Assembly (NCBI GenBank): GCA_050575255.1
Contig: JBNZDD010013687.1
Coordinates: forward strand, 5,933,012-5,997,011
DNA: 64,000 nt
Direction of reading: 5' to 3'
DNA from: Harriotta raleighana
Lineage: Eukaryota
The translations under genes were made by a program, and so were the position numbers. Shown piece by piece: positions 1-64,000 of this stretch. Below the pieces are notes generated by a model, which was not told the DNA's origin, searched no databases, and saw only the letters and a list, made by a program, of their open reading frames with translations. Position 1 is the first letter of the stretch; each line of letters begins with the position of its first letter.

Positions 1-298
1 TTTTTTTTACACAAAATTATATATGTACACACACACAATATACATGTAATTATAGTTACATAAAAATAAAAACATGTACTCATTGGCAGGACCTGGAAGG
101 GCAGACAAGTCACTAAGGGCAGGGACTCCGCTCCATTCCTGTTAACTCTGGAAGGCAAAGCCATAATGGGTAGGGTGGCCCTCGCTGCACAAGCAACGAG
201 AAAGCCTGCAGACAGTGCTTTCAATGGCAAGCTATGTAGTTTTACTGGTTAGATTCCACCCGGCTGACTTAAAAAAATGATAATGTGTATTTATTTAC

Positions 299-430
299 CA
301 GTTCCTTAGCTTCTGAGAGGAGATCTTCTGCATCGGAAAAACTGAAACTTGCCAGGGTGATGAACTGACTGACAACGGAGACAAACTTATCACTCGGCTG
401 TGGCACTTGGGTCTTCTGGTATTCCAGCTC
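299..430 (-). CDS. DAAM1: DAAM1 exon 24 (ELEYQKTQVPQPSDKFVSVVSQFITLASFSFSDAEDLLSEAKEL)
   Basis: 132 nt, acceptor gtttccacag, donor gtaaat; the gene continues beyond the window start. Confidence 0.96.
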
Positions 431-1395
431 CTGTGGAAACAAAAGGGAGTTGGTGTCAGCCTTCCCAACACCCTGCTCTGCTTTTTGGCTTTTTAAATTT
501 GTTCAATCAATAAAAGGCTTTACAAAACATGCAGCAAATTCAGTTGACTGAGCTACCCCGCAAAGGTTCTACTAGGTCACGCCGCTCTCAAGTATTCCAC
601 CCAAGTGTAGCTTGGCTGGGTGAGGCAAGGTGAAGTGGGGGGTGTGGGGGCAGGGGGAGCAAGGTAGGCCTTCCCCTTTAAAATGTCTGCAACAGTAGAC
701 GTGAGCATGAAAGCTAAATTTAAAAAAAACACACCCAAAAGCAACCATCAACCCAGAGCTGGACAATACGCTTCTTGTGACTGAAACATTAGCTGCTCAC
801 AATGCTCGCCCCCCCACAGTGATAGATAAGATTCTCCACCACCACCACTCGTAAATGCTGGCTTCAGCCTTTCACAGTAGCAGTGTTAAGTTTACTGTCC
901 GTGCCTTGCTCACGTTTGTGAGCGAGCGCATTGATCAGTCGCGCCATCCAACATCAGTATATGTACCAAGTCTGTCTCATTGCGTTAGGGCAGACAGGAG
1001 CTCCCCTCGAGCTCTGTTGGGGGAATTCTTTCCAGGACTGGAGTGCAAGCGCCAGCCGAGCGAGCGATATCGCAAGCGGATTGGGATTGCAGGAGGCGCT
1101 GCGGCCCTTAGCATGAGCAGAGAAACCCAAGCATTCAAAAAAGGTTCACAGACGTACAATGTGGAAAGGAAAAGGAGGAACACGTGCTCCCTAGGAAGGA
1201 AATCAAAGTCTCTTGTGAAGGGGAAACCGGATAGCACTAATCACTGGCAACGTTTCCCACCCACGGCTTCCTTTGGATGCTTTAATGAGAATAATTCTAC
1301 CCAGGGCTGTAATAAAATAATTATTGCTCCGTGATGATGGTGGTGTGTGGGGGCGGGGGAGGGGGGGGGAAGGAGGAACCAGAGGGATTGCTTAC

Positions 1396-1456
1396 ATTCT
1401 CCACTGCCTTCAGACCACTTCGCAGGTTGTTGACCTCCTTCTCCAGTTCTGTCATA
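1396..1456 (-). CDS. DAAM1: DAAM1 exon 23 (MTELEKEVNNLRSGLKAVEN)
   Basis: 61 nt, acceptor ttttttttcag, donor gtaagc. Confidence 0.96.
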
Positions 1457-2223
1457 CTGAAAAAAAAGTCAATTGAAGGATATCAAAGAGAGTTTAACTT
1501 CTAAAATCAAATCCCACTAAAGAATGGCCAATGTTAAAGAAGACCCCACCTCACCCCAATACTGCTCATTTCCTCCACCCTCACCCAAGTGACCCACTTG
1601 GGTCACTCACATTCGCTCACATTCCCAACGCAACCTAAACTGCTTGCTCTCATCTTTCACCTCTGATGGACTCAAATCTGTCCAGGGTAAGGACCTTTGG
1701 GATGTCCTCCTGACGTGAAAGGTGCTATACAAGTGTAATTTTATTGTTGTTGTTAAAGTCAATAAACTGGACAACAACAAGGAGACTGGGGAGGATGGTG
1801 ATGAGGGTGTGTGTGTGTGAAGCTATGCATGGACAATCCTTGAAGCTCTCTGAGACGCCGTCTGGCGTGGAGGGCGCTATATGAATCAAAGTTGTTTGTT
1901 GTATAGGATGTAGAGTTTTGGATGAAGGTTTCAGCAATGTTGGGCAAAACTTATGGATGGTTGGTGGGCGAGAGACAGGGACAATGTTGGGTGATATGAG
2001 GCAGATTTTTAAAAAGTTGCGGTCAGAGCCCGGAAGTGAGGTGCAAACCCTTTTAGCACCTACAAAGAACATCAGAAGACTCACTCAATTGTCAATATTT
2101 AAAGCAAAATTATACAAATTAATTTTTAAAAATCTGTTGGCCGCAGCATTTTTTTCAATTTTTTAAAAAAAAGTCAACTCTTTGAAACTAATAGGTGTGT
2201 TCCCATTTTTAACGAAGACTTAC

Positions 2224-2331
2224 TTCACTTTGGCAGCTTGGGGGATGCTCTTCAAGTCATCATGAATGTTCACCACTTTGGGATATTTCTTCTCCAGAAT
2301 TGTAATCAAATAGTGCAAAAGGGTAATGTTC
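2224..2331 (-). CDS. DAAM1: DAAM1 exon 22 (NITLLHYLITILEKKYPKVVNIHDDLKSIPQAAKV-N)
   Basis: 108 nt, acceptor ggttcccag, donor gtaagt; FH2 TLLHY motif. Confidence 0.96.
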
Positions 2332-3109
2332 CTGGGAACCAGAAGGCAAATCGTGAAGTAGTTTTGAAGCTGAGAAAGTGATACCAAGCTTGGAGAATCC
2401 TGATGCGTGGTTCACAGGCAGGTATTTAGCATCTACATGTATTCAAAGACCAGCTGAAGATGCCCACCTAAACCTTGCCAACTTTCTACAGCAGTAAAAA
2501 TGAGAACAAAAATGCACCCCGGCTCTCTGTTATGATCTGCTTCCATTCCGTGCATCTATTTGGATACATGCATGTTTCATTATGTAATCTGTACTCAGTT
2601 CTGGCCCAATTTGCACCAACAACGTAAGGTACTGTAATACTAATTCAGTCCAGGCTGTCAGCATTGGTCCATGTGTTCACCATTAAGATTACAAGAACGA
2701 GAGCCAATTATTGAGGGAGGGCAAAAGGCAGGCATCTAATCTCAGTTAGTGTAGGGGCAGGTTTGTTGAACTGCATGATTGTGTTGTGTGTGGGCATGAA
2801 TAAAACCGACATGAAAAACTCTTAACACATTTGGCTTCTCAAACTTCTTAAACTTACGGAGCTCCATAGTACAAATAGTTCCAATTCCCACCCCCCATCC
2901 AACACACACACACACAATCAGAAATATGTTTGCGGATAATAGGGAGCTGTTATGCTGAGATTAGTATTTGGGGAAAGCTTGGAGCAATTTCTTGGGAAAC
3001 TTGAGGTTTCTGCTCATGTCAGGATTTAACTTTGACATGCTGTAAATATTAATGACTCAAAGACAAAATTCCCATTGTAATCCAGACAGACTAATAGGTG
3101 GCATTAAAT

Positions 3110-3560
3110 GCTGTGTCTATGGAGGACTCTTCCTGTATACAGGACAATAATTTAGGTCTTTATAAACAAGTATAGGTCTTATATTATAAAATATAAGAGG
3201 TAATAAATCCATAGGAAGAATGACAGGGCCAGAGAGAGTGGTTTGATTGGATGAACTGGGCTTATTTTCATTCAAACAGAAGGAGGTTGGAGCGAGACTG
3301 ATCAAGGTCTTTAAAATTATACAAGATTTTGACAAGAGTCAACAGGGAGAAATTGTTTCCATTCACTGGTCACTGAGTCAGGTACTGGCGGGCAACAATT
3401 TAAGATAGTTAACAAGGGAGCAAAGGGGAGGGGTTTTTTTGTTTACAAAAAGTTCAAAGACATGGAAAGTTAATGACAATTCCCTTCAATCTGTGGCCGA
3501 GTTACAGACTCAGCTGTATAAACCTAGACCAAGAGTCATCAAAAGCAACAGAAACAACAA
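3110..3560 (+). mobile_element. Old CR1-type LINE fragment
   Basis: Degenerate GLFSFKQKE..RLIKVFKIIQDFD motif corresponding to the CR1 ORF2 C-terminus. Confidence 0.6.
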
Positions 3561-3704
3561 TCATGAACTTAAGTCTCCTCCAAAGGTTAACTTCAGACAC
3601 TGGGTGGACTCCAATGGTCACTCCAGCACATTCAGGGGGTAGTGACGTGAAGGGCACTCTACAAATGTAATTTTGCTGTTGTTGTAGCAGCAGCAATGCC
3701 TTAC

Positions 3705-3873
3705 TTGTCAATGCTGGACTTGGTGTCTGCAATTTTGTTGAGGCTGGAGAGTTTGAATCCATAGGCATTGCCTCTTTGTCCTTTGTTCATGTAGTTGCCA
3801 AAAGCCAAGACCACCTCGAGCAGCTGCTTTAGGGTTTTGCTCTGCAGAACTTGCTTGGAGCTCAGATGAATAG
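3705..3873 (-). CDS. DAAM1: DAAM1 exon 21 ([56 protein letters not shown])
   Basis: 169 nt, acceptor tttttgcag, donor gtaagg; FH2 core GNYMN motif. Confidence 0.97.
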
Positions 3874-4384
3874 CTGCAAAAAGAACGAGATGCCTTACTG
3901 CCTATAACATACTTCTAATAGCAACTAAAAGCATCTCATTTAGGAAAACAGTGCAAACATCGCAGGGAAAAATTTTTGCAGAATCCTCACTACATGTCAG
4001 TAAGAGTAGTCATTCCATATGATATAGCACCTTATCACTGAAACATTAATCAATCAAAATTACATTTATACAGCGCCTTTCATGTCAGGAGCACGTCCCA
4101 AGGCGCTGTACAGTCAAGTAGGGATCAAAGCGGGATGGGAGAGGGTCAGGGGAACGAAAAATTGACTGTATATTTGTGCGCGAAAAACGCGGCAGCCAAA
4201 TTGTGCACAGCGGTGTCCCACAAACAGTCACGGAAGTGGGGTTAGGGAAGAAAGGGGGTCAAGATGGCAAGGAGAGGGGGTCAGGGTATGGGGAAGGAGA
4301 ATAAGAAAAACGACTGTATATATGTGGGGGAAACGCAGCAGCCAAATTGCATACATCAGTGTCCCACAAACAGTGGTGAAAGTG

Positions 4385-4595
4385 GGGCCGGGGGAGAAAG
4401 GGAGGAAAGAGGGTAAGGAGGGAGACGGAGGGAAAGGTGGGGTGAGGTAAAATCAGAGAGGAAAGGGGGGGAGAAAGGGGGGCAAGGGGGAAATCAGGGA
4501 GGAAAAGGGGGGAGAAAGGAGAGCAAGGGAGAAGAGAGAGGGAAAGGTGGCTGGGGGGCAAAATCAGGGAGAAATGGGGAGAAAGGGGGAAGAGT
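4385..4595. repeat. GA-rich low-complexity tract with G-runs
   Basis: Imperfect aggggggagaaaggggg and aaaatcaggga units. Confidence 0.8.
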
Positions 4596-4990
4596 GTTTC
4601 GATGTCTCGAAACACTTCACTGGATTTTACTGAAAAGTGTAGCAACTCTTTGTGTTTTGTATAGGAACAATGACAGCCAATTTGCACACAGCAATGTCCC
4701 ACAAAATAGCCATGATGTGCATGACCAGTTTTGTTTGTGGGAATGTTGGCCAGGACACTGGGAGAAACTCCTTTCTCCTTCCGGGCAGTATCTGGGATCT
4801 TTAACGCCCACCTGAACAGGCAGACGGGATCTTGATTGAAGATGCACAGCAGGAATTAGTACAACAAATTTCTTCCCCAAAGAGGACAGCGAATGTTTCT
4901 AAGGCTAAAAATGGCCCAGGCTAAAAAAAAAACACACACCACACACAAACAGTTCAACAGTGTTCCCAAATACAAGAGTGGGAGTCGTAC

Positions 4991-5079
4991 CTTCAATCTT
5001 GGGTTTCACTTCAGCTACCCTTTCAGCAAATTTCTTCTTGAAGTATAGGGACTGCAGCCTCTGCTGGTAGTGAGGAATT
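4991..5079 (-). CDS. DAAM1: DAAM1 exon 20 ([30 protein letters not shown])
   Basis: 89 nt, purine-rich acceptor ggaaaaaacag, donor gtacga. Confidence 0.95.
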
Positions 5080-5963
5080 CTGTTTTTTCCAAAAAAAAGC
5101 TGATTTAGATAGTTTCAAAGATGAATGGGTTCTGGCCGTCGGCAATTCTGTTCAAGGTTCCTTCCTATCACGTAGTTCCCGCAACGAGTTTCAATTTGAA
5201 CCTATTTCCTTTCTACCTAGGAACACTTTAACAAAACGGGTGTGTTATCCTGTCGTTCGCTGGGTTGGAAAACGGATGTCCGTTAGTCAGGAACACTTCT
5301 CCACTTTGTGTGGAAAGTAAAACTCGATGCAAACCAACCTGGTGCATGCTGATTCAAAAAAGTGCATGCGGGTAAGATTGAAAGATTTACTGCAAGGATT
5401 TTTTTCCCCTGTTAACACAGTGTGTTACCACAAAAAAGTTTGCATTTTAAAAAAAAATCTCATATCCACCATTTGTCTGATGTGGAAATCAAGTCAGGCT
5501 GTGATATGGGGAATGTTTTACTAGTGCGTGCTAGTATTCAGGATTGTGATGTCAATGGAGTGGGCGGTGAGAGGCGAATATAAGATTAGAGCTACAGAGA
5601 AAGAGAGATAGATGCTCTCAGTTAGAGATACAGCGCAAGTGGCACACAAAAACAGAGATAAAGAGACAGTGAGGAGACACACACACACACACAAAATAAA
5701 GCGAGAGAAAGACATCCACACACCACGTGAATAACCATCAAGAGCAGAAATATCAGTAGATTTTCCCTTCCCTACACCCAGAAAGCGAATGAACGAAAAC
5801 TGAAGTGCCAGATGTTTGTTGTCAGATCACATAAACCCTTACACAGCGCAAGGAATTGAGAGGTGGTGGTGAAGCCCCAGTTTACAAATAACAAATCCAC
5901 AAAGTAAATCTACTTTGCCGACAGACTTGCAAGGTCATGCCAGCCCCAGGCCTGGCTACGTAC

Positions 5964-6070
5964 CTGCTCATCTCATACAAAAAACGGTCTGCTTTCGCCA
6001 TGCGATCGATCTCGTGTTTATGCTCCGACAGAAGATCAACATCACTTTTCTCGGGGACAAATTTCAGGAG
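5964..6070 (-). CDS. DAAM1: DAAM1 exon 19 ([36 protein letters not shown])
   Basis: 107 nt, acceptor cctttccag, donor gtacgt. Confidence 0.96.
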
Positions 6071-9000
6071 CTGGAAAGGAAAATCACGTACCAATTAGCA
6101 GCACCTTAAACTCTCCTTTTCTGTCCAGAGGACTCAGCAAAGCACTTTCTTCACCCTAACACCAAAGAAATGCTGAAAACCTTCTTGCAAGTGAAAGGTT
6201 AAAATGGCAGCAAGTTATTAATTTACATTCAAGAGTCTCCCCGCAGCATAATAATAATCCTTGCAATTGATGTAGCACTTTATCACATCGTTGAGACATC
6301 GCAAAGTGTTCCACAGAATATATATAGTTCAGGAAATGAGCCAGTGCATGGTCACAGAGCAGTCTTTTCATTTCTGGTGACCAATCCAGCTAGAATGGAT
6401 AGCTTAGACACACACAGCGTTGAATAGAAGTTTTTCACAGGAACGCCTTTTCTACAGTGCTTGCGTTCACCTCTCCCCTCCCGCTGGCTCAACTTTGTGC
6501 TCTGCCACTGTCAATTGCTCTGAGACCCTACCTTGTGTGAGTTGGGGGGGTGGGCTTTATAAATACAAGTTGTGATGTTGAATAATGAAACAATCCACTA
6601 GAGAGAGAGGTTGAGCAATTCTACTTATTGTTTCCAGATTGATGATTCTCTCAGGAGTCACAAACACATTTGTGTTTCTTTTATATCCGTGGCAGTGTTG
6701 TAAATCTGCATTGCTATGTGCTACATGTCCCTACCTCTTATCTTACCCTAGTGCAAATTTGGAAATACATCTACAGCTCGAATGAGTCAGAGAGAAATTT
6801 ATAAAAGACAGCAACAATTTAAAATTACAGTACTGCGTTCTAAAAGTACCATTTGAGATGGTTCTAGGAACATCAAAGTAATCCCAGTCTGCACACACAA
6901 ACACATTATGGGAGAAGCCGTTGAATAGAAGTTTATTTGATGATCTGTTTCAGTGCAAAGGTTAATGTTTCAAAGTAGCATTTCAACACCACCACTGAAA
7001 ATAACTGAAGCTTTTCACAGAAACACCATGAGCATCTCAATGCCTTTCTTACTAGAAGCATATTTTAAACAAAAAGATTGCCAGCCTAGCCTACCCGTAG
7101 CTTGGGAGACTTTGTAATTCATTCCAATTTGTCAGCCAATGGCAACTTCGACTAGTTACCCACATCAGAAGAGCAAACAAACCCTGGGGCAGCCACGTCT
7201 TACAATAATAACTGCATTTGATATAGCCCCTTATCACATCATTGAGTTGTCTCAAAAGTGCTTTGCAGGATGTACTGTAATATTAATCGCTGCTGCAGTG
7301 TATTTTTTCTTGTGGGCAAACGTGGCAGCCAGTTTGTGCACAGCAACAGCCTGCGAACAGCCCTGAAGTCCTTTGCCATTTTCTGAGCTCCGCCAGTTTA
7401 CCCTCAATTCATGAGTCACAAAATCCTATTCAGCAGAACCTGAGTCTCATCCTGCAAAGCAAGTTATATAAGTTTGACGTAGCTGAGAAATTCTCCTGAT
7501 ACTCAGTAGGTAGTAACAATCATCTTCGGGTTAACACTTTGGAATGCATTGTAGATGCGTGGCACATGCATCAGCTTGCTTTTGTTCATTGAAAATACCG
7601 AGGATCCTCATCTATCTGGCCTACATTATGAAGCTCCCCACCCTCCCCCCACTCCCACCGCCTCTCTTCCCCCCCCCACCCATACACACCACCTAACCTT
7701 TTGATTCATGCAATCTTGAAAGAACCAGTTTATTTTGTTCAACTTTTAAAGTGTAACCAGCTGGGTCAGTAATGGCAGTCAGATGTGGTACAAAAAGGAG
7801 CAGACATGATGAAAGGAGAAGCAATGAAAGATGCAGGAGATTCCCACAAAGCAATAGTCCAGCTCCTGTCACCCTGGTCCATGTTACACGTGTCAAAAGC
7901 GGACAGGGAAATGGAGCACTTGGTTCCAGTTTGCGGTTACACTTCAGGCATGAAGAGGTTTGGTAAAAGAGTGGCTTTCGGATTAAAAGATCTCTTAAAA
8001 TCACAAGATTGTCTTGGATGAAGAAGGTTCTTCAGCTAATCCGATCTCAACATTCCAGAACACCGACCAACTCCTATCATAGCGTGTGTGTTTTAATTTA
8101 TGAAACCACCCTTCCTGACAACCTTTTCCAGTAGTTAATTTCCCCTCCAGTTAAGAAACTCTTCCTCGTGTCAGTCCTGAAATTGCCCTTTCCAACTCTA
8201 AACATGTGTCCTCATGTCCTGCTGATTCAGTGCATACGGTTTCAATTCACAACCATTTGTGAGACACTGCTGAGCACAATTGGCTGCCACATTTCACCCA
8301 CAAAATATACAGTCAATTAATTTTACAGTATATTCTGTGATGTGCTTCGAGACATCTTGAAGGCGTGATAAGGCTCAATATCAAATGCAAGGATTTATTA
8401 TTAATATTATCATTATCATCATCACAAAGTATTGTTCTGGGTTTTCTTTCTCATAATCCCATGTAAAACCTTCGAATGACCTCCTCTGAGCCTTAATTTC
8501 TTGCGCTCCTAAATCATTGAAGAAGTAACTTTAATCTGAAATTGCAAGATATTTGGCTGTGTTTTTTAAAGTATGATTGAAATATTAATAAAAAAATAAA
8601 ATGCAACATGATCGTATATGTTGAGACCACTGATGACTTCAAAATACACAAGACCACAAGCTTCTAAATAAATGGGCACATGCTAAGACATAAACCTATT
8701 TACTGGTATGTTTAATACCAATATAATTATTTGCTGTGTTAAAGTGGCTGCTACATTCACCTACAAATACACAATCCTGGAGGAACTCACTGCTTATCTA
8801 ATTCTATAAAGTATCAGGCACAGGTTGGCAAGAGCCGAGGCTCAGTGACCCCAGAGTGTGCATTTTGGTACTGCTGGAATCTAACCAGCTAAAAAGGGCT
8901 TCAAGATGGTTTGATGACCCAGCATGAACAATAATTTACCTGCTCCCTTCACGTCGGAAGGACGTCTCAAAATGCTTCACACAGTTGACTTGGCACCTGA

Positions 9001-9123
9001 GTATGGAGGCTAAGGAGCTATAATAAATGCCAAGTTGATTATCAATAATGAATAATTATCATTATAACAAAAATCACACACATTCAACAGCAAACGCCGT
9101 CGGCAAACATAAAGCTAGCTTAC

Positions 9124-9208
9124 CTGTTCAAGCATGTCCTTGGGCAGATCCTCCTGCTCATCCATTGTTAAAATGGCGCGTTTTATCTCCTCATTTGACA
9201 ACTTTAAC
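9124..9208 (-). CDS. DAAM1: DAAM1 exon 18 ([28 protein letters not shown])
   Basis: 85 nt, acceptor tcttcttccag, donor gtaagc. Confidence 0.96.
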
Positions 9209-9924
9209 CTGGAAGAAGAGAGAGATGCAGAATTCAATTCAAGAATTATGGAAAGATCGCAACGGCAAAGCAACCCCGCACCCCCCACCTCACAAATCCA
9301 GTTGGTTTCGTTACAACACACCTGTTCACAGCATGCTGAGCGTTTTGTACAGTATTTAGTTTATAGACTCTTCATGAATTGTTTCTAATGGAGCTGCCTC
9401 CCAAGTCACCAGCAGCAATAGGGTCTTAGGCAATTATGGAGGTCGATGTGCAGGTATTCAGCAGCAGAAGATGACAGGGCACGTACTGCCTTAGATGTTG
9501 CAATTGGTCGCAGAAGTGGGCGAGGAATCACCAAGAATGCTGTGCCGACCCACGGAGCACTTAAGACTGATTTGCTTGGCTGCCCTCCCCCAACCCACCA
9601 CCCACCAACCCCTTATTCCCCCACACAACAGCCGGTGAACCCATCACACAGTCAGGGGCTCGCTGGGCTCCATGTGGTCGTGTATCAAAATGGGATGAAG
9701 AGCGAACTCAAAAAAAATATCCATCCTTACCCTCCACCCACCTCATTCCTACTTCATGTTCACATAGGACCGGGAATGGATTAAGAATTTAATCCCGTTA
9801 AGAAAACCCGTTAAAATTTTAACTTTTAGTGAGAAATGAACCAGTGAGAAATCTCTCCACTCAGTGAATTTTTTGTGACAAATTCTTTATTTCAGTATTT
9901 GGAATATTTATGTCTCTCAGTGGT

Positions 9925-10235
9925 TGTGGAGAACTGTAGCTCAGTGATTAGAGCACTCGCCTTACAAACGAGGGACCTGGGTTCAATTCCAGGCAGAGCG
10001 AAACCTTGGGCAAGTTTCTTTACTCCACGCGCTTAATAATAATCCATTAAAAAAATTAAAATTGCTAATTTCAATCCAATCCACAACTGTCTGTGGGACA
10101 CTGCTGTCTGCAATTGGCTGCCGCATTTCGCCCAGAAATGTACAGTAAATTCACTTTACAGTATATTCTGGGAAGTGCCTTGAGACATGCAGAAGACATG
10201 AAAAGCGCTATATCAAATGAAATATTATTATTATT
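9925..10235 (+). mobile_element. Full-length tRNA-derived SINE with Deu-like core and L2-like tail
   Basis: A box tagctcagtga..ag, B box ggttcaattcc, core ctgctgtctgcaattggctgccgcatttc, tail gtgccttgagac..aaagcgctatatcaaatg(att)n. Confidence 0.88.
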
Positions 10236-12990
10236 AAGTGTTGCTGCTGGACTGAGGGAGTTACTGAGGTAGACAGTTGAACTACCTCAAGTAGACAGTC
10301 ATTAACACAAATGCTTCAGCCATTGGCTTATTTCAACCATGCAGATTCGATTATTTTTCTCCTCACACGCTCCACCACACCAACCACTTGAAGCCAACTT
10401 CCCGATGTCATCAGTATTTAAATAAAATGAAACCCACTCCCAGACACAAAGAGAAACAGAAGAGGTTGTGTGGGCACGGTTAATGATAATTCATTGAGAT
10501 TGTTCAAAAGGTTACAGATCCGGATATCGGCAAAAGGAATCTTAAGGCTCATTTACCACTGAAAGTGCGGCCACATTTGGGAGAGACCAACCATCAGTGA
10601 GCATTTACCTTCAAGGCAAAGAGCACCACCAAAGTAAGTGGTCGTTTCACCAGCACTCAGAGTGTATCCACCTCTACCGTGGATCCTAGGGAGAGGGCCA
10701 GGAAACAGATGAGAAGCCTGGCCCTTGGCTGGTTGGAGGCGAAAGCATCTCCAGACACTTCCGCACAGGCATTCTCATTATCCATGTGAAGTGCTACTAG
10801 ACATCCTGCTGCATACATACAAGCTCAAGCTATAGTAATAATCCTTGCATTTGATATAGCATCTTTCATGTTGACAGGACATCCCAAAGTGCTTTATAGA
10901 TGAAGTCACACTGTACTTTGTATCTTAATGACCCTTTCCCTGATCAAGAACAAAGCTAAAGCACAGATAACTATTGCTCTCAGTTATTGCTGTAACTATT
11001 CATAAATTATTGTTAGATAAGGCTTTCGTGGGAAATGGGATATAGGCGGGTATTTGGAGTTAAGATAATTAATAATAATAATCCTTACATTTGATAAAGC
11101 GCTTTTCATATGTTATCGACGTCTCAAAGCACATCACGGTCTATACTGTCAAGTGAATTGACAGTATATTTGTGGGCAAAACGCGTCAGCCAATTGCGCA
11201 GAGCGGTGTCCCGCAAACAGTTATGAATTGAAATGACCAATTTTATTAACGTAGAGATCAGACAACACCAACTTGGATTTATATAGTGCCCTCCACGCCG
11301 GATGGCATCTCAGTAACATGATCTAATGGAATGGCTTGAGGGGCCGAATGGCCTATTCGCTTGTTTCTACGTTCCTATAACTAGACGGCAAGTACAACTG
11401 GAGCAGAGGAAGAGGAGGCAATTCAGCTACTACCAGTTTATTAAATCATGGCAGATCTTTTAATCTCATTTCCTTGCCTTTTAATAGCCAGTTAAGCATC
11501 TCAGTTGATTTTGCCTCTACAGCCTTCAGGGGCTAATAAGTGTTCTGTTTCATGCTCACCGGACAGTCAAAAGAGAAAGAACATTACAAAAGGCCTTTTA
11601 ATATTGACATTCCCAGATAAGGACTGACTCTGAACCTCGTCACATGCGCTGCCAAACAGCAAAACGTCAGAGCAGCTGTAGATAGTGAATGCATTTATCT
11701 GCCTGACCTACATAGTCCCAGCTCATCACCATGACCTTCACAATGCTATACTTTGGGGGCCAAAGCATTACAACACAGAAAAAAATCTAAAAAGAGGGCA
11801 TTGAAAGAGAAACCCATGTGACCTGGGGTGAATTTACACTTTCATTTAAGGTGATTTCCCCCCGCTCCCCCAAAGAAAACAAACATTTTGGGCTTTGCAG
11901 AAAGCAAATTAGTTACGTCCTGCAAAAATGCAAAATAGACTCACAGGAGGAATGAAAACCACGTTGTGTTTGATTTATCACCAACTCCCATTTAAGCGGG
12001 AGCTTTCAGGAACAAAGAGCAACACTGGACCAGAAGTTCATAGCCTGCAGAGCATCAATTATTATTAAGATTATTTTCAATAATAATGCATTTGGTATAA
12101 TGCCTTTCACATTAGGAAGTCATCTCAAACAACCCACAGGATATATATTGTAAAGTGGAATGATTGCTTTGTGGATGAATACAATAGTCTAATACTTATT
12201 GTGTTTAATTTAGTGCCTGTAATGTCAAAATGTCTCAAAAGCTCGTAATTGATATTAAGGCTTTTACATCATGAAGCTTTAGAAGCTCAGCCAATTGCCT
12301 TGCGGTGGTAGTGAGGAAAGGCTGATGTCTTATATTCAACATAGTTAGTGATGAATTCTTCTTAAGCTTTCAGCAATTATTGTACCACTGCATCCAATAC
12401 TTGTCAGATGCACAAAATATACCGGTCTAACAATCTGTCAGTATACCCTGTCATTCATTCCAGCAAATGACAAAAACAATAACTCTCTTCAAACTAGACA
12501 TGGACCCAACATCATTGCAGATTCATAGCTGTTTGTGAGGCATTGTTGCACACAAAATGGCTGCCATATTTTCCTATACAATTATCTGTCATTACACTTT
12601 GCAGTAAATCCTGTGATGTGATAAGGCTCAAATGCAAGGATTATTATTAATAATTCATATATAATCCTCTAAAAACAAAGACCCTAAGTAAAAAAGCTCC
12701 CGTGATGCGTAAAGCTCAGTTACACCCACAAAAATACACAACCAATACACTACGCAATATATTCAATGAAACTCTATGAGACACCGTGATGTGTTAAGAC
12801 AGCATATCAAATGCAAGGATTATTATAATTATCATCAATGGGGTTATTGTGTGTGAAGGAAGTGAAGTATGAACCCGTACAAACCAAAAGATCCCAAGTT
12901 CAGTTGCCAGTTAACTCTCGTCAACCCAAGGAGGAGAAGGGGTGGAAAAGAGACAGCAGTATATTCAACAGGTAAACATCAAGTATTTAC

Positions 12991-13097
12991 CTTGAGAGAA
13001 GGATATTGCAATTCTGGGCTCTTCTCCCATCGATTACGGATAGCTCCTTGACCTTTTTGGTGGAATTTAACGTGTCTTCATTCGCTTCCGTCTCTTT
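12991..13097 (-). CDS. DAAM1: DAAM1 exon 17 ([36 protein letters not shown])
   Basis: 107 nt, acceptor atgtcgcag, donor gtaaat; contains the FH2 actin-binding Ile (NCNI). Confidence 0.96.
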
Positions 13098-15418
13098 CTG
13101 CGACATAAATAGAATGACAGGGGACTTGTTGGTTAAACAAGACAAATCCATATTGGAAAAGTGCAAGCGCCAGCATGCTGTGGACTTTGCCTCAAAGTTC
13201 CCCTTGATCCAGATCCTGCTGGATTTCTTGTCTCTGAACAGGTAAACAGAGAGAAGCTGACATGTTAAAAAGAAATCTCTCCATTAGCAGCATGAGATTT
13301 CCGTATGATTTTGATTAGATTAGCTCTGGAAGCACGATTCACTTTTTGCCAGAAAAACAACCCACAAATCACTGGAGTCTATTCCAGCGAGGACTACACG
13401 AGCAGGTCGTCCAATGACAGTCTTTAATTACTGACATACACCCACACACAAGAGACTGCCAGATCAATGAAGGCAACAAGCAGCAAACCCAATAATACAC
13501 TGAGATGTGGTTTGTGACTGTCAGTGGAACCAGCAACCAGTGTTCACGCCAGACATCAGTTTAATAATTTACGATTCTGGAATTCAGTGATCAAAAAAAA
13601 GGCTTTAAACCATCTGCGTCCAGTTTACTATTTCTACATTCCCCCAACGCTCGGTCGCAAGTCATAAAGTGATTTTCTGAAAGATGCAAAAGTACGACTG
13701 AGAAGAGCTTCAGGGCATCTGAGGATTATTTGGCCCAATTACTGCTCCCCCACTTGCAACACTGTGAAGGGCTTTATATGCAAAACTATTAATGAAACAT
13801 TCAAAGATTATTCAATTCAACCTCTAGATCATTTAGATTTTCAATAACGGACTTCAACAGGTGAATGTTCAAAAGGGTTCAAAATGACGAAACAGATTAT
13901 AAAAGGTCTGAGCATCAACTAGGACACTTAAGTGTCTGCACTCTTCACCATTACGTCTAAAAGCTACAATTAATGTTACATTTTTTGACCATAAAACAAT
14001 TCTCAAAATTCTTTGGTATCTTTGACAACATTCTGAGAGTTGAAATTAACAGTGACAAATGTATAGTGGCAGAGAGAATACAGGAAATGTCAATGTAAAG
14101 TACACCCAAGCATAAACTGGATTAAAAAGTTAAATTTTCGTCATTATTTTGTTTGCAAGGCTCATTATTATTGTTATTATTAAACTTCCTTTTGGCTCAA
14201 AATACAAGATATACACATAAATCGCTGCAGAAGTTTTATCTGCTGCTCACAACTTTTTCTGTACAATCTAAACCCTGGCAACAAAAGCAGCAGGAAAGGC
14301 TAAAATTGTCCTGCCAAGCCAGGGCTGTTAAGTGCCTTGGGATGTCTTCCCAATGTGAAATGCATTGCGCAAATATAAATTTGTATTGTAAAACTGCGAT
14401 TGACATAGTGCAGGGGCAGCAGTCTAATTTCCTTCACAAATCAGGTCAAAACCCTGAATTTTAACACCCTTAATATTTCACGACATTCGGACTTACATGT
14501 GTGAAATGTGCTATATGAATTAAATTGGTTGTTGTTGTTAAAGGCTGATTGCTATTGATATTTTTGATGAATAGACATTCAGCCAAAGCTTCATTCAGTG
14601 TCATACAGATATTTATGCATTAGCCATTCAAATTTCAAATGGCAAATTTGGAAATTAAGCAAAATAAAGCCCCATGACCACCAGTTAGCTCTAAAGAAAT
14701 AAAACTATCTTATACTATATTCCATTTTTTGAATCCCACCTTTGGATAAAGCAATTTGCAATTATCTGAAACAGAATTATTCAAAAGATTGCTCTCCATT
14801 TTAATGGTTTAGCTTAAGATGGGAGAATAAAGAGGGATTCAGAAGAATTATGATTATTTTGTAACACAGAGACTATGAATGGTATTTATTAATCCAACAT
14901 TGAACATCTTGACTACTGTTCAATGCATTAACAAAATTATAATTGGCCTTGTGTTTGATTAACCCACAATGTTGAAAATATCTCAAAGCTCTTCGTAAAG
15001 ATTTTGTACAATGTGGTGGCTATATTTGGGGGTGAACTTGGCAGTCAAATATCTCATGCACAGCCATGAAGAAAATTTTACATGGAGGATTGTTGTCTAA
15101 GACAATAGGAGAAACTCCAAGCTCTTCCAAATAGTGCCATGGGATCTTCAACATCCACCTGTCTAGGCAGACAGGTATATCTCATATGAAGGACTGCATT
15201 TCCCTCAGTGCAGCATTAAGAGTGTTAGCCTTGACTGTTAGCTCAAATTCCCAATGTGAGGCTTAACCACACAACCTTCCAACTCAGAGGCAAGAGTGCT
15301 ACTCACTGAGGCAGGCTGACACCTAAACTACATTGATGCCTTGGCATAAGAACGTGGGTTTATTAACACCTTTCCTTGCACTTTACCTCCAGTTTATCAA
15401 AACTAAGCACACACTTAC

Positions 15419-15448
15419 CTGCTTGGTATGATTGTTCAGAAAGAAGTC
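15419..15448 (-). CDS. DAAM1: DAAM1 30-nt alternative microexon (DFFLNNHTKQ), FH2 linker
   Basis: cctgcgtttag|GACTTCTTTCTGAACAATCATACCAAGCAG|gtaagt, phase 0/0; homologous to the mammalian alternative insert DFFVNSNSKQ (recalled). Confidence 0.93.
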
Positions 15449-15550
15449 CTAAACGCAGGCCGAAGGCAAGGAGGATAACGGTAGCAACAGTTAATAGCAA
15501 TAAAAACTGCAGTTCAGCAATCGTTGCAAGAAGGAAAATAAAATGGCAAA
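15449..15550 (-). promoter_or_regulatory. UGC-rich intronic splicing-enhancer region upstream of the microexon (SRRM3/4-type)
   Basis: 8 UGC triplets in the 100 nt before the acceptor (nearest at -9), an AG-free zone of about 56 nt and a branch-like ctattaac. Confidence 0.7.
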
Positions 15551-16726
15551 CAGAGCACAATTATACAGGCAAGGCATCATCAAAAAGAAATGCAATTGGA
15601 CATGCAGGAGTAACTAGCTAGAATGTCATCTGCAAACATTAACCTATTCACCAGCTCAGTGACTCAGAAGCTAAGGTGTGGCAGAGATTGCTTAACTGTT
15701 GGGAGTGCTTTGGTCGAATGTGGCATTTCTCTCTTGAGTTGCAGAAAGTTTACTTTAGAATCCATTTATTTTTGTATTTTGGTGAGCAATTTAAAGATCT
15801 TATTTTTTCATGGTTACATAAAACCAAAATGCTTCCAATTGCAACCTGATGTATAATTTTAAAGGCGTTAGTATATTGGGTGTAAAGGATGCAGTAGTCA
15901 CGAAAATCCTGCTTGTTGAAGCTTTGGTTTTTGGTCACTTGGAGATATGTCTACTCCTTTTAACCTGACTGAGGATCCAGACAAACTGGTCAATCACTAC
16001 ACTTGCTTTGGAATAGTGATTACTCAGTACTGAAACTCAAATCAATGCTGCCCTGAGTCTTGCTAGAATCTGTAAGCAATTTGTGTGGGTGAAGGGGTTA
16101 AATAATTTAGATATCTGGACTATTGAGCTGTGCCCACTTTACAATAAATGATGCAACAGGCAAAGACATGCAAATCATCAGTTTTAACATAAAAAAAAGC
16201 CATTTCACAATTTCTGCAGCATTGATGCATTGTGTGATATATGTTTTTAAAACAGGCAATTAAAGCAAAATCGGATGGTTTGGTTTCACAATCCAAAGCG
16301 AAAGAAAATAGCGCAAACACAGGTCTAAAACAAATGAATTAAGTGAGAGCACGGACTGCTGACTTTACCCTTAGCTTTGTGTTCTCCAAACGTTGCTCAG
16401 CATTAGCATTATCATTACATTGTGCTGTTGTGATATATAGCAAACTGAAAATGTACTGGAAAATAGCCATATATACATATACACACGATAAACACAACCG
16501 TCACTGATGAACTATTGTGCTTAATGGAAACTCACTCTGCACCTCTCACTCAGATATTCAATATGTGCGGAGAAGCATCATAAAGGGGAATTCCACACAA
16601 ATCACACCAGGGGAAACATAAAATGTATTGGACGCAAAAGTTGCATATAAAATATCAACCCAGCTCCTTCTTCTAGATCCTGATCGAGTTACCCATTCTC
16701 TCACATTATTCTCCAATTTCTGTTAC

Positions 16727-16834
16727 CTGTTGCCTTTGGTAAGCAGAGAATGTCTTCTCAATCTCTTCCAAGTCAAGCACTTTGAAGACCTTGGTGTCGT
16801 CAATTTCTAACCAGACCGTCTCCTCTAGTTTGTT
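16727..16834 (-). CDS. DAAM1: DAAM1 exon 15 (NKLEETVWLEIDDTKVFKVLDLEEIEKTFSAYQRQQ)
   Basis: 108 nt, acceptor cacttttcag, donor gtaaca. Confidence 0.96.
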
Positions 16835-17726
16835 CTGAAAAGTGAGAAGAGGTTCACTATCATGCTGTGCAAAGCACACATTAAACAAATGCATAGTTTT
16901 CTCACTGCACTTTGCTGTACATCCTATGAGTTATACAGTAAAAGGATTAGACAAAGTTAGAATGAATAGGCCGTTCACCCTTTGCTGGGGAGTCTGTATA
17001 AAATACAAGTATATGACCAGTATAAAATAATCTGTGTAAATCTACGTAAATGTCATAAAATATCCCTCCAACATGAAAAGTGCTACAGCTAATGTAAGGA
17101 TTGTTACATTATATTAACATTTACATTAGCTGTTGAAACTGAGCAGATGAACTGAATACAGCTTCTTATCGTGCAACTGATTCCAAATCTGCTGGAGCAG
17201 CCAGAATCCCTCCACTGCGTGCTTGATGATCTAATATTGGGAAAGTGGACAATAAGTTACTGGAATAGAAGCTGTTGACTGTAATTCAGTCCCTTTTCTT
17301 ACTTCAACTTTGCTAAAGGTACTGAATTACAAAGAAATTTTGTATTACAAAGGGACTGTATTAGTCAACAGTGATCAAATACAATAGCAACAACTTGGAT
17401 TTGTATAGCACCCTCCATGCCGGATGGTGTCCCAGAGCAAACAGCTGACACCAGCTCTGAAAAGAGTATAGACGCAACTGTTATCTAGTCACTGTAATCC
17501 CCCAAAATTATAATTGGGTTATTCAATCCACAACTGTTTGCGGGACATTGCTGTGTGCAATCGGCTGCTGCATTTTGCTCGCAAAATACAGTTGATGCAC
17601 TTTACAGTATATTCTGAGAAGCTCTTTGAGGCGTCTCCACATTGTAATAAGTCGCTATGTCGAATGCAAGGATTCTTATTCTTATTGATTGCTCCCAGTG
17701 ATGTGGGTAATCATGTTATCACTAAC

Positions 17727-18023
17727 CTCAGGTAACTTGGCCCAGTTGAAGGATTTGACAGGATTTGCTGGTTGTGGGATATTTTTCCTCTTCTGTCCCG
17801 AGCCCATGGGGCCTCCTGGAGGTGGGGGCATCCCCCCGAGGGGGGGTGGGCCGGGAGGGGGTGGGGGGCCGCCGGGCGGGGGAGGAGGTGGGGGGATGCA
17901 GCACATCGGAGGAGGAGGGGTTGGAGGGATCCCTACTAAGAGAGATGGGGACGGTGGAATGGGACCACCAGGGGCTCCTGGGAGGAGAGGAGGGCCTCCT
18001 GGACCTCCAGAATAGGCTGCTCT
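17727..18023 (-). CDS. DAAM1: DAAM1 exon 14, proline-rich FH1 and FH2 start (RAAYSGGPGGPP...PVKSFNWAKLPE)
   Basis: 297 nt, acceptor ctcctttctag, donor gttagt; polyproline tracts and the KSFNW lasso motif. Confidence 0.95.
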
Positions 18024-18333
18024 CTAGAAAGGAGAAAGATATCTGGTAAAGGAGACGGCATTATAAACAACAGGGCGCAATTGCATTCACAAAAACACAC
18101 ACTTTTTAAAAAAAACACAAATGATTAAGGAATGCCCACTCACACCCCACCCCTCTATTCTCATGCAATGTCTATGTGGGTTTTTTTTAAGAAAAGCTTA
18201 TTGAAATTGAAATAATACATTGTTTCCCCCTGCATGACAGTCGAGTCATTTGAAAGACATTAGAAATTAACTGAAGCATTAAAGAAAATGTGGTAATTAA
18301 TGTCATGCACCCATCTACCCTGTGAATACATAC

Positions 18334-18521
18334 AGTGCTTAAATCTTGGATCTGGGTCATCAGATCTGCCGATTGCTTCTTGGCTGCTTTGTGCTCCTGA
18401 GTTTCTTTTTCCAGTTTTTCTTTCATCTTGTTCAGTGTCTGCATCATCTCCTCCTTCTCCTGGGTCTTGGCCTCGCATTCGCGTTCCTTCTTCTCCAACT
18501 TCTGCTGCAGCTCAGTGTGTT
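18334..18521 (-). CDS. DAAM1: DAAM1 exon 13, coiled coil ([18 protein letters not shown]...QIQDLST)
   Basis: 188 nt, acceptor ttgacag, donor gtatgt. Confidence 0.96.
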
Positions 18522-18958
18522 CTGTCAACCAGACACTGGGTAGTGAGATCTCAGACCATTGAGCCCAAGCCCAGACCCTCACATCAACCCCTGATTACTG
18601 TTCAGTTTTTAAGAACTAAAAGGAGGTCAAATTGCGATATTTCTCAATGTGATTTCTTATTTCACCAATTATGTTTGTGGTGCCGGGCGGGAGTAATGTT
18701 GATCAATTGGCTGCCTCTTGGGTGAAGGTCCCTTGGCTTTGGACTCTGCTCGAGTTGCCAGGAGGGCCCACTCGAAAATTAGGTAATCGCATAAAGAAAC
18801 CCTGCAAAATTGAACCCAACTTCCAACTTCACGTTAGTTCCTCAGCCTTGTCAAATGAACCTTATATTAAACAGAGCATTAAAACCCTCAGCTGTTTAAT
18901 CATGCAGCAAAATTAGAAGCGCTCTCAATTTCAGCACCCAGTAGAACTGGAATCGCAC

Positions 18959-19017
18959 CTTTTCTCGTTTTTTCCGCTTGTTCCTTCCACCGTTTGACTT
19001 CGTTTTCGTTAACCAGC
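18959..19017 (-). CDS. DAAM1: DAAM1 exon 12 (LVNENEVKRWKEQAEKTRK-E)
   Basis: 59 nt, acceptor taaacag, donor gtgcga; phases match both neighbours. Confidence 0.94.
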
Positions 19018-19149
19018 CTGTTTATCGAATTTAACAAAAATGAAACAATTTAGTTTAAGGGATGCTTCACACAGGTTTCAGTTTAAATGAAAAGTGTGTA
19101 TATTTTGGGGATGGGGGTTAACCATTTGAAAACTACTCAAGAGTCTTAC

Positions 19150-19288
19150 ATTCGAACCACTTTCTTCACATCAAAGTTTTCCAAAGGGGCCACGTCGGGA
19201 TCTTGCCCTTTATCATTCTGTAAAACTATCTGCTGCACTATTCGGTCCAAGAGTAACCAATACTGGACAGTGTTCCCGCTTCGCTTGT
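19150..19288 (-). CDS. DAAM1: DAAM1 exon 11 (KRSGNTVQYWLLLDRIVQQIVLQNDKGQDPDVAPLENFDVKKVVR-M)
   Basis: 139 nt, acceptor ctattccag, donor gtaaga. Confidence 0.96.
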
Positions 19289-19867
19289 CTGGAATAGAAG
19301 AACAGCAATACCGAGGGTTCAAGTGGACCAATGCCAAGAAACTAACCAGTACTCTCAGCTTGTTGCACAAAATCCAAATAAACTGGTTACGCTGACACTG
19401 AACATCACCAGTCGTGTGGATGCTTTCTGTGTCATCGCAAAATCCGCAGTCCCACACAGATTTATAGCACTGACAAGTGCACCACATTAAATCAATTCTC
19501 AAAGCAGAAATGGCTTTTGGAAAATTCCTTTTCGATTCAAATAAGCAAAATCATTCATGGGTTTGAAAACCTCTATTAGATTCCCCTGCTCCCCAATCAT
19601 ATCCCGCGAGCAAGAAAAATCTAGCCTTCCACAGCTCTACATAAAATCATAATCTCTCATCCTAGTGTCATTGAATTGACCCTCCACTGCTGATACTATA
19701 CATGAAATCCAATGAATAATCCAATGGGGTTTTAAAAAAAGGAAGTTAAACTAAAGCAAACCTAATGTCGAAAATTGCAAGCGAGATTTTCTATCTGGAC
19801 TGATATGTGACCTTTCCTTTCAGTTCAGGTCGAAGTACATGGGGCTAAGCAAGAGCACTGTACTCAC

Positions 19868-19985
19868 AAGGCATCTGGAGACAGTGGTGAAGAACAGACA
19901 TAAAGTGCGGGTAGGCCTCGGTATGGCTGATTTTCTTCCTGACCAGTTCAAACACCTGGGTGGCACTTCTCGTGTCAATGTGAAT
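19868..19985 (-). CDS. DAAM1: DAAM1 exon 10 ([40 protein letters not shown])
   Basis: 118 nt, acceptor ttactgcag, donor gtgagt. Confidence 0.96.
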
Positions 19986-20412
19986 CTGCAGTAAGAGATG
20001 CAAGTTACCCAAAAACAATTAAATAGAATCATCAGAACATCTCAAAAGTGCTGGGGATATGGTTAGGGATTGTCTGTGGCTTTCTGTGACTGAATCCCAT
20101 CAGAAAGATAGGTCTTATGACAGTAAGTGAGTGCAAAGGCAGACTCTGAGAGGCAATTCCAGAGAGCAAGAGAGAGGGGAGTGGGGGAGCGGGCGGGGGG
20201 GAGGGGTGAGAGTGTGGGATGCGGGGAAGATATGGAGGGAATGGCTGAAAGCTTATAGAGGTTTAAAGCAGGCCAGTGTTCAGTTTAACAAACAGAGCCG
20301 CCAGGGCAGTTGGGTCAGAGTAGGTCTCAGAGACAGGGTGGGAACCCAGTGCGATAATACATTGTACTTGAAACCTTTTCTACATTCGCAGAATGGGTGC
20401 TGAACTACTCAC

Positions 20413-20479
20413 CATATCAAACCTCTTGGCCAGCTCCACTTCATCTTCATTCCTCAGCATCTCAAAGAAATCTAAATGC
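20413..20479 (-). CDS. DAAM1: DAAM1 exon 9 ([22 protein letters not shown])
   Basis: 67 nt, acceptor ttttcttag, donor gtgagt. Confidence 0.96.
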
Positions 20480-20577
20480 CTAAGAAAAATACATTAAAAA
20501 AACAAGGTTTGGTATGAAAATGAAGCATTGAGAAGGTCGTCAATAAATCAAACCAGATGTGCAGCACCTGTACTCAC

Positions 20578-20681
20578 CGGTCCAAAGTTGCATTTTCATG
20601 TTCGCGTAATTTGTCAATAACGGGTTGAATTCCTAACATCAAAAACTCATATCTGAGATGCACTCGGAAATCAAGACTTTC
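20578..20681 (-). CDS. DAAM1: DAAM1 exon 8 ([35 protein letters not shown])
   Basis: 104 nt, acceptor cttcatag, donor gtgagt; FH3 motif. Confidence 0.96.
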
Positions 20682-20785
20682 CTATGAAGCAAGACAAACA
20701 TAGCTGTAACACAACCTCCCTCTGGGGCCTAAAGATATAGAATCTCGAATAGAATGTGTGCTGGATCTATCGATGGATTTCCTAC

Positions 20786-20896
20786 CTCTCCTGACCCTTG
20801 ACTTAGGACAGCGTTAATAAAGGACATCACGGCAGTTTTAAGGTTCACCTCATCTTTGTATCGTCCCGTGCTTTTGTCCAGGTCATTGACTAGCGT
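20786..20896 (-). CDS. DAAM1: DAAM1 exon 7 ([37 protein letters not shown])
   Basis: 111 nt, acceptor cttgtcag, donor gtagga. Confidence 0.96.
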
Positions 20897-21970
20897 CTGA
20901 CAAGTGGAGGATGGGAAAAAAAAGGACCAAACAGTAATTAAACAGAAAAGTTTCAAAGACTCACCATGTCCCTCAGCGTGTCACTAGTTGGTGATAAATG
21001 CAACAACGAAAACTACTTGAATTGATATGCACAGTGTTGGAAGAGGCAAAGGATGGAGTTCCATAGGAGCAGAAAGTTGGGCATTTTGTTTCCGTTCCCT
21101 TTTAACTTCATGTAGATATTAGGCCCAGATAACCAAATTGTAACAGCTTTGCCCTGTAGTTGGCACTTGGGCCTTTCTCATCCTTCACACCCTGTTCTCA
21201 TCTGAAACTAATTTTGTTTTAGTTTTTTTTTGCTAGTTACTCTTGATGTGATATCGAGAAGGAACCAGATGATTAAGAATTATTTTAAGTCCTTCAGAGT
21301 TTGGGGGCTTACGGGGCAATATTACAGTATTAAAGCTAATTCTGATGTGTGCAGGTTCATTGTTGTTTATTGTCTTAGCACCACAGGTAGTAGTAAAGCT
21401 CATAACCTGAAAAACAATTCTGTCCCTGGGGCAGTCTGGAGGTTAAAATGGTAAGCGGAAGGCAATTATTTTCATTGGATCAAAGATTTAACAACAAAGA
21501 GGCAAGAGATAGCATTAAATAGATTGAGTTTCAAGGACAAGGGACCCAAGAGAAACAGATGGGAACTGCAAGGCTGCCAAATATTATTCTGTTTGTGTTT
21601 TATAAGGGGGGTAAATTAACTAGCAAGTTAATCAAATTAGGAATACAGAAATAAATTGTTGTGCTGGAAGGCTTAAATCAGAAATTACATTTGTATAGAG
21701 TCTTTCACGTCAGAAGGATGTCCCTAGTTCCCTGGACAGTGAAGGATTTGGCTTTGAGGTGGAGTTTGGGATCAGGAGGGATGGAGAGCAGGGAAGGTGG
21801 GGGCAGGAAGGTGACCAGAGGTGCAGTCAAAAAGGAAGGTCTTGAGATGGGTCTTAAATGGGAGGTAAGGGCGGGACGGATTTCCAGAGTTATGTCAATT
21901 TTGCATTTGCTTAATACCATTTGACAATGCTGTTTACATTTGCACAGTGCTATGATTAACCACACTATAC

Positions 21971-22304
21971 CTGGAAGCGTGTTCTTTCACTTGCGTATTT
22001 CTGATAGTGCAGCATTGCCTCCAGGACCTTCTTGTGACCCCCGGGCACCAAACAAACGGCCCCCAAAATTTCCAATACCGCGACTTTAGTCTTTATGTTT
22101 TCTGTGGTCAGACTCTGAGCTATTACGTTGATGCTCTCGACGTGAGCCAAAACGTGGGCCCTGCCCTGAGAGTTGTTCATTAATGCTTTAATGCAGCCTA
22201 TAAGAGAGGTATGTATTCGAGATTCTGAGGTTTCATAGTCCATACTTGTCAAAAAGTTCAGAATGCATGTTAACCCATCCAAGTCAATGAATCTGGTGAC
22301 AAAC
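21971..22304 (-). CDS. DAAM1: DAAM1 exon 6 ([17 protein letters not shown]...YASERTRFQ)
   Basis: 334 nt, acceptor ttccacag, donor gtatag; GBD/FH3 armadillo region. Confidence 0.97.
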
Positions 22305-23070
22305 CTGTGGAATTGAACAAACACAGCAGTTAATGAATAGAGAGTCAAATAATTCACAGCATCACAGAAAGAACAGCACAGCAGGAAATCATTCGTTCCA
22401 TCTGGCCTATGCTGATGCTAGCTTTTCCAATGGAATCAACTATTCTAATCTAATTGTAATTCCCTGCTCAATTGAAACAATCAAGAAAGTATGTTCTGAG
22501 ACTATTTCAAATACGTCCGAGGTGAGTGAGATAATCAATTTTAAGTGACTTCTTCAATACACTATTTGACAAAACTCACAATCTGTCGGGTGGTTAAGCA
22601 ATCCTGCAAGCAAAAGCCCTAATGGGTAGGATGGTCCTATCTGGAACAGCAATGTGAAACATGCCAAATAATGCTTTCAATAGCAAGCTATGCAGTTTTA
22701 GCTGATTAAGATTCCAGCAGTTACCCAGTGCCCACTGTTGGTCCCCAAGCCTTGGCTCTTACCGACCTGTGCCCAACACTGCAGAAGTAGGTAAGGAGGA
22801 TACATCCATCCAGGGAGAGAGTGCGCATTGCATTCCAAACACGGCAGGAATTTCCATGTGTAGGAGACATGCATGGAACTCTCAATTAGGTTTGGAAACT
22901 CATTAACATGGTGATGGGCTTCCGCGTGCATCAGATACTCGGCTGATCAAGAAAAAAAACAGCTTCAGAGCTGGCAGGGAAGATGCTGACTATTACATTT
23001 TTCACACCTCATGAAGCAGACTCATCGGATTGCAATAAATTAAAGAATCTTATATAAAACCTTTCAAATA

Positions 23071-23454
23071 CAGTAAACCTTGATAATCTGGTACGGTAGG
23101 GCCCACGCACCTCCCGATTTCAGAGTTTGCCGGCATCTAGAAACCTATCTAGAAATGGCTGGCAGAGCCTCGCCCCATATTTACAAAGTGTGTTGTAAAT
23201 ACAGCACAGAAACTTAAAAATGCTCGCGCTTCACCCACAGCACTGGATGGCAGAGCGGCCACGCCGGGAACTGCAAGCAGCTGCTCCGAACCTCGAGAGA
23301 TTTGCTGGAAATCGGAAAAAATCTAACACTGTTGTGTTTTGAAATCTTGAAATCCTCCCGGCATGAAAGGCATTCTAGAAATGTAATTTTGTTGTTGTTG
23401 TCAGTTTTAGAGAGTTGTCAGGTTTTAGAATGTTGGATTATCGAGGTTTTACTG
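23071..23454. mobile_element. Tc1/mariner (Tigger/pogo-like) MITE
   Basis: TIRs cagtaaaccttgataatc and gattatcgaggttttactg with TA on both sides; an L2-type tail is nested at about 23350-23400. Confidence 0.8.
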
Positions 23455-23584
23455 TACTATTTTCATGAAAGGAGTTGAGAAAGTAATTTTAAGCTCGAAA
23501 AGCCGATCGCTGTCAACTCCCAAACCGAGTGTCTTCTCGGTGGCACAGTTGGTAATATGAAACAATCAAAGAGAGATAGATTGC

Positions 23585-23679
23585 CTCATAGGTTGTGTTC
23601 TTAGTGCTGTCTTCAAACTCTCAATGGTTTTATTTCTTTCTTCCTCGTCTTCTTTCTCCAAAGCCAAGAGAGATTTTCT
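23585..23679 (-). CDS. DAAM1: DAAM1 exon 5 (RKSLLALEKEDEEERNKTIESLKTALRTQPM-R)
   Basis: 95 nt, acceptor cccattttag. Ends ATG AG followed by a non-canonical GC donor (gcaatc); read-through hits TGA. Confidence 0.93.
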
Positions 23680-25124
23680 CTAAAATGGGAGAACAAAAAC
23701 ACATCCATTCACATCTCTTACACAAAGTCAGAAAGTAACAAGTGTATGTCACAATAATGCAATATAATTGAGCTATATAGGTTATTTTATTCTCAGTATT
23801 ATCCTCACTTCATCCTTCAATATCTGCTCCAATTTAGCGAGGCACATATTCAGCAGGCTCATCTCCATTTCCCATGCGAAATCTCCATTTCACATGAGAA
23901 ATATAGGCCATCCAGTTTTCAGGTGCTCCAATTTAGCACAGGGTCAATGAAGATGATGATGTCAGTGTGGCTTCCTATCCATAGCATACAACAATGCAGA
24001 ATGTGACATCAGCAGTGTCCGATAACCCAGAAACTAACAGCACACAGGCTACCTGCCTTATATACAAACAAGGGTTGTAAGCAAGTATCTTATAACAGGA
24101 TGGCAGTAGTCCTTGCAGATCAGATGGTCACAGATTCAACACCCATTTCACAATGGGTGAATGTGTATGGATGTAGGGTAGTGATATGCTATAAATGGCT
24201 TCAGTGCCACTATGCTATCAAGGGGTGGGGAGTGAGAAAAAATAGTGCCCAGGAACATTAATCCTGATCGTTACAAGTAGCTTCTGATGGAAGATGCAGA
24301 CCAGGCTCCACAACAGAATAGATCCCCACTCAGTCTTGCATGTGCTGTCCGGACTCTTACATGATGGACACTTGGATAAGTAACTGGAGGGCCTCAAGCA
24401 TCTGTGGAGTCAGCTCAGTGGTATTCAGAGGAGGTGGTGAGGGGGGTGGGGGGAGGAGAGGGGGGAGAGAGGAAAGCAACCCTACACATGTATACCTTCT
24501 CAAAGTGTAAAAGCACCAATTCACCCCCTTTTCGCCCCCTGCTCCTCCGTCGACACAAAATGCAACACTAACAACATTAACCCACTAGGGTGATACTAAT
24601 GCAGTTGTTCACCAACTGGCAATGAATTTTGACAGCTGTCACTGCAAGAGTGCAGAGCACACACTACCCTAAAGGCTCATCTGTATGATGATGTTATCGC
24701 CTCACCAGCAGCAGTCAAATACAATTGTGTCAAATGCAATCCAGTTCCCAATGCAAATCGCACGGCTTCCATACTGGATTATTCTGGTGGTGAAATAACA
24801 GGGATAGTTCTGTGACCACCCAAGCTCATTCCCCTCAAGTCAAAAGAAATCCTCTCGACTGGGGTACAAGCTTGGGTGTTAACGTAACTATCCCTGGGAG
24901 ACTTGTACTTTCCCCGAAGTGTGAAAAACCAACAACATTTGAGCTGCGATTGTGTGGACAGAAAAGCTTGCGTGTTGTTACATTGGTATCTGCCTTCTCT
25001 CTCCCCCCTCCAGGCTAATGACTGCAACCTCACCCTGGTTTCAACCTTACAATGTCACCACACGAACATTTCTTGCAAACAAGCTCTCTCCCGTCATATA
25101 AATTCTGTCCGCAATCCTCACCCC

Positions 25125-25340
25125 TCCCGTCCCTTTCCTCTCTCTTTCCCTCCCTCTCTCTCTGCATTAACCTGCCTGCCATTTCTCTCTCTCTCTTACT
25201 CCATTATGCTTTCCCCTATCTCTCTCTCCCTTTCCTCCCCTTTCTCATTCCCCTCCCACTCTCTCTTTCTCTGTTTCTCCATCCCTACCCCACTCCCTCT
25301 CTCTCTGTTTCCCCCTCACACCCCGCTCCCTCTCTCTGGC
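25125..25340. repeat. CT-rich low-complexity tract
   Basis: Almost pure polypyrimidine on the + strand. Confidence 0.85.
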
Positions 25341-25370
25341 CGCTACCTGCAGCAGTATTTATTATGTATA

Positions 25371-25570
25371 CAGTACTTAACTTCCCAATGACAGGCACAT
25401 CTGGACGACGTAAAAAACCGCAACTTTTAAAAGGACCCAGAACGAGTTTAGACCCAAGATTAAACGTGTCTCCGGATAACTTCCAGTTAAACGGATCGGG
25501 ACTTTTTTTTTAGATGGCGGTTGAACGGGTTTTCCGATTATTCGAGTCATGGATAAACGGGGTTCTACTG
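25371..25570. mobile_element. Partial Tigger-like DNA transposon
   Basis: Right end ggataaacggggttctactg|ta is a Tigger-type TIR; CpG-rich interior; no clear left TIR. Confidence 0.55.
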
Positions 25571-26049
25571 TAATAGTTTATATTCCAATTCTTAATCCAT
25601 CTGTTTCAATTGCTTAGTCACAAATAGAGGCCCAGCAATAGACACACAAAATTATATTGGGTGACTCAGGCAAGTTTTATATCTATCAGATGAATTAATG
25701 ACAAATGTTTCCAATTATTCAAGGCTGTGTCAGGAATCGTACAGAGGACATGCAGTCCTTAAAATAATATAGTTTCCGTACAAGAAAAAGGATCTTAAGC
25801 ACTTAACACTATTAGTATCAATACATGAATGCAACAATGAGATTAACCCTAGTGTCAGGGTAGCTTTGAGTAATTGGAAGAATGAAAGTAGATTTGTGAA
25901 GTGCTGAAACTGAGCATTCGCATTTGTATTTATAGACTGAACTCTTTGATAAGTGATTTTGTTCAGCATTTGAACAGCATTTTGTTCCACTTTCATATTT
26001 TACATTGTGAAAATGGATCAGATCACTGTATTTAGCCCCTGTTAACATT

Positions 26050-26790
26050 AGAACATAAGAATTAGGAGCAGGAGTAGGCCATTCGGCCCTTCAAGCCTAC
26101 CCCGCCATTCAAAAAGATCATAGCTGGTCTTCTGCCCTAATTCTGTTTAGCCAGCTTCTTCTCACTTAGTGAAGATATTCCAATGTAGACTCACTAACAA
26201 TACAGGATTGGAGAAAGATCAAGGCCAGGCAGATGTTTAGCTCTTCCTTTGGAGCAATGCTCTAATCCCAATTCCTTACTCGCTGCCAGCATCTTGTAAA
26301 TTGTTCATCTTCCAATTCTTAACTTTTCAATTATTATGGTTTTAGCTTAAAAACCCACTTCAGTAAAATTTTCCATGCCCTAACCCATTGCATCAATAAA
26401 AGGCTTCTTATCTCTCCCAGAATTTTGGTTGACAAACTTGTCCATTTTGACCAATTGCACAACCAGTGGGAAATATCTTTCCCCCTGTTCATCCTCTCAA
26501 ACCCCTTTAGAATTTTGAAGACTTTTCCAGTAGATTTCCTCTTAATCTTCTCTGCTTCAGGGAAAACAGGCCTACATTTTCATGATTGTCCTTGCTAGGC
26601 ATGAAATTGCCCTGAGATGTTATCCTGAGTGAGAGGGCTTTATAAATGCATATTGTTGTTGTTACTATAACACCCCCCCTCACCCATGTTATCTGTGGGA
26701 ACATACTCTGCATCCTCTGCCATTTCTGACATCCTTTCTATATTGGGGCATCTAGAAATGCACACAATATCTCAAATAAGCCCCAACCCA
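26050..26790 (-). mobile_element. Degraded CR1-type LINE 3' fragments
   Basis: CR1 tail (aacataagaattaggagcaggagtaggccattcggccc on +) and GLFSLKQRRLRGNLLE on -. Confidence 0.72.
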
Positions 26791-27143
26791 ATTCTTCCCT
26801 CACCAGCTATTAAATTCATAAGTACAGAAAAAGAAAAAAAGATTCTGATCTTAAAACCTGACCTTTAAACTCAATGCACCTCATTCTAAAGCACTGGCTA
26901 CACTCAGCATCGTTGCTCATTGAGAAGCTCGGAGTAAAATGCGTCGAGTCTTCTAAACACTAGAGTGTGGGCATTGCGGGCAGCTATCTTCTAAAGCTTC
27001 ATTGTTGATGGACTCACAGCAAATTCCCCCTCCTTCATTTAATGAGTTCCAATGATTCCTGAATCCCACTGTCCAGCCTACAGTGAACAGCAGCACCACG
27101 CAGACTGCCCTGAACAAAACTACCAGGCTGATGGGACACTCAC

Positions 27144-27215
27144 AGCTGCCATGGAATTCAGCTGATCGATGTAAAACTCCGGCCAGCTTGTGGCTCCTTT
27201 ATTCTCCTCTTGGTC
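27144..27215 (-). CDS. DAAM1: DAAM1 exon 4 (DQEENKGATSWPEFYIDQLNSMAA)
   Basis: 72 nt, phase 0/0, acceptor ttctttttcag, donor gtgagt; absent from the ORF track. Confidence 0.96.
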
Positions 27216-28481
27216 CTGAAAAAGAAAATAATATCACACATCAGCACAGGAGGAACTAAGAAGCACTTCGCAACGAGTGCATCATTATATAAAATATTTT
27301 AAAATACACTCATTATAAATATATTTCCATTATATGGAGTGCATATTGTCACCCACAAAATACAGTTTTAATGTTTTGACTTCATAATTTATATATATAT
27401 TGTCCGCGAAGCGCTTTCGGGCGTCTCAATGATGTGATAAGGTGCTATATCAAATGCAAGGATTATTATATTATTATTATTTGGTTGACAATGGGAGACA
27501 TATTAAATATGTGTATTAAATTCTGGTCCACTCATTTCCTTTTGGTGCAGGAAATTGCTGAGGGAGCAGCTCAGCCAGGATGAGCAAAAATACGCATCCA
27601 ACCAACCGATCAACATTCTTACTTTCAGTGCCTTGTCTCCACTCTATCTCTACTTTCTTTTTGAATGGTTTACGTTTTGCTTTTGCTTTTAGAAAGCGGT
27701 AGTGGGGGAAACCCACAGAGATGATAAAAAAGTCACCAATCTTCCCCCCACACCACCGCAGATACTGAAGCCAAACACAGTGATAGTGAACTGAACGAAG
27801 GAATATATTGGGACTGGAAAAGACAGTGGACTGGTCCATTGCTCTCATAATCTACCTCCATCATTTCCTTGGAACAAGTCATTCCACACACAGCTCCAGC
27901 TTTATCATAACAAGGCAATCAGCCTCCTTAAAATGAGATTGTGTCACAATGCGACATATCGCAGAAAAGGATATTCTTCCCCCTTTCTCTCACTTCCTTC
28001 ACTTTGCTGAGTGCAACAACAACATCTTGCATTGATATCCTTCACTTAGAGTACAAATCGGCAATCATAATTGCCTACAAGTACACAGTCAGTACATTAA
28101 GGTAAATTATGTGAACATGTGAAAAGCGCTGCTACACAAGGATTACCATCATATTTGTAGAGTCATAATTCAGATATATTGTGTTATATCTGAATGGACT
28201 GAACTGTACTCTCTCCTCTGTGTGATAGAATAAATCACTGTACTAATTTTATGATGTGGGAATGAACCGAGCCACCCACGATTCGAGGCACTGGTTCCCC
28301 AATGAACAACGATTGCCTTGGTGTCATAGAAAAAACACTTTACAACCACTTTGACCACCACAGTTAAAGGTCATCACAAAAACACTGATCAAAGCTCCTC
28401 AACAGTGACAAAGGCTTCTTCCCTCTTCACCGGAGCCCCATTTGATTACCCTTTTGAACACAGGAGAGTTAAATCACTTAC

Positions 28482-28496
28482 TTGCATTTCAAAGCA
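28482..28496 (-). other. Candidate 15-nt microexon (CFEMQ) between DAAM1 exons 3 and 4
   Basis: tttctgcttcataatggcag|TGCTTTGAAATGCAA|gtaagtga; frame-preserving in a phase-0 intron; no transcript evidence available. Confidence 0.35.
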
Positions 28497-30134
28497 CTGC
28501 CATTATGAAGCAGAAACAATGACAAGGTAGAAAAACAGCCATCTTAGCAGTGAGAGACACAGCAGAATGAAACACAGAGAAAGGTAACATGGTCAATTAA
28601 TCTCAACCCAAGTAAAATTTGGAGTTTTCTGAAAATACCAGAGGGCTTCACAACATTATCAAATCAGAGATTCCTCAATAATCATGCAACATATCATTTC
28701 CGGTCCTGTTGTGAAATATTTTTTTTTTTTTACTTAGAGGAAACCCCCTAACCACATAAGCAATAAGAGGCTTTTTAGTTCTTGGAACTACAGTAGTCAC
28801 AAAGAAGATTCCAAGACAATCCTGCATCCATACTTTGAATGTATTTACAGAGCATTGCATAGTTCGTCTACATAATACATTCTACAGTGAAGGGTATTGA
28901 GACATCCTCCCGACACATATCAAATGTAAGGATTATTATCATTGCAACACAAAAAAACTTAACATGCTCCTGTTTATAACATGGTCCTGTTAATAAAAGC
29001 CAAGCTTTTTCAAAAGTTGATTGGAAGGCGACGAAAAGGTACCCGATATAAGCAAGTTATGTTGATATTCTAGGGCAAAAATCCAGACACCACCCAGCAC
29101 TCACAGCAAATGGGGACATGAGCACAAAGAACAAAAGATATGAAATGGGACCACATCTGGCCAGATAAATAAATGCCCTCATTCCTTCCAGAAACATCAA
29201 ACCTTAGATAATTACAGCGAGTAAGGAGGTCATTCGGCCCATCGAGTCTGGACTAGCTCTAGGAATAAGCTGTTCATTCAGTCCCACTGTCTCACCCGAT
29301 TCCCATACCCCTTCAAGCCTCAAACTTTCTCCCACAAGCATTCAAAAACTAAAGGCAGTCCCTATGGTAAACGTACTTGAGAATAATTTATTCAGAGTGC
29401 ATTTGAGTAAGACAGCTGCCGAAAATGCAGTTCCATCAGTCTAGGAAACTAGCACTTTTTAGTTCTGGCAAATAAGATTTTTTAAAATGTCTCAGAATCG
29501 CTGGAAGTCACCAACCTCTCTCTCTGTATCTTTGGCTAATCTTTACGTCTTGCCAACTCTTCTAAGAGCAAGTGGAGCCTGCAGTGTTCAAACAAACCTT
29601 ATCTAGTAAATGACCTCTCGAGGGAGCTCCCATTAGAAATGGCAAGAACCCAAGCAGCTTATTGACCGACTGCTAAATGCTTAACTTCCACTTTTACCAG
29701 TCAGCAAAAGGAACAGCCGTCTATCTGTAGGATAGATTATTTCCTTCATTAAATACGAATGAAACATTAATAAAACTTTCATGCAAAATTCTGATATGTG
29801 CTACATATTTTAAAAGTTCCCTCAAACCATATGCCCCCAAGAGTTTAACTGTTTCTCAAGAGCGTTTCCTCTGGAAATGAATTGTGTTGAGCAGACCTGC
29901 AAAAGAGATGAAAACTCAGAAGAGCTTGATAAGGTGGACACAAATAGATTGTCCAATTATTGATGAGCCGATAACAAAAAAGACACAAGGCTAAGCCAGT
30001 CACTAGCTGATCTAATAGGGAGAGTGTAGGATGCACTTCTTCACACATTCTTCAAGAGTATTGAACTTGCTGCCAGTATGTGTGCGTGAAGCAGAAAGTG
30101 TTAATGTATTTAAGACCAAAGACAATATAGTACA

Positions 30135-30650
30135 AAAGTACATTTGTAAAGCACCATTTACGTCAGGAGGACATTCCAAGATACTGAACCTTCGGGGATT
30201 AGAATCCGAGCGTGGGTGCCGGGTTGGAGCATGGGATCAGGGAGGGTGGAGCACAGAGAAGATGGCCGAAGGCACAATCAAAGAGAGTTTTGAACCATAC
30301 CTTAAAGGAGGCAAGAGAAGGTGTGAAGCAAAGGGAATGTGGGATGGGGTTCCAGAGGGTGGGGGCACAGGCTAAAGGCATGACCACCGATGGTGAGGTG
30401 GGCCAGGCGGGGAACATAGAGCAGGCTGGAACCTGCTGAGGGGAGGGAGCAGACAGGTTGATAAGCCGTTATCAGTTTGGAGAGTTAGGAGGCAGCAAGG
30501 CCATGGAGGGCTTTGAAGATGAAGACAAGAATTTTGAATTCAATCCTCTGAGGGGTGACGAGCTAGTGAAGCCAGCTGAGGGTGGGTATGAGGGGATAAT
30601 GGAGCCTGGTGCAGGAGAGGACATGATTTGGAGAGTTCTGGATAATGCTC
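30135..30650 (-). mobile_element. L2-type LINE 3' fragment
   Basis: Minus strand shows APTLWNPIP...SFKVWFKTLFD and an L2 tail, related to the 45101 copy. Confidence 0.8.
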
Positions 30651-30989
30651 TTATATGAGGGATAAGTGATAAGTGGGGGCTAGAGAGAGATTAACAAGGT
30701 TGGAAGCTCATGCGGAGAATAAATAACGGATTAGTTGGATCAAATGGCCCGTTTCAGCATGTAAGATTCCATCAGAAACACAATTACGAAAAATGTTGCA
30801 GCTAAAATCAACCATTAAGATCTCTGTTGACTGAGAGCACACAGCTGTTGTTCATAACCACGAATGGCAGTATCCAAATTGGAAAGTGCCCTGTGAGATC
30901 TTCACAATGTGTAATTAAACCCTGACAGCCTTGCCACCTCCTATCTTTCCAACCTGCTGTTTTCCTATGAACTTGCCTATTCCCTCCAT

Positions 30990-31295
30990 TCACTGGGCTA
31001 CGGTCTGCTCTATGTCCCCCGAATCACCCTACCATCGGTGGACGGGCTTTCAGCCTCTCTGCCTCCACACTCTGGAACTCCATCCCAGTCCCTTTGACTC
31101 GCTCTCTCTCTTGCCTGCTTCAAGGTATGCATCAAGACTCTGCTCTTCGACTGTGCCTTTGGCCACTCTCTCTGCCCTCAAACCTCTCTGATCCCACCCC
31201 ACCAACCCCAACACTCGGGTTCTAATCCCTGACGGTTCCGTGTCTTGGAATGTCCTCCCGACGTAAATGGCGCTCTGTAAGTGTAATTTTGTTGC
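30990..31295 (+). mobile_element. L2-type LINE 3' fragment
   Basis: ccatcggtggacgggctttcagcc..ctctggaactccatccc..cttggaatgtcctcccgacgtaaatggcgctc..taattttgttg. Confidence 0.8.
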
Positions 31296-32620
31296 TGGAA
31301 GTTGGACTCTCTTCTGCAGTACTATTGTGTTTATAGAGCACCAGGTTCAGTGATTTGGCAGCAATATACAGAAATATGTAGTGCATCTTGCCTCTGAATG
31401 TACACTCCTTCCCCCACACCAAAACCCCTGTTCCCTGTTTAACAATGACATTGTAGTCATCGGTAAGCAAACTAAAATTTCCCCAGCAGTGGCTGGCAGC
31501 AGACGAGGTTCCATTTACAACTAATTCAATCTCGAATAATTTTGATGATTAATCTACACAGTAGATTATTGAACCAAAAATGTAAGAACAAAGCAAGCAA
31601 TATTTTCCCAGTTGTATTTAATACTTCACCAGTCACAATGTGTGTTTAATGCAATTCTTGTATTTACGTTTCAGTCTTGTGAGTAATCTTGCATTTTTGG
31701 ATAAGAAGCAGGCAGACCTCATTAATGCAGTTGTATAGTTTACACAAGTGACTGTGTTTAAACAGGGTCTTAACCTGCGGGGCCCAAGGTAATGAAGTTT
31801 GAGTTGAGTTTAAATAGAATAGCGTGTTCTTTTAACATGAGTAGCTCTGGTTTGTTTTTGGAATAATGTGTACTGCTCCCTACGGCACCAATGTTCTGTT
31901 CAGCAAGTGAGGTTTGAGTTGGGTTCAGAAGTTGGAATTAGAGCCGCTCAAAACAGGCAATGCTTAAGGTTTGGCACACGAGGACTTGACACAGAAAACC
32001 TGCTTGAAAAACAGAATACTTCACACCTACCATTTTGCTCTGGAATGTCACTCCAATCCAACTCAGGCTGGAATGTGCGCAAACATAAAACCACCTCCGT
32101 TCATAAAAAAATACAATAAGCCCCAAATTCTCAGCAAGTGGGAACTACAAAGAAACAGCCTCTCTCCTCATCACTGATGCTGGAGCAGAGCTTCAGCCTC
32201 TGTGTTTAAGAAATCACATCTCGTCTCAGGAGGACAGAAAAATACCATTTAAATTCCTGCACTTGGATTAAATATGTAGTTCTTGTATTTCATGACAGAT
32301 TTCTCAACAAATGAGTCAAAACATTGAACATGCTGAAGTATGCTTTGCTCGAAACATCCGATGCTTAGAATTTCGACTTTTGTAAAGAACTCCCTCAGAG
32401 TTTTCTCTCCGTCTCCCACAATTTAGACTAAATTCTCTTGTCTCGACACAGACAGTAAGGCGGTTGAAGGGCAAAGCCAAGCTAAGGATAAAAAGGAGCC
32501 TCATCATTACCGAAGAGTCAAGTTTTTAAAAGGCAAATTGCCAAGCAATAATGTGGAAACATTGTTTTGATCATTGAGAAATTATTAAAAATACTTAATA
32601 AATATCCTAGCATATGATAT

Positions 32621-32917
32621 AATAATATTCCTTGTATTTTAATATAGTGCGTTTCACTTCAAGACGTCTCAAAGCACTTCACATTTACTGTAAAGTGAAT
32701 TGACTGTATATATGTGGGCGAAACGCGGCAGCAATTGTGCACAGCAGGTCCCACAAATAGTCGTAGATTGAATTGACCAATTGATTATAGTTTTTTTTAA
32801 GGGATTATTATCAGGCGTGTGGAATAAGGAAACCAAAGTTTTGTCCTGCCTGAAATTGAATCCAGGTCTGTTGCTTGTAAGACGAGTGCTCTCACCACCG
32901 AGCTAGAGGACTCCACA
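32621..32917 (-). mobile_element. Full-length tRNA-derived SINE (same family as 9925)
   Basis: Reverse-complement match across head, core and tail. Confidence 0.86.
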
Positions 32918-32934
32918 ATATAGACTCCACAATA

Positions 32935-33160
32935 TACCCTCTTCACTCGGAGGGTAGTGAATTTATCGAATTCACTACCCCAGAAGGCTGCAGATGCTCA
33001 ATCCTTGAACAATTTCAAGGCTGAGACTGATAGATTTTTTAAAAATAGAGGGATTAGGGGATATGGGGATAGGGCAAGTAATTAGAGTTAGGTCAGAATG
33101 ACGGGGCAGGCTTGATGGGCCAAATGGCCTACACCTGCTCCTAATTCTTATGTTCTTATA
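32935..33160 (+). mobile_element. CR1-type LINE 3' end
   Basis: ttcactcggagggtagtgaat..gatgggccaaatggcctacacctgctcctaattcttatgttctta. Confidence 0.78.
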
Positions 33161-34174
33161 GCATCACTTTGTTGAGATATCTCAAAGTGCTTCACAGAAT
33201 TGACTATATATTTTGCGGGTGAAACGTGGCAGCTAATTGAATTGAAGATGGAATTGAATTGAAGGTGGAATGCAAACAAAAAAAAATTCGAGAACAGTTA
33301 AAAAAAACAAAGAATTGGAACAAGCCTTGATGAACTTTTCCACTAAAGAGGAGAATGGGGTTGGACAGAGACGGGCATTTGTTTGGTGAAAAGTAATTAC
33401 ATTTAAGCCTCTGCAGGAATGTAGGTCTTGTGGAGATTTCTGCACAGAAATCAGTTTCAGGACCGCGGACTTTGTGGTATTTTTTCCCCCAACAGTAATA
33501 CCTCCTAAGACTCCAACCTGACCTTGCTGAAAGCTTGAATCCTTTTGGAATTAAGCAAAGTGACCTCCTGATTCATGATATTATGAAAAGGCTGTTTGGG
33601 ATAGACTGGGTAAACACAGCCATTGTTATAAAGCATATATTTCGTAGCCTTGATTTTTTTGATAGATTAGAGAAGGCAAACCCAGAGCAAATCTTTTCAG
33701 CAAGATTGTAGGATGCGAGGGCATGGGTTCAGGGTTGTGAAGGATGATTTTAGCACTGATAAGTATTTCTTTACACAGCAGGCAAAAATTAGCTAGAATG
33801 GGTTACAATGAATTTGGGAAGTGGAAGGCCACACCACTGGGAAGATGGGATGGTTGGCATTCTGGAAGGAGGAGATCAAATTAAATGTAGGACCTTCTGC
33901 AAACAAAAGTATTGCAATCTCATCTTCTGTCCTATGTTTTACACTTTAATATGATGGGTCCGGGTTGGGGGAGACAGGTTGTACAGAATCCAGCATTCAG
34001 TCAGGTCGAGTATGTGTCTATATATACATATAGATAACATATAAAAATGGACTGAGCAGTATTGCCTTTCATGTCACGTGAGAAACATGCTCCACAACAA
34101 GCATCGGCTTTCCTGACCAGTTTAAGGTTGGATTGCACCACATGACAAATAAGCACCACATGTCTTCCATTGAT

Positions 34175-34426
34175 ATAATAATCCTTGATTTGATACAGCG
34201 CTTTACACGTCTTCTAGACGACTCAAAGCGCTTCACAAAATATATTGTAAAGTGAATTAACTATATATATGTGGGCGAAACGTGACAGCCAATTGCACAC
34301 AGCAGTATCACACAAAAAGTCGCGGATTGAATTGACCTTTTTTTAAGGGATTACTATTCGGTGTGTGGAGTAAGGAAACTTGTCCAAGGTTTTGTCCTGC
34401 CTGGAATTGAACCCAGGTCTCTCGCT
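34175..34426 (-). mobile_element. tRNA-derived SINE with truncated head
   Basis: Same family; stops inside the tRNA head. Confidence 0.84.
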
Positions 34427-35279
34427 CATTGACATCATCACCAGATATCCCACTCATTGCAGTACAAAAAAAGGGATCTCACACAAACCAAGCCATGGGG
34501 ATCCTAGGGGCATTTAAAAACACTGAGAAATAGTTTAGCAGGATGAGAATAAAAGGGCAAATGAAACAAAGGAATACAACATAATGGAGCAGTGGGAAAC
34601 ATTTGTCCTACAGTCATAATACTGTGCCCTAATATGGCATCACCCTATCATTACATAGTGAAGTCAAGGCTATATATAAGAATCTGGATGTTGGTGGTTA
34701 GGACGAGGTTTGGAAATACAGTACATTCTTCTGCAAACTTGTGTCCTGTAAAATCTGGACACTGCATAGCACCATTATTGCCAGTGCAGATCGAAGGAAA
34801 CAAGGGGAAATTAAACAACAGTTGTCTCATTGGGTCTGATGGTTTTGTACAACTTCAGGTGTCACGTTGAAAAAATTTTAGCAAAGAAAAAATGTTTCAA
34901 AATGAAACAATGATGGAAGGCGGCATAAATCTTACAGCGGCTGCATTTTTAAAAAAAAATGGTACATGTTTATCATTTCACGAAAAGTATTTTTATGTGG
35001 CACAATAAAGATTTAAACTGTTTGTGGAAGTAGCAGACATTAAGTAATTGCTGATCAAGAATATGTTTGCAATATCAGATAATCCTTTGGGAAACTGCTG
35101 AGTAAAATTCACAGGAATTAAATGGGATTAAGCAGAGATTTTGAATTAAAACAGAGAACTAAGAACCTACAGTGAGATAAAGCACAAGTCACCAGTTGAA
35201 AGGTGCCATAGGTTCGTATCAGCAAAGCAAAATTCGAGAAGGAATTAGGTAAGTTTTTGATAAAGAGGCATATTTTGGA

Positions 35280-35563
35280 TCACTCGACTGCCCTAACATA
35301 GGTGGCCGGGCTTTCAGCCTCTCTGCCCCTACACTTTAGAACTCCATCCCACAATCCCTTTGCCTTGATCCCTCCCTTGCCTCCTTCAAGACAGGTCTCA
35401 AGATCCACCTCTTCGCCCCCTCCTACCTCTCTGGCCTCCCTCATCCCAACCATGCATCCCACCCCTCCTCCACCCCCCATTCGGGTCCCAACCCCTGGCT
35501 ATTCAGCTACTTAGGACGTCTCCCAATGTGAAAGGTGCTCCAAAAATGTAAATTTGTTGTTGT
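35280..35563 (+). mobile_element. L2-type LINE 3' fragment
   Basis: ggtggccgggctttcagcc motif, pyrimidine-rich 3'UTR and ttg-repeat tail. Confidence 0.78.
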
Positions 35564-36972
35564 TCGCCACAAAATACACAATCAATCCACTTTATAATAT
35601 ATCCTGTGAAGCATGTGGAATGTTCATCTGATGTAAAAAGCAAATGCAAGAATGATTATTATTAATAATATTATCATCATCATCATAGGACAAGAAATCG
35701 CTTTGAGAAGTTTTTACATGAATTGTTCCATGACTGCAAGTTCTTTCTTCTAAACGCACATTGAGTACAGCCCTCTTTGATGAATATAATATCAACATCG
35801 GAAGTTTGTGCTGCTGCAGTCTATACAAGTACAAAACCTTAACCCTCGGGAAATTAGATACACTTGTGCCTAAGTGTAGCACTAAGCTGGGGGCTCACAT
35901 GAGTCTTGTAAAAATAGAAACACTAGGGGGAATCACATTATAACCGCGAAAGGTCAGGAGGTATATAATAAATACATAATAAACCTTACTGTATTTGATA
36001 TAGTGCCTTTTACATTGGGGACACACACCTGAAAGCGCTTAACAAGACATACTGTATAGTGACTGTATTTTAGAAACAGATATGGCAGCCAATTTGCACC
36101 AAGTCCCATGAAGCCATGAAGTTATGGACCAACAAACAAATCCAATCCCCCGTATCAATGTGTTAATAATCCTTGCATTTGTTATAGCACCTTATCACAT
36201 CGTTGAAACTCCTCAAAGCAAATCCCCTCTGGTGAAATGTGGCAGCCAATTGAACACATTCAGTGGGTTAAATGATCAAATTAAGCATTTATTTTTATTC
36301 CCACAGAAATAATTTCTCAAGACACTGAGAATTTTGCTGTAGTTCTGAGCAATTCAATGGTAGCTTCCGTCTTGCCTTTGAACAAAGGAATAAAATGTTC
36401 TGACAGGCAAGAAGCATTGCTGACAGGTAAGAAACATTGCTCAAAATAAGACAAAGTTACTTTGGTAATATTTCAGTGGATGAAAACTGCAACATCTCAA
36501 TCCATCTCATTCCATAAAGGCCTTTTTTTTTTGCTTGTCCCTAAACCAAATTGTACCTAGTTAGGTAATGCAAACCAAATGTCAGCAGCTTTTTTAAAAA
36601 TAAACCTGTTTCTTGCATTGGAGGAAATGAAAAGGATATTCTGGAATAATTAATTTTGAAATGATTTGACTCATTTCAAAATGGTTAACCTTGTAATTTA
36701 ATATTGAGGTGTTTGGTGACTCCCTTCTCTAAAAGAAAACAACCATTCACCAGTCTCTCATCCGCTCTCCCACATACGCAATTAATCCAGTCTACATTTC
36801 TTCAATCCCTCCTATCTGTACTTCAGAGACTTTTTCATTAGCTGGGACAGTGAGTTACTGTTTTTTGGGAGGGGGGCAGGTGGAGGGTGGTGGTGGGATT
36901 TCCCATGGAGGCAGGGAATACTGGACGGGATTCAGGGCAATCCACAAACAACAGATTAGGTTTTTGCCTTAC

Positions 36973-37062
36973 CTTTTTCTTGCTGCAGTATATTTGCCAT
37001 TTCTTTTCTGCAGGAAGTGCAAACATGGCTTCCCTGTGCTTCTCACTGAGGTCAAGTTCATC
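36973..37062 (-). CDS. DAAM1: DAAM1 exon 3 ([30 protein letters not shown])
   Basis: 90 nt, phase 0/0, acceptor tatctcag, donor gtaagg; GBD sequence. Confidence 0.96.
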
Positions 37063-37986
37063 CTGAGATAAGAGAACATGTTAAACGATCAGTATTTTTC
37101 TAAAGAACCAACTTGCATCAACATTTCTTACTGAAAAAAAACTTTGAAACCAGCCAAGATTCCGTACTTTCAGGTCAACATTCACCCAGCTGTTGCAAAC
37201 AATTAGACAGTAAATAGTGAGGTATGAACTGAATGTTCATACACAAACTTGCAAAAGAACTGGATGGTGACATACAGAGTTATCTTATACACAGACTTTT
37301 CACCTTTCATACCTGGCTTCAAAACTATGGTACACTCAAGTAACATCATGGGAATAGATTTAGACAGCCACAATAACAGTGTCCACCACATGACTTAAAA
37401 CAGTCTCTAGTGGGAGCTGCTGTACACTGGGACTCACAGCGGTAGGTGGTAGAGTGGGGAGGGGGAGTAAGCTAAAATGGAGGGGGGAGCTAAAGTGCGA
37501 GGAGCAGAAGATGAACTGTGAGGAGTGAGGAGGATAAGGTGGTGGGGGGAGAGGGGCGGGTGGGGGGGGGGGAGGAGAAGGTTGCTGAGCTCCGGGGGAG
37601 TAGTTAAGGTCTGGGTTGTGGGCCAAGAGAAGCACACAAGGTTTCTAAAGCTTGCCAGATGTCAGAGCCTAAAATAGAGTCTGGATTTGAAAACAGTCCT
37701 GGGGCAATACATGTGTATGTGGGGGAGGGGAGAGAATAGAGAATGGAGGATGGGTGGTGCGGGGGGCGGAAAGAAGAGAGACGATGGATTTATTCAGGAA
37801 CAAACCCTGCTGTTTAATACACAAGGTTCAAATGTTAAGAGATTCTCCCTTGTAAGCTGAAAATGGCAAATTAGCTCATGACATTAATCAATGATTATGC
37901 TTCCAGACTCGACAGAAGTTTAAAAAAAAGCACACAAGCTTCTCAAGTCACATAGCTTCAAGCACCCAGAAAACATTAAAATCCAC

Positions 37987-38267
37987 AATAATAATAATGC
38001 TTGCATTTGGTATAGCGCTTTTCACGTCTTCTAGGCATCTCAAACTGCTTCACAGAATATACTGTAAAGTGATTTGACTGTATATTTGTGGAAAAAACGC
38101 GACAGTCAATTGCGCAATGTCCCATAAACAGTCATGGATTGAGACGACCAATTAAAATATATTTTTTGATGGATTATTATCAGGCGTGTAAGAAAACTCT
38201 ACCTGCCTGGAATTGAACCCAGGTATTTTGCTTGCAAGGCGAGTGCTCTAACCACTGAGCTACAGGA
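37987..38267 (-). mobile_element. Near full-length tRNA-derived SINE
   Basis: Same family; ends ctaaccactgagctacagga. Confidence 0.86.
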
Positions 38268-41200
38268 AAGGGGAAATTAATATTCCACAGCCATAAACAG
38301 CGTAAAAGATGAGTGCAAAAGGGGAAATAAATTATAGAAGGACATATTCCAGAATCCTATTTGGAACTCTTTCAACCGAGTTGGGAGGGAAGAGGGAGAA
38401 GATAAAAACAAAACTGAATGGATAAAAATTTTGATTTTTACAAAATTAAATCATCAGGACACCTTGCAAGCCAAACGTCAGACTATGGCAAGGATTCTTC
38501 CCCTCACTTCTCATTAACCCTGCAAGTCAAAGCCCTTTTGGGTAGCGTGGTCCAAGCCAGACAAGCAGGGGACAGCTTGCCATTAGGTGCTTTCAATGGC
38601 AAGCTATGTAGTTTTAGCTGCTTAAATTACAATAGTACCCACTCACATATACCTTTATAGCCTCTGAGATCCCCAAACGTCGGCTCTTGCAAACCTGCGC
38701 CTGATACTCCCCAGAATTAGGTATGCAGGGTGCGTCCCTCTGAGGAGATAACGTACATTCCATTCTAGATACAGGAATTTCACTGTGTAAGTAGCATGGG
38801 GGGGCAACTCTCAGTTTGGTTTCAACCCTCTCTTAAATACCGTGATGGGTTTCTGGGTGTGTCAGATATCCAGCTGATAAAAAAAATCAGCAGCTGCATT
38901 TACACTGCAGCCAACTACAATGTGAAGAATGATTGTCCTACATGGTGAAAATTGGCTGTTCACACAATCCTTATCAAAGCCCCTAAATCTGTTGCAGGTT
39001 CACAGGAAGGAAGGAAGGAAGGAGAATGATCTCAGCAGCAAAAAGGAAGAAAAACATTTCCCCCTGATCTCAGGCCTACAAATGTTTCCAACCTTTAGGA
39101 CCAGGCTCACTGATCCAATGCAAAACTCTTACCCCAAGTAATGTAATACTTGTTGGTCTTACCAACTCTTCCCTCCGTAGCAAGTTTAGTGCCCATAAAA
39201 CAGTTGTGATAATCCTAGGGATTGATGAAATAAGAGGAAGGGTGAAGCCTGATACACTTAGTAAAGGGTAATTCTTATAACTGTACCAGTAATCGTTCTA
39301 TCTACGACTGATCCCCCTTTTATAAACCTTGAAACAAAGGGAGAGCAAAGTCATCATGGAGGTCAGTTATAGGTCATTAGATGAGCTAACTGTTTGGAGT
39401 GAAGCTCATTCAGGCCTTGCTGCAAACTAAACCCAATGAAGTCATTTGGGTGAGTAATAATATCCTTGATGCCAGCATGCAGAAAGCTGACAATTTATTA
39501 GATCAAGCTGTATGAACAGAATGCACTGGAATCTTTAAACAGGAGATAGATACTCAGGAAGTAAGGGTATAAAAGGGGGAAGGCAAATAAATGTTTTTCA
39601 AAGATTTGCCTTGATCTAAAACTGAATAGGCTCCATGCTCAGAATTGCCTCCCCAGGACTTGACATGTGTAGTCTACCCCCAACACTTCAATGCATTGTT
39701 GGAGGTGCTGTCCTTTGAATGAGACATTAAACCAAAGCCCAGACTGCATGTTTAGGTGGATGTTAAAGATCCCATGGAATTATTCAAAGAGAAGGGAGTT
39801 TCTCTGGTGTTCAGGCCAACTATCCCCTAAATAAAATCAGTCATTCTCTCCATGACTGTTTGTCCTCAAATTGGCTGCCTTGTTGGCCAACAAATAAACT
39901 GCCACTACTTTACACTATATGCTGTGAAGCGGTTTGGGACATCCTCCTGATGTGAAAGGCACAATACCGAATGTAAGTATTACAATAGTATTATTATTAT
40001 TTAAGTAGACATTGTTGGTTTCAGGGCATAGTTGCTGCCACAGCACCTCACTCCTGCTTAGTGACTCATATATAGGGCAGCATATCTGCCCAGTTGACGG
40101 ATGATGAGCAGGACAGAATGAGCTGCCAGACAAGTGACAGCTGAACGAAGCAGACATTCAGGATACAAAAACAAGCTGAACTCTGAGTGAAACAGACTCT
40201 GAATTACCTGGAATAGCAATGTCTGCTTTCATTGTATTTAAAATCCTGCCTACAAGCAGATTAGGACTTTGCAGGCAAAACAAAGCTCTTGGGATGCTTT
40301 GCTTCCAATTTATTGTTAGCAGAACCATAGTAGCAAAGGGGCTCCTGTTAATCCTGCAAAGCCTAAGTCTAAACAGGTAGGATGGCCCTAGCTGGACAGG
40401 CAGCGGGGAAGCTTACTAGACACTGCTCTCAATGGCAAGTGCTCTTGTTAGCTGATTAAACTGCAGCAATAACATAACATACACAGTGAAGTTCCTCTGG
40501 GGGGGTGGGGAGAGGATGCATATTCCATTCCACAGAATATGTTTAGTTTCCATGGAAAATTCCCCCTCCTCCCCATTTTAAAGTAAGCTGTTTACACTCA
40601 GGCAAGATGCCACAACAGTCCTTGAAAAGCAAGACAGTGAACAGCGAGGTTGTTGATGCATATTGTACCTAGCAATACGTGAGGACAAGAAGTCAGCTTC
40701 TTGTAATCTGTTGTGCAATAGATTGCTGTAGCTAACTGCTATGTTGTAGCCAACAGCAGTGCATTAATGATTCACATTTAAACCTCCTGCATAAAGAGAC
40801 AGACTGTTGTGGAGTGTTGAGCACTTCTTGAAGAAACATTTATAAGATAAATTTCAGAATCTATTAAGAGTCACAATTGCAGGAATCCAATTATGAAGAT
40901 GTTTGCAAGACTACATGGATAATACAGATAAGATACCTTGCAGCACAACAAGCCTAAAACTAAAGAGAGCACCCATGCACCACAGCACCCATTCAATAGT
41001 ACTGTACATGCATTTAATGGAGAGACTAGTTGACCTTCAGTTAATTTTGCAAATTACAATTCAGCAGAGACACTCATATTGTCATGTGTGAGGTCTGTCC
41101 TCTCACCAGGCACTGGCTGACAACTCACTTGCTTGTCTAGTCTGTGTTTATACTCCCTTCAATTTGCACCAATTTCATTCCACAATCACCTCTTGGAGGT

Positions 41201-41858
41201 GGAATCAGGCACTGAACTTAAAACTGAAAGGAAATCGGATGGTGTGTGCCAGTTAAACAGGATGCTAGCTACATTCTCAATGTTAACTCGACGCAAAGAC
41301 CACAGCAAGTCGCGCTAACTGTGCCACATAAAAAAAGGGTAGGAGTCTCCTAGAAAACGGAAACCAGATGGAGCAAAAAAAATAAAGTTCATTGTTTTCA
41401 CGTGTAAATAATTATTCAATGCGTTTGTTCTGCCTGGCAAATAGCTGTTTTTAATAGACTTCAAAACCATTCTATAAATTGCAGCTGGTCGAGCAAGCAG
41501 TCAAGTCTGGGAAGCTCTCATCAGCCTATTTTCCCCCACCCCACACCCCCTTTCCCTTCCTCTGTTGTCCAGTAAAACATTTCCTTGACATAAAGGAGAT
41601 GGATTGTCATCTGGTCAACTCTGCGGGAGTCACCACTGTCTCCTGTTCAGTGGATCCAAACGTAACCCCACAAGGACTCCTTAAAGGTAGAATGTCTTGC
41701 CAGCAGAAGAGGCTGGGACGAGCACAGTTTAGATGTGCTATTTGCTCATTGATTTAGTTAAATTGTTTAATACCATCACCAATTCGGTCAGGAAATGTCT
41801 GGCCTGACAGTTCCTGTACTGCAGGGTACTAATTGGTAGTTAGGGTGAACAAGCAAAC

Positions 41859-41965
41859 AAACTGGACCTGCAGTGTTATTTAACAAAGGTCATAATATGT
41901 TAATTACACCAATATTAATTTGTTAATATTATGACCTTTGTGAAATAACACTGCAGGTCCAGTTT
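41859..41965. repeat. Inverted repeat: 40-bp arms (1 mismatch), 27-nt AT-rich loop
   Basis: 41859-41898 aaactggacctgcagtgttatttaacaaaggtcataatat matches the reverse complement of 41926-41965. Confidence 0.95.
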
Positions 41966-44278
41966 AAAGCTGTGAATAAATATACATTTTGCCCAAAAAA
42001 ATACAGTCAATTCACTTTACCTATAATCTGTGAAGCACTTAGAGATGCCTTGAAGACATGGTAAGGCACTGTATCAAATGCAAAGATTATTAGTATTACT
42101 ACATGTACACTGTACCCAATTTCGAAAGAGTTTTAGGTGAATGGACTTCTCCAATAGGGATTTTGCCTCTTTGGTTATATCCCGCCATCAGGTTTTCCTC
42201 CTGATGCCAGGAAAACTCATCGCAGAGATTTCGATACTTTACAATTCCCTCAAGGGATCCGTCAATCTGCAGACTTTTATCCTTGGGGCCAGTCATCACT
42301 TTTTTCGCTCATCAGGAAACAGAAACACATTAAAGCAACAGAACCCAGAGCAGATGGGCAACAGATCTCAAACAGCTGCTTCGGTGTAATTTGTTTTTTG
42401 AGATGGGGCGGGGCGAATGAAGAGAATCTGAGTGGCGGAAATCAGTTTGTAATGATACGTAGCTAGGAAGAGCTAGAACGATTCTTGTCCCTTTGTCATC
42501 CAGTCAAACGTTTCCTCAATTTACTAGACGTGTATCATCATCATCATCTGATCAACTCTGTGGGGAGCCTCACTGTACATCTCCTGTTCAGTGTATCAAC
42601 GTGCAACCCAGGATTTTTAAGTGACCCTCTTGGGTGGAGCAATGTCTCCCAGTTATTCTGTAAGTTGCAAGCCTCAGTCCCCCTTTAGAAATTAAAGAGT
42701 TAATGGCTTGTAATTTAAACATGACTCTGACAATTTATAATTCATATAAGAAATTATAAAAATTATTGCTGCTGATGTTGGGGCTGGTGGGGGGGTGGAA
42801 ACATAAGAAATACAAACTATGATGTTACAGTAGCAAGGGGAGGTTACACAGGAGTATTGCTAGTCTGGAGTTGTATCTCAGTATAAAATTGCCTCGGTTA
42901 TGAACTCAAAGTCCCAATTCATAATCAGAGGCAGAATACCAACCACTGAATCAAATGAGCAAAGGGAGTTTTCCCCTGTGAAGCTCACTTGTTAGTTCCC
43001 TTTCTGCTCTTCATTATTTTTTCCTATCCTCATTCTGAAGGATGCTCCAGTTGCCTTTGAAAATCTTTGAGCTCGACAAAGACGAGCTGTCTGATGAAAC
43101 TAATGAGATACAATTCTGTTTGAAATCTAGTTTCCGCCGCACAAAATGCAAAGCACGTTTAGCAAACGTCCATCAGACACATGGAAAAAAAGTCACTGGG
43201 AATATTGAGAACTTTGCCTCACTGTGAAAGCATTTCTCTTTATACAAGAATACAGAATGCATCCCGCATTTTGTTTAGAATTGCAACAAAGCAATTTTAA
43301 CAGGAAACCTTAGGAGGTGAAACAACACACTGATTACAGTCACACACAGCGATTTCTATTTCCCATTAATGCCTGTGGAGACTGGAAAATCTGAGCAATT
43401 TTACTTTGAGGCTGCAATGAATAAGTAGTCACATAGTTTAGTCATTGGCTAAACAGTGACTTACTGGTGGTGACTCCATGTACACACCTATTTCAATTTA
43501 AAGTATCTGCGGCCTGATGTCCAACGCTATATTAAGACTCCCGTGGACACAGAGATGGAAAGCTCAAGCCAAGTGCCAGGAAGGTGGTTGAGATTTTCAA
43601 CAAAACAAACTCCAAAAAGGTAGAAAGATTTGAGTTCATAATCCAGGCTGGACATCTCCATTGCGAAGTACAGAAAGGCAGTGCTGGGGGAGTGCTGTCT
43701 TTATCAGGAAGAGACATGAAAGTTTACACCTGCTTGTTCAGGTGGATCTTAATCATCTCATAACACTAGTGGGAAAGAGAAATAAATCTTTCCCCTTAGT
43801 TTCCAACCTTCCCTACAGATTAAATGATCATGTCTGTTTGGGAGACTTTGCTGTATGTAAACCCAACTGCCTTGTTTGGCCACAAACAGTAGTCACTGCA
43901 CTTGCGAGCAATTCCCTGTGAAAAATCTCGAGACATTGCAATGTTATTGGCAGTAAAATCAAATGCCAGGATTATTACGACTACATCAACTGCTTTATTT
44001 TTCCAGTCCCATTTTACGAAGCTCCTGAAATGTCAAGTCGTTCCCGAAGCTTTTTCTGCCAAAGCAAATGGAACAAAACAATAATAATCCTTATATCTGA
44101 TATAAATACAGGAGAGTATCTCAAAATGCTTCACAGCTCGTCACTAGGATTATAGGGCCCCTCACATGGGATAGCACCTCAGGATACTTAAATCCCAGGC
44201 ACAAACCTAAATCCTGGCGATGAATCACTCCTTTGATTGCATTAGGTATTCAATTATCATTAATACACAAGCACTGTA

Positions 44279-45068
44279 TAGGTATTCCCCACTTTACAAT
44301 GTTTCTAGTTATACAGTTTCGATTTAACAAAAGTAATTTTTTTAAAAAACACCTTTTTAATCGATATCCAACTTTTGTTTTCGTTTTTACAACAAAAATT
44401 TTGCGTATCTTTTTTGCGCATACACAGTATATAGTATATTTTGGGTAAAATCGCAATCATGTACTGTATCCAAGTGTTTGAACTGGCCAATAACATGTCG
44501 CTACGTCAGAGGTTCCCAACCTTTTTTGCTGCGACCCAAATTAGCCTCCCACTACCAAAGGGCGATATTGTGATTGATGCTCAGCTCAGCCAAAACGTTA
44601 CCTCCATTTGTTTTGTGGACTCCGCTCATTGTAAGTACAATCTTTATACAAATTGGTCGGCAGTGTCGCCTTTTTTTTTTAAGCGTTATAAGCTGTTTTT
44701 ATTAGCATTGAAAGCTTTTTTTAAAGCGTTTTAACAGCCAGCTTCTTTTGAAGCAACACCACACAATTTTGAGCGATTTACAGGCTCTACCACATTTCTA
44801 CAATGTCAGAAAAGGGACCAGTAAGTGAAATGAGCAGCATTAGTATCGCTAGCAGTAAGAAACCCCAAAAAGTCATTACTTTAGATACTAAATCTTGCCT
44901 ATGTGTGCTATTTTGTGTGTTATTTTAATGAGTTTAATGTACGAAAATTTTGTCAAAAGAACGCATCTTGGGTTGTATAATGGGACCACATGGGAAACTG
45001 CGTTCCAATTTATGACATTGATTTACGTGGCATTTTTAAGCAACACAACTCTAATCAGTGGATACCTG
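44279..45068. mobile_element. Degraded Tigger-like DNA transposon derivative
   Basis: Ends taggtattccccact and agtggatacctg resemble imperfect TIRs; internal hAT-like end cagaggttcccaacct near 44507. Confidence 0.45.
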
Positions 45069-45100
45069 CATTGGCATTGAAAAAATATTCTGGTTTGAAG

Positions 45101-45606
45101 TCGAGACCACATCACTCCCACCCTCGCCCGTCTCCACTGGCTCCCCATCCCCCAGAGGATCGACTTCAAGATCCTCATTCTCACCTACAAGGCCATTCAC
45201 GGCCTTGCTCCCTCCTACCTCTCCGACCTAATATCCCCCTATCTACCTGCCCGTACCCTCCGTTCCTCTGGCTCTGGTCTGCTCCACATCCCCTGCCCTA
45301 ACCGCCCTACCATTGGCGGCCGGGCTTTCAGCTGCTCAGCCCCCAGACTCTGGAACTCCATCCCCCAGTGCCTTCGCCTCGCTCCCTCCCTTTCCTCTTT
45401 CAAGGCCGGTCTCAAGACCTTTCTCTTCGACCGTGCCTTCAGCTCCCCTCTCGACTCTCTACCTCCTCCTTGCTCCCACCCTCCCCCTCGCCCCGAACAT
45501 TTCCCCCTGCTCGGGTCTTAAATCATCTGTCCAGCGCCTTGGGACGTCCTCCTGACGTGAAACGCGCTCTATAAATGTAATTTTGTTGTTGGTGTTGTTG
45601 TTGTTG
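45101..45606 (+). mobile_element. L2-type LINE 3' fragment, relatively young
   Basis: Encodes HITPTLARLHWLPIPQRIDFKILILTYKA...GGRAFSCSAPRLWNSIP; tail gcgccttgggacgtcctcctgacgtgaaacgcgctctataaatgtaattttg(ttg)n; CpGs retained. Confidence 0.92.
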
Positions 45607-47595
45607 TAGAGCGTGTACCAATGTGCTTTTTAAAGCATTTTCAACCAACTCGCCTGAAGCAACTATTTAGACTGCAGCCGAGAGAACAGAAACAAATTTT
45701 ATGCATTGTGAAAGGGGAATTACAAATTATTTCTTTCATTGATGCAATTAGAAGCATTTTGCACAGCATTCACCATTAGAACTCCATTCAGATGAGGCGA
45801 CTGCTCAGCCTGCGCTGAGCAAAAAAAGCATACTATTTGACAGTCAATGGGAGTTCCACACATATGGTAATCTTCGAGATGTTCCTCTCTGGCTCCTACT
45901 GAACTCTTCTTGAAGATTCGTGGTTACAATGCCTTGGACTGCCAGTGTTGCATATGAATTGTATGATTAACATGTAGCGAATGAACTTGAAGTGAAAATC
46001 CAGAGATAAAATGAAACAGCGATGTGCAATTTAATGAGCTGTTGCCACAGCAATTTCGGGATTCAGCACTCAATTAGCAACATCAGCCGAGCATTGCAGG
46101 TTTGTGGCGAGCCATTATTGATTATACGAGGTTACATCCTTCCTTATTATTCTCCCACTTTTGGTCAGACTGGTATCCAACACTTGTGGAAACCCATCAA
46201 CACACTTGAGAGTTTCCAAGCCAAACGGCTGAGTTTGCCAAATACAACTGGAAATTATAATTTCCCGGAAAGGAGTGTGCACTTTTTCCTTGGTGGGATG
46301 TTCACCCATTCCCAAAATGTTTAGGAACAGGTTGGCAAGAGCCGAGGTTTAGGGAACCCCAAGCCTTCGCTCTTGTATTTCATAGTGAACCACTTCACAA
46401 GAGGGGTTCGGTTGAAGGTCCTCCAACTCAACAGAGCTCACCTTATCAAAGAACCCATTGAAAACCTATTCTACCAGCTATAGCTTCTTAAGTAAGTTAT
46501 GTCCTGACTTCCACAACTCTTGCTGGTAACCCATTCCTGATGTTGATTACTCTCTGTGTAAAATACTTCCTGATGTCTCTCCTGAAGTCTGTTTTTTTTG
46601 CATGCCAGGTATCTATTCACTGCGCAATACCCTGGATTTATATGAATATTGTACAGCTACAACCTTGTAGATTCAGGTGAGCAGCCAACAAGTGAGCATC
46701 AGGATCACATTATTTCGGTAAATGTTCCTGAACCTCAAAGGAGATTCTAATATTGAAACCACTGCATTTCGTGCATCTTTTGCAACTGCTCTGCACGATT
46801 CTTCTTGGAAAATTTTGAGAATATTTTAAATGTGGCTCCACATTTAGATCAGCGCTCACAGTTTGATGCCGTTTGCATTTTGCAGTCAATCCACTTCACA
46901 ATACCTGTACATTCTGTGAAACGGTTTTGAGATTTCTCAACAAGGTGATAAGGCGCTATATCAAAAGCAAGACTTATTACATTATCATCATACAACCAAT
47001 ATTTGGGGATGTGTTCTGTACAGCAACTCCATTATGTTAGGGTAGAGGCAGGGCGGGCGGGGTGTGGAGAGAGAGATTTCTAGTACTTAATAGGAATTCT
47101 CAATAAGGCAAAACAAACATTCAGGAATTAAAATGAAACTTTGGAATATTTAAGAAAAAAAGTTGTATTAATAATCGTTGCATTTGATTCAGTGTCTTTT
47201 ACATCAGGGGGATGCCTCAAAGCGCTTTTGAGGAATTTATTATAAAGTGCAGTGACTATTTTGCAGGCAAATCCAGCAGCCAATTTTGAACACTGCAACA
47301 TCCCACAAACCGCTACAAAGTGTAAGACAAATTGATCCCTAGGATTGTTGGCCAGGTCACCGAGAGAAACTCTTTTCTCGAATCATGCCAATAGGATCTT
47401 TAATGTCAGCCTAAACTATATGAGTTCAAAGTCCTGACATGGGGCTTAAACCTAAAACGTAAGGACTCAGAGACTAGTGTGCTACCAACTGAGCAGACAC
47501 ATATGTTGTTGAAATATTTTAAATGACAGCAGTGTCTTAATGCTATCTAATGCTGGTAAAACCTTTCACATCAGACTTCAAACAAAAAGGATGGA

Positions 47596-49345
47596 AGAAG
47601 CATTGCTGGATCTTGGCCTGGGGAATGAAATAGGTCAGGTTGAACAGGTTTCGGTAGGGAAGTATCTAGGTAACAGTGACCATAAAATTATTAGATTTAG
47701 ATTAATCATGAACAGGGACAAAGTACAGTCAAGGGAGAAAATGCTTGACTGGAAAAGGGCTAATTTTGATGGGCTAAAAAGGGATGTAGAGTTGGACTGG
47801 CAAGCAAGACTGGCAGGTAAAATGACTCATGAGCAATGGGAGATCTTCAAAGACATGATAGCTCAAGGTCTAAATAGACAAATTTCCACAAAAGGGAAAT
47901 GTGCGACAACCAAGCCAGCCTGGATGACCAGGGATGAAAAAGAAGACGGCAAACGACAATTTGAAAACACAAGATACTGAGGATAGCAAAGCGCATTATA
48001 GAGAATGCAGGAATGATCTTTAAAGAGTGATAAGACAGGCTAAAAGATTGCATAAGAAGAGGTTAACGGGGAACATAAAGGGGAATCCTAAAATATTTTA
48101 TAAGCACATAAAGGAAAAAAGATTAGTTAAAGGTAGGGTGGGGCCAATCAAAGACAATGACGGCAATCTTGTTGTGGTGGCTGATGTACTGAACGAGTAC
48201 TTTGCATCTGTCTTCACAACAGAAATGGATGCCCCAAATGCCGCAGTATTGAATGAGAGGGTAGAGGAAATAGATCAAATTACTATAGACAGAGAGGAAG
48301 TTCTGAAAAGATTGACTGGGATCAAAATTGACAAGTCACCAGGACCAGATGTGTTTCACTCAAGGTTGCTGTGGGAGATACGGGTTCAAATAGNNNNNNN
48401 NNNAGAGCACTATTTCCAAGTTTGCAGATGATACAAAGTTAGGTAGGGCAGTAAATAGTGAGGAGGCATGTAACCAACTGCAAGCAGACATACACAGAAT
48501 GGTGGAATGGGCTGACATGTGGCAGATGGATTTCAATGTGGATAAGTGTGAGGTCATACACTTAGGTAGGAAAAATGATAGGAGGCAATATAGTCTTGGT
48601 AGCTCAATCTTAAGGGGGGTGAATGTACAGAGAGATCTGGGTGTTCAAGTGAGTGAATCATTAAAGGTAGCAGGGCAGGTAGATAAGGCAGTAAAAAAGG
48701 CATTTAGTGTATTGAGCTTTATTAGTAGGGGCATAGAGTTTAAGAGTAGGGAACTTATGCTTAATTTGTACAAAACACTGGTTAGGCCTCAGCTGGCATA
48801 CTGCGTCCAGTTCTGGGCACCTTACTACAGGAAGGACGTTAAAGCACTGGAAAGGGTGCATTGGCGATTCACAAGAATGATTCCAGGAATGGGGAAGCTT
48901 AGCTATGAGGACAGGCTGGAGAAATTAGGACTTTTTCCATTAGAGCAGAGAAGATTACGCGGGGACCTGATAGAGGTCTTCAAAATCATGAAAGGTTTCG
49001 ACAGGCTAGATAGGGAAAAGCTGTTTCTGCTGGTAGGTGTGTCTGTGACCCGTGGTCACAGTCTTAAGATATCTACCAAAAGAAGCAGAGGGGAGGCCAG
49101 AAGAAATTTTTTCACTCAGTTGTTCAAATTTGGAATGATCTGCCAGAAAGGATAGTGAGGTCCGATTCGATAGCAGCTTTTAAGAGAGAATTGGATAGGT
49201 ATTTGGGGAAGACGGGTTTGCAGTGTTATGGGGAGAAAGCTGGTGATTGGGGATAAAAAAAAGTGACATTGCTCTGTCAGAGAGCCGGCACAGACTCGAT
49301 GGGCCGAATGGCCTCCTTCTGTGCCGTAACCTTCTATGATTCTAA
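47596..49345 (+). mobile_element. CR1-type LINE, 5'-truncated, disrupted ORF2 (endonuclease end to RT C-terminus), spanning a 10-N gap
   Basis: Motifs LGNSDHKII, KSPGPD, SKFADDTKLG, WQMDFNVDKCEVIHLG, LYKTLVRPQLAYCVQFWAPY, LEQRRLRGDLIEVFKI; CR1-type 3' tail gatgggccgaatggcctccttctgtg..ttctatgattcta. Confidence 0.93.
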
Positions 49346-51836
49346 GTTCACAAGCAAACACACGAAAGGTGCCAGATAAATGCAAGTTGTCGAACTGCTT
49401 ATTGAGCAGAGTTGGTTGGGCTGTAGAATATATGGAGGCGGGGCTTTCAAACAAGTAAAGGGCAAGCAGCCCCGCTGTTACTGGAGATGTGCTGTGAAAA
49501 TCCTGAACAAACTGCAAACATCGAGCTACAGTGAAGATCTGTTTGTACAACAACAGCAAAAGGAACGGAGGTACCAGCTTGCTGAGCCCTCCCCCACTTC
49601 CCGCGAGTCTCCAAACCAACAGACTGTTTTGAGAGACAACAAAAGTCCCTTTTCACATCTAATTTCTCCTCATCAGCTTCACACAACAGTCACGTTGCCA
49701 AAACACACAGCAGTTTATTTCAACCTCCCGGGTTGGTGGTGCAAGTTTGGAAGCAGCTATGTTCACATTCAAACCCAGTTGTGTGTTGTGTTGGGATCCT
49801 CCCACTCACTCAGTTGGCCCACGAAAAAGCTGGCGATTACTTAAAAGGGATTATTGGAGATTGACTGCTTTATCCTCAAGTCTATCTAAAAACATCTCTT
49901 TTGGGGAAAACGTTCTTTCAAAGTTTTGATGGGGGGTTGGGGGAGGAAATCAAACTAGAGACCCAACTGGGCTGCCAATCAGATTCATCACATCCTGGCA
50001 TTAAATGGACAACTACAATGTATGAATCTTGAGCTCTTTAATATCTTCTGTCTCTTTCCCTCCCTGCCACCCCCACCCCCACCCCTCTATTGGATCCCAC
50101 GGCTTCCCCCCATGATCAAACATGACAAATGATATTTTCATTGGTAGCCTTGGAAACAGAGTAATGTTGGTCAGTTTCTTTGGGAACCATGGTTTGTATA
50201 CTCCTTTAACCTCCATAAATATATCAATGTGATGCCTCAGAGGTTTTGCATTTAATATTCACCATATCAGTGCGATCAGTTGATAGCACTTTCAGCCCTG
50301 AGTCACGAGGTTGAAGATTCAAGCTCTGTCAGTAATTCAAGCTCAAAGTTTAGGCAGACACTCCAGTGCAGCTCTGGGAGAGCGTTGCATTGTCAGAGGT
50401 ACAGATGAAACATTAATTCAAGGTGTAATGTCTCATCCAAAGGACAATACAACACTCTCCAAGCTGCACACTGTTTAAGTGAATATCTAAAGATGGGCAA
50501 CAGGGCTGGCACCCAAGCCATGGATAGACAGGGTGCCATAAATACTGACACCTCTACGAACAGTGGATGGGGCTTTCAGGGTATCTGTCCCCAGTGCCTG
50601 GAATTCCATATTGGAGTCACTTCAATTTGTCCCTTTAGTTGCTTCCTTCAAGATCTAGAGCCACTATTATCCCCAATTCAGGTGCAAACCTTAGGTTGTC
50701 CAGTGCGTTGGGACGTCCCTCAGCACGAAAAGCGCTATCTAAATGCACATTTGTATTATATTGCATTCACATGGAATAAAACCACATGATTATTAGTCTT
50801 GTTACAAGAATCTTTTAAAGAGAAAGCACCCTGACTATTCAATGTAAAATCTGTCTGCTTGGCTCTATTGATTCAAGACATTCAAGTGTCTCGGAGTTCC
50901 CAATGATGAGCATCCACAGCAGCTCTGCACATTTATGTTTTATGTGTAGGAGGAAGAATACAATGCTCAGATGATGTCTAAACACAATGCAGAGTTAGTA
51001 ATTAGATAAATGGATCAGAACTACCCTGAGCAGCAATTCCATATGTTCCCAGCTTGCAGAAAACAGACAAAAGCATGTACTTAGATACATGAGCCGTGCA
51101 TAATAATATGTTCACAATATTTATCCCGATCTCCATAATTAACTAGAACCTTCAAATTAGTGCAATACGCTCACGGCCACTTCTCTGATACACCAAAATA
51201 GCACAACAGGCTAGGCTCGAATCAATCCCTACAACCAAATAGCTATTGATCGACAGACAAAAAGGGAAAAACAGTAATCTTGCCAATATTTGGGTACTTT
51301 CTGTTTTGCTGTTAAATTGGCCTGGAGCTGAACGTCAATACAGACTATGGAAAATGTCAGCTTCCAGAGCCATCAATTGAATGTTGTTACCTGCTGGCTT
51401 TTGAAGAGGGAGCTGGCCATAAAGAGAGTATGTCCCCAGCCAGCAAACACTCACACACAAAGTCATGCCATTTCAACAAAGCATTTGATGGAACCATACC
51501 ATAGAACATGTTTCCAGGAAAGGAAGGGAATTTTAAAAAGCAATTTCCCAAGCAACTGTTTGGGGGGAAACTACGTGGTGAAATGAACAGCTCAGTTGAT
51601 AAGATACTTAGGAAGCAAGTGTGATGAGGCAGAATAGAATAGAAATAGGATAGAAAGCTTGGCCCATTCTCAGAAGGTTCCATGGTTATAATAATCCTTG
51701 CATTTGATATAGCACCCGATCACGTCATTGAGACATACCAGAGTGCTTCACAGAATATGCTATAACGTGAATTTACCGTATGATCTATTTGATTAATACT
51801 AAATGCAGTTTTTCTTGTTTAAGACTCCACACTTAC

Positions 51837-52019
51837 CACCAGCTCAGTAAACATGATGTCGAGTTCCTCAGCTGGAGGCATAGGCAATGCTGGCTCCATG
51901 GTCTGCAGGGCAAAACCGCTGTCATTCCGTAGCCGGTACGTGATCTCTGGATGGTCACTCCCCCGAAAACAGCAGAAGATGAAGGAAAGACCCCGGGTAC
52001 CTCTCTTCCTAGGGGCCAT
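51837..52019 (-). CDS. DAAM1: DAAM1 exon 2, coding part ([61 protein letters not shown])
   Basis: 183 nt from the ATG at 52019. Donor GTG|gtaagt. The exon starts at 52056 after ttgtttcctcag, giving 37 nt of 5'UTR. An in-frame ATG also lies at 52025. Confidence 0.96.
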
Positions 52020-53349
52020 GTTCATATTTTGGTCCGTCAGTCACAGCTAACGATGCCTGAGGAAACAAACAAAAGAGGGCACTTAAATACAAAGAGCTTA
52101 ACAACCAAGCCCCCTCCCCCAATCCCAACCACACAACACACACAAAGAACTTCACAAAGGCAAATCACATTCCACACTGCTCACCATCCTCATCCCCATT
52201 TGTTTTGCATCATTGGGCAAATCGTCCAACTCTGTCTGTGCATTCCTATTTATCTTCCAAGCAGAGCTGGCACAGTTAATGTTTAAACATTTGACAATCA
52301 AAACGTTCAATAAAGCGGGCATCCCTTTGCTGAGGCATTTGCTTTGTACCGGAATGGAGCCAAAATGGATACGGTCAACGGAAGTTATCCATGGTTTGAG
52401 AATACTGGGATATACAGGCATCACATTAATGAGCCACACAGGCTTGAAGGTTGCCAGTCAGCACTGGGTTAGCTAATCGCATATAGGCAACACCTTGTAT
52501 TTGTCATTTGTGTAGGATCCTTCACATAAGGATAATGTCCCATAGCACTTTATGAAGACGCTGGACGAGGGAGAGAAGCGACTGTAAGTGTAGGCAATGA
52601 AATGTCAATACTTATGTCCAAGGCTCATATGAAAACTAACTTGGATGAGTGGAAACCACCCAACTACCGGAGGGAAATACAAACATAAGAAAACAGGAAC
52701 AGAAAAGGAGTTCATCCCATCGAGCCTGTTCCACTGGTTTATTAAGATTTTGCCAGATGTATTAACCCCAATGCCATGTCCTTTCACCATACACCTTAAC
52801 CTCTCGACTACCAGAGTAACTTATAACCATCCCTATCAATGCACCTCGTCAACTTTGCAGATCACAGCATCTTGAAATTCTTGCCTAGCGGATGAATGAC
52901 TTCCTCACATTACTGATTTCCTGTTTTTATTGGATTCCTGTGACTGGTTGGCTTCTAGTACCTCCCCCAAGAGCTCCAAGACACTACCATGCTTGAAAGT
53001 CATTATACTGTATAAATGTACATTGTTGTAGCAAGTTGCCGTTATCATGCGAGAGCCTTAGCAGTGAGTATCTACATTCCATTCACCTAGAAAGAGGGTT
53101 TGAAAGAGTGTAGAGCAAGAAACCCTTTAATCCTCTCCCTTTTTGGTGAAGAGCGAGTTTAAAAAAAAAGTTTAAATAAATAAAAGGACTGAAATAAGGT
53201 TCACAATCAACTGATTATAGACAAGAAACTCAGTATATAAAGTGAGGAATTTAAAGCCACATCCCTCTCTGCCCAACTCCCCACACCCTTGTCAACACAG
53301 AGAGAGAGAGAGAGAGAGAGAAAAAGGAGAAAGGGCTACATTGCTAGAA

Positions 53350-53908
53350 CACATTGCAAACTTGCCCAACACAGCTGGCAGGATGACAAAAGGGGTCTTT
53401 AAGTCATTGAATGAAAACAAACTGTTATTTCTGGGAGAGGATATGAGCATATCCTGGTGGACCCAGTTGGCTGACACGTTGTTTACAATAAGGCCGGTAA
53501 TCAGATCGCAAAGCCAACAGAACACTGAAACAACGCGCACCAATTTTGCAGCCCAATACCATGTGGCCCAACCCCCATCCTCTCTCCCCCATGAAACTCA
53601 TGCTGAACAACAGACAGAGATCTCTCCGATCAGTCNCACATTGCAAACTTGCCCAACACAGCTGGCAGGATGACAAAAGGGGTCTTTAAGTCATTGAATG
53701 AAAACAAACTGTTATTTCTGGGAGAGGATATGAGCATATCCTGGTGGACCCAGTTGGCTGACACGTTGTTTACAATAAGGCCGGTAATCAGATCGCAAAG
53801 CCAACAGAACACTGAAACAACGCGCACCAATTTTGCAGCCCAATACCATGTGGCCCAACCCCCATGAAACTCATGCTGAACAACAGACAGAGATCTCTCC
53901 GATCAGTC
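53350..53908. repeat. Tandem duplication (286 + 272 nt) around a single N at 53636; probable assembly artefact
   Basis: The copies appear identical except for a 14-nt indel between cccccat direct repeats. Confidence 0.9.
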
Positions 53909-54929
53909 TCAGCTCAGAGTCTATGAAACTGAAAGTTAATTTGAAAGTACCAAATGGAACAATGGAATAAATAAATATTCCTCACATTTGATAGAGCGCC
54001 TTTCATATCATGAGCAAATCTCAGTCTTCACAGCATTTACTGTAAAGTGCAGTGACTGTGTACATTTTGTAGGCAAATGTGGCAGCCAGTTTGTGGACAA
54101 TGTTCCACAAACACAAAATGAGTGATCAATTTTATCTGCTGGCCAGGACATCAGGAGAAATTGCTTTTTCTTTTCAAATAGAGTAATGGGATCTTTAAAT
54201 GTCCACCTGAACATGTAGATAGCACCTCGGTATGACGCAGAATTTGCCGATTGTGGATTTTACCCCAATTGAAATCACCTCTCAGAAAAAATATCAAAGT
54301 AATCAAAGCCCTCGGCTTCATCACCCTTCATCAGCTATTCCCACCCCACCACCCCCATCTGGACATTTGACAAAATACCTCCAAGATAATGTCATACTAA
54401 CGCTACATTCTTTAACCAGACCAGCTGCATTCCAAATGATATCTCAATGCCCTTAAAATCACAAGTTCAGTTCGCTTGATCATCTCTCTCACTCCTAATT
54501 GTTGCAATTGTAATCAGCAATTGTCTCCAGGTTCTCTTCTAAACACTAACAGCATAAACAGATTCTCCTTCAGAGTCGATTCTAACCGAGGGAAATGCTA
54601 TTACAGTATCAAGTTCCTCACTGCAGCGCGAGTTTGCTTCAAACGTACTCTCCCATGGGTTCACTTCCAATGCTTGCAGAGCTACCAGAGCTATATAACA
54701 ACAATAACTTGCATTTATATTGTAGCTTAGTGGTTACAGAACTCGCTTTGCAAGTGAGATGACCTGGGTTTGATTCCCGGTCAGGGCGAAAAGTTTTCTT
54801 ATTCAACAGGCCTCTTTTTACCTAGTACAGTAGTATGGAAGAACCCGGTTATGAGTCAATTGGTGGATTGATTTTCTGTGGGTAATAATCCTTTATAAAA
54901 TATATCTTTTGGTCACTCAATTAACACAA

Positions 54930-55620
54930 GAAATGCTAGTCGAAAAATAGACCACGGTCCATCTTGTTTGCCTTCCACCTTCCTGGCGGTCTCAAGCCCA
55001 TATATCCTGAACTACCCAAGTACTGTATCCCATAATGTTATTTCCTAAAAGAAAATGAGCTAATCTGTGTTTGAATGAACACTTCCTGCTTCAACCATCT
55101 CCCTTGGGAGCCTATTTCACAGGTTTAATTTTCACTCACTGAAATAAGTGTTTGCATAGATTTGTTTTAAATTTACCCCACTTCAATCGCAGGCTACATC
55201 CTCTATTTTTACCATTCTGGATAAGTTGAAACAGCTTGTCATGTTCTATATTGTCTAGCCCCTTTAGAATCCTGAAGATAGCAATTATGTCACCTCTCCA
55301 TCTTTCTTTTTCTGGGTATGTTCTCTTTGGGAATATTCTCTTCGAACATGCCCAAGTTATTTGTCTCTCTTTACAGTCCAGTCCCCTCCATTCTGTCAAT
55401 GATTTTGGTTTGGTTTTCTTCATCTTTGATTTCTCCAATATCCTTTTCATACTGGGGCCATCAGTACTGTACACAGTATACTCTAAATATGCCATCATTT
55501 ATGATTTTATTTTGGTCCAGATGCACCACGATTCTATCCTTAATAAAAGTCTCCATCTTTTTACCCACAGTGGACATCAAACTTACTGGTTTGTAGTTTC
55601 CTGCGTCACTCTTGGTAAAT
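54930..55620 (-). mobile_element. Degraded CR1-type LINE fragment
   Basis: Minus-strand translations GNYKPVSLMSTVGKKMETFIKDRI and WRGDIIAIFRILKGLD. Confidence 0.8.
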
Positions 55621-58600
55621 TTCACAACTGCTTGTGGGACACTCCTGTGTGCAATTGGTTGCTGCATTTCACCCTCAAAATATATAGTCAATCCACTTTA
55701 CAGTATATTCTGTGAAGCGCTTTGAAATATCTCAAAGACGTGATAAGGCACTACATCAAATGAAAGGATTATGATACAGCACTCTCATGCAGGATAGCAT
55801 CGCACTACACTTGACATTGGCAGAGTATGATGCTGAGACAGGAGGAAACGACCATAGGCACAATTGATATCTGCAGTATAAAAGTAGACTTACAGAATTT
55901 TAATTAAACTGGAACACTTTAACCACAAAAAGTAGAGTGGTTACGTGAAAAATTAAAATCTGTAAAGTAGAAACTTTATTAAAAGTGAATGACAGACCTG
56001 CATTTTTAACATGCAATTAATCACTCACTTCTATGATTAGCCAGAATGAAACCAAAATAAACCTAACATTTGTTGATATTTACTTCCACACAATTACAAC
56101 ACAAAGGAGATTTACAGCAGCCACTCTACTCAACAAGTCACAGTGCAGTGGCAATGGCCTTTGAATATTAAGGGAAAATAATTGCAGTTGCTGAATGAGT
56201 TATGCTGCAACAAAATCCCATGGCACTATTTGCAAAGCGAAGGGAGTTTCTCCCTGTGCCGTGCTCAACAATCCCCTGGCCTAGACAATACTGTAATTGG
56301 ATGTTGGGATGTTGCTATGGGCAAATTTGCTACCTTGTTTGACTTCAACTACACAATGAGGGCACATCACTGTAATCCCTGCGAAGCACTGGGATGTATT
56401 GACAATGTGATAAGGCACTGCATCAAATGTAAGGTTTATTATTATCGCCATTAATTGAATGGAATAAAACATCCATAATACCAGAAGTTATTCCGCAGTC
56501 CATTGCCCAGATGAGCACTGGCTAATTGTCACTGTTGCACTTCACAAATGAACAGTGGGACATCCAGGTATCAGGCACTTAAATGGAAACCCCATTTACA
56601 AAACACTAATCTCACTTTGTAAGGAAGAGATGGTCACATATGAATCTTAGAAAGCATTCAAACCCAGTTATAAAAATAATAATAATCCTTGCATTTCATA
56701 TTTTTCACATCTGTGAGACATCTCAAATTGCTTCACAGAATATACTGTAAAGTGAATTGACTCTGTATGTGGGCGAAACACAGCAGCCAATTGCAAACAG
56801 CAGTGTGTCACAAACAGTCATGGATTGAGGGACCTGCTTGAGTAAGTGTCTGTGCTCTTATCCCCCAGATCAGATTCAGAGATCAAAGAAAATGGTGGAA
56901 AAAAATCCAGAAATCCTACTTCAGTATCCTAAATTGCCTCACGCAATTTACTGCCACTTTTCGCCCCCAAAGTGTATCCTGTGTGAAGCACTTTGAGATG
57001 ACTTGAACATGCGATAAGGCACTACATCAAATGCAAGGATTATTATTAGTACTATTTTTAATAAACATTCAACACAAATTATTGCATTCTCAAGTCGCCT
57101 CGTATTTTCTCTCATTAGCATTCGCAAACAGGAAAAGCTTAACTCAATGTGGCGGAGAGAAAATGATGCGAGCCACCCTCCTTGGTCGGTCAGAGGAATG
57201 CGAGTACACAACCACCCACCTGCAGACCGAGAGTTTTCTTGGTAACAAGAGGCACAAGACAGACAGGAGAGTCACTGTCCGTAATGCAAGAGTTGGAGAC
57301 GTATTGAGTGAGTCATCACCATCTGATTGAAGACATTCCAAACCATATTAATGTGACTTTCTTTCATTTTGAAACAATAGATTAGACCGATAAATTACTA
57401 TTGTGACATGTTCTTTTGGAAAACATTAAAAGGAAACATGTGTGCCCCAGACTTGAACATTGTTTTCCAACGGTAATAATAATAATAAGCCTTGCATTTG
57501 ATAAAGCATCTCATCATGTCAGAGACATCTCAAAGCACTTCACGGGGTTTACTCTAAAAGTGGGGTGACGTGTGCATCTTGTGAGAGAATGCTGCAGTCA
57601 ATATGCACCCAAAAATTTCCCATAAACAGCCATGAAGTGAGTGACCAATTCTATAATGGTTACAATGCATGCTGAATTTTTCTGATCCCTATATACTTCA
57701 AATGGGGAGTTTCAGAGGAAGTCCTTCCCACAGAGGGTGGTGAGAATATGGAACTTACTGCCAGAACCTGTGGTTAGAAATAAAAAGCATCAATGTACTT
57801 ACTGTACAAGAAAACGGGGTGCCTACACAAGCGAGAAAGGAATAGAGGGGTACTGGAGGCTTTTGTGGCATGTAAACACCAGTAGACACTTTTTGGATCA
57901 AATGATCCGTTTCCATATACTGCATGTAACTATGAGCATTTGAAAGGAGTCGTTTTAACATCTTACCTCAAATAAACATTTTTTGACTGCTGAGCACGGG
58001 AATGTGCACACCATCCCAGACAGCCAAAAACCACACATATACTGTATATGGCGGACCAGTAAATAACTTCCGATGCAATCTATATACTGTCTGAGATTCT
58101 CACTGATGCCAGTCTCCAGTAAGGCACCAAATAAAGTTTTTCTTCAAAATCAAAACACTTGGAAGTGAAGCTAAATAGTGGGAAGCATTAATAAACATGA
58201 AATAGGTCAACAAATGTCACGATCCCATTTCCTACATAACTATTAACCTCTTGATCTATGATGTTCTGTGCACTGTGTATAAAAAAGGAGTTAATACTGT
58301 ACAAGGTTCCCAAAAATATGAAGTATAATAGTCAGAAAGCAGGCAAATCGTGCAATTTCAGTTTGCAAAAAACACTGAAAGGTGGCAGATGAACTCAAAC
58401 CATGAACTATGTTTCTTGCAAAGCAGATAACCAAGTATCTATCCAAGTGAAAACAAATTTCAACAATAGCACATGGTAAGTCATTGCAATATTACTTCTG
58501 AATCAAACATCCATTGATCTCATCATACTTAGTATAAACAGTACATATCTTTGTGGTCACTTGTTTCTGTGAATTCATTCCCTTGGAAATTGTGATCAGT

Positions 58601-59259
58601 CAATTTAACACACTCAATATGAATTCAAGTTACAAGCTAAGCCTTGCACAATAGCTTGCAATTGATCCAATGTTTGCCATTTCCATCTGGATCAAAAAGA
58701 TATCCCGAAACAAAACAAATAGGCCATGCTAAATGCAGAGCACTTGATTTATTCCTATCAAGTAAATGGAGTAAACTTCATGAAGTAGCTTCATTTTTGG
58801 TTCAAATTAAGAGTATTCGGATTGACAAACAACAACTCCAGAAAGGATGACGAACATACCTCATATTTCTTTGCCGTCAATTGAGATTTTGAAACAAGTT
58901 AAAAAGTGGAACTGATTACACCACTACATTGCTCAGTTTTGGGGTCAGATATGAACCACATTTGAAATTTGACCTGAATAGGACAGTCTTAAATCAAATG
59001 CCATACTTAACAATACTTGGGTTTGGTATGGTGCCTTAAATATCAAGAATGTCTTTGTGCTTCACAGTCTCTTTCGAGAGATTGTGAATTTGTCGGGAAA
59101 TTGACAGCCAATTTTGCATCCAGAATGTCCCACAAATAGCCATGAAACAAATGATCAATTTTACATGAAGGATTGTTGGCTAGGATAGCAGAAGAAGCTC
59201 CCTTCTCTTTTCAAATAGTTCCATTAAAGTTTTGCTTATCATATATTTGATTCAAATTC

Positions 59260-59560
59260 AAGATTCTCTTCCTCACATTTAAAAGCCATCCATGGTCTTG
59301 CTCCTACCTCTGCGACCTATTAACAATTAGTCCACTCCCTCCACTTGATGGGCATCGGCCCTCTCCATATCCACCAAAATGCCCGCTCCACTATGGGCTT
59401 TCAGCCTTTCTGCCCCTACCCTCTGGATCTCCATCCCGGAACTCCTCTGCCTCACCCCCTTGCTTGCCTCCCTCAAGGCCTTTCTCAAGACCTTGTTTGA
59501 CAGTTCCTTCAGTCATCCTCCCACCTCTACCCCCATGCCTTCCATCCCTCCTGTCTCTGG
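59260..59560 (+). mobile_element. Degraded L2-type LINE 3' fragment
   Basis: FKILFLTFKA-like and WAFSLSAPTLWISIP...LKAFLKTLFD similarity to the other L2 copies. Confidence 0.72.
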
Positions 59561-60742
59561 CCCCCAGCTCAGAGCAAATCCTTCACTGTCCTGCACCTTA
59601 TAATATTAATAATCTTAGCATTTGATTATAGCACGTTATATCATTGAGATGTCTCTAAGCACTTCAGGGATTATACTGTAAAGTGGATTGTAGGCAAAAT
59701 GTGCTGTGGAATCCTGTAGCTCAGTATGCTTGACCTACTTTGCTCCTCCCTACTTGAAAGGCGCCATATAAATGCAATTTGTTGTTGTTGAAATACAACC
59801 CTGAATGATCCGATCCAGTTTTAGCCATACTGGTATACAGAATGATTTGAAGACTCTGAAGGTTTTGTGTAATTGTCACACCTGCACCACAGAATGGATC
59901 TGCTGGAATATACCGGAAAATACTGTCAGCCAGAACCTAAAACTCCAAGGGTAGTACAATATGGGACACACCACAGTAACTCCCAAACAAACCTGATTCA
60001 AGTGCATGGTGTGCTCACATATCACAGCTATTTAATATGTCAGCAAAATGGCACATTCCATATCCACAATGCCTGCGTTCACTCCACCACAGATTCACAG
60101 ATTAGATAGTGATTTCCTTTAGGGCTGCAGATGTTGCTTTCAAACCCACCTCTCTGGCGGCCTCTCGCCCTCTCGAGAGGTACACACAGACACACGATTA
60201 TTCATCATCCTTGGTTTTGACATTGTGCCTGTAACCTTACAACTTCTTAAAGCATTTCAGAGGCAATCCCCGTCAACTGTAGTTATTGTATTTGTAAGCA
60301 AATGTGGCAGCCAGCCATTCCAATAACAATCCTTGCATTTGATATAGTGCCTATTCAAGTCTTTGAGATATCGCAAAGCATTTCGTGGAATTATTCCCCG
60401 CACAACAAGATCACACAAGAAACCCTGAAGTGAATGAGAAGATCATTCCTGGATTGTTGGCCAGGACTTGGGAGAAAGAAACGCTCTTTTCCAATAGAGT
60501 AATGAAATCTTTAACATCCACCTGATTAGTCAGACACTATTTTGGTGTAATGTATCCTGCAAGAGCAGAATCTCCAACAATGCAGCACTCCCCAGCATCC
60601 AGGGGAATGTCAGGCAGGGCTGTGAGCAAAAAAGATCTGATGTGGAGGTTAAAATAATATTCAACTCTAAGCCATCCTTCACAGGAAGAAACTTTAAACC
60701 GAAGTCCCACTACCTGCATAGATGGTATAAGGATAAATGAAA

Positions 60743-61025
60743 GCATTTGATATAATGCTTTTCACGTCTTCTGGATGTCTCAAAGCACTTCACAGATTAT
60801 ACTGTAAAGTGAATTGGCTGTATATATGTGGGTGAAACGCGGCAGTCAATTGCGCACAGCAGTGTCCCACAAACAGGTGTGGATTGAAATTACCTTCTTT
60901 TTTGATGGATTACTATTAGGTGTGTGGAATAAGGAATCTTGCCCAAGGTTTTGCCCTGCTTGGAATTGACCCAAGATCACTCGCTTGTAAGACAATTGCT
61001 CTAACCACTGAGCTACAGGACCCCA
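60743..61025 (-). mobile_element. Full-length tRNA-derived SINE abutting an oppositely oriented Deu-type SINE fragment (about 61019-61255, +)
   Basis: Same family. Many shorter fragments occur throughout the introns, e.g. near 8250, 11070, 12520, 17530, 27340, 39680, 47170, 51690, 53970, 55625, 56675. Confidence 0.84.
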
Positions 61026-62114
61026 TGGCACTATTCAAAAAGAAAAGGGAGTTTCACCCGGTGTCCTGGCCATCATTTCTCCAAAATAAAATTGGTCATG
61101 GAGTGCCATGGCTGTTTGTGGAACATTACGGTGTGCGATTGACTGCTGTGTTTGGCCCACAAAATAACCAGTCAGTCCACTTTAAGGTGTATCCTATGAA
61201 GTGTTTTGAGACGTCTCAATGACACGATAGACCACTATATCGAAAGGTAAGGACTTTTACAAATAAAGGTAAGGTTTTAACCAGAAAGACTCAAATGATG
61301 ACTTCAGGGGCTATTTCAGTATTCATCACGAGTCACTCACGACAGAGTGAACTCTTGCTGTCGCTCCAGTGAAATATGACAGAGCTGATGAGCTGCAAGC
61401 ACTTCTAGGTTTATGACAGCTTCACTAAATGTATGCTCATCACTCTGACCAGGAAGAAACAGAAACTGAAGTTCATTAGTTAAAAGTACAAGACCCCCGC
61501 CTATACTGTAGACTCAATTTGAGCACCAGCGGAGGGTTGGGCAGGTGGGGGAAGGGATTTGAAATGTCCCACTCTGGCCCCAAAAGTCTGCACGCATACA
61601 ATTATTATTTGCAACTTATAAAGTAATTTCACTCTTCACCAATTCCATCGCGCAGAGCTCTCGGCTAGAAGGAAGCCAATGTAGCATTTTTGAAGCACCT
61701 TTTCACCATGGATATTTACTGTACAGAAGGCAGAAATTCGGCCCATCATGTCTGTGCCGGCTCCGTCAATAACAGGCCTCTCAATCTCATTTACCCTTCC
61801 TTTTCTGATAAATCTGTATCTAGGACCTTTAGGTTAAAACCCTTGAAACATCCTAAAGCGCTTTAGAAATGATTACAGTGCAGCAGCTTTTCAATCGATT
61901 GCCAAATCCTAATAACAATTGTTTCATTTGATATTGTCTTTCATATTTGGAAGTACTTCATAAAATATTCAGTGATTGTGTATCTTGTAGCAATTATACA
62001 GTTGCCCGCAAATACAATCAATTGACATTACAGAATTCACATTGAGAGATCTTAATGATGTGACATGATGCTGTATCCAATGAAAGGATTCTAATATATT
62101 GTATTCATTTTATG

Positions 62115-62430
62115 CAACAAAATAACCAAATTACATTTATATCACGCCTTTCACGTCAGGAGGACGGTTCTGAACAGTCATTGTTTCAGACCCGAGCTGG
62201 GTCGGGGATGGGGAGGATGGAGGGAAAGGGGGAGGGGGGTGAGTATTTGGAGTGACCCAAGAATTTAGGACCATCAAAAAGGAGGGGCTTGAGTTAAGAC
62301 TTGAAGGAGGCTCGGGAGGGGGCGAGGCGGAGGGACTGCGGGATGGAATTCCAACGGTTGGGGGCAGAGTGGCTGAAGATTTGTCCGCCAATGATGGGCA
62401 GGGTGGGTCAGGGGATGTGGAGCAGGCTCA
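62115..62430 (-). mobile_element. L2-type LINE 3' fragment
   Basis: Reverse complement of the L2 tail (cgcctttcacgtcaggaggacg) and of the C-terminal ORF2 region. Confidence 0.78.
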
Positions 62431-63167
62431 AGAAAAAGGCTGCTTGTATTTTCAAAGAGTAAAAATGACAAGGAAATCAACACATACAACAGAAATAAGA
62501 TTTCTTTTCCTTATCTACTTTGTTCTTTTTCGTTCACATTGCAGTTCTTGGGATTAGCAAATTTACACCCGTGCGTGTGTGTCTGTTTGTGTGTAGAAAC
62601 ATGCATTACAAACAGGGGAAGCCAAATGTTATTGGGACCTACGGGAGACACCCAGTCCTTCCTGAAATGTTCCCATTTACTGTACCCGTCAGATGACGGA
62701 GGAACTTTAATCATCCGCTTATAGTTTTGCATCTGCATTTGGGAAAGTAATGGCAGCAAACAGATGCTTCCTGCTGCGCAAACAGGGCTAGAGAACAATA
62801 CAGAGAATCACGTCAATCAGGTTCCTTTGTGACTTGATTTTACTTCTTTTTTTAAAAAAATCACAACCATGGCAGAATGTGAATTCACCCATCAAATGCT
62901 CAGCCACTACACTTGACAACAAAATCCCGCAAAGCGCTTTGAAACAGAAGGATGTTCTTCCCCTTAAATGTAGGGGCACCTCAGAATCTACAACGTTTTA
63001 TAAGTATAGTCTTCTTGCATCAGTTTCTCAGACAACTCATCTAAATATTTTCTTTTCAAAATAAGTGGGTGTATTGTATCTATTACATTTGATTTATGGC
63101 AATTCTCTTTTCAAAATGAGGCACTTCAGGAGATGTCCTCCTGATGTAAAAGGTGTTATAAACTTTG

Positions 63168-63858
63168 ATCACCTCCAGGCTTGACTACGGGAGGCCTCCT
63201 CGTCGGCCTTCCCAACTCCTCCTTTCGCAGGCTGCAGAACATTCAGAATTCTGCAGCCTGTGTACTCTCCCGCACTAGGCTCCATGACCAAATCACTCCC
63301 ACCCTTGCCCATCTCCACTGGCTCCCCATCCCCCAGAGGATCGACTTCAAGATCCTTGTCCTCACCTTCAAGACCATTCACTGCCTTGACCCCACCTATC
63401 TCTCTGACCTGCTGTCTCCCTATTAGCCTGCCCGCACCCTCCGTTCAGTATACTCAGGCCTGCTCCGTGTCCACCATCCAAACCGCCCAACCATCGGTGG
63501 CCGGGCGTTTAGCCTCTCTGCCCTCATATTATGGAACTCCATCCCACAGTCCCTCCGCCTTGCTTCCTCCCTTTCCTCCTTCAAGGCCAGCCTCAAGACC
63601 TTCCTCTTCAACCGCGCCTTCGGTTCCCCCCNNNNNNNNNNNNNNNNNNNNNNNNNNNNNNNNNNNNNNNNNNNNNNNNNNNNNNNNNNNNNNNNNNNNN
63701 NNNNNNNNNNNNTCCCCCCCCCCCCCCCAACTCTTCCCACTCTCCTTCCCCCTCTTCCTCCCCCCGACCCCCCATGCTCGGTTCCCAAAATGACTGTTCA
63801 GCGCTTTGGGATGTCCTCCCGACATGAAAGGTGCTGTACAAGTGTAATTTTGTTGTTG
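63168..63858 (+). mobile_element. L2-type LINE 3' fragment with an 80-N gap (63632-63711)
   Basis: Encodes RLQNIQNSAACVL...HWLPIPQRIDFKILVLTFK; same 3' tail as the copy at 45101. Confidence 0.92.
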
Positions 63859-64000
63859 TATATAAAAATGGAAAATCGTACTGTTTGTATGATGACCCAG
63901 GAGCAGAGAGAATGGTGGTTTATTCTAATTTTTAAATGATTTGAGTTTTTTTTTAAAAAAACAATCTTGTGGTAATGCTTCATATAGCTCAGAAAACACA

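Follow-up and report, generated by a model that had tools for sequence, protein, structure and literature searches.

The DAAM1 locus and the candidate exon

DAAM1 is encoded on the minus strand of the window, by which we mean the whole 64,000-nt stretch of Harriotta raleighana DNA analysed here (genome size 1.10 Gb). With the Callorhinchus milii protein P0149 as tblastn query, each exon could be located in turn between 52025 and about 275. The exon-encoded protein was 99% identical to that of C. milii over 108 residues, and the peptides obtained by reading through introns were alike but not identical. The intron that holds the candidate is 9,757 nt long, has GT...AG ends and is in phase 0, as a preliminary description of the stretch had it. 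That description had placed the intron between exons 3 and 4; the pair of exons was right, but the tblastn map counts them as the second and third coding exons, and the higher numbers presumably include an untranslated exon. Coordinates are given in Table 1.

Two irregularities were noted along the window. At 53900-53300, near-identical translated stretches with an N in their midst are spaced by about 270-290 bases, a pattern that points to duplication in the assembly. At 36973-36521, the C. milii models P0004, P0148 and P0179 run into the intron or omit the next exon; these anomalies resemble errors of annotation and leave the candidate unaffected.

Table 1. Positions of the candidate exon, its splice signals and related features (window coordinates except for the paralog)
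Feature	Position	Strand	Remarks
Upstream DAAM1 coding exon, 90 nt	37062-36973	minus	2nd coding exon, tblastn map
Upstream pyrimidine tract with UCUC and UGC motifs	28545..28592	minus	
Alternative 61-nt exon from upstream AG 28544-28543	28542-28482	minus	frameshifting, stop after 17 codons
Acceptor AG 28498-28497 and AG-free pyrimidine-rich zone (44 nt)	28497..28542	minus	sequence inspection
Candidate 15-nt microexon	28496-28482	minus	five codons, no stop, sequence inspection
Donor hexamer GTAAGT	28481-28476	minus	8/9 matches to vertebrate donor consensus
Downstream DAAM1 coding exon, 72 nt	27215-27144	minus	3rd coding exon, tblastn map
Known FH2 microexon, 30 nt	15448-15419	minus	10/10 residues as in the C. 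milii isoform
DAAM2-like paralog	G000:C13709:110848-156465 (L004-L008)	minus	

Splice signals of the candidate

The preliminary description had proposed a 15-nt exon in frame within this intron, preceded by an AG with a 44-nt AG-free zone and a UGC, and followed by GTAAGT. We found every one of these elements where it had been placed, and a check of the sequence showed that insertion between the flanking exons introduces no stop. The intron has GTAAGT only once on its sense strand, as this donor, and twice on the antisense strand. UGC occurs 11, 48 and 63 nt before the candidate AG, the nearest at 28512-28510; the pyrimidine fraction is 0.77 at -45 to -11 of the acceptor, and UCUC motifs lie 57-59 nt upstream of the 15-nt candidate. 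Branch-point-like yUnAy pentamers are located 10, 55, 72, 97 and 101 nt before it. The four farther ones sit upstream of the competing AG, and the AG-free zone holds one, just 10 nt from the exon, unlike the FH2 microexon.

Among the features of SRRM3/4-type microexons, the candidate has a frame-keeping length within 3-27 nt (15 nt, stop-free, in a phase-0 intron), a strong 5' splice site (8/9, against the vertebrate consensus), a UGC between pyrimidine tract and AG, UCUC upstream and a long AG-free zone. The order of UCUC followed by UGC fits the bipartite enhancer outlined in 10.1101/2024.09.17.613571. By anatomy, the candidate looks like an SRRM3/4 microexon.

The FH2 microexon of the same gene, Daam1-MIC (HsaEX0018410; zebrafish DreEX0025590; PMC12056172), served as an internal positive control. 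Both are in frame with a GTAAGT donor, both have a long AG-free zone with a UGC near the AG, and their pyrimidine fractions over 93 nt are equal (0.70, about the 99th percentile). They differ in that Daam1-MIC is 27-30 nt long and lies in FH2, whereas the candidate is 15 nt long and lies in the GTPase-binding region. In addition, Daam1-MIC is conserved from sharks to humans and has been shown to be neural and SRRM3/4-dependent.

Rarity and origin of the signature

We then asked how often such a site occurs, using a strict rule (GTAAGT, 3-30 nt in frame, AG-free zone of at least 30 nt, UGC within 22 nt, pyrimidine fraction of at least 0.6) whose thresholds were fixed post hoc, with the candidate already known. 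On the sense strand of DAAM1, the rule picked out two sites, the candidate and the true FH2 microexon. The antisense strand of the gene gave no site under the strict rule, and neither did 60 background stretches (1,165,702 strand-bases, in an unspecified mix of intronic and intergenic DNA). When any one condition was dropped, 7 to 10 sites appeared in the same background. Under a graded rule, two background donors had 7/9 matches (1.7 per Mb, 0.08 per gene) and 21 had 6/9 matches (18 per Mb, 0.86 per gene).

Local dinucleotide shuffles of the intron produced a strict-rule site in 9 of 400 cases, reached a site with a GTRAG donor in 55 of 400 and did so with a loose donor in 301 of 400. Because the thresholds were set post hoc, such a site stands out within a single intron, though it would not in a scan of a whole genome. 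At 1.7 per Mb, a 1.1-Gb genome would be expected to hold hundreds of such sense-intron sites, and a scan made window by window would find them.

The candidate stretch was single-copy in a genome search that skipped very common words. Three origins were considered and rejected. A simple repeat is not the source, since no tandem repeat covers the tract. Nor is a mobile element, given the single genomic copy and the lack of any match better than E ~1 in 70 genomic stretches. A copy shared with the paralog was likewise dismissed, as the matching DAAM2 intron (14.5 kb) contained no site even under loose rules.

Look-alikes were also seen in repeats. One dispersed repeat family carries a long AG-free zone, a UGC, 16-23 nt and GTAAGT, and at L021:6482, L022:783, L034:1263, L037, L038, L044 and L048 it supplied seven of the eight any-frame background matches. 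Two pairs of identical matches in L021-L022 lie 4,301 bases apart, pointing to a tandem duplication or an assembly artefact. A weaker look-alike at 22778 of the window (minus strand; 12 or 16 nt, by choice of donor) is apparently within a repeat, and sequences like it were picked up at 8803 as well as on the antisense strand.

Search for the insert in DAAM proteins and published surveys

To look for the insert in proteins, we collected the best 120 of 2,117, of 212 and of 675 matches, which with 55 from a cluster look-up made a set of 394. Both flanking anchors were present in 283, which could be scored; the other 111 could not. The five-residue insert was found in none of the 283 (absent from 103 of 103, 53 of 53 and 127 of 127 by batch). 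In the batches of 103 and 53 proteins there were zero extra residues at the junction. The batch of 127 comprised 92 proteins without an extra residue, 20 shorter by 1-3 residues (teleosts), 14 one residue longer (DAAM2-type) and one with a duplicated upstream exon. As the orthologous insert was sought in other vertebrates' proteins and occurred in 0 of 283, the candidate falls outside the vertebrate-conserved neural microexon set.

The insert was absent in the 20 cartilaginous-fish species with both anchors (22 were named, and one species is holocephalan), and the C. milii models have no insert at the junction. The FH2 microexon, in contrast, is included in cartilaginous-fish models (among them P0149, P0010, P0142 and P0007). 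Exons of 15 nt are missed by gene-model pipelines more readily than those of 30 nt.

Among published surveys, PMC12056172, which starts from human and mouse data, lists six neural exons in four formins, and DAAM1 contributes just one, in FH2. The zebrafish neural-exon table of PMC12626424 (file 6) has daam1a once, as the FH2 ortholog. No daam1 entry occurred in the supplements of PMC12626420, file 13 aside, and the titles and abstract openings of the literature searched held no pointer to a second DAAM1 microexon. The remark that known DAAM1 isoforms lack the insert is upheld by the protein set and by what these surveys report for human, mouse and zebrafish. The surveys would overlook an exon limited to holocephalans. 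According to 10.64898/2026.09.05.749416, the median share of vertebrate neural exons that are conserved in a second species is 63%; exons of restricted distribution are thus frequent enough for a lineage-restricted microexon to stay under consideration.

Predicted position of the insert in the protein

The junction corresponds to residues 93/94 of P0149 and lies inside Pfam Drf_GBD (49-234), confirming the proposed placement in the Rho-GTPase-binding domain. For structure we used a model of P0134, a protein of skate or ray type that lacks the insert; the model is of modest confidence (mean pLDDT 60.8, 11 sequences). In it, the junction follows residue 45, within a predicted helix (33-50) that is followed by a low-confidence segment (52-65). 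The GTPase-binding domain of mDia1 consists of three helices with a short linker to FH3, as described in PMC4111664. The first three helices of our model appear to match these, which would put the insert at the end of the third. Among 33 and 15 structure matches, none was a solved structure covering the N-terminal region of DAAM1.

The segment after the junction has a five-residue gap against FMNL2, and in teleost DAAM1 and in DAAM2 its length varies by -3 to +1. This variable length makes an insert structurally plausible, and neither proves nor disproves its use.

These data bear on the possibility of a real, lineage-restricted neural microexon, which we consider unlikely. In such a case SRRM3/4 would bind the UGC and aid a weak, set-back acceptor, and the five residues added where the third helix ends could modulate Rho binding or the release of autoinhibition. 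The full signature is rare and is common to the true FH2 microexon, and the UCUC-then-UGC layout and strong donor agree with published features. The junction is in Drf_GBD, close to where a predicted helix ends ahead of the low-confidence segment, and FMNL1 has a microexon beside its GTPase-binding domain (PMC12056172). That exon, FMNL1-A, is likewise in-frame and neural, but it belongs to a different gene, and the likeness is one of domain neighbourhood rather than of proven positional equivalence. However, the insert was missing from every scoreable protein, C. milii models included, the AG-free zone has no yUnAy save the one 10 nt from the exon, and the junction is inside the predicted helix rather than in a loop.

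Comparison with presumed RNA of a relative

A search of sequencing runs listed none recorded as RNA of this species and gave one run, X1, from a relative (0.05 share; guessed RNA label; tissue unspecified), with which we compared the window at 21900-37200. X1 behaves like spliced and unspliced RNA of that relative, with about 96% identity in the large exon. Among the 15 of 585 entries that were listed, one was an exon-exon joint (23676 to 27144); these 15 include neither the candidate intron's joint nor that of the next exon pair, an uninformative absence. The intron contigs of X1 extend 30 bases into used exons and stop there (for record 2, at 27173 and 23650). Record 3 is one unbroken contig over 27849-28668, spanning 28482-28542, and the homologous intron segment thus exists in the relative. 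Since 15 nt is shorter than the assembly word, the contig is uninformative on the 15-nt exon; it speaks weakly against abundant 61-nt or first-exon forms.

The X1 piece that bears the site differed at 107 of 820 bases (13.0%), the highest of the eight listed pieces; the other seven diverged by 7.1-12.1% (10.5% pooled). These eight were drawn from more than 42,000 pieces, some hold a few exon bases, and an 820-base average is blind to a short conserved core. A rough model gave likelihood ratios of 0.57, 0.34, 0.15 and 0.05 for a conserved block of 60, 100, 150 and 200 nt against none. The surrounding piece shows no sign of a conserved block, and this leans modestly against a conserved exon, the lineage-restricted microexon among the readings affected.

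Two other uses of the same donor were considered. First, the upstream AG could yield a 61-nt poison exon, leading to nonsense-mediated decay and lower DAAM1. Such an exon with an in-frame stop had been predicted, and it is present: inclusion would bring a premature stop once 17 codons had been read in the incoming frame. The AG-free zone of the upstream AG measures 57 nt, its pyrimidine fraction is 0.80, and a branch-like pentamer is located 51 nt upstream; protein sets would not reveal an exon of this kind. Regulated poison exons are often strongly conserved. The X1 piece over the site, unlike many of them, is not, and record 3 runs unbroken across both ends of the 61-nt exon, although this counts for little in a relative with unspecified tissue and rare variants dropped. 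The papers listed for DAAM1 and poison exons were general ones. We regard a poison exon as improbable.

Second, the donor could end an alternative first exon. An ATG lies within the last two codons of the 15-nt candidate, in frame with the next DAAM1 exon and preceded by an in-frame stop, and it would start DAAM1 without its first 93 residues. Yet 0 of 33 N-termini inspected start in this way, and models without the upstream exon have unrelated starts. The X1 contig is also unbroken over the donor, at a depth of 12.1 compared with 8.7 and 13.4 in two other intron pieces. A first exon here is very improbable.

Discussion

We conclude that the candidate is probably a cryptic pseudo-microexon with SRRM3/4-type signals that is skipped in most DAAM1 transcripts. 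The weight given to each reading is a judgement from observed rates and not a computed posterior. A strong donor lies 15 nt past an AG that closes a long pyrimidine- and UGC-rich stretch. Without an activator, an exon of 15 nt would be too short to be defined efficiently, and the strong exons on either side would therefore be joined directly to each other. Inclusion, if any, would amount to low-level leakage in SRRM3/4-rich cells, outside selection, and the signals would be motifs that came together by chance as the 9.8-kb intron drifted.

Cryptic (CR) microexons of VastDB are defined by inclusion below 10% in more than 90% of samples, according to 10.1101/2024.09.17.613571. Like the candidate, they are microexon-sized and have splice sites, some with UGC and UCUC; their class is defined by measured inclusion, whereas the candidate is known from sequence alone. 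We infer that it resembles them in being mostly skipped and not under selection.

The cryptic interpretation is favoured by the insert missing from 283 proteins, by surveys that give the FH2 microexon only, by the divergence of X1 and by the empty DAAM2 intron. It also draws on the 1.7 to 18 look-alike donors per Mb obtained under looser rules. Against it stands the rarity of the full signature (0 in the background, 9/400 shuffles), and the sole other strict match in the gene is a true microexon of equal pyrimidine fraction. The exon would preserve the frame, and the loop next to it tolerates changes in length. Furthermore, pipelines can miss 15-nt exons, the protein set holds one holocephalan species, many neural exons are not conserved in another species (median conserved share, 63%), and the 820-base average misses a short core. 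We also entertain, with considerable doubt, a fuller version in which holocephalan DAAM1 has a second, lineage-restricted SRRM3/4 microexon where the Rho-binding helices end, so that neurons would tune both the regulatory and the actin-building end of the formin, with the 61-nt poison form as an alternative from the same donor.

If the site is unused, as the cryptic interpretation holds, it would be an ordinary look-alike and a caution that microexon signals alone prove no exon. If it is used, it would be a young neural microexon at the Rho GTPase binding region, in a gene that has an ancient one. Even then it would add one new example to a well-known class, from a lineage in which study is difficult, and it would provide a testable case of microexon birth and of a coding-versus-poison choice at one donor.
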